In this document: positions 1 through 62,746 of the stretch, in pieces
How positions within the stretch are numbered: position 1 is the stretch's first letter
Layout of the letters: every line of letters starts with the position of its first letter
Source: Terriglobia bacterium
GTDB lineage: Bacteria > Acidobacteriota > Terriglobia > Versatilivoradales > Versatilivoraceae
Assembly: GCA_041476565.1 (NCBI GenBank)
Contig: JBGOTQ010000004.1
Coordinates: 1 to 62,746 of the forward strand
Direction: 5' to 3'
Length of the DNA stretch: 62,746 bases
Notes under the pieces: generated by a model
Database searches by the model: none
The model's input: the letters and a program-made list of their open reading frames with translations, nothing else
Told to the model about the DNA's origin: nothing
Program-made: the position numbers and the translations under genes

Positions 1-47
1 ACATCTTTCAAAACCCATAGCCCAAGACCCGCGGCTTCCTTCAAACG

Positions 48-123
48 GCTGTATCAAAAGCGCGCCTGTGGAGGCCTTCGCGCTGCTCTGCTGGCTATCT
101 CGCTGGCGCGCTTCCGATACAGC
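48..123. repeat. Inverted-repeat (MITE/REP-like) element
   Basis: GCTGTATCAAAAGCGCGCC (48-66) and GGCGCGCTTCCGATACAGC (105-123) form a 17/19 inverted repeat, followed by ACTAG. Confidence 0.6.
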
Positions 124-277
124 ACTAGCGTTTTCGAGGACTTATTGGCTTTAGGACTGGGAAGATCGTGTTCCCGCCCGTGATCTGTGGCACCTAGTTT
201 CCGGTTAGGCCGTTAACCAATCATATGGCGGTTCCGCTTGCTGCAAGCCTTAGTCGGACGGACACGCAGGGAGTCGG

Positions 278-740
278 TCATTTCGCTAGAGCCTCATCGC
301 AACGAGGCGCATCACGAGCATATTGTTGTGAATACGCCTGTTTTTCTTGATCGATCTGTTGAGCTGTCCGGTTGTAGATGGACTTTCCATTCTTGATCGT
401 CTCCAGAACCTTCATGTCGACCAGCTTGCCGCGATCGATCGTCAACGGGTTGTCGGAGAGGATCACGAGGTCGGCGTTCTTGCCTACCTCGATCGAGCCC
501 TTGGTGATCTTTTCGAAGTGCTGGTACGCTGGCCAGATCGTCATCGCCTCAAGCGCGATGAGCGGCTCTACGCGCTGCTTCGGTCCGAGCACATAGCCGG
601 TGCGCGTCGTGCGGTTGACGGCGCTGTCGAGGATCCGCATCGAGTTCGGGAAGGTGACCGGCGCGTCCGAATGGATGCTGAACTTCATCCCGTTCTCCAA
701 CATCCAGTCGGCCGGCGAGATATTCTCCGCGCGCTCCGGG
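278..740 (-). pseudogene. C-terminal fragment of an amidohydrolase 3 (YtcJ-like) protein
   Basis: Motifs HSDAPV, EAMTIWPAYQ and KGSIEVGKNADLVIL are present. Similarity starts abruptly at PERAENISP (~740) and the N-terminal part is missing. Confidence 0.8.
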
Positions 741-791
741 ACGTGGCGCGGTCATCGGTAATCTTGTCTGCCACTTTCAATCGCATCCGGT

Positions 792-1895
792 TCAGATCAG
801 CAGCTGTAGCCATTCGTTTTCGATACGATGATGCCTTGACACAACATCGTAGAAATGTAGAGCTTGGTAAGCGAATAAAGCGCACCAGGAATTCCAATGG
901 ATCTGTCCTTCGCTACGACCTAAGCTAAAGGAAACAGCACCTTGCGGACTGATGAATTCCCTCAGCAATGCAGCCGCTCCGCTAAGGCGCTCACTCCAAA
1001 GCGATGATTCCAGGTAACCGAAGCTCCGCAAAATGCTTCCGGCTCGCAGGAGTTGCGACGCAACGTCGGAACGCAACACTGAATTTGACGAGGTTGCCTC
1101 GCACACATAATAGCCCTCGACGGCACAAGGCTCAGCCAGCAGGCGATAGTTCTCGGCGGCTAGCTCCAGTGCACCTGAATCCTCAAGATGAAGACCCAGG
1201 AGCAGAAGGCCCTCAATAAAGTACAAGTCAGCATGCCACTCTCCGGTAATCTGGCAGCCAGCCGGACTACTTCGCCAACGGGAAAATATGCCTTCACAAG
1301 CGCGCCTCAGTTCAGGAGGAAGTTGCAGTTGTGCGGAGAAGAGCAAGGATGAAGCAATCTTTGTCTGGTACGGTCCCACGGTAGTCGACCATCGCACCGG
1401 CACTTCAACTTCCCGGGCATCGCTCCTGCGAAGAAAGGGAGTCAACTCGAGATCCGGTGTACAGAACTTGGAGAGACTGCGAATCAATACTTCCTTTACC
1501 ATGTGTCGCTGATACTCCGGAACGAACCCCTCGACGGCAATGACCCCGCGCAACACCATCGCCAGGTCAAATGCAAACAGCAGCTGACTCCTCCAGTCAT
1601 TGCCTTGAGCCGAAAAGTAGCGGCGGGTGGGAAGTGCGTGCCCGTTTTCGCATTGACAGTAGAGCCAATCCATTGCCCGACAGGCATTGGCCATGGCCCT
1701 GTTTTGTTTGCCATCGGACAGCAGCATGAAAGCCATGCCCGTCAGGTAATACCCGGTAATCTCCGTGTAGACGAACTCAGGTCGACCTTGTCCATCGAGC
1801 CAACCGGCAACTGCCCCTTTCTCAGGTCCGGTCGGTATTTGGATGTTAGAGGTCAACAGCCAGTGACGGACCTTGGAGGGTAGGTTGGACATCAT
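792..1895 (-). CDS. Uncharacterised protein, probable (alpha/alpha) toroid fold, last gene of the glycan cluster
   Basis: 367-aa ORF with YTEITGY motif, helical Trp-rich repeats and C-terminal NSWCALFAYQAL; 37 bp downstream of the glycosyltransferase. Confidence 0.65.
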   Translation of the reverse strand: MMSNLPSKVRHWLLTSNIQIPTGPEKGAVAGWLDGQGRPEFVYTEITGYYLTGMAFMLLSDGKQNRAMANACRAMDWLYCQCENGHALPTRRYFSAQGNDWRSQLLFAFDLAMVLRGVIAVEGFVPEYQRHMVKEVLIRSLSKFCTPDLELTPFLRRSDAREVEVPVRWSTTVGPYQTKIASSLLFSAQLQLPPELRRACEGIFSRWRSSPAGCQITGEWHADLYFIEGLLLLGLHLEDSGALELAAENYRLLAEPCAVEGYYVCEATSSNSVLRSDVASQLLRAGSILRSFGYLESSLWSERLSGAAALLREFISPQGAVSFSLGRSEGQIHWNSWCALFAYQALHFYDVVSRHHRIENEWLQLLI

Positions 1896-1931
1896 CCGTA
1901 AGTATTCTTTGGAAAGTTTATAAGGTGCCCA

Positions 1932-4274
1932 CTAGGAGGACCTTCCTGACTGACGGCTGGTAGAGCCTTGATCCAACAGGATCCCGGCGGCGATTTTGTC
2001 ATCCGCAAGTGACTCTGTTTTCAATGTCTCGAGGAACCCGGCACTGGTCATCTCATCAGCCAGTTGCGGGCCTACTGTATGACGGTAGAGATCGACGAGC
2101 AACTGACCCGATTTTTCCCAGCAGTACCTGGCCAGGGTCTCTTCCGAAAGCTGTTCAATGCATATACGCTTGGACGGGTTGAGCAGCATCTCCTCCAAGG
2201 GTCCCATGAAATCCTGGATAGCCTCAACGACAAGCAGAGATGGAAGTGAAGAATCCAGGAATCCCCGTGCTCCCTCGCGGGTTGACACGCACACACGACC
2301 GGCAGCCAGGGACTCGATGACCTTCAGACAACTTCCGCGGACCCCGAGCAAAGGATTAATCGTCAGCGTGCATTGCTCAAGAATCGGCCGCGTATTTTCA
2401 ATGAAGTCAAAAACCGTCACGCCTTGCTGCTGGAAGCAGGCAAACCGGGAGGCTACCGCGGGAGCTGCTTGCCCCCCGAGAACCCAGAGTTCCAATTCCG
2501 GAATGTCATGCTTCAGGGTTGGGTAAACCTCCTCCAGAAACATCCGAATTCCATTCAGGTTTGGTGAGTACCGAAAGGGCCCTATAAATAAGACCCTGGT
2601 GGCACGTGAGGCGACATAAGGTCGGTCGTTGCTGTCGATGCCATTAGGAATCACTGTAGAATTCTTGAACTCAAGAAGCTGAGCATCCTCGTGACTGCAG
2701 GTAATTACCTGGTCGTACCGCTGGATCAGATCGAGTTCGTAGCGATCCTCTTTTGATAGTTTTCCACAGTCATTGGAAATCAGCACATCGTGAAGCGTCA
2801 AGAACCATGGTCGCTGTCTGTCTCTTATCTTGACGAGTCCGGCCAGCTCCATAAATTCAACTTGCACGATCACCGGCTGATAGGACGTGATCAACATCCG
2901 GAGCTGCTCTTCCAAGAGTGCGTGCGAGTGACTCTTGATCCGTCTGATCCTCTGCAAACTCGCTTCGGTCTGCTCCCGTCTCCCATCCACCAGATGAATA
3001 GACGCTAACGGAGTGAAGTATTTGCAGCTGTCCGCTGAATAAGCTTCCACCTCATCGCTAAGGACGATCACGTTGAAACAACGGCTGAGGAACAACAGCA
3101 GCCGGTGAAGACGTACCGCACCCCCGTGAGATGGAGGATAAATGGCATACGGAGTGACCACCAGGATGATCGGCATTTGCCCCAAATCAGCTGTGGGACG
3201 CTGGTAATACTTGTGAACGACATACTGCAGGCCGGGGTTTTGAAAGGGGTATCGAAGGCTGCGCAGGCGGGCGGCCCAAATGCCCACCAAGGTCCCAGGT
3301 GTGAGAAGTTCCAATACGGACTTCAGATCCAACATTGTCAGTGAGCGAAATACCAGCCGGGCAGAAACCCCTTCTAAAGGATTTCGCAGCTGAAACAGAC
3401 ATCCGTTTCGGCGGAAGATCCGGTCGATCTCCTCTTCCGCAAAAAGCCGGCGATAGGTGGCCCTGTGACTGTGCCAGACTTTTGAGGCAGGGCAGAAAAG
3501 CGATTCGAATCCTAGTTTCCATGCGACAGTTCCCCACTCGACGTCTTCCCAGTAAAAAGGGGAGTAAGGATTCCCTTTTCCCATGATGCGCAGGAGCAGC
3601 TTTCTCTGATACAAAGAAGAGCCGCCGCCAGCGTACAAAGTCCCACGCACGGTTCCTGTTTCGTCCGGTTGCTGGTCGAAAATCTCAAAGACTTCATCTC
3701 GAATTCGGTAATGCGTCCAGCCGGTTTCTTCTCGTCGCTTGTCGGGGTCTTTAAAGTAGATCTGGGAGGCGATCGCGAAGATGTGCGATCCGCGCCAATC
3801 GAGCAGCTCACAGAGTGCCATTGGGTCCAAGACCATGTCGTCGTTCAGCAAATAAACCCAATCGTGACAAGCTCGTATCAGCCCTTGATAAATTGCACCC
3901 GTAAACCAGAGTGGGCGCTCAAAGAAAAGCCACTGGACGGAGGTGAAGGTATCCTTTAGCTTCGAGTACCTGAGAAGATCAGATCCATTTACAACGACGA
4001 TGATTTCCACGGGCTCCTTGACCCGCCGACAGGCAACCAGAACACTGTTCAGGCACTCTTCCAGGAGTTCAGGGTTCTCGCGCTCTGGGATGATGATCGA
4101 GATTCCACTCTTTGCAATCTGCAAAACGTCGGCCGGAATTTCAAACGGCCACAAAAGCCTCACGAGGCGCCGCGGGAACTTCTTGATCGACTTTATAATG
4201 AGGTGCAACTTGGGCAGTCCTTCAAACAGAAAGCGCGCAAAGAATCGCTCACTCGGAACAGGTATCGTCAACAT
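1932..4274 (-). CDS. Bifunctional glycosyltransferase, GT2 (N-terminal) + GT4 (C-terminal)
   Basis: ISIIIP, LLNDD and YWEDVEW (GT-A); YPPSHGG and LKVIESLAAG (GT-B). Confidence 0.9.
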   Translation of the reverse strand: MLTIPVPSERFFARFLFEGLPKLHLIIKSIKKFPRRLVRLLWPFEIPADVLQIAKSGISIIIPERENPELLEECLNSVLVACRRVKEPVEIIVVVNGSDLLRYSKLKDTFTSVQWLFFERPLWFTGAIYQGLIRACHDWVYLLNDDMVLDPMALCELLDWRGSHIFAIASQIYFKDPDKRREETGWTHYRIRDEVFEIFDQQPDETGTVRGTLYAGGGSSLYQRKLLLRIMGKGNPYSPFYWEDVEWGTVAWKLGFESLFCPASKVWHSHRATYRRLFAEEEIDRIFRRNGCLFQLRNPLEGVSARLVFRSLTMLDLKSVLELLTPGTLVGIWAARLRSLRYPFQNPGLQYVVHKYYQRPTADLGQMPIILVVTPYAIYPPSHGGAVRLHRLLLFLSRCFNVIVLSDEVEAYSADSCKYFTPLASIHLVDGRREQTEASLQRIRRIKSHSHALLEEQLRMLITSYQPVIVQVEFMELAGLVKIRDRQRPWFLTLHDVLISNDCGKLSKEDRYELDLIQRYDQVITCSHEDAQLLEFKNSTVIPNGIDSNDRPYVASRATRVLFIGPFRYSPNLNGIRMFLEEVYPTLKHDIPELELWVLGGQAAPAVASRFACFQQQGVTVFDFIENTRPILEQCTLTINPLLGVRGSCLKVIESLAAGRVCVSTREGARGFLDSSLPSLLVVEAIQDFMGPLEEMLLNPSKRICIEQLSEETLARYCWEKSGQLLVDLYRHTVGPQLADEMTSAGFLETLKTESLADDKIAAGILLDQGSTSRQSGRSS

Positions 4275-4281
4275 GGGCTCA

Positions 4282-5784
4282 TTACCGCTTTCTTGAGCGA
4301 GATAGCGCTTCCAGGCGCGACAAGGCGAAGCCTAAATCGCGAGTATCGCTGTCGCATCCCGTCGCACTGGGTCGGAAGACGCTCTGTGTGACAAACGTCA
4401 AATTCAATAAGTCCGCGGCTGCCTGACCCATTTCTAAGCACACGTCAAAGGTCTGAAATTTGCTTGAATTATTGGTGATCTCTCCGAGCCTGACTCCGTT
4501 ACATTCCACCCGCAACATGTTCTGGCTGCTGTCGATGGAGTGGGGCAGAATTCCGGCAATCCGGACCTGATTGCCGTCGCGAAGATTCTTGAGAACGGCA
4601 CTACTCTCTCGTTTGCTCCATAGACTGGTTCCCTCCTCCTCGATGTACCAACCACGAAGCAACTGAGGGCTCATCTTATCGGTTCCTCGGATCACTGACT
4701 TCCAAGGAGAGGGAATGTACGCAGTTTTCCAAGGGCAATCGCGACACTGCGAGATTGAACCGGCAGAGTATTTCCTTCGAAACTCTCGATATTGTTCTCC
4801 CGTCCAGATTTCGCGGAGAGTCTGGTGATGAAGGTTCCCTAGTAAAATTTGATCGTGCACTTCACATACAACGACGTCTCCGCCAGCCAGAATGTGGACT
4901 GTTTCCCAAGGATTCTGGTCGCACGAATGAATTCTGGCGCTTTCGGGAAGCGCGGGAGCAAAGTAGCGGGGAACGTGGTCCAGTTGTGGATTTGCTTCAA
5001 CGTCAGGATTGAGAATGGTCAGTGCCAGTTCGGGATGAGCCATCTGGACGTGACTGACCGCTTCGCGCAAATCTGCCTTAAAGGTGCCGGTTAAGTGGGT
5101 TCCCGCCAATTCTTTCGGAAAATCGTAGGGGATAGGATGACGCCCGATAATGGGATGAATGAAGATTTCGCGGACTTCGACTTGTTTCGCATAGGCGGCA
5201 ACCTCGGCCAGCTGAGACAGATTCTCGGCGAGGGCCACAAAGCAAAAATCAAGACGTGGAGATTGTGTTCCCTTGGTACGCCTCAACCCCAGGAATTCAT
5301 CGATCCTCTCTTTGAGCTGGCTCAACGAACTGAACTGGTAAATGGCCTTGTACTGATCCGCGTCCATCGTGTGCAAAGAGATGGCCAAGCGGTCCAGACG
5401 GCTTTCGACGATTCCGCTTAGCAGCCTGGATGAAATGGAAGAAAAAGCGGTCACCAGTTCTGTGGCTGCTCCGGTATCAACGGCTAGATCAATGGCCTCC
5501 AACAAGCGAGGGTAATAAATGGATTCACCCGAATAGTTCAATCCGATGAAATCCGGATTGTCCAAGTCACGGATGATCGATTGATAGACTGAGAAATCCA
5601 TGTGCCGTCCTTGCCCGAACCGCGATTTACGGGAACAAAAGACACAATCGAAAGGACACTTGGAAGTAAGTTCTATCCAGAGAGTTCTTGGGGACGAAGC
5701 AGTGACGTGTGCCGGGTCAGGCGCGAAAAGCTCATCTGTCCCTGCGGCAGGTTTTGTAATCGTCCAGTTGCTCAGAAATCCCAT
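4282..5784 (-). CDS. Radical SAM protein with SPASM/twitch domain and an extra C-terminal beta-rich domain
   Basis: CPFDCVFC (CxxxCxxC); auxiliary motif C..PW..GDVVVC..GNL..CRDC; C-terminal GW..E..W..DTRDLG segment; GAGGA RBS before ATG 5784. Confidence 0.9.
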   Translation of the reverse strand: MGFLSNWTITKPAAGTDELFAPDPAHVTASSPRTLWIELTSKCPFDCVFCSRKSRFGQGRHMDFSVYQSIIRDLDNPDFIGLNYSGESIYYPRLLEAIDLAVDTGAATELVTAFSSISSRLLSGIVESRLDRLAISLHTMDADQYKAIYQFSSLSQLKERIDEFLGLRRTKGTQSPRLDFCFVALAENLSQLAEVAAYAKQVEVREIFIHPIIGRHPIPYDFPKELAGTHLTGTFKADLREAVSHVQMAHPELALTILNPDVEANPQLDHVPRYFAPALPESARIHSCDQNPWETVHILAGGDVVVCEVHDQILLGNLHHQTLREIWTGEQYREFRRKYSAGSISQCRDCPWKTAYIPSPWKSVIRGTDKMSPQLLRGWYIEEEGTSLWSKRESSAVLKNLRDGNQVRIAGILPHSIDSSQNMLRVECNGVRLGEITNNSSKFQTFDVCLEMGQAAADLLNLTFVTQSVFRPSATGCDSDTRDLGFALSRLEALSRSRKR

Positions 5785-5829
5785 GGCAATTCCTCGCAAC
5801 TACTGCCGCTCGTTGCATGAAGATCACGG

Positions 5830-6810
5830 TTACGGATGGCCCAGGACAACATGAGGTTGGTACAGCTCCTCTAATCGCAGTCTCTCATTTTCGCCCAACC
5901 GGATGGCTAGTGAGGCAACAGCCTGCTCGATGTGTTCCATGTGGGTGACTCCAACCACGGGGGCTGATACGCCAGGCTGATTTAGCAGCCAGGCAAGTGC
6001 GATCTGTGCGGGAGCCAACGACCGCTCGCCGGCGATTTGCACGACGCGCTCGGCAACCTTAAAGTCTGATTCTGAGTAATACAGCCGGTGTGCATAGTCG
6101 TCTGTTTTTGCCCGCAAGGTTTGACCCCATCCCTTCCGAGACCGGTTTCCTGCGAGAAACCCCTTCGCAAGTGGACTCCATGTCAGAATGCCAATTCCTT
6201 CTGCGAGACATAGCGGAATCATCTCTCGTTCTTCTTCACGGTAAACGAGATTGTAGTGATTCTGCATTGAAATGAACCGTGTCCAACTGTTTTGGTCAGC
6301 CAAGTAGAGAGACTTCGCAAATTCCCAAGCAAACATGCTCGAAGCACCCAAATAACGGACCTTGCCAGATCTCACAAGATCGTGAAGTGCGGCCAGAGTT
6401 TCCTCGATCGGGGTTTCGTAGTCCCAGCGGTGGATTTGATAAAGGTCGATATAATCGGTGTTTAACCGTCTAAGCGAAGCCTCCACGGCGTCCAGGATGT
6501 GCTTTTTTGAAAGGCCTCGATCGTTGGGGCCGGTGCCCATTGGACCATTAACCTTCGTTGCGATGACAACTTGGCCTCGTTGTGCAAAATCCTGGAGGGC
6601 CCGGCCCAGGATTTCCTCACTGACGCCCTGAGAATAAACATCGGCAGTGTCGAAGAAGTTGATTCCCAACTCAAGGGCTCTTCGGATGAGCGGGCGACTC
6701 TCCTGCTCGGGTAAAACCCATTCATTCCACTGCCTGCTCCCGAAAGTCATCGTCCCGAGACAGATCCGAGATACTTTCAATCCTGATTTTCCGAGATTAA
6801 CATACTCCAT
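5830..6810 (-). CDS. Aldo/keto reductase
   Basis: LGKSGLKVSRICLGTMTFG, DTADVY, IDLYQIHRWD; likely start at MEYVNLG. Confidence 0.92.
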   Translation of the reverse strand: MEYVNLGKSGLKVSRICLGTMTFGSRQWNEWVLPEQESRPLIRRALELGINFFDTADVYSQGVSEEILGRALQDFAQRGQVVIATKVNGPMGTGPNDRGLSKKHILDAVEASLRRLNTDYIDLYQIHRWDYETPIEETLAALHDLVRSGKVRYLGASSMFAWEFAKSLYLADQNSWTRFISMQNHYNLVYREEEREMIPLCLAEGIGILTWSPLAKGFLAGNRSRKGWGQTLRAKTDDYAHRLYYSESDFKVAERVVQIAGERSLAPAQIALAWLLNQPGVSAPVVGVTHMEHIEQAVASLAIRLGENERLRLEELYQPHVVLGHP

Positions 6811-6904
6811 GACTGGCTCACTCTCACTTCGGTCAGGCATCCGAGTCCTGAAACCCAGAATCCGAATCCTTCTGTTCCATTTTATTCGGCTCAGAATCTT
6901 CATG

Positions 6905-8038
6905 TTATTGAGCCTCTAACAAGTCGGCACACGTCTCAACAATGCGTTTGCTCGCGTTCCCATCTCCATAAGGGTTAATGGCCCGCGACATGGTTTCATA
7001 AGCACTTTGGTTCGTGAGGAGAGACGTAATTGCCTCCACGATGGCATCGGCATTAGTTCCCACCAACTTGGTTGTGCCGGCCTCCAATCCCTCCGGGCGT
7101 TCTGTGGTCTCACGCGTCACTAGAACCGGTTTGCCCAGACTAGGCGCTTCTTCCTGTATTCCGCCTGAATCGGTCAAGATCAAGGTTGATCGATCCATCA
7201 GTGCCACAAATGGTAAGTAGCCAAGCGGTTCGATCAGGAAGACGTTCTCCCTATTTGACAGGAGTTGGAACACCGGGTCACGAACGTTGGGATTTAGATG
7301 CACGGGATATACGAAGGCGGTTTGGGGAAATTGCACGGCCAAACGTGCTATGGCTGAACAAATGCTCCTTAACCCCTCGCCAAAGTCTTCGCGCCGATGT
7401 CCTGTAACCAAAACCAAAGGCCGGAGCGATCGCTTGTTCACGACTTGATCTGGAAGACCTGTTATCGTTGGAGTATCTGTCCTGACTTTGGACATGGCCA
7501 TGTGGAGTGCATCAATGACTGTGTTACCCGTAACGAAGATCCTTTCGGGCGGCACATCCTCCTTTATCAGATTAGCCCGAGACCGGTTAGTGGGAACAAA
7601 ATGATAATCTGCCAGTCGCGTTGTCAGGAGGCGATTGATCTCTTCAGGATAAGGTGAAGATTTGTTGCAGCTACGCAGACCTGCCTCCACATGCCCAATG
7701 GGAATTCTGTTATAAAAAGCCGCCATGCTGGCACAGAACGTCGTGGTGGTATCTCCCTGTACCAGAAGTAGGTCAGGTTTGTATTGTCTCAAGTAATTGT
7801 CGATAGCGAGAATCGCCTTGGAGGTGAGTTCGGCTAGTTGTTGATCGGGTTGCATTAAGGAAAGGTCCACATCTGGCGCTATCCCGAACGTTCGTAACAC
7901 CTGGTCGAGCATTTCGCGATGCTGGCCGCTAACACACACGTGGGGTTGCATATAGGAATGCTTCTGCAACCTGAGGATGATTGGGGCCAGTTTTATTGCT
8001 TCCGGGCGTGTGCCGAAAACCAGGGAAATTCGTTTCAT
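6905..8038 (-). CDS. wecB: UDP-N-acetylglucosamine 2-epimerase (non-hydrolysing)
   Basis: GTRPEAIKLAP, GQHREM, VQGDT, HVEAGLRS, TDSGGIQEEAP, NPYGDG. Confidence 0.95.
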   Translation of the reverse strand: MKRISLVFGTRPEAIKLAPIILRLQKHSYMQPHVCVSGQHREMLDQVLRTFGIAPDVDLSLMQPDQQLAELTSKAILAIDNYLRQYKPDLLLVQGDTTTTFCASMAAFYNRIPIGHVEAGLRSCNKSSPYPEEINRLLTTRLADYHFVPTNRSRANLIKEDVPPERIFVTGNTVIDALHMAMSKVRTDTPTITGLPDQVVNKRSLRPLVLVTGHRREDFGEGLRSICSAIARLAVQFPQTAFVYPVHLNPNVRDPVFQLLSNRENVFLIEPLGYLPFVALMDRSTLILTDSGGIQEEAPSLGKPVLVTRETTERPEGLEAGTTKLVGTNADAIVEAITSLLTNQSAYETMSRAINPYGDGNASKRIVETCADLLEAQ

Positions 8039-8212
8039 TTTGTGAACCAAGGCAAGCGCTATTTCCGAATCAGCTGATTGTATTTCATGTCGGACGTCGG
8101 ATGAGTCTCATTGGGCAGAGACACCTGCTGACGTGATGAGTGAAGTCAAGTTTCAACGAACGTCGGGTAATTGTCAAATGGTGTTGCACACCTGGTAGGG
8201 AATGCATCTTAG

Positions 8213-8640
8213 CCCGCATTTCCATTCTGAACCCAACTTACGAACCTTCGGATGTTCGTCGGCATCAATATTGATGCGGGTTTGAACGTGATGAAGGCAC
8301 GCCGGAGGTCAACACCCAATGGGTGAAAAACAAAACCAGCCATTTCAGCTATCTTTCCACACTTCTTTGAAGATCGATTTTCAGGGATCACGGATCCCTT
8401 CCGATGGTGGTTTGATTCTTGTTCGTGAGTTGGACGAACGATTGGGTTTGGGTGATCTCATCTCCCAGCACCTGACTGACTCTCGGCGCGGGAAGAACAC
8501 CCAGCTTCCGCTGGCAGACCTGTTGCGCCAATTCGTGTACAGTCGGATGGCCGGCTATGAGGATGTCAACGATGTCGAGCGGCTCTCGCAAGATCCGACG
8601 TTCCGGTTGATCGGTTCCGAGAAGATCTGGGAGCGTGGGG
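8213..8640 (+). mobile_element. Truncated IS1380-family element (left end plus N-terminal transposase fragment 8319-8666)
   Basis: SDGGLILVRELDERLG and MAGYEDVND..L..DP motifs; similarity ends at IWERGA; CCGCATTTCCATT candidate left IR near 8213. Confidence 0.85.
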
Positions 8641-8675
8641 CGGATGGAAGCCAGCTGCAGAATTGATGAAACCAA

Positions 8676-9300
8676 AGGGGATCCGGCCCTTTTTCAAACG
8701 CTGGGCCAGCGTCTCTCCCTCCAGGTATTCCATCACCAGGAAGTCAACGCCGTCCGCCGGCCGATGTCATGAAGAGTGCAGATATGGGGGTGATTGAGAC
8801 TTGATACCACTCGGGCTTCCCGCTCCAGGCGCTGCCGCCGGTTGGCATCGGCAGACAAATGGGCAGGCAAGACCTTGATGGCGACGCTGCGTTTCAGGCG
8901 AGTGTCCTGGCCAAAGTAGACGTCTCCCATCCCGCCGGCACCCGGCAGGGAAATGATTCGGTAAGAGCCAAGCTGCCGTCCCACCAGCGACGGCTTCTGA
9001 TCCCGGGCTATTCCGTTGGCCGCAACTTGAACGGCCGGGGAACCCAAAAAACTGCCGGTTTGTCGGTGGGCACCAAGCAACTTCTCCACTTCCCGGCGCA
9101 GTTCCGGGTCTCCGGCACAGGCCTGGTCGAGGAAGGCCTTGGCTTTCTCCCAATCGCGCATGACCGTGATGGGGGCAACCTTTAGCACCTAGGCGGTCTC
9201 CCCGATGCAGGGTCCCCCAAAGAAGTGGAGTTCCACGATCTGCGCCTTCCTTTCATCGAGCCCGGCCAGCCTGTCGAGAGCTTCATCCAGCGCCGGCAAT
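8676..9300 (-). pseudogene. Fused remnants of an ECF sigma factor (C-terminus) and a Ser/Thr kinase (N-terminus)
   Basis: ALDEALDRLA..IVELHFFGG..ETA*VLKVAPITVMRDW runs into FLDQACAGDPELRREVE, GAGGMGDVY and VAIKVL; a frameshift then gives DFLVMEYLEGETLAQRL. Confidence 0.85.
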
Positions 9301-9588
9301 CCACGTCTGGCGATCTGCCTACTCATCATAATAAAACCTGGAATCAGCAAGGGGTTGTGCCACGAATAAGCAATTCGCCATGGACAGGATGAAAACTCAT
9401 CCAAACGTTTGTAACGCGGATTAGACTAGCAAGGATTTAATACGACTATGCCAGGGTTCTGCATAAAGCCTCTTCGGTAGAGATCCTTTACAAATGAGAT
9501 CAGCTATTAGTCACGATAGAATAACAGGCCGTAATAAATAGCTCTCGTCGCGGTCAGTCCTTAGAATGCGCGTACGACGTGTTATGGA

Positions 9589-10467
9589 ATGGTTCTGGAG
9601 GTCCTAATGGACAGTCTCGAGAAAACCTATTTCATGCATCAGATGGCAAGCATTATCAATTTCCTTTTTGAAACTCGAGCTCTAGTGCAGTTTCTTGGCC
9701 TGATAGTCCTGATGGGCGCAAGCTCATCTGTTTACTTGGCACCACCACGCATGCAGGTAGCGGATTGGCGGCATTACGGGGGTGATGCGGGGGGAATGAG
9801 ATACTCACGACTCGATCAGATCAACAAGAAAAATGTTTCCCAACTCCGCGTTGCCTGGACCTTGTATCAGCCCGTAGGAGAGAAAAGCATGGTGCTGTTT
9901 CCGGGGCTGAACGGAGGAGCCAACTGGGGAGGCGCATCCTTCGATCCGTTCTCTGGGGTGTTGTTTGTCAATTCCATGGATGTGGGCGGACTCTTCCGCC
10001 TGGTGAAGCGTTCGGAGGAAGCTGGACTCCCCTTTGCCCTGCGTGCGGCGAGATTTGAGTTTTTCTGGGATTCCAGAGGCTATCCTTGTCAGAAGCCCCC
10101 CTGGGGTTCGTTGACCGCCATCGACCTGAACACTGGCGAGTTTCGCTGGCGGGTACCCTTGGGTGAATTCGATGAACTAAAAACCCGCGGTGTGCCGAAG
10201 ACGGGAACTCCGAATATTGGGGGATCGATGGTGACTGCCGGAGGACTTCTCTTCATTGGCGCAACCAACGACAGCCGCTTTCGTGCCTTTGACAAGGACA
10301 CAGGGGAAGAACTGTGGGTAACACGGCTTCCTGCCAGCGGGATGGCTTCCCCGGTTACCTACCAAGGTTTGAAGACCGGCAAGCAGTTAGTGGTAATCGC
10401 GGCCGGAGGTGGAAATAAGTACGACAAGACTTTCACTGGGAAGTTGGTCGCTTATGCATTGCCTTAA
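9589..10467 (+). pseudogene. PQQ-dependent glucose/quinate dehydrogenase with large in-frame internal deletion
   Basis: N-terminal DWRHYGGD..RYSRLDQIN..VAWT is joined directly to the C-terminal FPGLNGGANWGG..PCQKPPWG..AAGG part. Confidence 0.8.
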
Positions 10468-10498
10468 CACAGCGCGGTCAGGCGTTAAGAGGATTTCT

Positions 10499-11029
10499 TT
10501 GCGGCCTAATCTTAGTCTTAGCCTGTTCGCTGTCAGCATTGCCGGAATAGCCGTATGCACTCTGTCGTTTGCTACCCCTGAAAACAAGGAGGAAAGACTG
10601 CCAGCTCCGGCCCCCGCTCAGCCAATCCAATTCAGCCACAAGCAACATGCCGAGCTGGGCATGGAGTGTGGAGACTGTCATGGGAATGCCGACAGGAATG
10701 ATCAAGCGGGCATGCCGGACGTTCCCTTCTGTATGGGCTGCCACGAGACGGTGAAGACCGACAGCCCCGAAGTTAAGAAGCTAGCAGAACTCTACCGTCG
10801 AGGAGAACGCCTCCGGTGGGTGCGTGTATACAAAGTCCCAGCATACGTTTTTTTCAGCCACGCCACTCACGTAAGAGCCGGACAAAAGTGCGCTGCCTGC
10901 CATGGACCCGTCCAGACCCGCGAGGTTCTGGCCCAGGAAGTCTCCACGCGAATGGCTGCCTGCCTTCAATGCCACAGGGCCAGGAAGGCTTCCACTAGCT
11001 GCTCCCTTTGTCATCAATTAGGACAGTAA
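10499..11029 (+). CDS. Periplasmic pentaheme cytochrome c (ActA/QrcA-like module)
   Basis: Five CxxCH motifs (CGDCH, CMGCH, CAACH, CLQCH, CSLCH), QPIQFSHKQH and FFSHATHV; signal-like N-terminus; AGAGGA RBS before TTG. Confidence 0.88.
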   Translation: MRPNLSLSLFAVSIAGIAVCTLSFATPENKEERLPAPAPAQPIQFSHKQHAELGMECGDCHGNADRNDQAGMPDVPFCMGCHETVKTDSPEVKKLAELYRRGERLRWVRVYKVPAYVFFSHATHVRAGQKCAACHGPVQTREVLAQEVSTRMAACLQCHRARKASTSCSLCHQLGQ

Positions 11030-11638
11030 TAGAATCCGCGAAATATAATGATTCAATAGGGGTTGTCTTGAACTCCAACTATAAGTCCTCAAAAGTCGGC
11101 TAGCGTTTATTTATCCGAGCACCGGCTGTGGTTCCATTCAAAAGAGGGAGCTGCCCTTGAGTGCATAGTTTCGTGATGCTTCCGTCATCTACTGTTGGTG
11201 GTGTAAAATAGAGCTTTATTTGTGCAATACTTTGCGGGTGAATTTGAAGTCGCTAATGATGGTTGCCTTCAAATCAGTAACAAGTCCTTTTTGTCAGAAG
11301 GAGATGAAGGTAGCTACTAACAGCAGACTGCGGAAACACCACGAAGGATCGCGGCGCTGTTGCAGCGGGACGGGCAGCGAACCAGGACAGACAACGAATC
11401 GAGCGCTCAGAAGTAGTCCCGTCGGGACAAGTGTCAGCGGTCAGGCTGGCTGGAGGCGAGAAACAGACCAAACAAGTCAGCGAAACTGCCAAACGAGCTG
11501 CGATGCAACCTGAGGGCGGCTATGTCGATCTGATGAACTTCGAACGAGAAGCAGGCGTATGGTTTTGCGCACAGATAGAGTTCAATTCGGAAACTCCGGT
11601 CCACTTCGTGACCTATACCTTTACAAAGGGGGACAGAC

Positions 11639-12595
11639 ATGATCATACAGACGCGACGCGACTTCCTGAAAGGCTCTGCGACGGTGGCCGTCGGCACGGC
11701 CGTATTAGGCTGGACCGGCGCTGGTCTCACCGCCGCCACTGAACCGCAGGTGAAATTCCCTAAGGAGCCGCGCGAGCGCTTGGCCGTGGCTTCGTGGCCT
11801 TTCCGCATGTTCATCGATGCTCCCAACAACAAGTGGGCCCGCGATCCCAAGCTGCCCGGCATGGACCTGAAGGACTTTGGTGGCATGGTGGTGAAGAAGT
11901 TTGGACTTCACAACATCGAACCGCTGGATGCGCACTTCCGCTCCACCGAGCCGGCCTACCTGGCCGAGCTCCGCGAGGACACGGAGAAAGCAGGTGCGCA
12001 CATCATCGATGTTCCAGTCGACCTTCGCGACAGTTTCTATGACACTGACCCGGCCCGGCGAGCGAAGTCCGTGGAAGCCAGCAGAAAGTGGATCGATATC
12101 GCGAACACGCTTGGATCCTCGAGCGTTCGGCTCCATATCGCAGGCTCAAACAATACGAAGCCGGACGTCGATCGGGCAGCCGAGAGCCTAAAGCAGATTG
12201 CCCAGTACGCCGCCGAGAAGAACGTCGTGGCGAACCTTGAGAATGACGACAACCTCACCGAAGATCCCTTCTTCATTGTGGAAGTTATCGAGAAGGTGAA
12301 CAACCCCTACCTTCATGCCCTGCCGGATTTCTGCAATTCCATGATGACGCACGATCAGGACTTCAACAATCGCGCCATGGTAGCGATGTTTAAGCACGCT
12401 TACTGTATCTCTCACATGAAGGATTCCGAGGTCGGCGAGGGTGGCAAAGTCCGCACGGTGGACTTCGCCAAGTGCTTCGCCATCGCCAAGGCAGCGGGCT
12501 ATCGCGGATACTTTTCAATGGAGTGGGAAGGGAAGGGTGAACCCTACGCCGGGACGCAGCAGCTCATCGACGAGACTCTGAAGAATCTCGCCTGA
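11639..12595 (+). CDS. Tat-exported sugar phosphate isomerase/epimerase (AP endonuclease 2-like TIM barrel)
   Basis: TRRDFLK signal; LEND, LPDFCN, SHMKD and SMEWEG metal-binding motifs. Confidence 0.85.
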   Translation: MIIQTRRDFLKGSATVAVGTAVLGWTGAGLTAATEPQVKFPKEPRERLAVASWPFRMFIDAPNNKWARDPKLPGMDLKDFGGMVVKKFGLHNIEPLDAHFRSTEPAYLAELREDTEKAGAHIIDVPVDLRDSFYDTDPARRAKSVEASRKWIDIANTLGSSSVRLHIAGSNNTKPDVDRAAESLKQIAQYAAEKNVVANLENDDNLTEDPFFIVEVIEKVNNPYLHALPDFCNSMMTHDQDFNNRAMVAMFKHAYCISHMKDSEVGEGGKVRTVDFAKCFAIAKAAGYRGYFSMEWEGKGEPYAGTQQLIDETLKNLA

Positions 12596-13172
12596 CGCGC
12601 TTCGCACTTGATTGCACCATTTCTCAGCATTTGTTCGCCGCTCCGGCAAACTGGGAGTGTCATAGGAGTGAGCTCCATCCTCCCGGGCTGATTTCCTGTC
12701 CATAGCGAATTGATAATTTGCCGCACAATTCCTGACAATTCCACATTTTGTTCCGATGCTTTGATGCGCGACCTGATTATCCTGCTCTGGAATTCATCTT
12801 GCCGGCAGGCATTTCTGGTTCTGCCGGATCCTAAGGGAAGCTGAATCGGAGGTGGTTACGAGTGCTTTGTCGGTCCTTATGAGGAATTCCAAATACAATC
12901 ATCGACCCAAGAATTGTCTGGCAGTGTTTAGCTTCACCCAGAGATACTCCAGCCCGCCCAACTGGATCAGGAACTGACCGACATACCCAGGATTTTCAAA
13001 CCCGCAAGGCCTAAAGAACGGTTGAGAACTGCGCGGCCAGACTTTCCATGGAATCCTACGGCCAGGGAGGGAGAGAAACCTTGGGAGAGTGAGCGGTGAT
13101 CTGATATTCTAGCCTGGAACTCGATTCGCAAGGGCATTCAATCTCCCGATATCATCCACAGGAGTCGAAAAG

Positions 13173-14153
13173 ATGCAAACGCGCAAGCTGGGCAACACGG
13201 AATTTCAAATTTCCGCCATCGGGCTGGGCGCTTGGGCCATGGGCGGCGGCGGTTGGACCTTCGGGTGGGGGCCGCAGGACGACAGCGAGTCGATAGCGGC
13301 GATCCACCGTGCGCTGGACCTGGGCATCAACTGGATCGATACGGCCGCCGTCTACGGTCTTGGACGTTCCGAACAGGTCGTGGCACGAGCGCTCGCGGAG
13401 GTTCCCTCATCGAACCGACCGCTGGTATTCACCAAGTGCAGTCTCGTCTGGGATGAACGAGGAAGTATCTCCCACAATCTGGAGCCCGCGTCGCTCCGCA
13501 AGGAAGTCGAGTCCAGCCTCGAGCGGTTGCGTGTCGAGACCATCGACCTGTACCAGATCCACTGGCCTAATTTCACTGGAGGCGAATCCCCTTCGCAGGG
13601 CATCGAAGCCGCCTGGCAGACCCTCGCGGAAATGAAGAAGGCCGGGAAGATTCGCTACATCGGCGTGTCCAACTTCAACGCCCGTGAGCTTGAACGCGTC
13701 GGCCGGATCGCGCCGGTGAGTTCTCTCCAGCCTCCCTACTCGATGCTCAGGCGCGGTGTGGAAGCCGAGATTTTGCCTTACTGCGCCGCTCACAAAGTTG
13801 GCGTGATTGTGTATTCGCCCATGCAGTCGGGATTGCTCAGCGGAACGATGACGCGCGAACGCATTGCGGCATTACCGAAGGACGACTGGCGCTTGACCAA
13901 GGCCCCCGAGTTCCAGGAACCCAGGCTTTCCAGGAATCTTCTCCTGGTCGAACAGCTCAGAACCATTGGTAAGCGGCACGGTTGCTCGCCCGGTGAAGTG
14001 GCCATTGCCTGGACTCTCCGCAGGCCGGAGGTGACCGCGGCGATTGTAGGGGCCCGCCGCCCGAGCCAGGTCGAGGGGTTCATCGGAGCCGCCGGCTTCC
14101 GGCTCAGCAACGAAGAACTCGACGAAATCGAACGATTGCTTTCCACGTCCTGA
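13173..14153 (+). CDS. Aldo/keto reductase
   Basis: IGLGAWAMGG, DTAAVYG, IDLYQIHWP, GVSNF, YSPMQSGLL. Confidence 0.93.
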   Translation: MQTRKLGNTEFQISAIGLGAWAMGGGGWTFGWGPQDDSESIAAIHRALDLGINWIDTAAVYGLGRSEQVVARALAEVPSSNRPLVFTKCSLVWDERGSISHNLEPASLRKEVESSLERLRVETIDLYQIHWPNFTGGESPSQGIEAAWQTLAEMKKAGKIRYIGVSNFNARELERVGRIAPVSSLQPPYSMLRRGVEAEILPYCAAHKVGVIVYSPMQSGLLSGTMTRERIAALPKDDWRLTKAPEFQEPRLSRNLLLVEQLRTIGKRHGCSPGEVAIAWTLRRPEVTAAIVGARRPSQVEGFIGAAGFRLSNEELDEIERLLSTS

Positions 14154-14296
14154 TTCCCGGAACATCATGTCGCGAAGGGTGCGATACCGATGCAGCTGAT
14201 CATCTGTTTCATCTGTGAATCATCAACTTTGACAGAGGGCTCTGTGGGCAGGATCTTCACTTCAGCAGAAAACCACATGATCCATCCGTTACTCGG

Positions 14297-15676
14297 TTAA
14301 GGGCCCACGGTCAGCGTAAAAAGGTTATCCTGCCCGTTCTTCTCCGAGAGATGAATTTTAAAGCCTCGAAGCTCTCCTTGGGGGGTCTTCAGCAGAATTT
14401 CGTATTCCCCATAAAACCCTCGAAAATTGAGGCGACCGTCTCCGGCGGTTGTGGCCGTCAGTCGGGTTTCCCACTCCTGGTGAACGAGTCGCATCAAGCG
14501 GCGGTAGACAGGCTTGGGTTCGTATTCGGCAGTAACCAATCCCCCTCCCGGTTGCCAGGCATCTCGATCGGAGAACCCCCACCAGTTGATTACCTCCACG
14601 GCTGGATGCCCGAAGGCCAGTCGGTAGATCTGCTCAGCATAGTCGGCTTGGCTCTCTTCGCTCCAACGTCCTTCGCGCCAGCCGCCGGCGATGGGTTTGC
14701 CGGAGGACTGGGGGATGAACTCAGTGATTTGCAGCGGGTCGCCCAGTGAGCCCAGTAGATCCAGCGTCTTCACCACCTCTTCAGGCGGGAACCAGGCATC
14801 CAGTGGTTCGTGGGTTTGAATCCCTAAGGCACCAATCGGAACAAGCCCGGCTTTGAGTTTTTGCACGAGACTTAGAAACCTCTGGCGAACCTCCGGCTTC
14901 ATGATTTGGTAAAACTCATTCAGCACCAACGTGGCTTGAGGATTAGCGTGGTGGGCCATCCGGTAATAGGGGGCGATCCAGCGGGCAATCTCATCTACAG
15001 GAATAGATCGATAGCGGGTTCCCTCGTTTTCTGATGGATCTGCATGAGCCATCCGCCAGGAAACAGTATTGACGGGTTCGTTAACAATGTCCCAGATATT
15101 AATCTTGCCTGCCAAGCCCAGAACGGTGCTGGTCACACGTGCCGAGAGCAGTGTCTCGGTCATTTCCACCGGGAGAAGATAAAGCCACCGAGGCATGCCA
15201 GCCGGATTCGTCCAAACCAACGGGTGGCCTTTGAGAGTGATGCCATTTGCCAGGGCCCACTCAATCACGCCCGCTTGTCTTGGCCACTGGGGCATTCCGG
15301 CAGTTGGTTCATAGCCCTCCCAATAAAAGGGCAACACTCCCATGTTGAATAGAGCTTTGAATCGTTCCCTATAATCCTCTACACGGTATGGTTCGCTACC
15401 CGCATGGCTCACCAAACCAAATAACAAAGCTCCAAATAAGAAATCATGGGTCTTCTGGCGAATTTCAACGTTGACTCCGGACAGGGGTTGACCATCCCGC
15501 GTTTTGAAGGTTAACCACGCATCCCCTTTCCGGAATTTCTCCGCCCCATCAGCCGCTTGTTTCAATAGGCGCGATTCGACTTCCGCAATCTTCGCCTGCT
15601 CGATTGAGGTTGCTAAACTGATGGGAACAACTAAAAGGGCCCACCCCAACGTGAAAGCAAGGGAGCTAAGAGTCAT
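14297..15676 (-). CDS. Glycoside hydrolase family 10 (endo-xylanase-like), secreted
   Basis: KGHPLVW, WDIVNEP (acid/base), LQITEF (nucleophile); signal peptide. Confidence 0.88.
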   Translation of the reverse strand: MTLSSLAFTLGWALLVVPISLATSIEQAKIAEVESRLLKQAADGAEKFRKGDAWLTFKTRDGQPLSGVNVEIRQKTHDFLFGALLFGLVSHAGSEPYRVEDYRERFKALFNMGVLPFYWEGYEPTAGMPQWPRQAGVIEWALANGITLKGHPLVWTNPAGMPRWLYLLPVEMTETLLSARVTSTVLGLAGKINIWDIVNEPVNTVSWRMAHADPSENEGTRYRSIPVDEIARWIAPYYRMAHHANPQATLVLNEFYQIMKPEVRQRFLSLVQKLKAGLVPIGALGIQTHEPLDAWFPPEEVVKTLDLLGSLGDPLQITEFIPQSSGKPIAGGWREGRWSEESQADYAEQIYRLAFGHPAVEVINWWGFSDRDAWQPGGGLVTAEYEPKPVYRRLMRLVHQEWETRLTATTAGDGRLNFRGFYGEYEILLKTPQGELRGFKIHLSEKNGQDNLFTLTVGP

Positions 15677-15869
15677 CCCTTAGCACCTCCTTTTCCTGAA
15701 CTGAGGATCAAATTAGGTTAATTCGGAGCAGAGTATATAGACTGCCAAAGAGTGCGTCAATTCCACTGCCTTAGCTCGTATGAGAATGTCCGTAACCAAG
15801 CGGTAAGCATGATTGCAGTGAGATCGGGCTTCTCCCCATCTTGAACCGCAACTTGTCATCCCACCAGAA

Positions 15870-15925
15870 TGGTCGCGATGAATGATCCCCTTCGAGTGGG
15901 CCGCATCCAAAGCTCCGGATCTGGA
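15870..15925 (-). pseudogene. Tiny Ser/Thr kinase remnant (subdomain VI)
   Basis: SGALDAAHSKGIIHRD. Confidence 0.6.
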
Positions 15926-16044
15926 GTCTCCTCCGGAGCATTATCGGCTGGAACGCTTTTCTCTCCTGGGTGAATCTCATGTTCCATATCATAGCAGGCG
16001 AATGCCCTTTCAGGGAGAAGAAGCTCAAATTGCCACTCGCCAGG

Positions 16045-16448
16045 CGATACTGGCCGTTGCTTGGGATCCCCGTAAGGTCGGAAGGGCTACCACTGATCCT
16101 AACAAACACCTTGTGGTTCGTTGAAATCTGATGGTCAAACCTGGTGGAGTAGAAGTAGGTCTCCTCAGTGGTTCTGTAATTCTCTGCCTCCGTGATTAAT
16201 CCTTGGAAAGAAGAACGTAATCGGTTTGGGACGAGCGCAAAAGTAGTGACTTCGCGCACGGACCCGTTAGCTGTGTTCTCAACTCTGACCTTCGCGCCCG
16301 AGACTGCGGCCCCGGAGGGATCGGAGACAGTGATTTCCATTTCCGCTGTGTCCAGTCGAGCAAGGCAAACTTGAGTTAGCGACACCAGGACTAAGTTCAA
16401 CAGTCCCAGCCTGATGGCACGGATCTTCTTATATGTTAAGAGGGTCAT
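16045..16448 (-). pseudogene. Remnant of a CarboxypepD_reg/TonB-dependent receptor
   Basis: Signal peptide and VSDPSGAAVSGAKVRVENTANG are spliced to the internal segment STRFDHQISTNH; similarity is then lost. Confidence 0.7.
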
Positions 16449-16868
16449 CGGCCTCAGAGGCTCCTTTGCTATTGAAAGCTCCTGAGGCGTCTTCGATCCG
16501 ATTGGCGTCTTCGAACTGTTCCTAAGAAGCGTTTCGTTGTTTCTTCTTTATACCTATAAGAGTCCTCAAGAAGGCAAAACCGTAAAATTTTTTCGGAACA
16601 CTCTTCGTACGCTGTCAATGTCTATCAGAAGACTGATACTGGAGGCCCTTCTACTTCTTCTAGCGAGTTTTGATAAGGAGGAGACCAGCAATGAAGCCGA
16701 GCTGGGCAAGATCCGTGACCGCAACCCAGTAGCTTTCTCATTGGGAAAATCAAAGTACTCAGCAATGGGGGGGGAAGAATGAAGCCCGGGAATCTAAGTT
16801 GAACATGACGTATTCATCCAAACAAAGTCCTGATTTATGAGGCTGCTTGTGTGCATCATGTAGCCTCA

Positions 16869-17189
16869 TCAAATGTAGTTAAAAAGTTGTGTCGAGAGAT
16901 CCCCATCAGCCCTTGCTAAGTGGAACTTCGATTCTACGATTCTTACGATCTCGTCGTGATTCGTTAGGATAAAGTCTCGTTCAATCTCGACGCCCACTCT
17001 CTGACGCAAGACGTCATCCTTTCTGCTCCGATCCAGGATCTTCTGCCAAACCACATTGTCCTTCTGAAGGCGAAAGTACAGTGGCCAATAGAACTCAGAA
17101 AGCTGTCGCTCCAGTAAATCAATTCGTTTGTTTCGTTTCATGACCGTCAGTTCATCTCTTTCTTTCACAACCTCTGTCGTATTCAACAA
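16869..17189 (-). CDS. Hypothetical protein, probably a fragment
   Basis: 106-aa ORF with ERQLSEFYWPLYFRL; no clear RBS. Confidence 0.45.
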   Translation of the reverse strand: MLNTTEVVKERDELTVMKRNKRIDLLERQLSEFYWPLYFRLQKDNVVWQKILDRSRKDDVLRQRVGVEIERDFILTNHDEIVRIVESKFHLARADGDLSTQLFNYI

Positions 17190-17250
17190 GTTAGGCTTTC
17201 GCCTGGAGTCTGAAATCCTCCAGGTGACACTTCAATCGGAACCAGCAGTG

Positions 17251-18642
17251 TCACCGTCCCGGCTGCCCGAACCTCTTCGCTGCGTCGTCCAGAACCAGCA
17301 CCCAATCGTTCCCCCTGCCGGGCGTGCCGGGAGGCGTGAACGTCCTCACCCTTGCGTTGCTGTAAACGCCGATAGATTGTGCAGCGCCGGTGCGCGGATC
17401 ATACCACCACGCTTTCACCTTGATCCCCGAGATCTTTCCAAGGGCGACTTTCACGAGCTTTCCGGTCGGGCAGTACACAAAGGCGTAGCCCTCACCGCGT
17501 GTCGCTTGCACATGGTCCGCGCCGTCGGCGGAGGCCTCGGCGATCAACGACTGGTCCGGCACCCGCGACAGGAAAGATCGCGATTCAATGAGATGGCGGA
17601 CATATTGCATCTGGCCGGCGCCGGGCAGATCGATACTCTCGGTCCAGGTCCCCCGCGCCAGCCCCACGGCTTCACGGCCGGGGGCTTTCATCTGCCAGAT
17701 GTCGTGACAACCGTAGGTGTGTCCGAATGCGCCGGCAAAAACCGCCCAATAGGCTGCCTGCCGCACGTCGGTCGCGTCGAACCATCCGTTCTTTTCCGGC
17801 TTCCAGTCCACTGGATGATTCTCGTAACGCGGCTCGCCGTCAAAGGTAGGTTTCACTGGCGCAAGGTTGTAGTCGTGCTCGATCATCAGGTAGTTCGCTT
17901 TGTTCCGCTCGGAATGGCCGGACTGCATCATGTTGAAATTGAGCCACTCCTCGTTTTGAAACCATTTCGAGGAGGAGATCTCGCCATTCGGGTGAAAAGT
18001 GATCAGGTGCCGGCCGCCGTCGCCTTCCCTGAGTCCCGCGGCCATTGCGCGCCAGACAGACACGACGCCATCCGCGGGCCGGTCGCCGCCCAGTATCCAA
18101 ATGATGTTGACGCGGTCGCGATAGCGTTTGCCGAGGAATCGTCCATAGGCTCGCGCGTTTTGCTCGTTGAAGATCTCGGGGCCGCCGCCCCACATCTTCA
18201 CGACTTTGTCACCCCAAGTGGGCAGCATGCCGATGTACAATCCCTTCTCGCGCGCTATATCCACAACGTCGTCGACGTGTGTGAAGTAGGCCGCGTTGGG
18301 CTTGGTTGGATCATTGTCGATCAAGGGACGATCGCCGTCGGCGTTCGGCGCTTTCAGACCGTCGAGTTCCGCCAGGACGACTGCCTGGATGACGGTGAAT
18401 CCCTTCTGACGGCGATTCTCCAGATACTTGGAGGATTCCTCCCGGGTCAACCGATGGAACAACTCCCATGCCGTATCGCCCAGGTAGAAGAACGGCGTGC
18501 CGTCCGCATACACCAGGTAACGCTGGCTTGCCGACACCTTCAAGTCACCGTGCTGAAAGTCCGCGGATTGGCCAGCCAGCATCATCGTCATGCCTATTGA
18601 GAGAGCAGTCCCGTTTAGAAAAATGGATAGGCGTTTGTTCAT
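17251..18642 (-). CDS. DUF4038 (GH140 apiosidase-like) glycoside hydrolase with C-terminal collagen-binding-like domain
   Basis: PFFYLGDTAW, IWILGGD, DGEPRYE, GHTYG, WWYDPRTG, DWVLVL; AAGGAG RBS before MNKRLS. Confidence 0.9.
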   Translation of the reverse strand: MNKRLSIFLNGTALSIGMTMMLAGQSADFQHGDLKVSASQRYLVYADGTPFFYLGDTAWELFHRLTREESSKYLENRRQKGFTVIQAVVLAELDGLKAPNADGDRPLIDNDPTKPNAAYFTHVDDVVDIAREKGLYIGMLPTWGDKVVKMWGGGPEIFNEQNARAYGRFLGKRYRDRVNIIWILGGDRPADGVVSVWRAMAAGLREGDGGRHLITFHPNGEISSSKWFQNEEWLNFNMMQSGHSERNKANYLMIEHDYNLAPVKPTFDGEPRYENHPVDWKPEKNGWFDATDVRQAAYWAVFAGAFGHTYGCHDIWQMKAPGREAVGLARGTWTESIDLPGAGQMQYVRHLIESRSFLSRVPDQSLIAEASADGADHVQATRGEGYAFVYCPTGKLVKVALGKISGIKVKAWWYDPRTGAAQSIGVYSNARVRTFTPPGTPGRGNDWVLVLDDAAKRFGQPGR

Positions 18643-18757
18643 AAGGCTCCTTCTTCCCAAGTGACGATATGGGCAGAATTTGTTGCTTGACACCCCCATA
18701 CCGCCTGATACGATGTGGCCACAATGAGAGCGACCCACATCCTATTCTTTTTTACTG

Positions 18758-18976
18758 GTTTCTGTCGCGAAACTCGGCAAGAAGGCTCCCCTCCTTGGAT
18801 AAGGAGGGGCAGCCGCAGCCACAGGCAGCGGCGGGGTGGTTCGATCAATCCTGGGAAAGCCAAGCCAGTATCCGTATTGCGGCACCTCCCACCACCCCCG
18901 CGGCGCTACGCGCCACCTCCCCTCCTCAGCCGAGGAGGGGAGTTTTCATACAATCCTGCCATTTCGCGACAGAAAC
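18758..18976. mobile_element. 219-bp MITE with REP-like palindromic cargo
   Basis: Perfect 15-bp TIR GTTTCTGTCGCGAAA / TTTCGCGACAGAAAC; flanks TTACTG and TTACTA; two internal CTCCCCTCCT..AGGAGGGG hairpins. Confidence 0.8.
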
Positions 18977-19143
18977 TTACTAGCGCGCCGTCAAAAAGCA
19001 ATTTCTTATCATTGACAACCCGCACCGACGGCACTCCGCACTCGGCCAACGCTCCCCGATGCTTTATGGACGTCTCACATCAAATGCCGCTCAACTCCAC
19101 ACTCGCCTCCCACGCATCGAGCGGGGGCAACTCTATCTGAACT

Positions 19144-20184
19144 ATGAAGCAAGCCGACCGAAAAGAAAAGAAAGCGGCATCAAGCAAGCAGCATGTCAAA
19201 GTGGCTGTTGTCCAGGCAGCGCCCGTTGCGTTCAATCGTGAGCGCACCCTGAAGAAAGTTCAGGCCCTCGCACGCGAGGCGGCTCGTCAGGGCGCCCAGC
19301 TGGCGCTCTTCCCCGAGGCGTTTGTCTCCGCCTATCCCCGTGGGCTCGACTTCGGCGCGGTAGTGGGTTCGCGGTCGGAGCAAGGCCGCGAAGACTTCCG
19401 TCGTTATTGGGAGAGCAGTGTGGACGTACCCGGTCCAGCCGTTGAAGAGCTAGGCCGGACGGCGCGAAACAACGGCATCTACCTTGTCATCGGTGTCGTC
19501 GAGCGGTGCGGGGGCACTCTCTACTGCTCGGTATTATTCTTTGCCTCCAATGGCAGCTTTCTGGGCAAGCACCGGAAGATCATGCCAACTGGATCTGAGC
19601 GCCTGGTTTGGGGGTTCGGCGATGGTTCCACGATGCCGGTGTTCGAGACGCCGTTGGGAAAGCTCGGCGCAGTGATCTGCTGGGAGAACTACCTGCCCTT
19701 GATGAGAGCGGCGATGTACGCCAAGGGCATCGAGATTTATTGCGCGCCCACAGCCGACAGCCGCGACTCCTGGATTGCTTCGATGCGGCACATCGCGGTA
19801 GAGGGGCGCTGCTTCGTACTTTCCTGCAACCAATTCAACCGTCGGCGTGATTTTCCGGACGATTACAATTCACTTCATGGCAAAGATCCCGAAGCGGTCA
19901 TCACGCGCGGGGGCAGCTGTATCGTCGATCCCTTCGGCAATTTTCTCGCGGGGCCTGACATGGAAGATGAAGTGATTCTGACCGCCGATATCGATCGCGG
20001 GCAGATCATCCGTGGCAAGTACGACCTGGACGTGGTAGGCCATTATGCCCGGCCGGACATTTTCCAGCTCTACGTGGACGAGCGGCCGAAGCGCCCCGTA
20101 ACGACCCACGCCAGCGCAGCGACGGACGAGGAAGAACCGGCACCTCGAACTAACCGCCGCGCTGTTCCGGGCCCGGGGAAATAG
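19144..20184 (+). CDS. Nitrilase (carbon-nitrogen hydrolase, branch 1)
   Basis: Catalytic triad motifs FPEAF, HRKIMPT and ICWENY; GHYARPD. Confidence 0.92.
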   Translation: MKQADRKEKKAASSKQHVKVAVVQAAPVAFNRERTLKKVQALAREAARQGAQLALFPEAFVSAYPRGLDFGAVVGSRSEQGREDFRRYWESSVDVPGPAVEELGRTARNNGIYLVIGVVERCGGTLYCSVLFFASNGSFLGKHRKIMPTGSERLVWGFGDGSTMPVFETPLGKLGAVICWENYLPLMRAAMYAKGIEIYCAPTADSRDSWIASMRHIAVEGRCFVLSCNQFNRRRDFPDDYNSLHGKDPEAVITRGGSCIVDPFGNFLAGPDMEDEVILTADIDRGQIIRGKYDLDVVGHYARPDIFQLYVDERPKRPVTTHASAATDEEEPAPRTNRRAVPGPGK

Positions 20185-20256
20185 AACGATGGTAGGGAAA
20201 GGAATCGACTCAGTGACAGTCTCTGACCCTGATGTTTTGTGCGGGAGGGCTCCCCA

Positions 20257-21873
20257 ATGGGCTTTGCGCTTGCTGTGATCTGGCCGCAGCCGCTTGACCC
20301 GCTCCATTCCATTGCGCTGTCCGCGCTTGTAGCTGCGATTCCCCTGATCCTGGTACTCGTTTTGATGGGAGGCTTTCGCAAGAGCGGCCTGTTCGCCTCG
20401 GTGTGTGGGCTGGGTACGGCGGGATTGCTGGCGATACTCATCTGGCACATGCCGTTGGCCCTTGTCCTGTGGAGCGCTGTCTATGGGTTCATCTATGCGG
20501 TCTGGCCGATTCTGTGGATTGTCTTCGGCGGCCTCTGGCTCTACAACCTCACGCAAGACACGGGCAAATTTGAGCTGCTTCGCCGCTGGATGGAAGAACA
20601 TGCCTCCGGAGACCCCTGTATCCAGGCGATTCTGGTGGCTTTCTGCTTCGGGGCGCTCCTGGAAGGCAGCGCCGGCTTCGGAACACCGGTTGCGGTAACC
20701 GCCTGTCTGCTCGCCGGTCTCGGTCTTGAAGCGCGCCAGGCGGTCATTGTCGCGCTGATTGCGAACACGGCACCGGTAGCCTTCGGAGGGTTGGGCCTTC
20801 CCATTGTTGCGCTGGCCGGAGTAACGGGGCTTGACCTCTACCAGCTCTCTTCCATGGCAGGAAGACAGGTTCCTTTTCTCTCCTTCATTCTTCCGGCTTA
20901 CCTCGTGTGGGTAATCGCGCGGGGCAAGGGCTTGCGACGAACCTGGCCGGCAGCACTGGTTGCTGGTAGCACCTTCGCCCTTGCTCAATTCCTGGTGTCG
21001 AACCTGTGGGGGCCCTACGCAACAGACATTATCGCCGCATCGGCTTCGATTGCTGCCCTGATAGCCTTCCTTCGCCTCTGGACCCCGGGGGGTGCAACCC
21101 AAAAGCAGTTGGGCGAGGGAGTTCCTGCCCCCCTTGCCCTCTCCCTCAGACAGGCCTTTGCGGCCTGGCTGCCCTGGGTCATGCTCTCCGTCGTGATGGT
21201 CTTGTGGTCTTACCTCAAGCTCTTCCAGGTAGGCCAGATCACTACTCCAATTCCTATGCTCCACAACAGCGTTCTTATTACCCTTTACCAAAAACCCTAC
21301 TCGGCTCTTTATTCCTTCCAGCCTCTTGGCATAGGGACCGCGGTTCTCACCGCGACGGCGCTGACGGCACTGTGCTTTGGAGTTCGCGGCCAGGTCTTAC
21401 AGAAGTCTGGATCCAAGACGCTGCGCCAGTTGCGACTTCCCGGCCTGACCGTCATGATGATTGTCGGCCTGGCTTACCTTTACAACTATTCGGGAATGGC
21501 CTACACGCTGGGGGCAGCTGTGGCCCGGATAGGCCCGGCCTTTCCATTAGTAAGTAGCTACCTGGGTTGGATGGCCTGTTTCCTCAGTGGCAGTGATACC
21601 GCCAGCAACCTGCTATTCGGCAATCTGCAAGTGGCAGCAGCTCACCAGCTCCATCTCAGCCCTGTGTTGTTGGCTGCCACGAATTCTTCGGGAGCGGTCA
21701 CCGGGAAAATGATCTCACCTCAAAATATAGCGGTTGGGGTCACGACCGTCGGCCTGATCGGCCAGGAGGGCAGAATCCTGCGCGGCACTTTCTGGCACAG
21801 TATCCTGCTTGCTCTAATGCTCGGCCTTGTGGCTTTGGCGCAGGCTTACTGGCTACCGGGGATGGTCCCTTAG
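20257..21873 (+). CDS. lctP: L-lactate/glycolate permease
   Basis: Polytopic membrane protein with LEGSAGFGTP, ANTAPVAFG, GSDTASN and GKMISPQNI. Confidence 0.9.
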   Translation: MGFALAVIWPQPLDPLHSIALSALVAAIPLILVLVLMGGFRKSGLFASVCGLGTAGLLAILIWHMPLALVLWSAVYGFIYAVWPILWIVFGGLWLYNLTQDTGKFELLRRWMEEHASGDPCIQAILVAFCFGALLEGSAGFGTPVAVTACLLAGLGLEARQAVIVALIANTAPVAFGGLGLPIVALAGVTGLDLYQLSSMAGRQVPFLSFILPAYLVWVIARGKGLRRTWPAALVAGSTFALAQFLVSNLWGPYATDIIAASASIAALIAFLRLWTPGGATQKQLGEGVPAPLALSLRQAFAAWLPWVMLSVVMVLWSYLKLFQVGQITTPIPMLHNSVLITLYQKPYSALYSFQPLGIGTAVLTATALTALCFGVRGQVLQKSGSKTLRQLRLPGLTVMMIVGLAYLYNYSGMAYTLGAAVARIGPAFPLVSSYLGWMACFLSGSDTASNLLFGNLQVAAAHQLHLSPVLLAATNSSGAVTGKMISPQNIAVGVTTVGLIGQEGRILRGTFWHSILLALMLGLVALAQAYWLPGMVP

Positions 21874-21912
21874 GCAAGGTGAATAAGGATCCCCATGCGT
21901 GAAACGCCATCC

Positions 21913-21993
21913 TGTAGGGCGCTTTTATAAAGCGCCATCTCAGCGCCGGTTGATACAACCGCCCTACCCCCCCCTCCAAGACTGACCCGGTAC
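21913..21993. repeat. GTAG-type REP pair abutting an IS66-like inverted-repeat end
   Basis: TGTAGGGCG..CGCCCTAC inverted pair, then AGACTGACCCGGTAC (21979-21993); related copy at 40828-40875. Confidence 0.65.
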
Positions 21994-22047
21994 CCCAAGC
22001 ATTGACGCCTCCTTGCCGGACGGGCACGATCATGGCAGAATACCGCG

Positions 22048-22884
22048 ATGCTACCCAGGCAACCTTCACCCGTTCCCGATTTCCTCTACGGCACCGCCTG
22101 GAAGGAAGACCGCACCCCGGGCCTCACCGAGCTCGCACTCCGGATGGGCTTTCGAGGCATCGACACGGCTAATCAGCGGTGGCATTACTTCGAAGCCGGG
22201 GTGGGTCAGGGGTTGGCTGCTGCCTATCGCGCGGGGGTGGCAACGCGCGCAGATCTTTTTCTGCAGACCAAATTCACCTATCAGTCCGGTCAGGACCACC
22301 GGCTGCCCTACGATCCCGCGGCCAGCCTTTCCGTTCAGGTCGCTCAGTCGATGGCCAGTTCGCTCGAACATCTCGGGACCGACTATGTCGACAGCTACGT
22401 GCTGCACGGGCCCTCCTCCCGTTTCGACTGGACCGATACTGACGTCACGGCCTGGGAGGCGATGATGAAGGAGCGCGATGCGGGCCGCACGCGTCTCCTC
22501 GGTGTGAGCAATGTTTCCCTGCAGCAACTTGAGCAGATGACGGCTGTCCACGCCGAGACCCCTGCATTTGTGCAAAACCGCTGCTTCGCCCGCCTCGGCT
22601 GGGACCGCGATGTACGCTTGTTCTGCAGGGAGCGAAAGATCATCTATCAGGGCTTCTCGCTTCTCACCGCGAATGCGGAGGTGCTGCGCCATCCTCTGGT
22701 CACCGGCCTCGCCGCGCGCGCTAACGTTACTCCGGCTCAGGTTGTGTTCGGCTTCGCGCGCACGGTCGGGATGCTGCCGATGACCGGCACCACCGACGCC
22801 GGGCACATGGAGCAGGACCTGGCCAGTCTCACCCTGGCGCTCTCGCCGGACGCGGTGCGGACGATTGAGTCTCTGGCCGGCTGA
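22048..22884 (+). CDS. Aldo/keto reductase (short 2,5-DKG reductase-like)
   Basis: YGTAWK, GIDTAN, LFLQTKF, LGVSN. Confidence 0.88.
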   Translation: MLPRQPSPVPDFLYGTAWKEDRTPGLTELALRMGFRGIDTANQRWHYFEAGVGQGLAAAYRAGVATRADLFLQTKFTYQSGQDHRLPYDPAASLSVQVAQSMASSLEHLGTDYVDSYVLHGPSSRFDWTDTDVTAWEAMMKERDAGRTRLLGVSNVSLQQLEQMTAVHAETPAFVQNRCFARLGWDRDVRLFCRERKIIYQGFSLLTANAEVLRHPLVTGLAARANVTPAQVVFGFARTVGMLPMTGTTDAGHMEQDLASLTLALSPDAVRTIESLAG

Positions 22885-23020
22885 CTGCCGGAGCCTATAC
22901 ATGAGACGAACGATGAGTCGTTCAGCGCGTCGGTAAACAACTAATCGTCGGACTACGGCCGCCCGCGTCCGCAGCAACAAGAATGTGAAATATGTTTCAC
23001 CTGTTCGTCAAATAGCGTAA

Positions 23021-23050
23021 TTGACAAATAGTCAGAGTAAATGCTAAGTA
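23021..23050 (+). promoter_or_regulatory. Candidate sigma70 promoter, probably leaderless
   Basis: TTGACA (23021-23026), 18-bp spacer, TGcTAAGTA 7 nt before ATG 23058; no RBS. Confidence 0.4.
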
Positions 23051-23057
23051 TGGTTGC

Positions 23058-24206
23058 ATGATTGAACGACCCTACTGGCTCGAACGGATAGAACAAGCGT
23101 GGAAGGAAGCTCCCATCGCCTGGTTGGCCGGAGTCCGGCGCGTGGGGAAGACGATCCTGGCACAGAGCCTGGGCCAGGATCAAACTCTTTACGTGAACTG
23201 CGATCTTCCAATGGCCCGGGAGATGGTCGCGACCCCGGAACTCTTCTACCGGAACTGTGACCGCCCCGTCGTGGTTTTCGACGAAGTTCATCAACTGAAG
23301 GATCCTAGCCAGGTTCTCAAGATCGGGGCCGACCATTTTCCATCGATCAGGATTCTGGCAACCGGCTCCTCGACGTTGTCGGCCAGCCGAAAGTTTCGCG
23401 ATACCCTGACAGGTCGCAAGCGGCTCATCCACCTCACTCCGGTTCTGTGGAGTGAGCTGCAGGCCTTTGAGAATGCTTCCCTGCTGAAGCGTCTTTACCA
23501 TGGCGGTCTGCCCCAGGCTCTGCTGGCCAGGTCAAAAGCACCAGACTTTTACAGGGAGTGGCTGGATTCCTTCTTCGCTCGGGACATCCAAATGTTGTTC
23601 CGCTTTCGCGAGCCGGACAAATTTAACGCTCTTTTTGATTACGTCATGAGGCAGAGTGGAGGATTGCTGGAGATTGCGCGAACGGCCAGTGCGCTGGGCA
23701 TCAGCCGGCCCACGATAGACACGCACCTGCGGGCTTTGGAAACGACTCATGCGTTGACGCTGCTGCGGCCTTTCTTCGGCGGCGGTCAGAAAGAGATCGT
23801 GAAGACGCCTAAGATTTATGGGTTCGATACGGGGTTCGTGAGTTTCTGCCGCGGCTGGGATCCATTGCGCTCGGAGGACTACGGGGTTCTTTGGGAGCAT
23901 CTGGTCCTGGAGTATCTTCAGTCCCGCAGGTCGGCCTGGAAGATTTTTTATTGGCGGGATACGGCGGGCCGCGAAGTTGACTATGTGATCCCCCGCAGCC
24001 GCGATGAAGTCGACCTGATTGAATGCAAATGGAACCCTTCGTCTTTTGACCCCACTGCTGTCAAGGTGTTTCGCTCTCACTATCCGAAAGGGAAAAACTA
24101 CCTGCTGACGCCCCAGGCGACGCAAGCCTATGGCAGGCGGGTTGCCGGGCTTGACCTGTTTGTCTGCGATCCGGACGGATGGTGGAAGAAGAGCGAGGGA
24201 GGTTGA
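23058..24206 (+). CDS. AAA_14 ATPase with DUF4143 (PD-(D/E)XK-like) C-terminus
   Basis: GVRRVGKT, FDEVH, TGSS, GGLPQ, YWRD..EVD..IECK. Confidence 0.9.
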   Translation: MIERPYWLERIEQAWKEAPIAWLAGVRRVGKTILAQSLGQDQTLYVNCDLPMAREMVATPELFYRNCDRPVVVFDEVHQLKDPSQVLKIGADHFPSIRILATGSSTLSASRKFRDTLTGRKRLIHLTPVLWSELQAFENASLLKRLYHGGLPQALLARSKAPDFYREWLDSFFARDIQMLFRFREPDKFNALFDYVMRQSGGLLEIARTASALGISRPTIDTHLRALETTHALTLLRPFFGGGQKEIVKTPKIYGFDTGFVSFCRGWDPLRSEDYGVLWEHLVLEYLQSRRSAWKIFYWRDTAGREVDYVIPRSRDEVDLIECKWNPSSFDPTAVKVFRSHYPKGKNYLLTPQATQAYGRRVAGLDLFVCDPDGWWKKSEGG

Positions 24207-24337
24207 AGTGAGGAGAACCTTGCTGGGCAAATAGGGTCCCAAAATGACAGCTGGCACTTCACGAATACAGGTACTGCCCATCGGTAGGTGCCAGCTTCCG
24301 GGTGACACTCGTTCAAGCGCTTACTTTTTGACCCCTC

Positions 24338-24709
24338 TCATTTCTTCAATTCAATGACGAGAGCCCGACTCTCGGTTGTCCCGATGTTTTCGGCACCGTG
24401 GGTCTCGGGCTCTGACCATCGAGTTGCACCGGCCTTGATTTCACGCTCTTCGCTCTTGCCGTCAGGCGAAGTGTACTTCATCTTTCCACTAGTCAAGGAA
24501 TAGACAATAGTGGCTGGGTGCGAATGCATCTCCAGCTTTTCGCCCGGTTTGATTATCACTCGGGTCACTCGCACACGATCATTGTCAAGCAGCACCTTGC
24601 AGTTGTTGGGGGCCACCTTCACCATGTCTTGCGCCCGCAGGGTCGGGATTGCAAGGACCAGGAAGGCTATACAGACAATACTACTGGACACACACCTTAC
24701 GTGTTTCAT
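24338..24709 (-). CDS. Secreted cupin-domain protein
   Basis: Signal peptide; MHSHP and THGAEN; AGGAGG RBS. Confidence 0.85.
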   Translation of the reverse strand: MKHVRCVSSSIVCIAFLVLAIPTLRAQDMVKVAPNNCKVLLDNDRVRVTRVIIKPGEKLEMHSHPATIVYSLTSGKMKYTSPDGKSEEREIKAGATRWSEPETHGAENIGTTESRALVIELKK

Positions 24710-24973
24710 GGGAATACTCCTCCTTGTTTTATTGATTGGGATTGTCTGGCTGTCTTATATCCTGATCTTGGGAGGTTGTCAACCTCTGCTACAATCTCTG
24801 GGTCTCTGTGCCCCTGCGGTCAAATATTCGCTGGATCTGGTAGCACTCGTGCGGTACCATCGCCGCCCTTCTGAGCACGGACGGGCTGATGTCCACCCGG
24901 ACCTACTCAGATGCACAAGCAGGTGCCTCAGAGTAAGCTTCACTTCGGCGAAGTTTCTTGGCATTATCACGCA

Positions 24974-26986
24974 ATGGAAACACCACCTGAACTAGCCCAC
25001 ACCGCAGGGGTATCGTCCCGAGCCTGGTATGAGGCATCCATTGCTGAATTCCTGCAAACCCAACCCGACACCATTGTTGGACGACTGGCCAGAAACAGCG
25101 ACTTCTCTCTTCTTTCAACACAGAAGGATGCTTGGCTGGCACAGATTGACTTGCTGCAAGCGCGCCTCGGCGGTTTAAAGGGCTCTTTGTTTTTCGAGTT
25201 CAACATCCCACGCATGGGCCGTCGGATTGATTCGGTCCTACTGGTCGGCCCTGTAATATTTGTGATCGAGTTCAAAGTTGGCGAAACCGCGTTTGAGCGT
25301 GCAGCAGTGGATCAGGTGTGGGATTACGCTTTGGACCTGAAGAATTTTCATGAAGCCAGCCATTCCGTTTCCATAGGTCCAATTCTCATCGCCACTGGAG
25401 CCACGACATCGGCGCCGTTGAAACTTAATGCCGACGGGGACATGGTTTATCACCCAATTCTTGTGCATCCTTCCGGCTTTCGCGAAGCGGTCAATCTGAC
25501 TCTGCGAACCGTAGAGGGCGAAGTGGTCGATGAGCGACGATGGTCCCGCGCTCCTTATCATCCCACCCCCACCATCGTGGAAGCCGCGCTGGCTCTTTAT
25601 GCACAGCATTCGGTCGAAGCCATTGCGCGTTACGATGCGGGAGCACAGAACCTGCGCGTCACATCTTGCCGCATAGAGGAACTGATGGACGAAGCGAAAG
25701 CTCAAAGGCGCAAACTTATTTGCTTTGTCACAGGTGTGCCCGGAGCCGGCAAAACACTGGTCGGGCTGAACGTTGCCACCCGACGCCGAGACGTGGATCA
25801 ACCGACGCACGCTGTATTTCTCTCAGGGAACGGTCCGCTTGTCGCTGTGCTCCGCGAAGCACTCACCCGTGACGAGGTTGAACGTCAAAAGAAAAATAGC
25901 ATTCGAGTGCGGAAGGGGAAAGTTGCCGAGAGCATCAAAGCTTTCATCCAGAACGTTCATCACTTTCGCGACGAAGCCTTGATTGACTCAGCGCCTCCGG
26001 CGGAACACGTTGCCATCTTCGATGAGGCGCAACGTGCGTGGAACCTGCGGCAAACCGCGAACTTCATGCGTCGCAAAAAGAATCGCCTCGGGTTTTCCCA
26101 CTCAGAGCCTGAGTTCCTGATTTCGTATATGGATCGACATACAGATTGGGCTGTCATCATTTGCCTTGTCGGTGGCGGGCAGGAGATCAACACGGGTGAA
26201 GCCGGAATCGATGCCTGGCTTGAAGCGGTGAACTCGCGATTCCCGCAATGGCATATGTACATCTCATCGAGACTAACCGACAGCGAGTATGCGGCTGGCA
26301 GGGCTTTGGAAGCCGTGCGCCGGCGACCGAATACTCACTTGGATGATTGCCTACATCTCGCAGTATCAATGAGATCGTTCCGAGCTGAGAACGTTTCGGC
26401 CTTCGTCAAGGCACTACTTGATTGCGAAAAACATCTCGCGTACGAGGCTTTCGCAGGACTTGTTGACCGCTATCCGATCGCTGTCACCCGCGATTTGAGT
26501 CTGGCCAAGCAGTGGGTTCGCGCCCATGCCAGAGGAACGGAAAGGTTTGGGTTGGTCGCCTCATCGAAGGCCCAACGTCTCAAACCTCATGCGATTGATA
26601 TTCGCGTTGAGGTTAATCCGGTGCATTGGTTTCTCAACGGGAAGGAGGATACGCGTTCAAGCTACTATCTAGAAGACGCCGCAACAGAGTTTCAGGTGCA
26701 GGGCTTGGAACTCGACTGGGCGTGTGTTACCTGGGATGGCGACCTGCGTTTCAGGGGTTCCGGATGGAGCTTTCATGACTTCCGCGGTGATCAGTGGTGC
26801 AATATCGCGAATCTAGACAACCGGCGCTATCTCCTGAACGCTTACAGAGTTCTACTCACTCGCGCTCGACAAGGAATGGTAATTTTTGTCCCGCCGGGTA
26901 ACCTGAGCGATCCTACTCGGTCGCCTGAATTCTACGATTCAACTTTCTACTTTCTTAACGAGGTTGGCATTCCGGTACTGGCCTGA
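24974..26986 (+). CDS. DUF2075 (Schlafen group 3-like) nuclease-helicase
   Basis: N-terminal RRID..VIEFK nuclease-like motif; GVPGAGKT, DEAQR, QGLELDW, YRVLLTRAR. Confidence 0.9.
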   Translation: METPPELAHTAGVSSRAWYEASIAEFLQTQPDTIVGRLARNSDFSLLSTQKDAWLAQIDLLQARLGGLKGSLFFEFNIPRMGRRIDSVLLVGPVIFVIEFKVGETAFERAAVDQVWDYALDLKNFHEASHSVSIGPILIATGATTSAPLKLNADGDMVYHPILVHPSGFREAVNLTLRTVEGEVVDERRWSRAPYHPTPTIVEAALALYAQHSVEAIARYDAGAQNLRVTSCRIEELMDEAKAQRRKLICFVTGVPGAGKTLVGLNVATRRRDVDQPTHAVFLSGNGPLVAVLREALTRDEVERQKKNSIRVRKGKVAESIKAFIQNVHHFRDEALIDSAPPAEHVAIFDEAQRAWNLRQTANFMRRKKNRLGFSHSEPEFLISYMDRHTDWAVIICLVGGGQEINTGEAGIDAWLEAVNSRFPQWHMYISSRLTDSEYAAGRALEAVRRRPNTHLDDCLHLAVSMRSFRAENVSAFVKALLDCEKHLAYEAFAGLVDRYPIAVTRDLSLAKQWVRAHARGTERFGLVASSKAQRLKPHAIDIRVEVNPVHWFLNGKEDTRSSYYLEDAATEFQVQGLELDWACVTWDGDLRFRGSGWSFHDFRGDQWCNIANLDNRRYLLNAYRVLLTRARQGMVIFVPPGNLSDPTRSPEFYDSTFYFLNEVGIPVLA

Positions 26987-27156
26987 CCCTTCCTCGCAGC
27001 CGTTCTTGCGGCCGCAGCTGTCTAACCTAGGGCGACGGTGGCGCAGTTGATCTTTTGACTTTTCGGGGTGGGGGATTAGTGCGGCTGTGGGTCGATGCTT
27101 GTACCGCTGCCACGGCTCCCGCAGCTTGATAGCCCCACAAATGCTGCAACAGATTC

Positions 27157-27808
27157 TCACTCTCTGTCTTCATTTCCCATCAATTTGCGCATCAGACCTG
27201 GAATTTCCCGCATTCTCTCCAGTTGTTCCGGGATCTCGTGCCGTTCCTTGGCCAGCCAGGAGAGCACCTGGCAGATCGCAAAGGCATTGTCTGCAGGTAC
27301 CCACGAACCGGACACTGCGTGGGTGGGTTCCATCGCTTTTTCAGAAGGAAGGCCTTTTTCGAAGCCAAGAGGAAACCGGCAGTCCCGACCTGTACGGGAA
27401 ATGCAATAGGTGCGTGCTGCCAGTTTGACTCCCCATTTCGCCCTGTTCGGTTAATCGCAGGTAGGCGCGAACTTGTTCGAGACGGATCCCAACTTTCGTG
27501 AGAGCGTTCAGGGCTGTCGAAAACACCGCGCGGTGCTGGACCAGACGATAGTTTTTCGAGACAACTCTTACCGGGAGGGGTGCCTCGCCCGGTATAGCGG
27601 GATCTCGGACCACCAATTTCAGACGGCTATTAACCGAACAGGCACTACCCTCATTGAAACTGAAAGGAAGAGTGGCAAAGGAGGGAATCCGGGTGCTGAC
27701 TTCGTCGATCGTCCCCTCGAACTCTTTGACGTTCATGCCCTGCCAACGGGGAAACGGTTTGTCGTTGGCATTGCTTGAGTTATTTGGCGATTCCCTTTTC
27801 ATGTACAT
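27157..27808 (-). pseudogene. DUF932/DUF945-like gene with internal deletion and frameshift
   Basis: N-part VVSKNYRLVQH; at ~27435 another frame reads KWGVKLAARTY..QVLSWLAKER..EIPGLM to a stop at 27157. Confidence 0.55.
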
Positions 27809-28126
27809 CGAGGCACCTCGATAATTGGCGACAGTTTCCATCCCCATGGCGGGGTAACTAAAAACTTACCGCAGAGGCGCAGAGACGCAGAGAAATCATC
27901 ACTATGGTTGCATTGATTCCGCCGATGATTATCGCCGTAGAGCACGCCTCTGCCTCCCTCTTGCGGTACAGGATTCCAGCAGTCAGGTCGATAAGAACCC
28001 TGCAGGGAGTCCTTGCTCATCCAGTTACCTGCAATCTCCTCGAGACTCCCGTTGCCAGGAAAGCCTGCGGCCACTCAGAACATAACACCCGTTCGTTCCA
28101 GATGCCGGAACGGGAAGAAAAAATCA

Positions 28127-28376
28127 GGGGCTAGAGGGGAAGGAAATACAGGGGCTCGGGATTAGGGGATAGGGGCTAGAAATAAGGATAAAGGATGAAG
28201 AGTGAAGGATGAATGCAGGTAAAAGAGAGGCCCTTAGTTGAAAGAGGGACATCCCCCTGGCCGCTGGAGCGGCCTTCCCCCTTCGTCCAAAGGGGGAATA
28301 ACAGGGACCAGAAAAATCAGAGGGAAAGGGCGAAGGGGGTCGCGAGTGGACGCGGATTAACACGGATGAACACAGA
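28127..28376. repeat. Short-period degenerate repeats (7-nt and 9-nt units)
   Basis: GGGGCTAG/GGGATTA and AAGGATG/A units at 28127-28215; CGCGGATTAACACGGATGAACACAG at ~28351-28375. Confidence 0.6.
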
Positions 28377-28429
28377 AACTGAGCCTTGTATATGGGGATT
28401 GGCTCAGGAAAGCCAGGGTTGCGATAGAG

Positions 28430-29494
28430 GTGCCTATGCCTGAGAAGAAAGATGCTTATTCTACACCGGCCATGAAGGTCCTGCGGCTGTACATCCTTCT
28501 GTTGTTCAGCGGTCGGAAGTACTCCCTGGCAGAGCTGGCCCGTAAGTTCGACTGCTCCAAGCAGACCGTCCTGCGCATGATGGAACAGATCAACCTGAGC
28601 AAGTTTGAGCAGGTAGATAGCTGGGAAGAGGAGGGGCGCCGGTATTTCCGGGCCAAAACTCCACCCCAGCGGCCCAACCTGGCACTGGACGTTGAGGCCA
28701 TCCAACACCTCCTGTTATGCCGTGACATTGTCTGGCACATCTTCCCCCCGGCCTTGCGCCAGGAGATCGAACAGACCATTGCCCAGACCACGGTGCTTCT
28801 GCCGGATTTCAACCAACGGTCCGAAGCGCTGACCAGCCTTGCCCGCAACCATGCCAAGGGAAGTATCGACTATTCCCGCCATCAGGAAATCCTGAAGTCT
28901 TTGCTCGATGCCATCCAGAAGAAGCGGATCTGCCAGGTCGTCTACCGCTCCAGTTCTGCCCGGAAGATTCAAGAATTGCGAATAGCCCCGTTGAAACTGG
29001 TTGCGTACCACGATGGGCTGTTTGTTCGCGCACGCCTGGAAGAGTCTCTTGCCAACCCTGAACGCAACATCGACCGGATACTGGCGGTTCACCGGATCGT
29101 GAGCCTCCAGAAGACCGATAAGACATTCCAGGTTCCGGTGGATCGAAAGAAACAGGCCGGACAGACGTTCGGCTTCATGGAGGGAAAACCCTTTCGTGTC
29201 AAGGTGGCATTCGGGCCCGCAGCTGCCGCTTATGTCTCGGAGCGGACCTGGAGTGACGACCAGAAGTTGAAGAGTCTGCCGGACGGGGGCCTGCTTCTCG
29301 AATTCACGGCCACCAGCCGCCCGGAGGTTCTTTCCTGGGTTTTGAGTTTCAGGAGAGAGGCTCAACTACTGGAGCCAGCAGACATGAGGGAGGAGATGGC
29401 TTCGATAGTAGAAGGGTTGGCAGACGTCTATAGCTCAGGTAGTCCGGAAGTGCCGTCAACTAACGAACGGCCAGGGACGTGGATGATCTCGTGA
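28430..29494 (+). CDS. WYL-domain transcriptional regulator (HTH-WYL-WCX)
   Basis: N-terminal LAELARKFDCSKQTVLR helix-turn-helix; APLKLV..LFV, AVHRI, VSERTW and WVLSF. Confidence 0.9.
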   Translation: MPMPEKKDAYSTPAMKVLRLYILLLFSGRKYSLAELARKFDCSKQTVLRMMEQINLSKFEQVDSWEEEGRRYFRAKTPPQRPNLALDVEAIQHLLLCRDIVWHIFPPALRQEIEQTIAQTTVLLPDFNQRSEALTSLARNHAKGSIDYSRHQEILKSLLDAIQKKRICQVVYRSSSARKIQELRIAPLKLVAYHDGLFVRARLEESLANPERNIDRILAVHRIVSLQKTDKTFQVPVDRKKQAGQTFGFMEGKPFRVKVAFGPAAAAYVSERTWSDDQKLKSLPDGGLLLEFTATSRPEVLSWVLSFRREAQLLEPADMREEMASIVEGLADVYSSGSPEVPSTNERPGTWMIS

Positions 29495-29553
29495 GTGTGG
29501 GGTGATATTCAAGGTTCCTCGGGAGCAGAAGCAAACCTCATCCCCCCCTCCTG

Positions 29554-30185
29554 CCCCTCCCCCGCGCTGTGGATGCGCGGGGGAGGGGAAATTTTTGGCT
29601 TTGCCTTTACCCCCGGGCAGAGCGCCGGCTTCCTGCCGGCGTTCAGCCCGGGGCTACTATCTGGTGTCCCTTCGGGATACTTCTCAAGGAAGGCGGGCAT
29701 CCTGCCCGCCGCCGATTCACTTTCCTCTTTTCGACGGCCGTTGAAGAAATGAATTGGTGACATTCAAACAACATTGAACATCATGGTTGCAGACACCCGT
29801 TGGGAAAGAATGGGGTGGAGAACAATAGAGCTCCCCTCCCCCACGCTGTGGACGCGTGGGGGAGGGGGGCGGCTGGCTGCCGAGTCCCGAGTGTCGCGTC
29901 TCGTTACTCTCTAATTGTGTCTCCGCACGAATCATAAATTACGCGTGTGGGCATGGTTTTGCCCCTCACCCTGGCCCTCTCCCCCAACACAGAAAACGTG
30001 CTGCGGGAGAGGGAACAAATGGCGGGATTGGTGACCCAGGGCGCCCCTTGCGGGGACGGCGGTCCCAAGCTCCTGCCGCGGAGGGCGCCCTGGGCTGGCG
30101 TCTGACGCCCCGCCAGGGCTCTATCAGGAAGAAGCGACCTCCTGCCGCTTCACAAATGTCCAATCTTCAGGGTGTCCCTTTGAGA
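29554..30185. repeat. Cluster of REP-like hairpins
   Basis: Twin 14-bp stem hairpins at 29554-29588 and 29833-29867; CCCTCTCCC..GGGAGAGGG and CCCAGGGCGCCC..GGGCGCCCTGGG palindromes. Confidence 0.75.
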
Positions 30186-30364
30186 CACTTCTCAACGAAG
30201 CTGGGCATCCTACCCGCAACTAATGATTACGATACTATGAACGCAATTCATTTGAGTATTTAGAAGCTCAAGTTGCTGCTGCGGATTGCGCCAAAGACGC
30301 GGGAATCGGATACCTGGGTTACTTACTGAAGAAGAGCCTCTTTTACTGTACTGTTTGTAGATTA

Positions 30365-30555
30365 CTACTTACCGATATCCGGAAGAGAAAAAGCTCGGCA
30401 GATTTTCTTTGCGAGTTGATTGGGATCTCACTGTGACGAGGAACCGCTTCAATATGGCCGGTCTGCGGGTTACACCAAAGTGAATGCTCTTTCCCTTCTC
30501 TCTTAAGGAAACAGCCGTGTTTCCGGAGATATTTCAATAGAACACTCCGCTTCAC
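30365..30555 (-). pseudogene. hicA: HicA toxin with a 1-bp frameshift near the C-terminus
   Basis: REGKEHSLW..VPRHSEI; restoring one A at ~30420 gives NQLAKKICRAFSLPDIGK*. Confidence 0.8.
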
Positions 30556-30767
30556 TGAAGAACTACCGTGTCATGGATGGCATCGGCTGGCACCCCACGC
30601 AGAGCGTCCTGGCGCCGATCTTCAAGAATAAGAGAGATGGCTTCCGCCAGACTCTGGCGGCAGTGCTCAACGGTTCGTCCCTGCCCATTGGCTCCTGGAA
30701 TCTCGGGGCAATAACCGATATACCACTTTTCATCCTTCTCGATAATGGCAGTGAATTCATTGTGCAT
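30552..30767 (-). CDS. hicB: Short HicB antitoxin (no DNA-binding domain)
   Basis: CPEIPGANGQGRT..LAEAI; GTGA overlap with hicA. Confidence 0.88.
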   Translation of the reverse strand: MHNEFTAIIEKDEKWYIGYCPEIPGANGQGRTVEHCRQSLAEAISLILEDRRQDALRGVPADAIHDTVVLQ

Positions 30768-31022
30768 GGTTTTCCCCTTCCCCTTTAAGTTTAACCCAAA
30801 CGGGGTAATCAACGAGGAGTAATTTCAACCTGGATACATTGTTTACGAGAAAGAGAAGATGCAACCCAATATCAACCTCAAAACTCGAATGCCCTTTTTT
30901 TTCGCCTATTCGATGTTCCGTTCCGGTTACTGGAACTAATGCGGAATAAGCTCAGCAAGGACATCTTATCGACTGACTCTGTGGGTGGGGTACCAGTCCA
31001 ACGGTCAAAGGGGGAAAACGAC

Positions 31023-31124
31023 ATGGTTAAGTTAGTCATCTGGGTCTGGATGCATTTTTTGGATGAGGTCTTGGGTTATTGGACTTATTTGTTAGGCATT
31101 GCCACCTTTATCGCCTGCCAGTAA
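31023..31124 (+). CDS. Candidate 33-aa hydrophobic small protein
   Basis: AAGGGGG RBS-like sequence; MVKLVIWVWMHFLDEVLGYWTYLLGIATFIACQ. Confidence 0.3.
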   Translation: MVKLVIWVWMHFLDEVLGYWTYLLGIATFIACQ

Positions 31125-31431
31125 CTGGGATTTCGTTTTTTCCGACGATTGATTGGCCAGGCAGCTCATACACCGGATTCTGCCCGGGTCCTCGGACGAG
31201 GATGATTTAATGAATCCGGTGATCAGGCGCCAGAACTAACCCGATCCCCATTGTGGGGCAAGAGTGCTGAACATCAGCGGATTGCAGTACGGGTGAGTGG
31301 AAAGGCCAGAGCTGAGCTATTCTAGCCTTTCAGGTCAGGGTTCCGATGCTCCCCCTCCATTCGTCACTTATGAATGCACTCCTCTATTCATTTGGTAACA
31401 TCCAACGGACGATTCGGAGTTTCCTTATCAG

Positions 31432-32649
31432 CTATTTTCCAAACGCCTCCACCACGGCATTCTTGAAGGCGGGCAGGATTTTGTCTCCGTCTGTGCCGGG
31501 GTAGCCTGCGTGTTGCACCATGAAGATCGTTATGAGCTGGCGCTGCGGGTCGATCTGCATGTTGGTGTTGTAGGCTCCACCGTGGCCGAAGCTGCTACCG
31601 GGCTTCCTGTCCGTGCTCCAGCCGAAGCCGTAAGCCTGCGGTAGGTCGCGCGTCTGGGTAGAAGTCATCTGCCCCACGGCAGCTTCGGAGAGGTAGCGTT
31701 TTCCCCGGTAGACACCCAGGTTGAGAATCATGCGACAAAAAATGGAAAGGTCCCTTGCGGTCGAGAAAAGGCCCCCGGCTGGGGAGGGGCCGCGGTTGCG
31801 ATCTGTGAGCGGATAGGAGAGCTGGTCGATAGGTGTAACCTCCAACCCATTCTTGTCCGCGTTGGGCTTGTACGATTTAGCGAGTCGCCTGACCTGCTTT
31901 TGGCTGGGCCAGAGGGTAGTGTCCGTCATACCAAGCGGTTTGAATAGACGTCTGGCCACGAACTCCTCATACGGCATCCCGCTGACGACTTCGATGATGC
32001 GGCCCGCCGTGTTGATACCGGCGTTGCTGTAATCGTATTTCGTTCCCGGCTCGAAGTTCAAAGGGGTCAATGCATAGCTGATAACAGCCTCGCACAATGA
32101 GAGCCGGTCGATCTTGAGTGCGTCCCCCTTGCGCTCCAACCGGGACGAGAAAGGAAGCCCGCTGGTGTGGGAAAGTATATCTCTCACCGCGATGGAGCGG
32201 GCCGGCTTCTTCAGAAGAACTTGCTCTTTGTCCTGTTCCACTACCAGCCACTGCCCCTTGAACTCAGGTAAATACTTCTCCACCGGGTCATCCACGTTGA
32301 CTTTGCCCTCGTCCACTAACATCATCAGCGCTGTGGCTGTCACCGGTTTGGACTGAGAGGCGATCCAAGAAAGTGCGTCCGTCTTCATCGGTCGCGATGC
32401 GGCGATATCGGCCCAGCCCACTGCTTCCAGGCTGAGGATCTTTTCCTTCGATGCCACCAGCGTCACCGCACCCGCCAGCGTATGGCTATCAACAAACGGC
32501 CGCAAAGCACTGGCAACGCTTTTCGCCGGCTCCGCTGCCGACAGCGGGAGGCCCGCAAGCAGGACCGTGGCTAGCACAGCCGGCAAAAGGCGATGTGGAA
32601 AATACTGTTTGGTTTCTGTCTTTTGCATAAGCGTGTGATTATGGGGCAA
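31432..32649 (-). CDS. Serine hydrolase, beta-lactamase family, secreted
   Basis: SQSK (SxxK), HTSGL, YSN, HGG; signal peptide. Confidence 0.9.
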   Translation of the reverse strand: MPHNHTLMQKTETKQYFPHRLLPAVLATVLLAGLPLSAAEPAKSVASALRPFVDSHTLAGAVTLVASKEKILSLEAVGWADIAASRPMKTDALSWIASQSKPVTATALMMLVDEGKVNVDDPVEKYLPEFKGQWLVVEQDKEQVLLKKPARSIAVRDILSHTSGLPFSSRLERKGDALKIDRLSLCEAVISYALTPLNFEPGTKYDYSNAGINTAGRIIEVVSGMPYEEFVARRLFKPLGMTDTTLWPSQKQVRRLAKSYKPNADKNGLEVTPIDQLSYPLTDRNRGPSPAGGLFSTARDLSIFCRMILNLGVYRGKRYLSEAAVGQMTSTQTRDLPQAYGFGWSTDRKPGSSFGHGGAYNTNMQIDPQRQLITIFMVQHAGYPGTDGDKILPAFKNAVVEAFGK

Positions 32650-32734
32650 GTGTCGTAGAAAACAAGCTTATCCCCTGAGCGGAATATCTATAGGACTTTT
32701 TATCTGCTGGCACAAGCGCAATTAAAGGGAATCG

Positions 32735-32848
32735 GTACTGGGTCAGTTAAACGGGGAATTTTGGAGGGCTGAGCTCCGCAAAGCCGCAGACAACTTGGCA
32801 CACGTGGCCTCGCAGAGCTCGGCCCTCCACTTGTAACTGACCCATTAC
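32735..32848. mobile_element. 114-bp IS66-like MITE with 8-bp target duplication
   Basis: TIR GTACTGGGTCAGTTA / TAACTGACCCATTAC (14/15); GGGAATCG at 32727-32734 and 32849-32856; a further end GTAGCGGGTCAGTTAC follows at 32857. Confidence 0.85.
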
Positions 32849-32997
32849 GGGAATCGGTAGCGGGTCAGTTACAGCATGAGGTGTCTACGGGGAAATCCCG
32901 GGGCCGGACATAAGAGATGATATAGAGACCGGCCTGGTGGTGGCTCGCAGGCAGTCTTAACGGTCCCGCTCACTAGTTGCATGACACAAGCATCGAC

Positions 32998-35457
32998 CTA
33001 TTCGTACCTAAGCGCCACAATGGGGTCCACCTTTGTAGCCCGACGGGCTGGGACGTACGCGGCCGCGAGTGTGACAATGATCAGCACTGCCGGGACCAAA
33101 GCGAAGGTCAAGGAGTCTGTGGGGCTTACGTTGAACAGGAGCGTCTGCATCAAGCGTGTTAGCGCCAAAGCCCCCATAATGCCGCACAGGACACCGACGC
33201 TGGCCAACCGGAATGCACTCCCGGTCACGATCCGGAGTACGTCCGCCCTCGCCGCACCCAGCGCCATCCGGATGCCGATTTCTCTAGTGCGCTGCGCCAC
33301 GCTATACGCCATTACGCCATAGATTCCAATGGCCGCCAGAACCAAAGCTGTCGCGCCGAAGAGGCCGAGCAGGAACATACTGAATCGGGTTCTTGCAAGC
33401 TCAGTGTCTACGATCTGATCCATGGTCTTGATCTCGGAGATCGAAAGTTTCTTGTCCACCGACCAGATCTGGCTCCGAATCGACTTTAGAAGCGCGTTCG
33501 GATCGCCTTTGGTTCGCACCACTAACACAAGCGAGCGCCAGGCATCTTGCCTGTGAGGCACGTATACGGTGTTTCTGATATCTTCTGCGAGTCCGTCATA
33601 CCGCAGGTCATCCACCACGCCCACGATTTCACGGTATTTGTTCTCGTCCCGCCAGGAGCGGATGCGACGGCCAAGTGGCTGCTCACCTGGAAACATCTGC
33701 TGTGCCATCGATTGGCTGATGATGATCGTCGGGGTGGACTCACTCGAGTCACGATCAGTGAAGGCACGTCCTGCAACAATCGGGATCCGCATAGTCTGGA
33801 AGTACTCCGGATGAACCACACTCCATGCTGCAGCTGTATCCGTCGAAGCAGGCGGCTCCGGTTGTCCCTCCTTCAGAAAAACGCGGCCGAGATAGAATCC
33901 TCCGCCACCGACCGGGAGAGAGCTGGTTGCAGATGCTGAGAGGACACCAGGGATACGGCGAGCCGCATCGGTGACTTGTTCGAGCCCTGCAGCAATTTGT
34001 GGCGGCTCCTGATAACGCACGCGCGGCAGAGAAATCTGCATTGTGAGCAGGTTCTTGGTGGGAAAACCGGGATTGACCTGTCGCATCTGGTTGAAACTGC
34101 GGATCAGCAGTCCGGCACCGGTAAGCAGTACAATGGCCATCGCCAGTTCCGAGACGACGAGAAGACTACGAAGCCGGTTGCCGCGCGGGCCTCCCGAAGC
34201 GCCACGGCTCGCGTCATGCAACGACTGCACCGGTACCGAACGGACTGCGTGGATTGCCGGCAGCAGGCCGGCGAGAATGGAGGTTGCCACCGATAGCCCG
34301 GCAGCGAAGCAGAGCACGCTCAAATCGACATGCACGCGGTCCAACTGAGGGACTTCTGGGGGAGCGAAATGAATCAAGGCCTTCAGTCCCCAGTAGCCTG
34401 CCCAAACGCCCGCTGAGCCTCCAGCTGCCGAGAGCAGCGCACTCTCGGTCAGGAGTTGGGCGGTCAGCCTCTTCCAGCTCGCGCCCAATGCGTTTCGAAT
34501 GGCCACTTCCCGTCCCCGGACGGCGCCTTGAATTAGCAACAAGTTGGCTACGTTGACACAAGCGATGAGCAGAACAAACAGGGTTGCCCCAAGAAGGACC
34601 AGTAGAGTCTGTCGCAACGTGGGTCCGATGATATAGGCAGTCAAGGGGTGCAACTTCCAGTTGGTGCCGGCACGGTTGACACTCTGTTGTGCGATTTGTG
34701 TGCCCATAAGCGTTAGCTTGGCCTGCGCCTGCTGTAGCGAAACACCCGACCTCAACCGCGCCAACGCGCCAAAGATGTGGTTATCTCTGCGCAGCAGGTC
34801 CGCATCAGGTGCCATGCCGAGCGGGCGGAAGATTTCGGCCTCAGAGGGCCACGTAGCGTCCTTCTGCGCAATTCCGATCACGGTGAACGGGACGCCGCTC
34901 AACTCAATCCGGCTGCCCACCGTACGGGGGTCCCCTCCAAATCGCCGCATCCAGAAGCCATACGCCAACACAGCTTCCCGATTAGCGCCGGGACGGTTCT
35001 CCTCCGCGGTGAATGTTCGACCGAACAGCAGTGGGCTCCCCATGACGCGAAAATAGTCCTCGTCCACGGCAAGCCCTTTGACCTTTTCCGGTTCTTCGCC
35101 CCCTGTTACATCAGGACTGATCCCATCGAAGGCAGAAACCGCCTCGAAGAGTTCAGGCTGGGCTTTCCAATCGAGAATATCGGCGTAAGCAACACTTCCA
35201 CGATCTGTCTTGAGCCGCTGGAAAATTGTGGCGGGGACGACCAGACGATCAGAGTCGTGGTAGGGCAGTGGCTTCAACAGCAACCCTCCCACCACGCTGA
35301 AGATCGCCGTATTTGCCCCAATGCCCAACCCGAGGGTCAGGATTGCGACGGCGCTAAAGCCGGGGTTTCGGATCAGGAGCCGAGCACCTTGATGGAAGTC
35401 TTGCCAGCGGTTCTCAAACCATTGAATGGTCCACATTTCGTTCCCATCCTTCCTCAA
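32998..35457 (-). CDS. ADOP-type (duplicated MacB/FtsX) ABC permease
   Basis: LGLGIGANTAIFS, LIACVNVANLL, RTREIGIRMALGA, DPIVALRYE; 5' end appears rearranged. Confidence 0.92.
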   Translation of the reverse strand: MRKDGNEMWTIQWFENRWQDFHQGARLLIRNPGFSAVAILTLGLGIGANTAIFSVVGGLLLKPLPYHDSDRLVVPATIFQRLKTDRGSVAYADILDWKAQPELFEAVSAFDGISPDVTGGEEPEKVKGLAVDEDYFRVMGSPLLFGRTFTAEENRPGANREAVLAYGFWMRRFGGDPRTVGSRIELSGVPFTVIGIAQKDATWPSEAEIFRPLGMAPDADLLRRDNHIFGALARLRSGVSLQQAQAKLTLMGTQIAQQSVNRAGTNWKLHPLTAYIIGPTLRQTLLVLLGATLFVLLIACVNVANLLLIQGAVRGREVAIRNALGASWKRLTAQLLTESALLSAAGGSAGVWAGYWGLKALIHFAPPEVPQLDRVHVDLSVLCFAAGLSVATSILAGLLPAIHAVRSVPVQSLHDASRGASGGPRGNRLRSLLVVSELAMAIVLLTGAGLLIRSFNQMRQVNPGFPTKNLLTMQISLPRVRYQEPPQIAAGLEQVTDAARRIPGVLSASATSSLPVGGGGFYLGRVFLKEGQPEPPASTDTAAAWSVVHPEYFQTMRIPIVAGRAFTDRDSSESTPTIIISQSMAQQMFPGEQPLGRRIRSWRDENKYREIVGVVDDLRYDGLAEDIRNTVYVPHRQDAWRSLVLVVRTKGDPNALLKSIRSQIWSVDKKLSISEIKTMDQIVDTELARTRFSMFLLGLFGATALVLAAIGIYGVMAYSVAQRTREIGIRMALGAARADVLRIVTGSAFRLASVGVLCGIMGALALTRLMQTLLFNVSPTDSLTFALVPAVLIIVTLAAAYVPARRATKVDPIVALRYE

Positions 35458-36015
35458 AGGGACGCTCTTTCCAAAGAGCCGTCGCGGCGGATGCCGAGGG
35501 CGAGTGCCAAGTCAGTGCAGGTCATCGAAACACTCCTTTTCGCCATCATTCGAACAGAATCCTTCATGTCCTGCGTAAACAATTCCATGGCACTGACTCC
35601 GTCAGAGTAAGAGAGTCCGGGGTCTCTGACGAGTTAGTGGCACCTGGCGCAAAAAAGTTTCAATGGCCAAGTCCGGTACCATCATGTCCATTTTGTGGCA
35701 TAAATGAAACTACGAGCTTCCAATCCCTTTGTTACCCATATCAGAGTCCTGAATGATGAAAAGATATCTTACAAAAACTCAAAAGCCATCCCTCGCCATA
35801 CCGATAAAGAAATAAAGGCTTTATGTATTCAAAAACAGACTCATACCGGGGGGAGGGAATGATCGAGATTGAGGAACCCATCGCCCCTCGAGACGGCCCT
35901 TCGAAACCTGGTAAGCGGGGACAGGAGTCGAGCAATGGACTTGCTCTATTGACGCAGTAGCGGTCAAGAGGGGATTCCTGCAAGGTAGACCTCTGGACCC
36001 TGGAGGAATGTACAG

Positions 36016-39000
36016 ATGAAAAACACACCAAGCAGGCCAAAGACACTCTCCTGGCTGGCTCTGTCCTTTGGCTTGTTTTCTGTTCTGGATATGACGCCAA
36101 ATGATTTGCCTAAGGGGAGCGAGACCCCCAAATCCTTTTTTGTGCAGGAGGAGGCAGGCGCCCCTCCTTCTAACACAATTGCCATGCCCGTGCTTACATG
36201 GGCGTACGGTGGTTGCTTTTCGAGCTGGTGTCAGACGGGCTGGTATTCCTCACCGGCTGTCGCCGATATTAACGGCGATGGAAAACAGGAAGTCCTGTGG
36301 GGCTCTTACGATCTGGTTGCTGTTTCAGGGGCCGAGGGCAAGCTGGTTTGGCGCGCAAGCAGCGATAATCGCATCTGGCCTGGAGTGGCTATCGCTGATC
36401 TGACCGGGGACGGCACGATCGAGATCATTGTGGGGCGAAGCGGCGGTCTATTGACTGTGTACAATGGCAAAGGGGAGGTGGTGTGGACCGCGACGCCTTT
36501 CAGTGACGGAAGTGAGATTCGCACGCTGGCCGTGGAAGATCTTGATCAGGACGGACAACTTGAGATCATTGTGGGTAAGGCCGGTGAGGGTTCTACACGA
36601 CAGATGAACGTGATCAGGGCCAATGGCACGGTCGAGCCCGGATGGCCTGCCCGGCATGATGGTGAGCCCGGCTACGGATGGGGCATGTACAATCAAAACG
36701 TGGCGGTCGCGGACCTCTATGGCGATGGGCGGAAGGAGGTCATTGGCCCGACGGACACCCATTACATCACGGCGCTCGACAGCCATGGCAACCAGCTCCC
36801 CGTCAATGCGATCTTTGGAGTCGGAAAGGTATGGAGTCAGGTTGGAGTACACGTTCAACACAGCGTGGATCTGAGGGGTTACGCAAACTGCGGCGTTGAG
36901 CATCGACCCAACTTTGCCAACAGTCCTCCGACTATCGCTGATCTCAACGGGGATGGCATCAATGAAATCGTCGTAGTGGGCAATGTGTACAATTGTGGGA
37001 CAGATCCTTATACCAGTCTCTACTACATGCCCTTTATTTTTAGAGCAGACCGCACGCGTTGGAGCGGAAGCGGATTCGACTGGACTTCAATTCCCACTCC
37101 CGGGCCCGGGAGTGCCCCACTTTCAGAAGATTACAATGTCATCGAAACCGCCCAGCCTAACCCTGCCGTAGCTGATCTGGATGGTGATGGCATGAAAGAG
37201 GTTCTATTTGCCTCTTATGACGGCAAGATGCACGCCTATTGGCTTGACAAGACAGAGCATGGCCACTGGCCATACAAAATACCAGGCGATGGCATCCGCT
37301 TTGCCAGTGAACCGGTAATTGCCGACCTGGACAATGACGGACGGGCAGAGGTTCTATTCACCTCATGGCCCGAGAAAGTCGCAGGACGGGTAGGCCAGCT
37401 CCATATTCTCGATTTCAATGGAGATCCACTGCATGTAATCGATTTACCCGCGCCACGAGGTGACAACTGGAACGGCGCTCTGGCAGCTCCTACATTGGCG
37501 GATATTGATGGTGACGGCGAACTCGAGCTGGTCATTAATACAGTAGCCAGTGGTTTGGTGGCTTATGACCTGCCCGGTACGAGCCAGGCCAGAATCCTCT
37601 GGGGCACAGGCCGTGGGAACTTCCAGAGGACTGGAACAGTGCCGACCCTGCAGACCAGAGAGGTCTTTGTGCCTATCATTCTGTCCTCGGCAGGAATGAA
37701 TGGCGCTTTCTTCACCTCAGAGTTGACCCTGACTAATCGCGGGACAGAAAACGCCACGCTTCTCTTCACCTATGCATCAGCCATCGGAAGCGGCAGCGGA
37801 ACAGCCACGGATACCCTCGAGGCCGGACGGCAGCGAATTATGGCCGATGCCATAGCCTATCTGAGATCGCTGGGAATTCCCATTCCAGTGTCCGGCAACC
37901 AGGGAGGAACGCTGCGGGTCAGTTTCATGGGTTTGTCCTCTCCCGCCGATGGGGGGGTAACGGTTCGGACCACTACAGCCGTTCCAGCCGGGCGTGCCGG
38001 ATTGGCCTATGCGGGAATCTCCCCATCGATGGCCATGACCGGCCCGTCCTATATTTGCGGGCTACGCCAAAACCAGACCGACCGCTCCAATGTGGCGATC
38101 CAGAATATTGGTTCTGCCTCCGCCGGCCCTGTCAGGTTAAGATTGACAGCCTTTTCCGGAGACGAAAGCTCCGGTTTTTCACGAGTGTTGCCCGAGCAGA
38201 CCTTGCCGCCGGGTGGTTTTGTTCAGGTTTCAGGCGTCCTGGCATCCAATGGGCTGGCGCTCAGCAATGGCTACGTGCGTGTGGAACGAGTCAGTGGGAC
38301 GGCTCCCTACTATGCTTATGGCGTGATCAATGATCAAGCCAACTCGGATGGGTCATTTATACCTCCCATCCCGCAGAGTGCGCTGGCCGGGAAGACCCGG
38401 CTGACACTGCCCGTCGCGGTTGAGGCCGGGGCCTTCAGTACGGAGTTAGTGATCACCAACTGGTCGACGACCAAAAAAACACTCAGTCTCAGGTACATAA
38501 CAGATACGATTCAGGAACCCAATCAAACGGCCACCTTCACCGTTGACATCAATGCCTCGGCCCAGTTGATCTGGCCGGACCTGGTCCAGCGGCTCAGGGA
38601 TGCTCAAATTGCAGGCATCGGTCCCAGGGGGACAGGCTTTGCCGGGGCGCTGTTTGTGGCGGCGAGCACGGGGGACTTGAACGGCATATCCGTCTCGGCC
38701 CGGACCTCGGCTTCGGGAGATCGCGGGCGTTACGGTTTGTTTTACACTGCCCTGCCGGAAGGGACGAGTTCATCCAGTGAAGCCTGGCTGTACGGATTAC
38801 AGCAGAATGCTGAGAACCGGACTAACCTGGCGCTGGTAAACACGGGCGAGAACGGCACGACGCCGGATACCATCCGCATTGAGCTTTTCGATGGCAACAC
38901 GGGGCAGAAGATCGCAACCGTTGACGATCGTGTCCTCAACGCTCACCAGTGGATACAGATCAGCGCTGTCCTCTCGCAATATGCTCCAGGGGTGACGCAA

Positions 39001-39123
39001 GGCTATGCTCATATCACCCGGACTTCAGGTGTGAATCCCTTTATTGCTTATGCCGTGATCAATGACGGGGGACAAGCCGGCCAGCGCAGCGGCGACGGCG
39101 CATTCCTCTCCAGTTCACAGTGA
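36016..39123 (+). CDS. Secreted FG-GAP/VCBS-repeat beta-propeller protein with duplicated C-terminal beta-sandwich module
   Basis: Eight D(L/I)xxDG Ca-binding repeats; C-terminal repeats RSNVAIQN..AYGVIND and RTNLALVN..AYAVIND. Confidence 0.85.
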   Translation: MKNTPSRPKTLSWLALSFGLFSVLDMTPNDLPKGSETPKSFFVQEEAGAPPSNTIAMPVLTWAYGGCFSSWCQTGWYSSPAVADINGDGKQEVLWGSYDLVAVSGAEGKLVWRASSDNRIWPGVAIADLTGDGTIEIIVGRSGGLLTVYNGKGEVVWTATPFSDGSEIRTLAVEDLDQDGQLEIIVGKAGEGSTRQMNVIRANGTVEPGWPARHDGEPGYGWGMYNQNVAVADLYGDGRKEVIGPTDTHYITALDSHGNQLPVNAIFGVGKVWSQVGVHVQHSVDLRGYANCGVEHRPNFANSPPTIADLNGDGINEIVVVGNVYNCGTDPYTSLYYMPFIFRADRTRWSGSGFDWTSIPTPGPGSAPLSEDYNVIETAQPNPAVADLDGDGMKEVLFASYDGKMHAYWLDKTEHGHWPYKIPGDGIRFASEPVIADLDNDGRAEVLFTSWPEKVAGRVGQLHILDFNGDPLHVIDLPAPRGDNWNGALAAPTLADIDGDGELELVINTVASGLVAYDLPGTSQARILWGTGRGNFQRTGTVPTLQTREVFVPIILSSAGMNGAFFTSELTLTNRGTENATLLFTYASAIGSGSGTATDTLEAGRQRIMADAIAYLRSLGIPIPVSGNQGGTLRVSFMGLSSPADGGVTVRTTTAVPAGRAGLAYAGISPSMAMTGPSYICGLRQNQTDRSNVAIQNIGSASAGPVRLRLTAFSGDESSGFSRVLPEQTLPPGGFVQVSGVLASNGLALSNGYVRVERVSGTAPYYAYGVINDQANSDGSFIPPIPQSALAGKTRLTLPVAVEAGAFSTELVITNWSTTKKTLSLRYITDTIQEPNQTATFTVDINASAQLIWPDLVQRLRDAQIAGIGPRGTGFAGALFVAASTGDLNGISVSARTSASGDRGRYGLFYTALPEGTSSSSEAWLYGLQQNAENRTNLALVNTGENGTTPDTIRIELFDGNTGQKIATVDDRVLNAHQWIQISAVLSQYAPGVTQGYAHITRTSGVNPFIAYAVINDGGQAGQRSGDGAFLSSSQ

Positions 39124-39173
39124 GCGCGGATTCATCAGAGTTTCACATGCGCCGGTTTGGCGCGTATGCGCGG

Positions 39174-39318
39174 ATGAATAAGGCAGGGGTAGCCACGATT
39201 GGTTCGCTTCTTGAATCAATCGTGGGTTTCGCTAACGGATCATGAAAATCCATGGTTACTGCGGGACCTGCGGTCCTCCTGACGCAGTAACCGTGGCTAC
39301 CAAAACTCGACTTTTCAT
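39174..39318. repeat. Double-hairpin repeat, with an inverted copy at 57693-57831
   Basis: GGGGTAGCCACG..CGTGGCTACCAAAACTCG with ATGAA/TTTTCAT ends; both ends are shared with the second copy. Confidence 0.75.
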
Positions 39319-39410
39319 ATAAGGATCCATTTCCCCAGTTCTAGTGGAATTGAATATTCACTCCGGGTTTTGGAACTGGCACATCACAGCAATTCCATAA
39401 TCGTCCGGCT

Positions 39411-40769
39411 TCAGCCCAATGACCATCCTTCTCGGTACTGCTGCTGGAGATACTTCTCCACTTCCGGAGCGTTGGGTATCCGAAGGTTTATTGGATCCCA
39501 CTCGATTTTCTTGCCGGCGCGGTAGGCCACGTTCCCGAGATGATTGGCTTCAGTCAGCGGTCCGGAATAGCCGAAGTGGCAGGTAGTGGGCGTCCCCGTT
39601 TTACAGGCATTGATCCACTCCTCTTGATGACCTATCGAAGGCGGAATCGTTTGAGGCGGCCGCTCATAGCCGGCAAACTCCTTCTCCGGAAGAAGCATAT
39701 GTTTGCCGTAGTCTGACAGCAGCATCCCTTTCTTCCCGATGAAAAGGACACCATTACCCCATTGAGGAATTCCTTTCTCCTTCCAGATCTCAGGCTTCGA
39801 GCTCCCCTGATGCCAGGTCAGAGACAAAGGTGGAAACTCGCCACGAGAACTGTAAGTGTACTTCGCACTCATCGAAGCAGGCGCAATCTCCGGGTGCGGC
39901 GGGGGACCACTGGCTTCAACAGTCAGCGGAGCATCCAGTTTGAGAGCCCAGAAAGGGAGATCGATCCAGTGACTGCCAAGATCGGACATTGTACCGTTGC
40001 CGAAATCCCACCAGCGGTACCATTTCGGTCCCGGGAGGTAAACGTCGTTGTAAGGGCGATACGGCGCCGGGCCTATCCAGAGATCCCAGTCGAGGTCCTC
40101 GGGAACCGGCATGGCTTCCCTGGGCCGATTCTGGACAGACACAATGTCCTTATTGGCCTTGGCCTCCTCTTCAGTCTGCCAGCCCCAGGCTCGAGAAACC
40201 CACACATGCACTTCACTGACCGGCCCGATGGCGCCCGACTGGACAAGTTCCACGACTCGGCGATAGTTGTCGCCTGCATGAATCTGCGTTCCCATCTGCG
40301 TGGCAACGCCGGCTTTCCTGGCGGCTTCAATAACGAGCCTGGCCTCGTGCACATAGTGGGTCAAGGGTTTCTCGCAATACACGTGCTTCTTCATCTCGAG
40401 GGCCGGCAAGGTCGCCACGGCATGCGTGTGCTCGGTCGTACTCACCACCACGGCGTCAATATCATCGGCCTTCGCGTACAAATTCCTGAAATCCTTGTAG
40501 AGACGAGCTTGGGGAAATTTCCGGGCAGCCTGAGCCAGGGCGGCCCTGTTCACATCACACAGAGCGACAACGTTCTCTGCAGCCATCTTCTCCAGGTTGT
40601 CGGCTCCACGTCCACCGGCGCCGATGACGGCAATATTCAGCTTGGAATTGGGTGAGCGCGCGCTGAGAATGGAAGGAAAGCCGACTGTGACCATGCCAGC
40701 CAGAGCACTGTCGTAGATAAACCGCCGACGGTTGATGCTGCCTTCAGATAATCGATTTTGACCAGTCAT
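39411..40769 (-). CDS. Tat-exported Gfo/Idh/MocA oxidoreductase
   Basis: RRRFI signal; IGAGGRG, YCEKPL, DLGSH. Confidence 0.92.
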
Positions 40770-40893
40770 AGTAGGGGGATCTTATCTTGTGGATTTGTTT
40801 CAATTCAAGCTCAATCCTTCTCATCTGGTATTGGGCCAGTCTGGGGGGGGCTGTAGGGCGGTTGTGTCAACCGCCTAAGCATGCTCCATCCGC

Positions 40894-43137
40894 TTATCTC
40901 AGCTCTGGAACTTCGAGCGTGCGGCTCTTGGCATAGGTCCGGATGAATTGCGCCAGGCTTTCGCTCCATGCTTCCAGTCCGCTGTTTTCGAGCGGTTCCA
41001 ACATATAGTCCAGGCCGGTTCTCCGGTCGGCACGGTGGTCCTTCAGGTCGTCGAGGATGTGGACGAAGTTCCGGCCTCCCACTGATCGGCCCTTCGGATA
41101 GCGGCTCTTTTCCCAAGTCGCCTTCAATCCAACCCACATGGCCTCCCGATCCGAAAGGCAAGCCCGCACCAGGCCATGTGCCTGAGACAGCAGGGAAACG
41201 ACATCCCGATGCCGCTCCTGGTTCTGGGCATCAGCCGCACGGATCATCAGGTTCTCGGCTTCCTCGAGATCTGCCAGCATCGTGATATAGTGGCGTTCAA
41301 ACTGCGCAATCGACAACAGGACTTCCAGGTTGTAGCGGTTCCGGGAAACGGTGCCGAGCTTCCCTTGCACTACTCCGATCACCTGGTCCAGTCTCCGCCG
41401 GACTTCCGGCATCTGAGCCAAAACGGAGGCATAGCGGCGGGAAAAAGTCCGATCGACCACCAGAGTCTCATCGTAAGCAAAAGGCAGGGGAGGGGGCTCG
41501 ATCCTCAAGTCGATCCGGGTCGTGTCCCGTCCCGGGCCGGCCCAACTCCCGTACGTCGGCTTGAGGCGTGTGGCCGGGACCCGGTCGAGACTCGATTCAT
41601 AAAAACGGGCCCCTTCCATCAGTGTCCGGTAGACTTCGATCAGGTCCTGGTTTCCGGGGCCGTAGAAGATGTCCATGAAATCGGCGATGACCTGTTCAAC
41701 GCGAGGCTCGTTCGGCGACCAGCCGTACTGACTGACTACGACCCAACCGAGCCAGAAGGTTTCGCTGTGAAGGCCGGAATCGTCCCACGCCGCCGCGTAA
41801 GTGCCGATGAGTTCATTTGGAGCTTTACCAAGAAGCTGGGGGACGACCTTGCCGGGTTCCTCCAGACGGCCTTGAACGGGGCGTCCGTTCTCCAGGAATT
41901 CTGAAGAGAAGTAGTTGGGAAAAAGAAGCTCGGATCCTTGCTGGGAGCTGTATATGAGGGATGGGACCCCGGCGTCGCGCAGTCCCTGGTTCCAGCCGTC
42001 GCTTTGACCGAGCACGGCCACGCCGTTAATCAGCCCCCTGGGAAGAAGCTTGAGGTGCTCGTCCAGTAGCGGGTATTCCACCCAGCAGAGCATCTTGCGG
42101 TCCCGATCGACGAGCCATTTGTGCATCCGGTTGACATATTCGACCCAGGTCAGACTCCGGTTTTTTTCGTTGTAGGGGCGTTTCTCCTGGCATTTGCTGC
42201 AGATCCCGGCGTAGTAAACCTCGTCAGTCGAAACGTGGAAGTACTCGACGCCGGGAGTGGCATCGATCATGTCCTGGTAGAGGTCCTGGATAAGGGAGAT
42301 AGCCTCCTCGTTGCACATGCAAGCCTGGTAGTTGCTGCCGTCGGCGCGGAGATCCTTGAATTCTTCGTGCTTCAACACATAAGCCATATGTGCCGGAGAT
42401 TGGATCTGTGGAACCAGCTGGATGTGGCGTTCCAACGCATACCGCGTAAGACCCTGCATCTCGGCTTTCGTGAAGGCCCCTGGAGCGCCGACCACCGGAT
42501 GTCGGGGAAACTCATATTTGTCTTCGATTTCGAAACCAATGGCATTTGCCTTGAAGAACGAAGCCCAGTCGATGAACCGCCTCAACGTCTCCGGACGGTC
42601 CTGGTGATGCTTGGTATCCCAATGAATGAACCGGAGGGGCAACGTGGGCCAATCCTCGATCTCGGCTTCGGGCAAATACCATGCTCCACCACTTCTGACG
42701 CGGAGAAGCTGGAGCAGGCTTTGCACTCCATAAAGGAGGCCGGAACTCCCGTTCCCGGTAATCTCGATTCGTTGTGGAGTGATCTTGAGGGCATAAGCCT
42801 CGTCTGAAGCCGGCCGCGGAGTTGTCTTGACTTTTCCCGGAACCACACGAAGGACGATGCGACCCGGCCCCGTCCCTTCAAGCCTCAGGTTATGAAGCTC
42901 GAGAGCCCCTTCCTTCAGTCGTCGGATCGCGATCTCACCGGGATCCACGTGCGGCTCGATGCCCCACCTCGAATCAACGGCGACTTCACGCCCCGTCAGC
43001 TGTACTTTCTTGGCGGCTGGAACGAGGCTGTAGCCGAGGGACCTCAGCCCATTGACAGAACCCTCGGGGGCTGAGGCCGTCAGACTGGAAGTTGAAATCG
43101 CAAGTGTGATGAGAACAGTGCCCAGTGTCATTTTCAT
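40894..43137 (-). CDS. GH20-like beta-N-acetylhexosaminidase
   Basis: EAYALKI (GH20b domain); EIEDWP..RFIHWD; HVSTDEV catalytic DE pair. Confidence 0.82.
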   Translation of the reverse strand: MKMTLGTVLITLAISTSSLTASAPEGSVNGLRSLGYSLVPAAKKVQLTGREVAVDSRWGIEPHVDPGEIAIRRLKEGALELHNLRLEGTGPGRIVLRVVPGKVKTTPRPASDEAYALKITPQRIEITGNGSSGLLYGVQSLLQLLRVRSGGAWYLPEAEIEDWPTLPLRFIHWDTKHHQDRPETLRRFIDWASFFKANAIGFEIEDKYEFPRHPVVGAPGAFTKAEMQGLTRYALERHIQLVPQIQSPAHMAYVLKHEEFKDLRADGSNYQACMCNEEAISLIQDLYQDMIDATPGVEYFHVSTDEVYYAGICSKCQEKRPYNEKNRSLTWVEYVNRMHKWLVDRDRKMLCWVEYPLLDEHLKLLPRGLINGVAVLGQSDGWNQGLRDAGVPSLIYSSQQGSELLFPNYFSSEFLENGRPVQGRLEEPGKVVPQLLGKAPNELIGTYAAAWDDSGLHSETFWLGWVVVSQYGWSPNEPRVEQVIADFMDIFYGPGNQDLIEVYRTLMEGARFYESSLDRVPATRLKPTYGSWAGPGRDTTRIDLRIEPPPLPFAYDETLVVDRTFSRRYASVLAQMPEVRRRLDQVIGVVQGKLGTVSRNRYNLEVLLSIAQFERHYITMLADLEEAENLMIRAADAQNQERHRDVVSLLSQAHGLVRACLSDREAMWVGLKATWEKSRYPKGRSVGGRNFVHILDDLKDHRADRRTGLDYMLEPLENSGLEAWSESLAQFIRTYAKSRTLEVPELR

Positions 43138-43417
43138 AGTCCTCCTGGAACGCGCGTGATTATACCCTGCGTTGATGTTGGAGTGAAGGCCTAGTACCCC
43201 AATTATGTATCGAGCCAGGCGGCCCCGGCAGTGGTGTCATATTCTAGCCGAAGGCTATATGCCAACGGACGAAATTTACGAGAATTCTAACCCTGGCATT
43301 GCTCGATGAACGTGGTATCCTGAGGCCATAAAGAAACTCGGTCTGGCTTGCTTCTCCATTGAGTGCAAGCGCGTGTCTCTCTCAGTTCGCCATTACAAGT
43401 TCCAGAAAGGAACCCTT

Positions 43418-45688
43418 ATGAAACGTGCCTCCTCACTTGCGTTGGTACTCACTCTCTTGTGTCTCCTTCAAGCCGATGCGGGTGACGATCTTCCCTTCAG
43501 AGGATACTCCCCCAAGACTAGCATAATAGAGCGAGAGTGGGAGTTCAAATATCGTGCAATCCCCAGCCCTCAAGAAATGCGTGAGTACATGAAACTGCTG
43601 AGTGCCCGACCTCACCATGTAGGTTCGCTTTATGACAAGGAGAACGCTGAATGGATTCTTGCCAGATTCAAAGAATGGGGGTTGGATGCCCAAATAGAGA
43701 CCTTCGATGTACTTTTCCCCACGCCTAAGGAGCGAGTGGTCGAGATGGTGGAGCCTGTCAGGTTTTCCGCCAAACTGCAAGAGCCGGCACTGGCCGTTGA
43801 TCCCACGTCGGGCCAAAAGGTGGAACAGCTTCCCACCTACAACGCCTATTCCCCTGACGGCGATGTCATCGGGCCACTCGTCTATGTGAACTATGGACTC
43901 CCGGCGGATTACGAGCAACTGGAACGGTTGGGGATATCGGTCCAAGGCGCCATAGTGATCGCTCGATACGGAAATTCATGGCGTGGGATGAAGCCCAAGC
44001 TTGCGGCCGAGCATGGGGCGGTGGGTTGCCTCATTTATTCCGACCCCGCAAATGATGGCTACACACAGGGAGATGTGTTTCCCGACGGCCCGATGCGACC
44101 CAAAGACGGCGTCCAACGGGGCAGTGTGATGGACTTTGCCTCGTCGAACCCGGGTGATCCGCTTACCCCCGGGATGGGTGCCACACCCGCGGCGAAACGA
44201 CTCTCGATCAAGGAGGCTCCCAGCATTCAAAAGATCCCGGTGCTTCCAATTTCCTATGGCGACGCACAGCCGCTGCTGGCGGCGCTGAAGGGGCCCATGG
44301 CACCCGACGAATGGCGCGGCGCACTCCCCATTCCCTACCGCGTCGGGGCAGGGCCTGCCAAAGTTCATCTGAGAGTTATGTCAAACTGGGACATAAAAAA
44401 GGTTTATGACGTCATTGCCAGGATCCGCGGTGCATCGGAACCAGACCAGTGGGTGATTCGGGGAAATCACCATGATGCCTGGGTAAACGGCGCTGAGGAC
44501 CCAGTCTCAGCCCTGACGTCGTTGCTGGAGGAGGCACGCGCCATGTCTCTGTTGATCAAGCAGGGCTGGAAGCCGCGACGAACCATTATTTACTGCGCAT
44601 GGGATGGCGAAGAGCCGATGCTGCTCGGCTCCACAGAGTGGGCGGAGGCGCATGCAGAGGAGCTTCGATTGCATGCCGCCATCTACATAAACACCGACTC
44701 TAATACCCGCGGCTATCTCTCAATGGGCGGCTCGCACACGCTTGAGCATTTCATGAATTCGATTGCCCGAAACGTGGAGGACCCGGAGTCGAAGTTCTCC
44801 GTATGGAAGCGCCTCCAGTCGCGGGAGATTGCAGATGCAAAATCCCTTGAGAAAAGGGCTGAGTTGCGCCAGAGATATGACCTGCGGATGGAAGCACTTG
44901 GCTCCGGGTCTGATTACACCGCTTTCCTCGACCATCTGGGCATCGCATCGCTCGATATTGGCTACGGAGGTGAGGATGAAGCGGGAATATATCATTCTAT
45001 CTATGACGATTATTACTGGTACAGCCATTTCTCTGATTCCGGCTTCGTTTACGGCCGCGCTCTGGCACAGACGGTTGGGACGGCGGTAATGCGAATCGCC
45101 GATGCGGATATCCTGCCCTATGAGTTTACGGATTTAGCAGACACAATCCGAACTTACGCGAAGGAGCTGCAGGATCTGCTTAAGAAGCGGCAAGAGGAGA
45201 TTCGGGAACGCAACCAGGAACTGACAGACGGTGTCTACCAAGCTACCTACGATCCGAGGAAACCTACTGTCGCCCCCAAACACGAAGATGTGCCGCCCTA
45301 TTTGAATTTTGCCCCGCTCGATAATGCCGCGGTTGCGCTGACCGAGAGCGCTGAGCGCTACGAGAAGGCGTTGGCGAAGACCTGCCAATCCGCGGGCATA
45401 CCTGAAGGCGTAGCTCTTGTTGCTTTAAACCAGAAGCTCCAGGAGAGCGAGCGCCGGCTGACTAATCCCGATGGATTGCCCCGCAGGTCCTGGTACAAAC
45501 ACTTGATTTACGCGCCGGGCGTCTACACAGGTTATGGAGTGAAAACCATTCCAGGAGTGCGAGAAGCAATCGAGCAAAAGCACTGGGAGGAAGCGGAGAC
45601 AGAGATCAAGCGAGCGGCAAAAGTCCTTGAAAGCGAAACTGTCCTCATAGACTCGGCGGTCAAAGATCTGGAAAGGCTGGTTCGCTAG
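43418..45688 (+). CDS. M28 peptidase, glutamate carboxypeptidase II-like (PA and TFR dimerisation domains)
   Basis: GNHHDAW, GAEDP, WDGEE, GSGSDY, YHSIYD, WYKHLIYAP. Confidence 0.93.
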   Translation: MKRASSLALVLTLLCLLQADAGDDLPFRGYSPKTSIIEREWEFKYRAIPSPQEMREYMKLLSARPHHVGSLYDKENAEWILARFKEWGLDAQIETFDVLFPTPKERVVEMVEPVRFSAKLQEPALAVDPTSGQKVEQLPTYNAYSPDGDVIGPLVYVNYGLPADYEQLERLGISVQGAIVIARYGNSWRGMKPKLAAEHGAVGCLIYSDPANDGYTQGDVFPDGPMRPKDGVQRGSVMDFASSNPGDPLTPGMGATPAAKRLSIKEAPSIQKIPVLPISYGDAQPLLAALKGPMAPDEWRGALPIPYRVGAGPAKVHLRVMSNWDIKKVYDVIARIRGASEPDQWVIRGNHHDAWVNGAEDPVSALTSLLEEARAMSLLIKQGWKPRRTIIYCAWDGEEPMLLGSTEWAEAHAEELRLHAAIYINTDSNTRGYLSMGGSHTLEHFMNSIARNVEDPESKFSVWKRLQSREIADAKSLEKRAELRQRYDLRMEALGSGSDYTAFLDHLGIASLDIGYGGEDEAGIYHSIYDDYYWYSHFSDSGFVYGRALAQTVGTAVMRIADADILPYEFTDLADTIRTYAKELQDLLKKRQEEIRERNQELTDGVYQATYDPRKPTVAPKHEDVPPYLNFAPLDNAAVALTESAERYEKALAKTCQSAGIPEGVALVALNQKLQESERRLTNPDGLPRRSWYKHLIYAPGVYTGYGVKTIPGVREAIEQKHWEEAETEIKRAAKVLESETVLIDSAVKDLERLVR

Positions 45689-45929
45689 GATCAAACGACC
45701 CCGCCAGGATTTCTCATCACCAATACCTAACCCGGCCGTAAGTGCCGGGAAGGTCAACACAAAAAGCAAGGCGACGGCTAGCAGCTTCCCGGAAAAGTAC
45801 CAGTTGGAGAATCTATTGACAAGTTACGGTAAATCTTGGCTTTGTTTCTCTGAACCCAATTTAAACGCAGAACTATTAAACTCCGGCCTACCCTTTGTCG
45901 ATTAACTAGATAAGGTGCCGGTGACTTAA

Positions 45930-46232
45930 TTGGGAGAGAAACAAGTGCCAAAACATGGCAGTGGTGCCGTTCGGGCACGAGAAAACGCAAGGCTTCTTGT
46001 CAAATGCATCGATGCTGATGGAAAATCGTTCACAGAACAGACCGAGACCTACGACATTAGCGAATCCGGCATTTCCTTCTTCCTTAAGTCTCCTGTCTGG
46101 GTGGATTCCCACCTTACTATAACTATTGCCTCCAGTAGCCTCTTTGGCCGTCTCTACACCACAACTGCCAAGGTCATTCGTGTTCAAGTCGAACCCTCCG
46201 GCAAACAGTTTGTGGCAGCCCGCTTTGACTGA
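45930..46232 (+). CDS. Stand-alone PilZ-domain protein
   Basis: RENAR (RxxxR) and DISESG (DxSxxG). Confidence 0.8.
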   Translation: MGEKQVPKHGSGAVRARENARLLVKCIDADGKSFTEQTETYDISESGISFFLKSPVWVDSHLTITIASSSLFGRLYTTTAKVIRVQVEPSGKQFVAARFD

Positions 46233-46485
46233 CCCGGATGTCTGACCACCAAAACCTACCCAAAATGTCGCGGAGAACCAGAGAGAACATTTGGATACAG
46301 ATGGTCGCTGGTGAACGCTGATAAACGTTAGGGAGAAGACACCAGGACTGCAAGGAAACTTCGCCTGGTGAGTGGATAACGTCAATCAAGTGCAGCGCGG
46401 CGCAATCGTGCCTGGGGTTTTCACCTAATGTCATGCCTGGTAAATGCCGATTCACGGAATCGGAAAGGAAGGAAGCTCAACAATA

Positions 46486-47049
46486 ATGATCATCCAATGC
46501 CCACATTGCCAAACCCAATATAGCCTTGAAGAGAAACAACTTGATGCTTCCCCCAGTGTGCAGATCCACTGCAAAAAGTGTCAAAAGACTTTTTCGAGTC
46601 AGGCTGTACCGGGAGTCGGACCGATGGCCGCTCGCCATACGTTGGTTCAACACCAGAATGAATTCAACAAAAGGCTTCAGAACGTTACCCCTCCCTGTCC
46701 GGTAGATGCCACCACCGCAAGGGGCGGCGACCGGCCCTGGCTGGATCGTGGGAAGGTGGTTTCTCTGGTGGCCATAGACGGCCCTTTGAAAGGAAAGGTC
46801 TTTCCCGTAATTAAGCCCAGCGTGCTGTTGGGTCGGCGCGAAACGGATATCGTTTTGGAGGATTCCGACGTTTCACGCAAGCACTGCTACCTAGAGGTAC
46901 ACGGGGCCACCGCTTTGCTGGTGGATTTGGGAAGCACCAACGGAACCTTCGTGGACAACCAGAAGATTGAAACCCGTCAACTTGAGCACATGTCGGAATT
47001 CCGCGTCGGTTCGACGACAATGATTTTCTCCGTCAGGGAAAAGGAGTGA
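46486..47049 (+). CDS. Zinc-ribbon + FHA domain protein
   Basis: CPHC..CKKC; GR..SRKH..STNGT. Confidence 0.9.
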   Translation: MIIQCPHCQTQYSLEEKQLDASPSVQIHCKKCQKTFSSQAVPGVGPMAARHTLVQHQNEFNKRLQNVTPPCPVDATTARGGDRPWLDRGKVVSLVAIDGPLKGKVFPVIKPSVLLGRRETDIVLEDSDVSRKHCYLEVHGATALLVDLGSTNGTFVDNQKIETRQLEHMSEFRVGSTTMIFSVREKE

Positions 47050-47076
47050 CAGATTTCTTCCACCGGTTCCGAGAAA

Positions 47077-48642
47077 GTGGAACAACTTGGTCGCTATGAG
47101 ATTTTGGAAGTGCTGGGCCACGGTGCCATGGGAACCGTCTTCCGTGCCCGCGATCCAAAGATAGACCGTATTGTTGCCGTCAAGACCATCACCCGTTTGG
47201 GCGTCAGCCCAGACGAGGAGGAATACCGGCAGCGCTTCTTTCGGGAAGCCCACGCGGCAGGAAAGCTGTCCCATCCGGGCGTAGTTACGATTTACGATGC
47301 AGGAGAGGAAGAGAGCACCTGGACACCCTACATCGTAATGGAGTACATCCAGGGGAGGACTCTGGAGAGCCTCATCAGCGAGTGGTCGGGGACTCCTCCC
47401 ATCCAGTCGGCCCTCGACCTGCTCAAACAGGTCGCCGAAGCCCTCGATTACGCCCATTCTCAAGGGGTCGTCCACCGGGACATCAAGCCGGCCAACATCA
47501 TTGTTACATCCCAGGGCCGCGCCAAGATCACGGATTTTGGCATTGCCAAGTTGGCGTTGACCCAGCTCACCCTCCTCGGCGAATCTCCAGGGACTCCTTC
47601 TTACATGTCCCCGGAACAAGTGGTCGGGAATCCTGTCGATGGCCGTTCTGATCTGTTCTCTGTGGGTATCATCCTCTATTGGATTTTAGTAGGCGAGAAA
47701 CCTTTTACCGGGGAAAATGCCACCGCTGTCACATTCAAAATCGCCTACAAAGACCCTGTTCTCCCCTCCCGACTCAACCCGTCCCTGGACACCCGGTTCG
47801 ATTATGTCGTCGGCCGCGCACTGGTCAAAGACCCCACACAGCGCTACCAGAGCGGTAAGGAGTTAGCCGACGACCTCGAGGACCTGTGCCACGGTCGGAC
47901 GCCACGCTCTCAAGACAGTCCATCAACTGAGGTTGGAATTGAAGACACAGAAAGGACAGTCCTCCGGGAGCCGCCCGGGTCAATTCCGGTGCACGGGACA
48001 CCTGAAACCCGTTTGTCCCCCGGCCGGACAGGCAGGTTTGCTGCCGTAGGGGCCCAGCCTTCTCGCAGGGCCTTCGTCGTCCTGGGGCTGGTAGCACGGC
48101 AACTTGTGGCTGTGTCCAGATCCTGGAAGGTGTTGGGAGGTTTGGCCACTGCCAGCATGTTTATCGTTCTTTTTGTCTTCTTTACTCCTCGCAACCCCGC
48201 GCCAGTCAGGACCGTGAAACCTACCGGACCCAATAAGACAGGTATGCCAGCTGGACCAACTAAGACGGCCAAGCCTGCTGGCCCAACCCAACCCCTAAAG
48301 CTCGTTGAACCAGTGGAGGGCACTCAGCTCAATATACGCTGCGCGCACAGGTTTCGCACTGCCGTGCTGATGGTCTGGGTAGATGAAGCTCTGGCCTATG
48401 AAGGAAGAATCGCGGGGGCGGTGAAGAAGCGATGGGTATTCGTAAAGAAGGCCCAGGGAAACTTCTCGAATAGCCTGGTTATTACGCCCGGGAAGCACGT
48501 CATTCGCGTGCAAGTAGTATCGGGTCAAGCTGGTTACAATCAAACCGGTGAGACCGAAGGAGAATGGACCTCCGGGGGAACAAGGACACTTCAAATCAGC
48601 TTCGGACCTCCTGGCGATGACCTCAACCTGGAACTGAAGTAA
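47077..48642 (+). CDS. Membrane Ser/Thr protein kinase with extracellular PEGA-like domain
   Basis: GHGAMG, VAVK, HRDIKPAN, DFG, YMSPEQ; TM helix; three 8-aa P(A/T)GP repeats. Confidence 0.93.
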   Translation: MEQLGRYEILEVLGHGAMGTVFRARDPKIDRIVAVKTITRLGVSPDEEEYRQRFFREAHAAGKLSHPGVVTIYDAGEEESTWTPYIVMEYIQGRTLESLISEWSGTPPIQSALDLLKQVAEALDYAHSQGVVHRDIKPANIIVTSQGRAKITDFGIAKLALTQLTLLGESPGTPSYMSPEQVVGNPVDGRSDLFSVGIILYWILVGEKPFTGENATAVTFKIAYKDPVLPSRLNPSLDTRFDYVVGRALVKDPTQRYQSGKELADDLEDLCHGRTPRSQDSPSTEVGIEDTERTVLREPPGSIPVHGTPETRLSPGRTGRFAAVGAQPSRRAFVVLGLVARQLVAVSRSWKVLGGLATASMFIVLFVFFTPRNPAPVRTVKPTGPNKTGMPAGPTKTAKPAGPTQPLKLVEPVEGTQLNIRCAHRFRTAVLMVWVDEALAYEGRIAGAVKKRWVFVKKAQGNFSNSLVITPGKHVIRVQVVSGQAGYNQTGETEGEWTSGGTRTLQISFGPPGDDLNLELK

Positions 48643-48710
48643 TAGTTTCTCGCCCCGGAATTCACTCGCTCTCCCTCTGCGCCCGGATTGGATCTGCTCT
48701 TACCGATCAC

Positions 48711-49058
48711 TCACTTCAAGTACTGTTGCAGCCAGCGGAGCGCATGGCCGATCATCAGAACTTGATTCTCGCGCCGGCCGGCACCGTGCCCTTCCTCAGC
48801 GAAGATAATCGGCTCGCTGGGAGCTGACGTTTTCTTTGCTGCCTCGTACATTTGGATGGCTTCACCTACAGGCACGCGAGGGTCGGTGGCGCCCTGGGTG
48901 ATGAGCAAAGGCGCCTTGAGCCGGTCAATGTAGGTGACCGGCGATAGTTGGATCAGGGCATCCTTGTCTTTTTCCGGGTCGCCATACTCGGAGATGCGGA
49001 GAATGCGGCGATAGGGACCCGTGTTATTGAGGAAGGTGAGAAAATTGGAAATGCCGAT
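48711..49058 (-). pseudogene. C-terminal fragment of an S9 (prolyl oligopeptidase family) peptidase
   Basis: GISNFLTFL..EYGDP..QGATDPRVP..EGHG; the catalytic Ser region is absent. Confidence 0.85.
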
Positions 49059-49248
49059 GGGTCTCTTGGGCCATTAGCTCCGCCATGCTGATGAACAGGG
49101 CAAAAGCGAGAACTGATTTTCCCGGCATCATGCTGGTGTAACTGACCCATTACGATTGACCCGCGCAGCTTCCTGGACTATAGTACTCAATACTATGGAA
49201 GGGTGATTCGGACGACTGTACTCATAAAGAAAGAGGCTGGGGACGATT

Positions 49249-50574
49249 ATGGCAACTGTCAATCGAAGAGATTTTGTAAAGAGCGCGGCTGGAATTGCCG
49301 CAGGCGTGGGACTGACAAGCAAGTTGTTAAGAGCAGAGCAGAGCGGGCGCGTCATCGGCGCCAATGACCGGATTAATGTTGCGGCGATCGGTGTCGGTGG
49401 CCGCGGGACGTGGGTAGCCAAAGTTTTTTCGAAAGTGGGGAAAGACGCGAATGCCCAGATCATCGCTGTGTGTGACGTTTACCGGAAGCGGCTGAACGAA
49501 AACAAACAGGCTCACAACTGCGACGGGTACCTCGATTATCGTGAAGTGCTCGCCCGCAAGGACGTCGACGCAGTCCTCATCGCAACGCCCGACCACTGGC
49601 ACGCTCCAATCGCCCTGGCAGCTCTGGGAGCCGGCAAGGACGTATACCTTGAGAAACCGATGACACACACGATCGACGAGGCGCATCAACTCGTCGAGAA
49701 GGTCAAGGCTACGCAACGAGTGCTGCAGGTAGGCTCGCAGACAACCTCGGCCCAACAGTGGTGGAAAGCCAAACAGGTCATTGCCGACGGTGCCATCGGT
49801 CAGATGATTATGAGCCAGGGTTCGTACCATCGCAACACGAGAGACGGGGAGTGGAACTGGCCTTTTGACCCGAATGCCGGGCCGGATAAGCAGGGTGAGG
49901 ACTTCATAGACTGGAAGACCTGGCTTGGCTCAGCGCCCAAGCACCCCTGGGATCCCGACCGGTTCTTCCGGTTTCGCAAATACTGGGACTACTCGGGCGG
50001 CATTGCCACCGACCTGTTCTTTCACGTCGCCGCGCCGCTCAACATCTGCTGGCCCGAGCCGCAGTTCCCCTATAAGGTCACGTCCGGAGGCGGCATCTAC
50101 GGCGGCCCTGCATTTGAGGAAAAACGCGAGGTGCCCGACACCTTCCACCTCATTGCCGAATACAAGAAGGGCCACTCCGTGGTATTGACTTCATCTATGG
50201 CCAATTCGCAGCATATCCCAGGGCTGATTCGCGGGCACCTTGGCACCATCATTATGGTCGATCACGGGATGTTCGAGGAGCCGACCGATCACATCACGGT
50301 GCGACCTGAAAAGGAAGTCATTGACGACGCATATGTCTCGAAGTTCGGAAAGGAAGACCGGCAGATCCCGATAGAAAAGGAAGACGACGAGGTGCTCCAC
50401 GTCAGGAACTTCCTCGATTGCGTGCGCAGCCGCCAGAAACCGCGTCTCGACGTTGAGACCGCCGCACACGCACAGGTGCTCATTTCCATGTCGGTGATGT
50501 CGTACCGCCAGGGCCGCGTGTTGTATTTCGATGAAAGCACCTGGAAGGTCAGCGACAAGCCATCGAATGCATAG
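49249..50574 (+). CDS. Tat-exported Gfo/Idh/MocA oxidoreductase
   Basis: RRDFVK; [18 protein letters not shown]. Confidence 0.93.
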
Positions 50575-50584
50575 CGAGACAACC

Positions 50585-50662
50585 ATGATGATAATTACCC
50601 GCCGCGGTTTTGTGAAGACTTGTGCTGGCTTTGCCGCCGTTGCCGCAATGACGAAAGCCTGA
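50585..50662 (+). pseudogene. Orphan Tat signal peptide (remnant of a lost downstream gene)
   Basis: MMIITRRGFVKTCAGFAAVAAMTKA*. Confidence 0.6.
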
Positions 50663-50759
50663 AGTCTCTGAGTTAGGCAGTGGCGGTCTCGGCTGAAGAC
50701 TACGCTTGTTCGGGGATTGTTCGGAAAAATCTGTTTTCATACGTCCTCTGAGCAAGTTT

Positions 50760-51314
50760 TCATTTGTCTTTAGTGCGATGCCCTTGCCTGCACCACCGGC
50801 GAATGTCCTGGATTTCCTTTTCGGGGATCCCCAACCCCTCAAGAAACTCCTGATGAGATTGAGGGAAACGGCGTTCGAATTCCCGATGCCAGCGCTGCAT
50901 TCCTTCCTCGTCGAGACCCGCCGCCCGCAACAGGGACATCCAGCCGTCCTTGTTCATGACGGGAATCCGCCTCCCGATGGCTTTATCCTTCAGTACTTGA
51001 AGAATCACTTGTTGCTGCTCCCGCAGGGAACGGATCGCCGCGTCCAATTCGGCCAGACGCTTTTCCAGAAGTGCTGTGACCTTGTTTTCCGGATTCTGAA
51101 GCGCCTTGCCGATCTCTTCCAGGGCGAGCCCCATCTGTCGATAAAAACAAATCTGTTCCAAACGGTGGGCGTCGTTCGGAGTGTAGACTCGGTAGTTGGC
51201 GGAACTTCTGCCGGATGGGCGCAACAGGCCGATGGAGTCGTAGTAGAGGAGCGTACTTCTAGATAGGCGAAATTGCCTTGCCAGCCGACCGATTGTCATC
51301 GGAGGAGTCTTCAT
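50760..51314 (-). CDS. MerR-family transcriptional regulator
   Basis: TIGRLA..STLLYYDSIGLL..YRVY; ATGA overlap with the upstream gene. Confidence 0.93.
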   Translation of the reverse strand: MKTPPMTIGRLARQFRLSRSTLLYYDSIGLLRPSGRSSANYRVYTPNDAHRLEQICFYRQMGLALEEIGKALQNPENKVTALLEKRLAELDAAIRSLREQQQVILQVLKDKAIGRRIPVMNKDGWMSLLRAAGLDEEGMQRWHREFERRFPQSHQEFLEGLGIPEKEIQDIRRWCRQGHRTKDK

Positions 51315-51811
51315 TGGGGAAACTCCGATTTCTTCAACATCTTCCCTTGGGTCAGAAAATGATTCAGTAGCGTTCCAATCCGATGGATATGCTTCTCGAA
51401 ATGGTTGCCACCACTGGCGACGAGTTGATCTACGAGATTGTTTCCTTCCTCGTTCAGGGTGGTCAGGGTGTACTTGATCGTCAGGTTGGATGTGCCATTA
51501 GCAGCTTCATCCACCTGAAGCTGCATCTTGAGGACCTTGACCTCGGGAGTAAACCGTACGAACTCCACTCGACGGGTTACAGGATCGTGGAGCATGGTTA
51601 CCCAGAGAGTCGGAGCGTCATCCGGGAAGTGGGTCGTGAAAATGCATCCTTCCTCTACCAGTCCGGACTTCGAGTAAACCAGCCGGCAGTCCCACCCATC
51701 GATCCATTCGTATTCTCGAACGGGGCAAAGCAGGGGGAAAACCCTGTCGGGAGAGGCAGCAACGGACTCAGATCCGCAATGCGTGAATCGTTTGGCGTCA
51801 GATGTGATCAT
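51311..51811 (-). CDS. SRPBCC/START-like ligand-binding protein
   Basis: VFPLLCPVREYEWIDGW, SGLVEEGCIF; GGAGG RBS. Confidence 0.75.
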   Translation of the reverse strand: MITSDAKRFTHCGSESVAASPDRVFPLLCPVREYEWIDGWDCRLVYSKSGLVEEGCIFTTHFPDDAPTLWVTMLHDPVTRRVEFVRFTPEVKVLKMQLQVDEAANGTSNLTIKYTLTTLNEEGNNLVDQLVASGGNHFEKHIHRIGTLLNHFLTQGKMLKKSEFPQ

Positions 51812-51828
51812 GTTAACCTCCAGCTCTC

Positions 51829-51860
51829 ATCTTGAACTGTGAAGCTATAGTCAGGTCAAG
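51829..51860 (-). promoter_or_regulatory. MerR-type promoter/operator
   Basis: -35 TTGACC (51859-51854), 19-bp spacer, -10 CAAGAT (51834-51829); dyad CTTGACCTG..CAGTTCAAG. Confidence 0.85.
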
Positions 51861-51878
51861 AAATTTCTCGTGGATTTT

Positions 51879-52106
51879 GTACTTGGTCAATTAAACGGGG
51901 GACAGGAGAAAACGGGAGCCACCACCCATCACTGAGAAGGTGTGAAGAAATTGAAAGATGGATCCTTCCGGCAATAAGCGTGCGCGGGAGCACCCGCCCC
52001 ACTCAGGTGGAACGCGCGCTCCGCGCGCGTTTTCAGCCGTGGTTCAGAATCCGAGCGGGGTCTGGGCTGCCCCGCTTTGATTTTTTCACACCTTCTGACC
52101 TATTAC
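51879..52106. mobile_element. IS66-like MITE whose right end is interrupted by a second MITE
   Basis: Left end is 20/22 identical to 32735-32756; right end CACTGA|CCTATTAC is split; flanks TGGATTTT and TCGATATT (6/8). Confidence 0.7.
51936..52095. mobile_element. 160-bp MITE with GAAGGTGTGAA TIR and TGA duplication
   Basis: GAAGGTGTGAAGAAAT / ATTTTTTCACACCTTC (15/16); TGA on both flanks. Confidence 0.82.
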
Positions 52107-52345
52107 TCGATATTGAAATTAATTTCTCCACTGAAATCATGGTCCGACGCTCCAACTCACCATTCTGCAATTCCAAGTGCGGCTGGAGACACCGTGCCCT
52201 CCCGGCGCTGACTGGAGGTTAGGTTGGCGGGATGAGGGCATCCCACCTCCAATTACCTGTCACTGTTTGAACTGCATGCTTTTTTGACCTTATGATTCCT
52301 CCTTGAGCTAGAATTCAGTATGGCTTTGGCGCAAGGACAACTCCT

Positions 52346-54535
52346 ATGAAACCAAAGGAATACGTTTTCAGCCGTAGGGACTTCCTCAAATCTTCGGCCC
52401 TGGCTGGTGTGGCGGTTGGGACCGGAGGCGTTCATGTGACGATTCCTGAAGTTCAATCTTCAGCAAGCCAGACCTGGTTCGACAAACCCATGCGCTGGGC
52501 CCAGTTGACGCTGGTGGAAAACGACCCGGGTCGCTATGATCCTCAGTTCTGGTTGGATTATTTTAAACGGACTCATTCCGATGCGGCCTGTCTCAGTGCG
52601 GGAGGGATCGTAGCCTATTACCCGACCCAAATTCCGTTACACCATCGCAGCGCCTGGTTGAAAGACTCTGATCCATTCGGTGAGTTACTGTCCGGCTGCA
52701 GAATGCTAAACATGTACGTTCTGGCGCGTACTGATCCCCACGCTGTTCGCCAGGTTGTTTACGATGCTCATCCTGACTGGATCGCCGTCGATGCCGAAGG
52801 TCGCAAACGACGACACTGGGCCAATACTGACTTATGGGTCACATGTGCTCTAGGCCCCTACAACTTTGAATTCATGACGGTGGTCCACCAGGAGATCATG
52901 ACGCTTTACAGGGTGGACGGCATTTTCTGCAATCGCTGGGAGGGGCACGGCGACTGTTACTGCCAGCATTGCCAGAGCAACTTTCGCGCGGCGTGTGGCA
53001 TGGAGTTGCCGAGCACCTCGGATCCGCTCGACCCGGCCCGCCGCAATTATCTGGTCTGGCGCCTGCAGCGATTGACAGAACTGGTGCGCTTGTGGGACAG
53101 CGCAATTCGCAAAATCAATCCGCAAGCCCGCTTTGTTCCCAACGGCTTCCCGGATTTGAAAGTTGCAGGCGAACTGGCGGATATCCTGTTTATTGACCAT
53201 CAGGGGAGGCGCGGTCTCACGGCACCCTGGGCCAATGGAAGTTCAGTGAAGGAATACCGAGCCACCCTGGGACGCAAGCCAATTGGGGGCATTTTTAGCG
53301 TCGGACTGGAGGAACCCTATCGTTGGAAAGACTCGGTCCAGAGCGAAGCCGAAACTCGAATCTGGGTTGCAGACGGTATCGCCAATGGCATGAGGCCCTG
53401 GTTTACCAAATTCTCGGGAACACTCTATGACAAACGCTGGCTCAATGTAGTAGAGGACATTTATCGACGGCATTACCATATCGAACGCTATCTGCGCAAT
53501 GAAGCGCCACTGGCGCGAGTGGGGATGGTTTATTCAGAACAGACTCGCGAGTACTACGATGCTTCCCGCCCCCAGGCTCGAAACGGAGAACATGAACTGG
53601 GGATGTACCAAGCTCTCATCGAGGCCCGCATCCCCTTCGAGAAGGTGCATGACCGTCTGCTCGACAAGGCCCATCTGGACCCCTTCAAACTTCTAATCCT
53701 CCCCAACATCGCAGCCCTCTCGGATGAGCAGTGTCACTCGCTAGAAGCTTATGTTCAACGCGGAGGGAGTCTCCTGGCCACGCTTGAGACATCGCTTTAC
53801 GATCAGTGGGGAGTGAAGCGCAAAGATTTTGGACTTTCCGAGCTCTTCGGGGTTTCCTGGAAAGGCAAGCTGGAAGGCCCCATGCAGAATTCGTACCTTG
53901 GCTTGAATCCGGACCCGGCCTCAGCGAAATTCCACCCTGTCCTGGCTGGTTTGGAAGATGCCACACGAATCATCAATGGTGTTTGGCGCCTGGAGGTGGA
54001 ACCGCTCGCCAATTTCCCTTCCCCGCTTACCTTAATACCGTCCTATCCGGACTTGCCTATGGAAGACGTCTATCCGCGTGTTCCCCGCACGACAATTCGC
54101 GAACTCTATTTGCGAGAACTGGGTCAGAGCCGCATCGTCTATTTCCCCTGGGATATAGACCGAACCTTCTGGGAAGTCCTCTGCGTGGATCATGCAAGGT
54201 TGCTACGCAACGCCATCGAGTGGGCGACAGATGAAGAGAGACCTGTCACCGTGACTGGGCCAGGAATCTTGGATGTCTCCCTCTGGCGGCAGAAGGAATC
54301 CATGACCGTCCATTTGGTCAACCTGACCAACCCTATGATGATGAAGGGACCGATTCGTGAGCTGATCCCACTGGCTTCACAGCGGGTGAAGGTTCGGCTT
54401 CCCCAAGGGAAGATGCCTAAAAAAGTCCAGCTTCTGGTCAGTGGAGACCCTCCCCAAACGAGCGAAGCAGCGGGACTCTTGACCGTTCTGGTACCTTCGA
54501 TTTTGGACCACGAAGTCGTCGCGATTGATTTCTGA
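52346..54535 (+). CDS. Tat-exported putative glycoside hydrolase (GHL6-like TIM barrel + beta-galactosidase trimerisation domain)
   Basis: SRRDFLK; DGIFCN, CYCQHC, LLILPNIAALSD. Confidence 0.8.
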   Translation: MKPKEYVFSRRDFLKSSALAGVAVGTGGVHVTIPEVQSSASQTWFDKPMRWAQLTLVENDPGRYDPQFWLDYFKRTHSDAACLSAGGIVAYYPTQIPLHHRSAWLKDSDPFGELLSGCRMLNMYVLARTDPHAVRQVVYDAHPDWIAVDAEGRKRRHWANTDLWVTCALGPYNFEFMTVVHQEIMTLYRVDGIFCNRWEGHGDCYCQHCQSNFRAACGMELPSTSDPLDPARRNYLVWRLQRLTELVRLWDSAIRKINPQARFVPNGFPDLKVAGELADILFIDHQGRRGLTAPWANGSSVKEYRATLGRKPIGGIFSVGLEEPYRWKDSVQSEAETRIWVADGIANGMRPWFTKFSGTLYDKRWLNVVEDIYRRHYHIERYLRNEAPLARVGMVYSEQTREYYDASRPQARNGEHELGMYQALIEARIPFEKVHDRLLDKAHLDPFKLLILPNIAALSDEQCHSLEAYVQRGGSLLATLETSLYDQWGVKRKDFGLSELFGVSWKGKLEGPMQNSYLGLNPDPASAKFHPVLAGLEDATRIINGVWRLEVEPLANFPSPLTLIPSYPDLPMEDVYPRVPRTTIRELYLRELGQSRIVYFPWDIDRTFWEVLCVDHARLLRNAIEWATDEERPVTVTGPGILDVSLWRQKESMTVHLVNLTNPMMMKGPIRELIPLASQRVKVRLPQGKMPKKVQLLVSGDPPQTSEAAGLLTVLVPSILDHEVVAIDF

Positions 54536-54814
54536 TTTCCTCTTGATCTAGGCAAACGCAATTACCAATAATCTCAATGACAAAGCTTAACGCCTTCGCC
54601 AAAAAGCGAAAATTCCCAGGAGTCTCCCCAAGATTCCCATGAGCAGATAGTGGGCCGTCGCTGGACCTTGATCCATCAGGAAGATCTCATTTCCTAGTCT
54701 TTCTTCCAGGGGGATCCTCCCCCTTCTGCCGATTGGCATGCCTTCCAATGGATGTTATGTTTTCAAGGTACAGAACAATAAGCTCTCTCACTAGTAAAAG
54801 CCAGGAGGCACGAA

Positions 54815-55750
54815 ATGGAATCTATATCAGCGGGGAACGACACTACTTTAGTCGATGTTTCAGATAGTCTTGCCAAGTATGTGGAACAAGTGCTGCAAGC
54901 CACCGTTGCAGTGAATGCGCGTGAGCACTTGCCTTCAACCGGTGTTCACTGGCAGCAGGGAGTGATCGTTACTGCTGCCCACACCGTTAAGAAGGATGAG
55001 GATATCACGGTCTCCCTTCCAGATGGGCACACGATAGCGGCCACATTGGCTGGCTTGGACCTTGGCACCGACCTGGCGGCACTAAGGGTCGATTCCGGGG
55101 AACTGCCTGTGGCAAAACTGGGCAATTCGTCCACGCTCAAGTTGGGCCAAATTGTTTTGGCTGTGGGGCACGGAGGCAATAGGGGTCATTTTGCGGGTTT
55201 AGGAATTGTGGGCGGGTTAGGGGGACCGTGGCGGACCTGGCGAGGCGCCCAGATTGATAGGTTTATTCGTCCTGATCTTTCCGTGTACCCTGGTTTCTCC
55301 GGAAGTACGTTAGTTAACACCCAGGGTTTGGTTGTCGGGATTAATACAACCGGGTTGTCCCGCCGGACGCCCTTGTCGATTCCCGCCTCTACCGTCCAAC
55401 GCGTGGTTGAAGAGCTGCTCAAAAAAGGAAGAGTCGCCCGGGGGTTCCTTGGTGTGGGGCTACAGCCGGTGTATTTGCCCGATTCTCTTAAACACAAGTT
55501 GAACCTGGAAAGGCAGAATGGTGTCATCTTGCTGGGAGTCGAGCCGGACGGACCAGCGGATAAAGCTGGTTTCTTGATCGGCGATGTGTTGCTGGACCTT
55601 GACGGCAAGCCGATGGCCAAGATCAGCGATGTGCAAGATATATTAGCCCCTGAGTATGTCGGTAAGACTGTCAAGGCCTCGTTGATCCGGGCTGGCAACT
55701 CGGTGGAGTGTTCCATCACCATCGGAGAACGACCGGGCAACAAAGACTAA
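54815..55750 (+). CDS. S1C (HtrA-like) serine protease with PDZ domain, cytoplasmic
   Basis: TAAH, TDLA and PGFSG triad motifs; GFLGV..GPADKAG..GD PDZ. Confidence 0.9.
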   Translation: MESISAGNDTTLVDVSDSLAKYVEQVLQATVAVNAREHLPSTGVHWQQGVIVTAAHTVKKDEDITVSLPDGHTIAATLAGLDLGTDLAALRVDSGELPVAKLGNSSTLKLGQIVLAVGHGGNRGHFAGLGIVGGLGGPWRTWRGAQIDRFIRPDLSVYPGFSGSTLVNTQGLVVGINTTGLSRRTPLSIPASTVQRVVEELLKKGRVARGFLGVGLQPVYLPDSLKHKLNLERQNGVILLGVEPDGPADKAGFLIGDVLLDLDGKPMAKISDVQDILAPEYVGKTVKASLIRAGNSVECSITIGERPGNKD

Positions 55751-55797
55751 TCGAGTTCTTGTCCGCCTGCCTAAAGGGCAAACAAGGAAACACCCAA

Positions 55798-56100
55798 GTG
55801 ATTCGTGTTCTGGTTAATGCCACGTCCGATGTTGTCCGTGCCGGGCTGGAGTCCATGCTCTCGGCGGCACCTGGTATTTCTGTAGTAGCCAGTGCGATCG
55901 GGCTCGAGAGAATCGCTTCGCAGGTTGAAGAGTTGCAGGCTGATGTCGTCCTGGTCGAATTGCCTGCCGATGAACCCCTGTCAGGCCTACTCGATCTCAA
56001 CTCAAGAATGCCCGACTTGGGGGTCGTATTGTTGGTGGACGACTCAGATGGCCGCAGAACGCTGGAAGCGCTGCGTTCCGGAGTCCTCACGCTCCTCTCG
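55798..56100 (+). pseudogene. Truncated NarL-type response regulator (receiver part only)
   Basis: IRVLV..VVRAGLESML..ADVVLVE..ALRSG; no HTH follows. Confidence 0.7.
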
Positions 56101-56210
56101 AGAAGTTACTGGGAATGGGTCCGGTTTTGTCTTTACACCCGATGGGTCCATTTGGGAATGCTAAAATGTCAGACTATTGTGTCGTTGAATTCGAGTAGGA
56201 GAAAAAAGTC

Positions 56211-57179
56211 ATGGAGAGCCTTCGCCCCCTGGGTTGCTCACAGATCGCCATTTCCGCCATCGGCCTGGGATGTTGGCAGTTTTCTGAAGGGTTTGGGTTT
56301 GCAGGACGTTATTGGCCGCCCCTGCCTCAGGAGACTGTGAACCAAATTGTCGAGGCCAGCCTCACTGCCGGGATCACATGGTTTGATACCGCGGAAGTTT
56401 ACGGTAGAGGACGTTCCGAGGCCGCTCTTGCCAGGGCACTGATTGCCGCCGGCAAAAAGAACGGCGACGTGGTGATCGCTACCAAGTGGTGGCCCATATT
56501 GCGCACGGCAGGCAGCATCAAGGCGACGATCACTGAGCGCCTCACGCGTCTCGCGCCGTTTGGCATCGACCTGTACCAGGTCCACCAGCCGTTCGCCCTG
56601 GCCTCGACTGTTGCTCAAATGCAGGCCATGGCCGATCTTGTCGCTGGGAAAAATATTCACACTGTGGGTGTGAGTAACTTCTCAGCTGGCAAGATGCGTG
56701 CAGCACATCAGGCTCTCGCCGCAAGGGGAATCCCACTCGTTTCCAACCAGGTACCTTACAGCCTCCTGAATCGCAGGATCGAGACCAATGGAGTCCTGGA
56801 GGCCGCCAGGGAACTCGGCATTACAGTCATTGCTTACTCGCCGCTCGCTCAAGGGATTCTGTCGGGAAAATTCCACCAGGATCCGAACCTCATCCGCTCT
56901 CGGCCCGGCCCCAGGAAATGGATGACGTCGTTCCGGCGCGGCGGCCTCGAGCGCAGCAGACCCCTGGTGACGGCGCTCAAAGAGATCGCTCGGGAGTATG
57001 GTGCCACGGCGTCACAAGTGGCACTTAATTGGCTGGTACATTCTAACGGAGACGTAGTGGTGGCCATCCCCGGAGCCACGAGTGTCACGCAGGCAGCGGA
57101 GAACGCTGGGGCCATCGGCTTCCGTCTTAGCGCCGTTGAACAAAAGCGGCTCGAGGAGCTTTCGAGACTGTTCCACTGA
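56211..57179 (+). CDS. Aldo/keto reductase
   Basis: IGLGCWQF, DTAEVYG, DLYQVH, GVSNF, YSPLAQG. Confidence 0.92.
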   Translation: MESLRPLGCSQIAISAIGLGCWQFSEGFGFAGRYWPPLPQETVNQIVEASLTAGITWFDTAEVYGRGRSEAALARALIAAGKKNGDVVIATKWWPILRTAGSIKATITERLTRLAPFGIDLYQVHQPFALASTVAQMQAMADLVAGKNIHTVGVSNFSAGKMRAAHQALAARGIPLVSNQVPYSLLNRRIETNGVLEAARELGITVIAYSPLAQGILSGKFHQDPNLIRSRPGPRKWMTSFRRGGLERSRPLVTALKEIAREYGATASQVALNWLVHSNGDVVVAIPGATSVTQAAENAGAIGFRLSAVEQKRLEELSRLFH

Positions 57180-57211
57180 CATGCATCTCTCAACACCAAG
57201 GTACCAGGACA

Positions 57212-57658
57212 CTAAGAAGACAGCAGGGAAACGACCTTGGCAAGCCGGCGCAGGTGCCGCTCGGCTTGACTGAAGTCGGCTGTCAGGAAGGCCTGGACGA
57301 GGTCCCAGGCAACTTCCGGTCCCACTGTCCGCCCGCCCATACAAAGGATATTCATGTGGTCGTCCTCGACCCCTTGACGGGCCGAGAAGTGATCTTGAAT
57401 CAGGCTGGCGCGGACGCCTGGGACCTTGTTGGCGCAAACCGAGGCGCCCACCCCGCTGCCACAGATCGCCACGCCGCGTTCCACCTTCCCCGCCGCCACG
57501 GCTTGGGCTAGCGGGATGACGAAGTCGGGATAGTCGTCGCCTGGGGTCAGGCTGTGGGCACCGAAATCAACGACCTCATGCCCTGCCGCACGAAGCCGCG
57601 TAATCATCTCTTCCTTTAAACCAAAACCACCGTGATCGGTGGCGATTCCTACACGCAT
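57212..57658 (-). CDS. rpiB: Ribose 5-phosphate isomerase B
   Basis: ATDHGG, DDYPD, CGSGVG, ANKVPG, ERHLRR. Confidence 0.93.
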   Translation of the reverse strand: MRVGIATDHGGFGLKEEMITRLRAAGHEVVDFGAHSLTPGDDYPDFVIPLAQAVAAGKVERGVAICGSGVGASVCANKVPGVRASLIQDHFSARQGVEDDHMNILCMGGRTVGPEVAWDLVQAFLTADFSQAERHLRRLAKVVSLLSS

Positions 57659-57692
57659 GGATGGCTCTCCTCGGCCGGCTGTTTTCTTTCTT

Positions 57693-57831
57693 ATAAAAAT
57701 GCGAGTTTTGGTAGCCACGCCGACCGCTTTTTTCCGGGAAGCGTGGGCTTTTGGTTGTTAGAAAGAAGCCCACGGTTTGCGACGACTGCTGTCGCCAATA
57801 CGCTCACCGTGGCTACCCCTCCCATTTTCAT
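57693..57831. repeat. Double-hairpin repeat, inverted copy of 39174-39318
   Basis: CGAGTTTTGGTAGCCACG..CGTGGCTACCCCT..TTTTCAT. Confidence 0.75.
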
Positions 57832-58002
57832 CGATCGTGTTGACCTGAAAAAGGTCATGCGAAACTCCTATGAAAACGCGCGATTGAAGGTGGACGCCGC
57901 GCTCTATCGCGGCGTTTCTTTCCAACATTGAAAAGCCACGAACCTGGATATCGGTTCCGTACTTCCACAGATAAAGCGCCGTACGGCCCCCCCCAAGACT
58001 GA

Positions 58003-58130
58003 GAAGGTGTGAAAAAATCCCATCGGGCGTATGGACATGCTACGGTAGGATGGTACTCCGCGTCCGGGTTGGGTTTCCGATTGCGGACGCGCGGCAGTGC
58101 ATCCCAACCCTTGATATTCTTCACACCTTC
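58003..58130. mobile_element. 128-bp MITE with GAAGGTGTGAA TIR and TGA duplication
   Basis: GAAGGTGTGAAAAAAT / TATTCTTCACACCTTC; TGA at 58000-58002 and 58131-58133. Confidence 0.82.
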
Positions 58131-58165
58131 TGACGCAATACGTGCTTAGAGTGGCGCTTGCCGAG

Positions 58166-58873
58166 TCACGGGCCCGGCATGGGTCCCAGTTGACTAGACG
58201 CTGCGCGGTCGGCAAGCACCAGGGCCTGGTCTCGGCAGATCCTCCCCGCCGGGATCGACATATCGCCGTCGCGTAGACGCACCAATATTCCAGCCTTCTC
58301 ACTCCCGGTCACCAGCCACAGGATGCTCCGGGATCGATTTAGGATTGGGAAGGTCAACGTCATCCGCCGCCTTCCCCCGTAGACCCCAGTCAACACAACA
58401 TCTCTATCGGTAACGTCGAGGACTGGGTCTCCGGGCACCAGCGACGCGGTGTGGCCGTCGGGCCCAAGGCCCAGGTGGGCGAGGTCGAGCACCGGGGGTG
58501 AGCCGGCGAGTTCCCGGAGGGTCAGGGCGTAACGATTGGCTGCAGCCTCCAGGTCGGGCGATTCCACCGGCATGGCATAGATCTGCCCGGGGCTCAGCGG
58601 GGAATGCTCGAGCAGGCTCTCGCGCAAGTGGGTGAAGTTACGGTCCGGGTGCCCCGCAGGGGCTACTCGCTCGTCCACCTGTACTACATGCACCCCCTCC
58701 CAAGGAACCTCTTGGCCTGCCAGGGCACGCAGCATCAGCCAGGGCGTGTGGCCGCCACTGACAGCCACAATGAAACGGCCGTGCGCGGCCACCAATGCCC
58801 TCGCCTTCTCGGCAAGGATCGCCGCGGCCCTTCGGGCGACCGATTCGGCATTGGCAAGCACTTCAATCTTCAT
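58166..58873 (-). CDS. pgl: 6-phosphogluconolactonase
   Basis: SGGHTP, VDERV, LGLGPDGHTASL, RMTLT. Confidence 0.93.
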   Translation of the reverse strand: MKIEVLANAESVARRAAAILAEKARALVAAHGRFIVAVSGGHTPWLMLRALAGQEVPWEGVHVVQVDERVAPAGHPDRNFTHLRESLLEHSPLSPGQIYAMPVESPDLEAAANRYALTLRELAGSPPVLDLAHLGLGPDGHTASLVPGDPVLDVTDRDVVLTGVYGGRRRMTLTFPILNRSRSILWLVTGSEKAGILVRLRDGDMSIPAGRICRDQALVLADRAASSQLGPMPGP

Positions 58874-58912
58874 GGCAGGTCCTCAAGTCAGCCTCAGCCC
58901 AAGATTTCCTGC

Positions 58913-59929
58913 TCATTTCCTGGATTTTTCCAGGTGCCCGCCAAACTGGAACCGCATGGCCGACAGGAGTTTATCGGCGAAGTCCGCCTCGCCGCGCGAG
59001 CTAAAACGCTCATAAAGGGCTGCCGTCAGGACGTGAGCTGGCACCGCCTCGTCGACGGCTGCCCTGATCGTCCACCGCCCCTCGCCCGAGTCCGAGACCC
59101 GCCCTGCAAACCCTGATAGAGCTGGGTCCTCGAGCAGGGCGGTAGCTGTTAGATCCAGCAACCACGAGGCTACCACACTGCCGCGCCGCCATACCTCCGT
59201 GATGTCACGCAGATTGAGGTCGTACTGGTAGTGTTCGGGCTCGCGCAATGGCGTTGTTTCGGCGTCGACTGCATGTTCCTGCTTCCCCACGTTGGCCGCG
59301 TGCAAGATGCCCAGACCCTCGGCATAGGCAGCCATTAGGCCGTACTCGATACCGTTGTGTACCATCTTGACAAAGTGGCCGGCCCCGTTCGGCCCGCAGT
59401 GCAAGTAACCCTGCTCGGCGGTGCCGCCGATTTTCTCGCGGCCCGGGGTACGCGGTACGTTGCCCAAGCCGGGAGCCATGCTGGCGAAGATTGGATCCAT
59501 GTGCTTGACCACTTCCGCCTCGCCTCCAATCATCATGCAATACCCTCGTTCCAGACCCCAGACACCCCCGCTGGTTCCCACGTCCACGTAGTGGATCTTC
59601 TTGGCTGTAAGCTCCTTTGCACGCCGGATGTCGTCGACATAGTAGGAATTGCCACCGTCAATCAGGATGTCCCCCGCCTCGAGGTAGGGAAAGAGGTTGG
59701 CGATGGTCTTGTCCACAACTGCTGCTGGAACCATCAACCAGACTGCCCGGGGCTTGTCCAGTTTCTTCGCGAAGTCCTGGAGCGAAGAGGCCCCAGCCGC
59801 CTTCTCCCGGACCATTTCTTCCACCGCCTTCGGCGACATGTCAAAGGCCACACACTGGTGGCCTCCCTTGAGAAGCCTGCGCACCATGTTGGCCCCCATC
59901 CTACCAAGACCTACCATTCCGAGTTGCAT
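58913..59929 (-). CDS. gnd: 6-phosphogluconate dehydrogenase (short form)
   Basis: [36 protein letters not shown]. Confidence 0.95.
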
Positions 59930-60091
59930 GGGTGACTCCTTTTTGTGGATAAATCGTTCGACCTGTTCGGGTCGGCTTTGGGCGTTTCGCAGAAACACCC
60001 TACATGTTTCAGAGATTGGCGTTTCTCAGAAACGTCATACAGTAGAAGCGACATTTCCTCGGGTATCCGACTTGCTCAAGCCCAACAACAA

Positions 60092-61741
60092 TCATGACCT
60101 TTCCCTGAGTTTCCGGTAACGACGGATCAGGTTATTGGTGGAACTGTCGTGGCTGAGAGTGGGCTCCATCTTACTCTCCAGTTCCGGAATAATGCGCTGG
60201 GCCAGTACTTTGCCTAGTTCGACACCCCACTGGTCGAACGAGTCAATGTTCCAAATGGTGCCCTGGGTGAAAACCGAGTGCTCGTAGAGAGCCACGAGCT
60301 TGCCAAGCGCCTCCGGAGTAAGCTGCTGGGCGAGGATCGTGTTCGACGGGCGGTTACCTTCAAAAACCCGGTGGGAGACGAGCCAATCCGGTGTTCCCTC
60401 AGCCTTGACCTGCTCGGGGGTCTTGCCGAAGGCCAGTGCCTCGGTCTGGGCGCACACGTTCGCCATCAGCATGTCGTGATGCCGGCCCAGGGGATTCAGC
60501 GTCTCGACGAACGCAATGAAGTCGCAAGGGATGAGCCGGGTCCCCTGGTGGATCAACTGGTAGAAAGAGTGTTGGCCATTGGTTCCCGGCTCCCCCCAGT
60601 AAATGGGGCCGGTCGGGTAATCGACCGCGGTCCCATCGAGCGTAACGTGCTTGCCGTTGCTCTCCATCGTCAACTGTTGCAGATAGGCCGGGAATCGCTT
60701 CAGATATTGCTCGTAGGGCAGGACGGCAACAGTCTGGGCGTCGAAGAAATCGTTATACCACACGGCCAGGAGCCCCAGGAGCACGGGCAGGTTACGCTCG
60801 AGCGGGGCCGTGCGGAAGTGCTCGTCCATCTGCTGGAAGCCACCCAGCATGGCCTGAAAGTTTTTCGGGCCGATGGCAATCATCGTCGAAAGGCCGATGG
60901 CCGAGTCCATGGAGTAGCGCCCGCCGACCCAGTCCCAGAATCCGAACATGTTGGCGGTGTCGATCCCGAACTCGGACACCTTCGCGGCATTCGTCGAGAC
61001 CGCCACGAAGTGCTTGGCCACGCCCTTGACATCGCCGCCGAGGCCCTTGAGCGACCAGTCGCGCGCCGTGTGGGCGTTGGTCATCGTCTCTAGCGTCGTG
61101 AAGGTTTTCGACGACACGATGAAGAGGGTCTCCGCCGGATCGAGGTCACGGACCGCTTCCGCGAAATCGGTGCCATCGATGTTGGACACGAACCGGAACG
61201 TCATGGAGCGGTTGCTGTAATGCTTGAGTGCCTCGTAGGCCATCACCGGTCCGAGGTCCGAGCCCCCGATGCCGATGTTGATGACGTTGCGGATAGGCTT
61301 GCCCGTGTAACCTTTCCACGCGCCGCTCCGGACGCGGTTGGAGAAGTCGGCCATCTTGTCGAGCACGGCGTGTACCTGGGGGACCACGTTCTCGCCGTCC
61401 ACGACAATGGATGCCCCCCGCGGGGCGCGCAGGGCCACGTGCAGGACGGCGCGATTCTCCGAGACGTTGATCTTCTCCCCCCGGAACATGGCGTCGATCC
61501 GCGCGCGCAGGCCGGATTCCTCGGCAAGCTGCATGAGGAGCGTGAGGGTTTCGTCGGTGATGCGATGCTTCGAGTAATCCAGGTGGAGGCCCGCCGCCTC
61601 GGCCGTCAAGCGCTCGCCGCGCTTGGGGTCATCCGCGAAGAGAGTGCGGAGATGCAGCTCCCGGACATTCTTATGGTGGGCTGCCAGGGCCGTCCATGCC
61701 CGGCGTGTGGTGAGATGCTTGATGATTGCTGTCATGGTCAT
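60092..61741 (-). CDS. pgi: Glucose-6-phosphate isomerase
   Basis: [32 protein letters not shown]. Confidence 0.97.
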
Positions 61742-62504
61742 GCTCCTTCGCTTCCTGCTGGTCATTCATCTGAGTGTCCCTGCGGTCATCAAGACGAGGC
61801 TTTGCGCGAGCGGAAGGACGACGAGCCTTTCTCCGGGTGGAAGGCTTGCGATCACTCCCCTTCTCCCACAGGCGAAACCCTCCGCGGAAAGCATTGGTGT
61901 TGTCGCCTGCCCGGCACCCTGGGGGTAGCTTTTTCAGGTGCTTGGCATTGCCGCCCCCAAGAACCACATCGTCGGGGTGGAGGGCGGCGACCAGGCGAGC
62001 AACCCCGAACTCGACATATTTCTGCCATTTCTTCTTGCCGAACCGCTTCAATCCCCTGAGCCCCACGTAATCTTCGTAGGTCCCCTTCTTACACGAAAGG
62101 TGGGCCAACTCCATGGGTACCACGATGCCGTCGACGACCAGGGCAGAGCCAAGACCGGTTCCCAGACCGAGGAAGAGCAATGTGCCGTCCTTGTAGCTCC
62201 CCAGGGCTTGCATGGCCGCATCATTGATCAGCTTGACGGGGCACCCGAATGCGGCTTCAAAGTCAAACCGGACCCAACCCGAGCCGAGATTGTGCGGTTT
62301 GGAAACCACGCGACCCCGGAGGACCAGCCCGGGGTAGCCAATCGACACCACGTCATACTTCCAGTCCTTGGCGAGCTTCTTGACGCCGGCAACCATCCGT
62401 CGGGGCGTCAGCGTCGGCCCGGAGGGAAACCACCTGGGCTCGATTTGCCCGGTGGCGAGGATCTTGACGTTGGTCCCGCCTACATCAACAACCAGCACCT
62501 TCAT
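61671..62504 (-). CDS. ppgK: ROK-family (polyphosphate) glucokinase
   Basis: [25 protein letters not shown]; the ORF runs on into the pgi start. Confidence 0.8.
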
Positions 62505-62593
62505 AACGAACCTCTTCTCGGTAAGCACGCGAATATCGGCAAGGGATGCAGCCTGATTCTAGGGGCCCGGAATGAACGGACCTCCCTCTTTTC

Positions 62594-62746
62594 TTTCTTG
62601 CGTCCTTTGCGCCTTTGCGGGAGGAAGATTCTCTCGCCAAGACGCCAAGAGCGCAAAGGGGGAGTTCCTTTTCACCTTTCTTTCCGTGCTCTGCGAGTTT
62701 GAGAGAGAATAGGGTTCATCTTTGCGTGCTTTGCGCCTTTGCGAGA
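62594..62746. repeat. 9-nt-period degenerate repeats in inverted blocks
   Basis: CTTGCGTCCTTTGCGCCTTTGCG, CGCCAAGACGCCAAGAGCGCAAAG, CTTTGCGTGCTTTGCGCCTTTGCG. Confidence 0.75.

Follow-up and report, generated by a model that had tools for sequence, protein, structure and literature searches.

Two short elements in a contig of a Terriglobia bacterium lie inside the ends of other elements, which raises the question of whether one transposable element can take the terminal repeat of another as its preferred target. We analysed the window, by which we mean the whole 62,746-nt stretch of DNA, together with the assembly to which it belongs. Both inner elements (51936-52095 and 58003-58130) have GAAGGTGTGAA ends and a TGA duplication, as described in the first-pass annotation, and in both (2/2) the insertion leaves an 8-bp tip of a GTAVTGGGTCAGT-type end. 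The first reads TGA, GAAGGTGTGAA...TTCACACCTTC, TGA from 51933 to 52098, and CCTATTAC comes next, at 52099-52106; the second has the same layout (TGA, GAAGGTGTGAA...TTCACACCTTC, TGA) from 58000 to 58133, followed by CGCAATAC at 58134-58141. The features are as follows.

51879..51932, + strand: left end-repeat GTACTTGGTCAAT of an outer IS66-type MITE, with its body (the short one, 'type 1') as far as the insertion point (pattern match)
51933..51935, no strand: TGA, left copy of the duplicated 3-bp target (window sequence)
51936..52095, no strand: inner IS1182-derived MITE of subfamily beta, 160 bp, ends GAAGGTGTGAAGAAAT and GAAGGTGTGAAAAAAT (BLAST cluster 2)
52096..52098, no strand: right copy of the TGA duplication (window sequence)
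52099..52106, + strand: 8-bp tip CCTATTAC of the right end-repeat of the outer MITE, severed by the insertion
57980..58002, + strand: outer MITE remnant body of the C-run type, CCCCCCCCAAGAC, with the left TGA (58000-58002)
58003..58130, no strand: inner IS1182-derived MITE of subfamily gamma, 128 bp (BLAST cluster 1)
58131..58141, + strand: right TGA copy (58131-58133) and 8-bp outer tip CGCAATAC
32735..32848, + strand: intact, unoccupied outer IS66-type MITE, 114 bp, the empty-site reference
49141..49153, + strand: intact outer end ACTGACCCATTAC, 0 mismatches (pattern match)
21981..21993, + strand: intact outer end, 1 mismatch (pattern match)
40828..40840, - strand: intact outer end, 1 mismatch (pattern match)

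The 11-mer inner end was found five times in the window with at most one mismatch, against 0.99 expected, and the outer-end pattern ACTGACCNANTAC 18 times with at most two mismatches, against 8.9 expected; 0/100 shuffles reached 5 and 0/100 reached 18. Four 11-mer matches are exact, and these are the two inner-element end pairs. The intact outer ends used for comparison in the annotation are all present, at 32836-32848 and 49141-49153 without mismatches and at 21981-21993 and 40828-40840 with one. The rebuilt outer 16-mer has 3/16 mismatches to GTAATGGGTCAGTTAC in the first window case and 5/16 in the second. The first outer element retains its partner end at 51879-51891, and its type-1 body matches the flank TCAGTGATGGGTGGTGGCTC, also seen at six other occupied copies. 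The C-run body of the second is also found at 21970-21993, 40828-40850 and C156:3816-3922.

Both junctions of 51936-52095 are bridged by contigs of a public run (X1; Logan contigs, required to extend 31 nt past the junction), which is possibly the source sample and so not independent support. A contig of another run (X3) extends 29 nt beyond the right junction, short of the 31-nt rule. None of the public contigs joins the flanks without the inner element; the joints labelled 'skips 126' belong to other members of the family. An empty/filled polymorphism was likewise not found in the same-genus genome G001, where the orthologous intergenic region differs in content and lacks the outer MITE.

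The outer elements are IS66-family MITEs with 8-bp target duplications, and the label 'IS66-like' given to them earlier was apt. The intact MITE at 32735-32848 is flanked by a perfect 8-bp duplication, GGGAATCG (32727-32734 and 32849-32856), and folds as a hairpin (z = -4.7). As many as 17 of the 22 intact outer pairs have 8-bp flanks identical at six or more of eight positions (four perfectly), against 1/22 for control flanks taken 12 nt further out. In another genome (G008, locus L071) a 2.5-kb element has the same end (GTAATGCGTTAGTTACGGGGGG; ends at positions 17 and 2516) and encodes a 542-aa ORF matching the IS66 transposase model NF033517 with 252 bits (cut-off 180); the 324-aa ORF upstream had no NCBIfam match. 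The 566 contigs of the own genome contain no intact autonomous IS66 copy, and the one weak PF03050 match, on C288, has no outer ends nearby. We rejected a REP/BIME identity for the outer family, since REPs are moved by RAYT-type enzymes with no target duplication and the outer elements are flanked by 8-bp duplications.

The inner elements, for their part, are MITEs that belong to an insertion sequence of the IS1182 family. They are short, non-coding and present in many copies, with terminal inverted repeats and a target duplication; genome-wide there are 35 complete copies of 54-254 bp and 100 ends, with 3-bp duplications. Their interiors fall into three unrelated subfamilies (alpha, beta and gamma), and those of the two window elements, correctly taken as unrelated in the annotation, belong to separate BLAST clusters. 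The same annotation proposed a three-tier parasite system, with REP-like cargo inside a MITE that homes to the end-repeat of another. The homing MITE stands, but the cargo finds no support, as 59/62 interior BLAST hits have at least one inner terminal inverted repeat; the interiors are ordinary MITE subfamilies (hits lacking an inner end: beta 2/13, gamma 0/15, alpha 0/19, alpha2 1/15).

The enzyme was traced through two transposase remnants, C183:10280-11104 and C155:15484-16302, which match PF13751/PF01609 and NF033551. On NF033551 they reach 210 and 195 bits and cover only model positions 244-487; being truncated, they stay below the cut-off of 270. An inner-type end lies about 200 bp from each (GAAGGTGTGAAAGATT on C183, GAAGCTGTGAATAAAT on C155), and the C183 copy adjoins an outer tip. 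Apart from these two pieces, no intact autonomous IS1182 copy was found in the 566-contig assembly. Full-length relatives of 1,990-2,050 bp are present in other genomes; the transposases at L017 (525 aa) and L021 (507 aa) reach 402 bits, the cut-off again being 270. The relative in G007/G004 has the exact 16-mer GAAGGTGTGAAAAAAT, which forms the left end of the 2,050-bp IS at L017, L013 and L094-L096. The autonomous IS sought in the annotation is therefore represented by relatives sharing the 16-bp end in other genomes, and by truncated remnants in this one.

We rebuilt the empty sites genome-wide. Indeed, 19/35 complete inner copies restore a 16-mer within six mismatches of GTAATGGGTCAGTTAC, against 2.0% of 264,241 background TCA sites, and 17/35 do so within five, against 0.46%. 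Outward of 26/100 inner ends lies NNN plus a sequence within two mismatches of CCCATTAC, a flank found at 1,007/264,338 genomic TGA sites (0.38%; binomial p ~7e-40). We listed 30 occupied outer tips, 3 of them dubious. The fixed position seen in the window thus holds genome-wide, and copies in unrelated TGA sites, which would have dominated had the idea been wrong, number only 4/35. Another 12/35 are at non-TGA sites, which makes the specificity a strong but not an absolute preference. The 19 events represent 16 distinct combinations of inner subfamily and outer context, which indicates that they are independent insertions. Orientation is moderately biased (alpha 7:2, beta 4:1, gamma 8:2; combined p ~0.025). 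An apparent preference for A at tip position 4 was discarded, as the 'intact' set had been picked with an A-favouring pattern and still included occupied ends.

The arrangement is spread across genera. In a search of 31 genomes the inner/outer junction was found 25 times in the own genome (G000), 7 times in G001, 11 in G008, 11 in G016 and 9 in G010; a reversed control had no match in any of these five genomes and 1 among all 31, in G018. Single matches at two mismatches in G019, G007, G023, G020 and G045 were left out of this count. Class-wide, 11/301 genomes from two families carry the junction (control 0), 2 of the 11 being unpublished. The duplication in the other genomes is TCA or TTA, and in other genera and the second family diverged outer tips (GGG, GCG, GCC, GTG) occur at the same junction.

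We consider it probable (about 0.85) that these are IS1182-moved MITEs whose target is picked by local DNA sequence or shape, with a strong preference for the T-N-A of the IS66 end-repeat. The GAAGGTGTGAA-ended elements would be non-autonomous MITEs moved in trans by a DDE transposase of the IS1182 family, which would recognize local sequence or shape in the target and cut it with a 3-bp stagger, leaving a 3-bp duplication around each copy. The lineage with GAAGGTGTGAA ends strongly prefers T-N-A at positions 9-11 of the end-repeat (GTAATGNN/TNA/GTTAC) and usually inserts in one orientation; a sister lineage with GAAGCTGTGAA ends goes mostly into GC-rich hairpins, duplicating CCC, AGG or CCT. 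Insertion parts the outer 8-bp tip from the remaining end-repeat and probably immobilises that end. The data establish the anatomy, the enrichment of the site, the independence of the insertions, the family of both elements and their spread over several genera; that a protein does the recognizing, why one orientation is favoured and what happens to the outer element are inferred from them.

The most serious rival is purely structural recognition, an idea put forward for IS1272, in which extruded cruciforms or hairpins are attacked and the outer MITE is targeted for its long stem and not its sequence. The available portions of PMC4923244 and PMC5678879 describe IS1272/TnSha1, of the same family, as targeting hairpin stems with little sequence conservation; sister lineages here target hairpin stems or loops, and the intact outer MITE itself folds as a hairpin. 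However, a partner outer end is present at 10/30 occupied tips and 24/61 intact ends, so paired, hairpin-capable elements are not enriched among the targets. The position of insertion and the T-N-A stay constant across diverged tips and genera, and a 3-bp duplication in one arm is asymmetric about the MITE axis. We therefore regard this reading as unlikely. Much less probable still is insertion at any (C)TGA followed by purging of harmful events, so that survivors are seen in harmless DNA. Unrelated TGA sites do hold a few copies (C67:21186, C88:6598), all from a single, closely similar alpha sub-lineage, and many nested copies have decayed duplications, which makes these events old. However, all 19 events (19/19) are at end-repeat positions 9-11, which account for only 33 of the 77 TGA/TCA sites available within intact outer MITEs; elsewhere, intergenic TGA sites number in the thousands. 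The orientation bias also speaks against survivorship, as do the equally narrow targets of the IS remnant on C183 and of the full-length relatives; one of the 'free' sites, C44:21898, is a target look-alike (5/16 mismatches).

One ancestral nested composite, spread by the IS66 transposase, could turn one or few insertions into many cases, and the beta copies in outer ends do all share one outer body type (3/3). The 16 combinations among 19 events make this highly improbable, as does the finding, in other genera and a second family, of this junction with diverged tips and with TCA as well as TTA duplications; a split end-repeat should, moreover, hinder mobilisation. The two window cases, for which a single composite ancestor had been a concern in the annotation, differ both in inner subfamily and in outer body. 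Least credible of all is RNA-guided targeting as in the IS110/IS1111 elements IS4321 and IS5075, which enter Tn21-type ends. The resemblance is behavioural, namely fixed-position insertion in another transposon's end, and the IS1182 transposase at work here is of the DDE type, not a DEDD recombinase. The elements have terminal inverted repeats and are flanked by duplications, and one site is shared by three subfamilies whose interiors are unrelated, so that no guide borne by the element is conserved.

The preferred reading, target choice by an IS1182 transposase through local sequence or shape, has partial precedents. Nested MITEs in plants lie inside other MITEs, with a preference for short motifs (TA, TAA) in AT-rich elements, in contrast to the single fixed position in a specific end-repeat found here. 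To our knowledge, the only well-known bacterial elements that hunt the ends of others use an RNA guide, and IS4321/IS5075 make no duplication. These two, of the IS1111 group, likewise home to a fixed end-repeat position, in the 38-bp ends of the Tn21 family, and the annotation had compared them with this locus; the comparison holds for behaviour and fails for the enzyme. Excerpts of PMC11187229 and PMC11208160 describe a DEDD recombinase with a seekRNA/bridge RNA, whereas here we found a DDE transposase, terminal inverted repeats and a 3-bp duplication, and nothing that points to a guide. The elements described here therefore differ from the IS1111/IS110 group, which is characterized by a DEDD recombinase and is not known for terminal inverted repeats or a duplication. 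Hairpin targeting is already known for the IS1182 family. As far as the consulted parts of PMC4923244 and PMC5678879 go, some members target palindromes (Siguier 2015, as cited there), and staphylococcal IS1272/TnSha1, with a transposase of the same family as our inner element, uses inverted-repeat/hairpin targets, the same one repeatedly, with no duplication, deletion of part of the hairpin and little reported primary-sequence specificity. Here, in contrast, the elements are mostly MITEs and make a clean 3-bp duplication with no deletion, at a fixed sequence position in a transposon end. ISPpu9 of Pseudomonas putida, according to the sections seen of PMC12288879, lands in abundant repeated palindromes and so spares genes; it is an IS110-family element that targets REPs, not transposon ends, and among our elements its nearer counterpart is the sister lineage with its hairpin targets. 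Our literature search found no description of a DDE transposase targeting an IS66 end with a 3-bp duplication and orientation bias. The locus offers a clean natural bacterial example of transposon-on-transposon targeting by a DDE enzyme. It also accounts for a composite repeat that is common in soil Acidobacteriota, and such nests should be annotated as two elements, not one.

The clade shows the palindrome or hairpin preference reported for some IS1182 members. About 11 inner copies in the own genome are in GC-rich hairpins; 6/6 copies in G002 lie in CCCCTCC-loop-GG/AGG/GG hairpins, L014 of G017 is in a CCCCTCC..GGAGGGG hairpin, and L099-L103, L105 and L106 are in hairpin loops. This points to an ability of IS1182-type transposases to evolve narrow DNA targets that are specific to a lineage, be they GC hairpins, hairpin loops or another element's end. 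G/G ends were found at 14 TGA-type sites and 1 other, and C/C ends at 5 and 8, respectively (Fisher p = 0.0036), suggesting that the target changes along with slight differences in the ends of the element itself. Target choice in the family thereby becomes testable. More tentatively, and less likely than not, an IS1182 DDE clade in Acidobacteriota may consist of dedicated 'end hunters', hyperparasites whose protein would read the terminal repeats of other transposons and insert at a constant spacing from their tips, always with one and the same IS end outward. Such insertions would disable the host element, yet provide a harmless landing pad. The wider target range of the clade was sampled thinly, by a search with one protein that gave 13 related loci. 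Beside the IS66 ends in two bacterial families, a second target fits this reading: in G004/G007 a full-length IS lies 6-9 nt from the tip of a repeated element of ~780 bp, with the same IS end toward the tip in 4/4 copies where the end could be told.

Two short elements in the window (contig C4) interrupt the terminal repeat of another MITE family. We refer to them as inner elements, to their hosts as outer elements, and to the outermost 8 bp of the outer end as the tip. The first-pass annotation had placed both insertions, each with a TGA duplication, inside an outer end, and reading the nest sequences confirmed this:

51933-52106, first nest: TGA, 160-bp element with ends GAAGGTGTGAA and its reverse complement, TGA, CCTATTAC
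51879-51891, partner outer end of the first nest
58000-58141, second nest: TGA, 128-bp element with the same GAAGGTGTGAA-type ends, TGA, CGCAATAC

Excision of the insert and one TGA from either nest rebuilds the end that stands intact at 32836-32848, and all the intact outer ends cited in that annotation were located in the window. The 11-mer of the inner end (≤1 mismatch) has 5 matches in the window versus 0.99 expected, and at least 5 were reached in 0 of 100 shuffles. The stretch 49032-49153 pairs an intact outer end with an inner-like one, GAAGGTGAGAA (1 mismatch), at a distance of 122 bp; it may mark a chimeric or truncated element, or be a chance match.

We analysed the preference for outer ends across the whole assembly (7.55 Mb, 566 contigs), where repeats frequently fall at contig ends, so that every count is a minimum. 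The 16-mer GAAGSTGTGAAAAAAT (≤2 mismatches) marks 100 inner ends, which pair into 35 complete elements of 54-254 bp. Outward of 26 of the 100 ends we found 3 bases followed by a near-CCCATTAC sequence (≤2 mismatches), a count with a ceiling of about 50%, as a single end per element is able to face a tip; the same flank is present at 0.38% of the 264,338 genomic TGA sites (p about 7e-40). Empty sites rebuilt from the complete copies matched GTAATGGGTCAGTTAC with at most 5 mismatches in 16 in 17 of 35 cases, and with at most 6 in 19 of 35, versus 0.46% and 2.0% of background TCA sites, respectively. The remaining 16 complete copies occupy other TGA sites (4) and non-TGA sites (12). Once single ends are included, 30 tips are occupied, those on C126, C363 and C69 being dubious. 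All 19 events fall at positions 9-11 of the outer end, the location of only 33 of the 77 TGA/TCA sites in intact outer MITEs. One insertion outside any recognised outer MITE (C44:21898) has a target look-alike as its site (5/16 mismatches).

It could be supposed that a single nested composite has spread round the genome. However, the inner elements fall into three unrelated interior subfamilies by BLAST clustering (alpha, beta and gamma), and the 19 events join these with 12 outer contexts in 16 distinct combinations, a pattern for which spread of one composite cannot account. In the window, a beta element lies within one outer body type (type-1) and a gamma element within another (C-run). Composite spread may contribute for beta, whose outer body is type-1 in 3 of 3 cases.

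The identity of the inner element was sought in two transposase pieces of the same genome, each with an inner-type end some 200 bp outside it:

C183:10280-11104, transposase piece; inner-type end at 10083, adjoining the outer tip GTGATGGGTCA
C155:15484-16302, transposase piece, cut by the contig end; inner-type end at 15306

Both contain PF13751 and PF01609 and align to the IS1182 model over its C-terminal half. Full-length elements in related genomes are 1,990-2,050 bp long, with a transposase of 507-525 aa that scores 402 bits on NF033551 (cut-off 270), and the left start of the full-length element in G007 and G004 is exactly GAAGGTGTGAAAAAAT. The transposase pieces, the full-length relatives and this shared end show that the inner elements are MITEs derived from an insertion sequence of the IS1182 family, of which the 566-contig assembly yielded no autonomous copy. 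The interiors had been proposed to be 'REP-like cargo', a tier that is not supported, as they are not free-standing repeats: 59 of 62 interior BLAST matches carry at least one inner end.

The outer end, GTAVTGGGTCAGT, encloses several small bodies, with lengths near 75, 107 and 114 bp. The 8-bp flanks of intact outer pairs are identical at 6 or more positions in 17 of 22 pairs (perfectly in 4), versus 1 of 22 for control flanks taken further out, and the outer elements are therefore transposons rather than REP-type repeats. Genome G008 contains an element of 2.5 kb that is bounded by GTAATGCGTTAGTTACGGGGGG and whose transposase reaches 252 bits with the IS66 model (cut-off 180); inner elements in G008 are located directly after GTAATGCGTTA, the same end as that of this element. 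The duplications and the G008 transposase bear out the earlier description of the outer family as IS66-like; it is IS66-type. Insertion would be expected to cost the outer element its mobility. We also noted outer MITEs that directly abut (window 32849-32869; C504:4062-4082), where an 8-bp duplication (GGGAATCG at 32849-32856; GTAAACGC in C504) is followed at once by a second outer-type end; the IS66-type element may prefer sites beside its own kind.

About 11 complete inner copies, mostly GAAGCTGTGAA-ended, lie in GC-rich hairpins and duplicate CCC, AGG or CCT. Target class is associated with the end variant: the ratio of TGA-type to other sites is 14:1 for G/G ends and 5:8 for C/C ends (Fisher p = 0.0036). 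The transposase remnants agree with this split, the C183 remnant, which is G-type, having an IS66 end as its site and the C155 remnant, which is C-type, a C-rich one. Among full-length relatives, 6 of 6 copies in G002 occupy CCCCTCC-loop-GG/AGG/GG, the target in G017 is identical, and the site of locus L012 in G007 is CCCCCCTT..AAGGGGGG; more distant members are in hairpin loops, with duplications of 4-7 bp. IS1272 and TnSha1 are reported to insert into hairpin stems, where they leave no duplication and remove part of the hairpin (PMC4923244; PMC5678879). Hairpin targeting by the inner clade matches this family habit as described there, whereas the clean 3-bp duplication of the inner MITEs does not. 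A further hairpin repeat, GGAGGTTAGG..GGGCATCCCACCTCC, is present immediately right of the first nest (52195-52260), and sequences akin to it, GGGACATCCC..CCTCC, border insertions of the hairpin type at other places, such as C41:26932. Separately, a conserved motif of ~48 bp (consensus CATTTTCATCCGCGGTGGTGAACTTGAAAAGGTCATGGGGCACTTTCAT; window 57823-57872) has about 125 copies genome-wide, each preceded by a GC-rich hairpin that differs from copy to copy; the motif could provide the beginning of a short ORF on the opposite strand.

Insertion orientation is biased, not fixed, with majority to minority ratios of 7:2 (alpha), 4:1 (beta) and 8:2 (gamma) and a combined p of about 0.025, post-hoc choice of the majority orientation being allowed for; beta takes one orientation in 4 of 4 hairpin targets. 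The outer MITE has a computed fold of a long hairpin, which might itself be what is recognised. However, we could detect a partner outer end at 10 of the 30 occupied tips and at 24 of the 61 intact ends, so nothing in these counts indicates a need for the whole-MITE hairpin. We infer that local sequence recognition is favoured over pure structure, at roughly 60:20 odds.

Of the full-length relatives, the nearest that carry GAAGGTGTGAA ends (loci L013 and L020 in G004, L017 in G007) are found 6-9 nt away from the tip of a repeated element of another kind, one with AACGCCGCACTGTTTAC as its boundary, in a small sample with that tip placed by eye. AACGCCGCACTGTTTAC has 21 matches in G004 and 11 in G007, versus 3 and 6 for the control. 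The element it bounds is ~780 bp long with inverted ends (L082-L093 in G004 and G007). The transposase-distal end (IRR) is toward the tip in 4 of 4 cases (L013, L020, L017 and C183). A wider rule, in which IS1182 relatives are placed near the tips of other elements, is a possibility rather than a finding.

The behaviour of the inner MITEs is like that of IS4321/IS5075 in Tn21-type ends. These are reported to be IS1111 elements with an RNA guide (PMC11187229; PMC11208160); the inner element differs from them in enzyme and end structure and is by its enzyme a member of the IS1182 family. Hairpin targeting is already known in that family; what is new is that MITEs of the family enter the end of IS66 elements, duplicate 3 bp cleanly at a fixed position there and have a target that is tied to the end variant. 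Full-text literature searches turned up no report of IS66 ends as an IS1182 target; Siguier 2015 and ISfinder/TnPedia may also bear on the point.

Junctions of tip and inner end (≤2 mismatches) number 25 in the window's genome (G000), 7 in G001 of the same genus, 11 in G008, 11 in G016 and 9 in G010, and the reversed-pattern control gave 0 in each. Among 301 genomes of the class, 11 have a stricter, degenerate junction (6 of the window's family, 5 of a second family; controls 0), or 9 of 299 without G253 and G293, two unpublished genomes of the second family. Another genome of that family, G108, has inner copies of 119-120 bp with a TCA duplication. A remnant junction, placed in one and the same flank, is common to G000 (C260) and G001 (C730), so some insertions are older than the split of these species. 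No filled/empty site pair was found in G001 or public contigs, and present activity is not implied. At locus L049 (G008:C51), a 120-bp inner MITE has outer-type tips on both sides, GTAATGCCTCA and TGCGGCATTAC, as if inserted into a minimal tip-to-tip palindrome.
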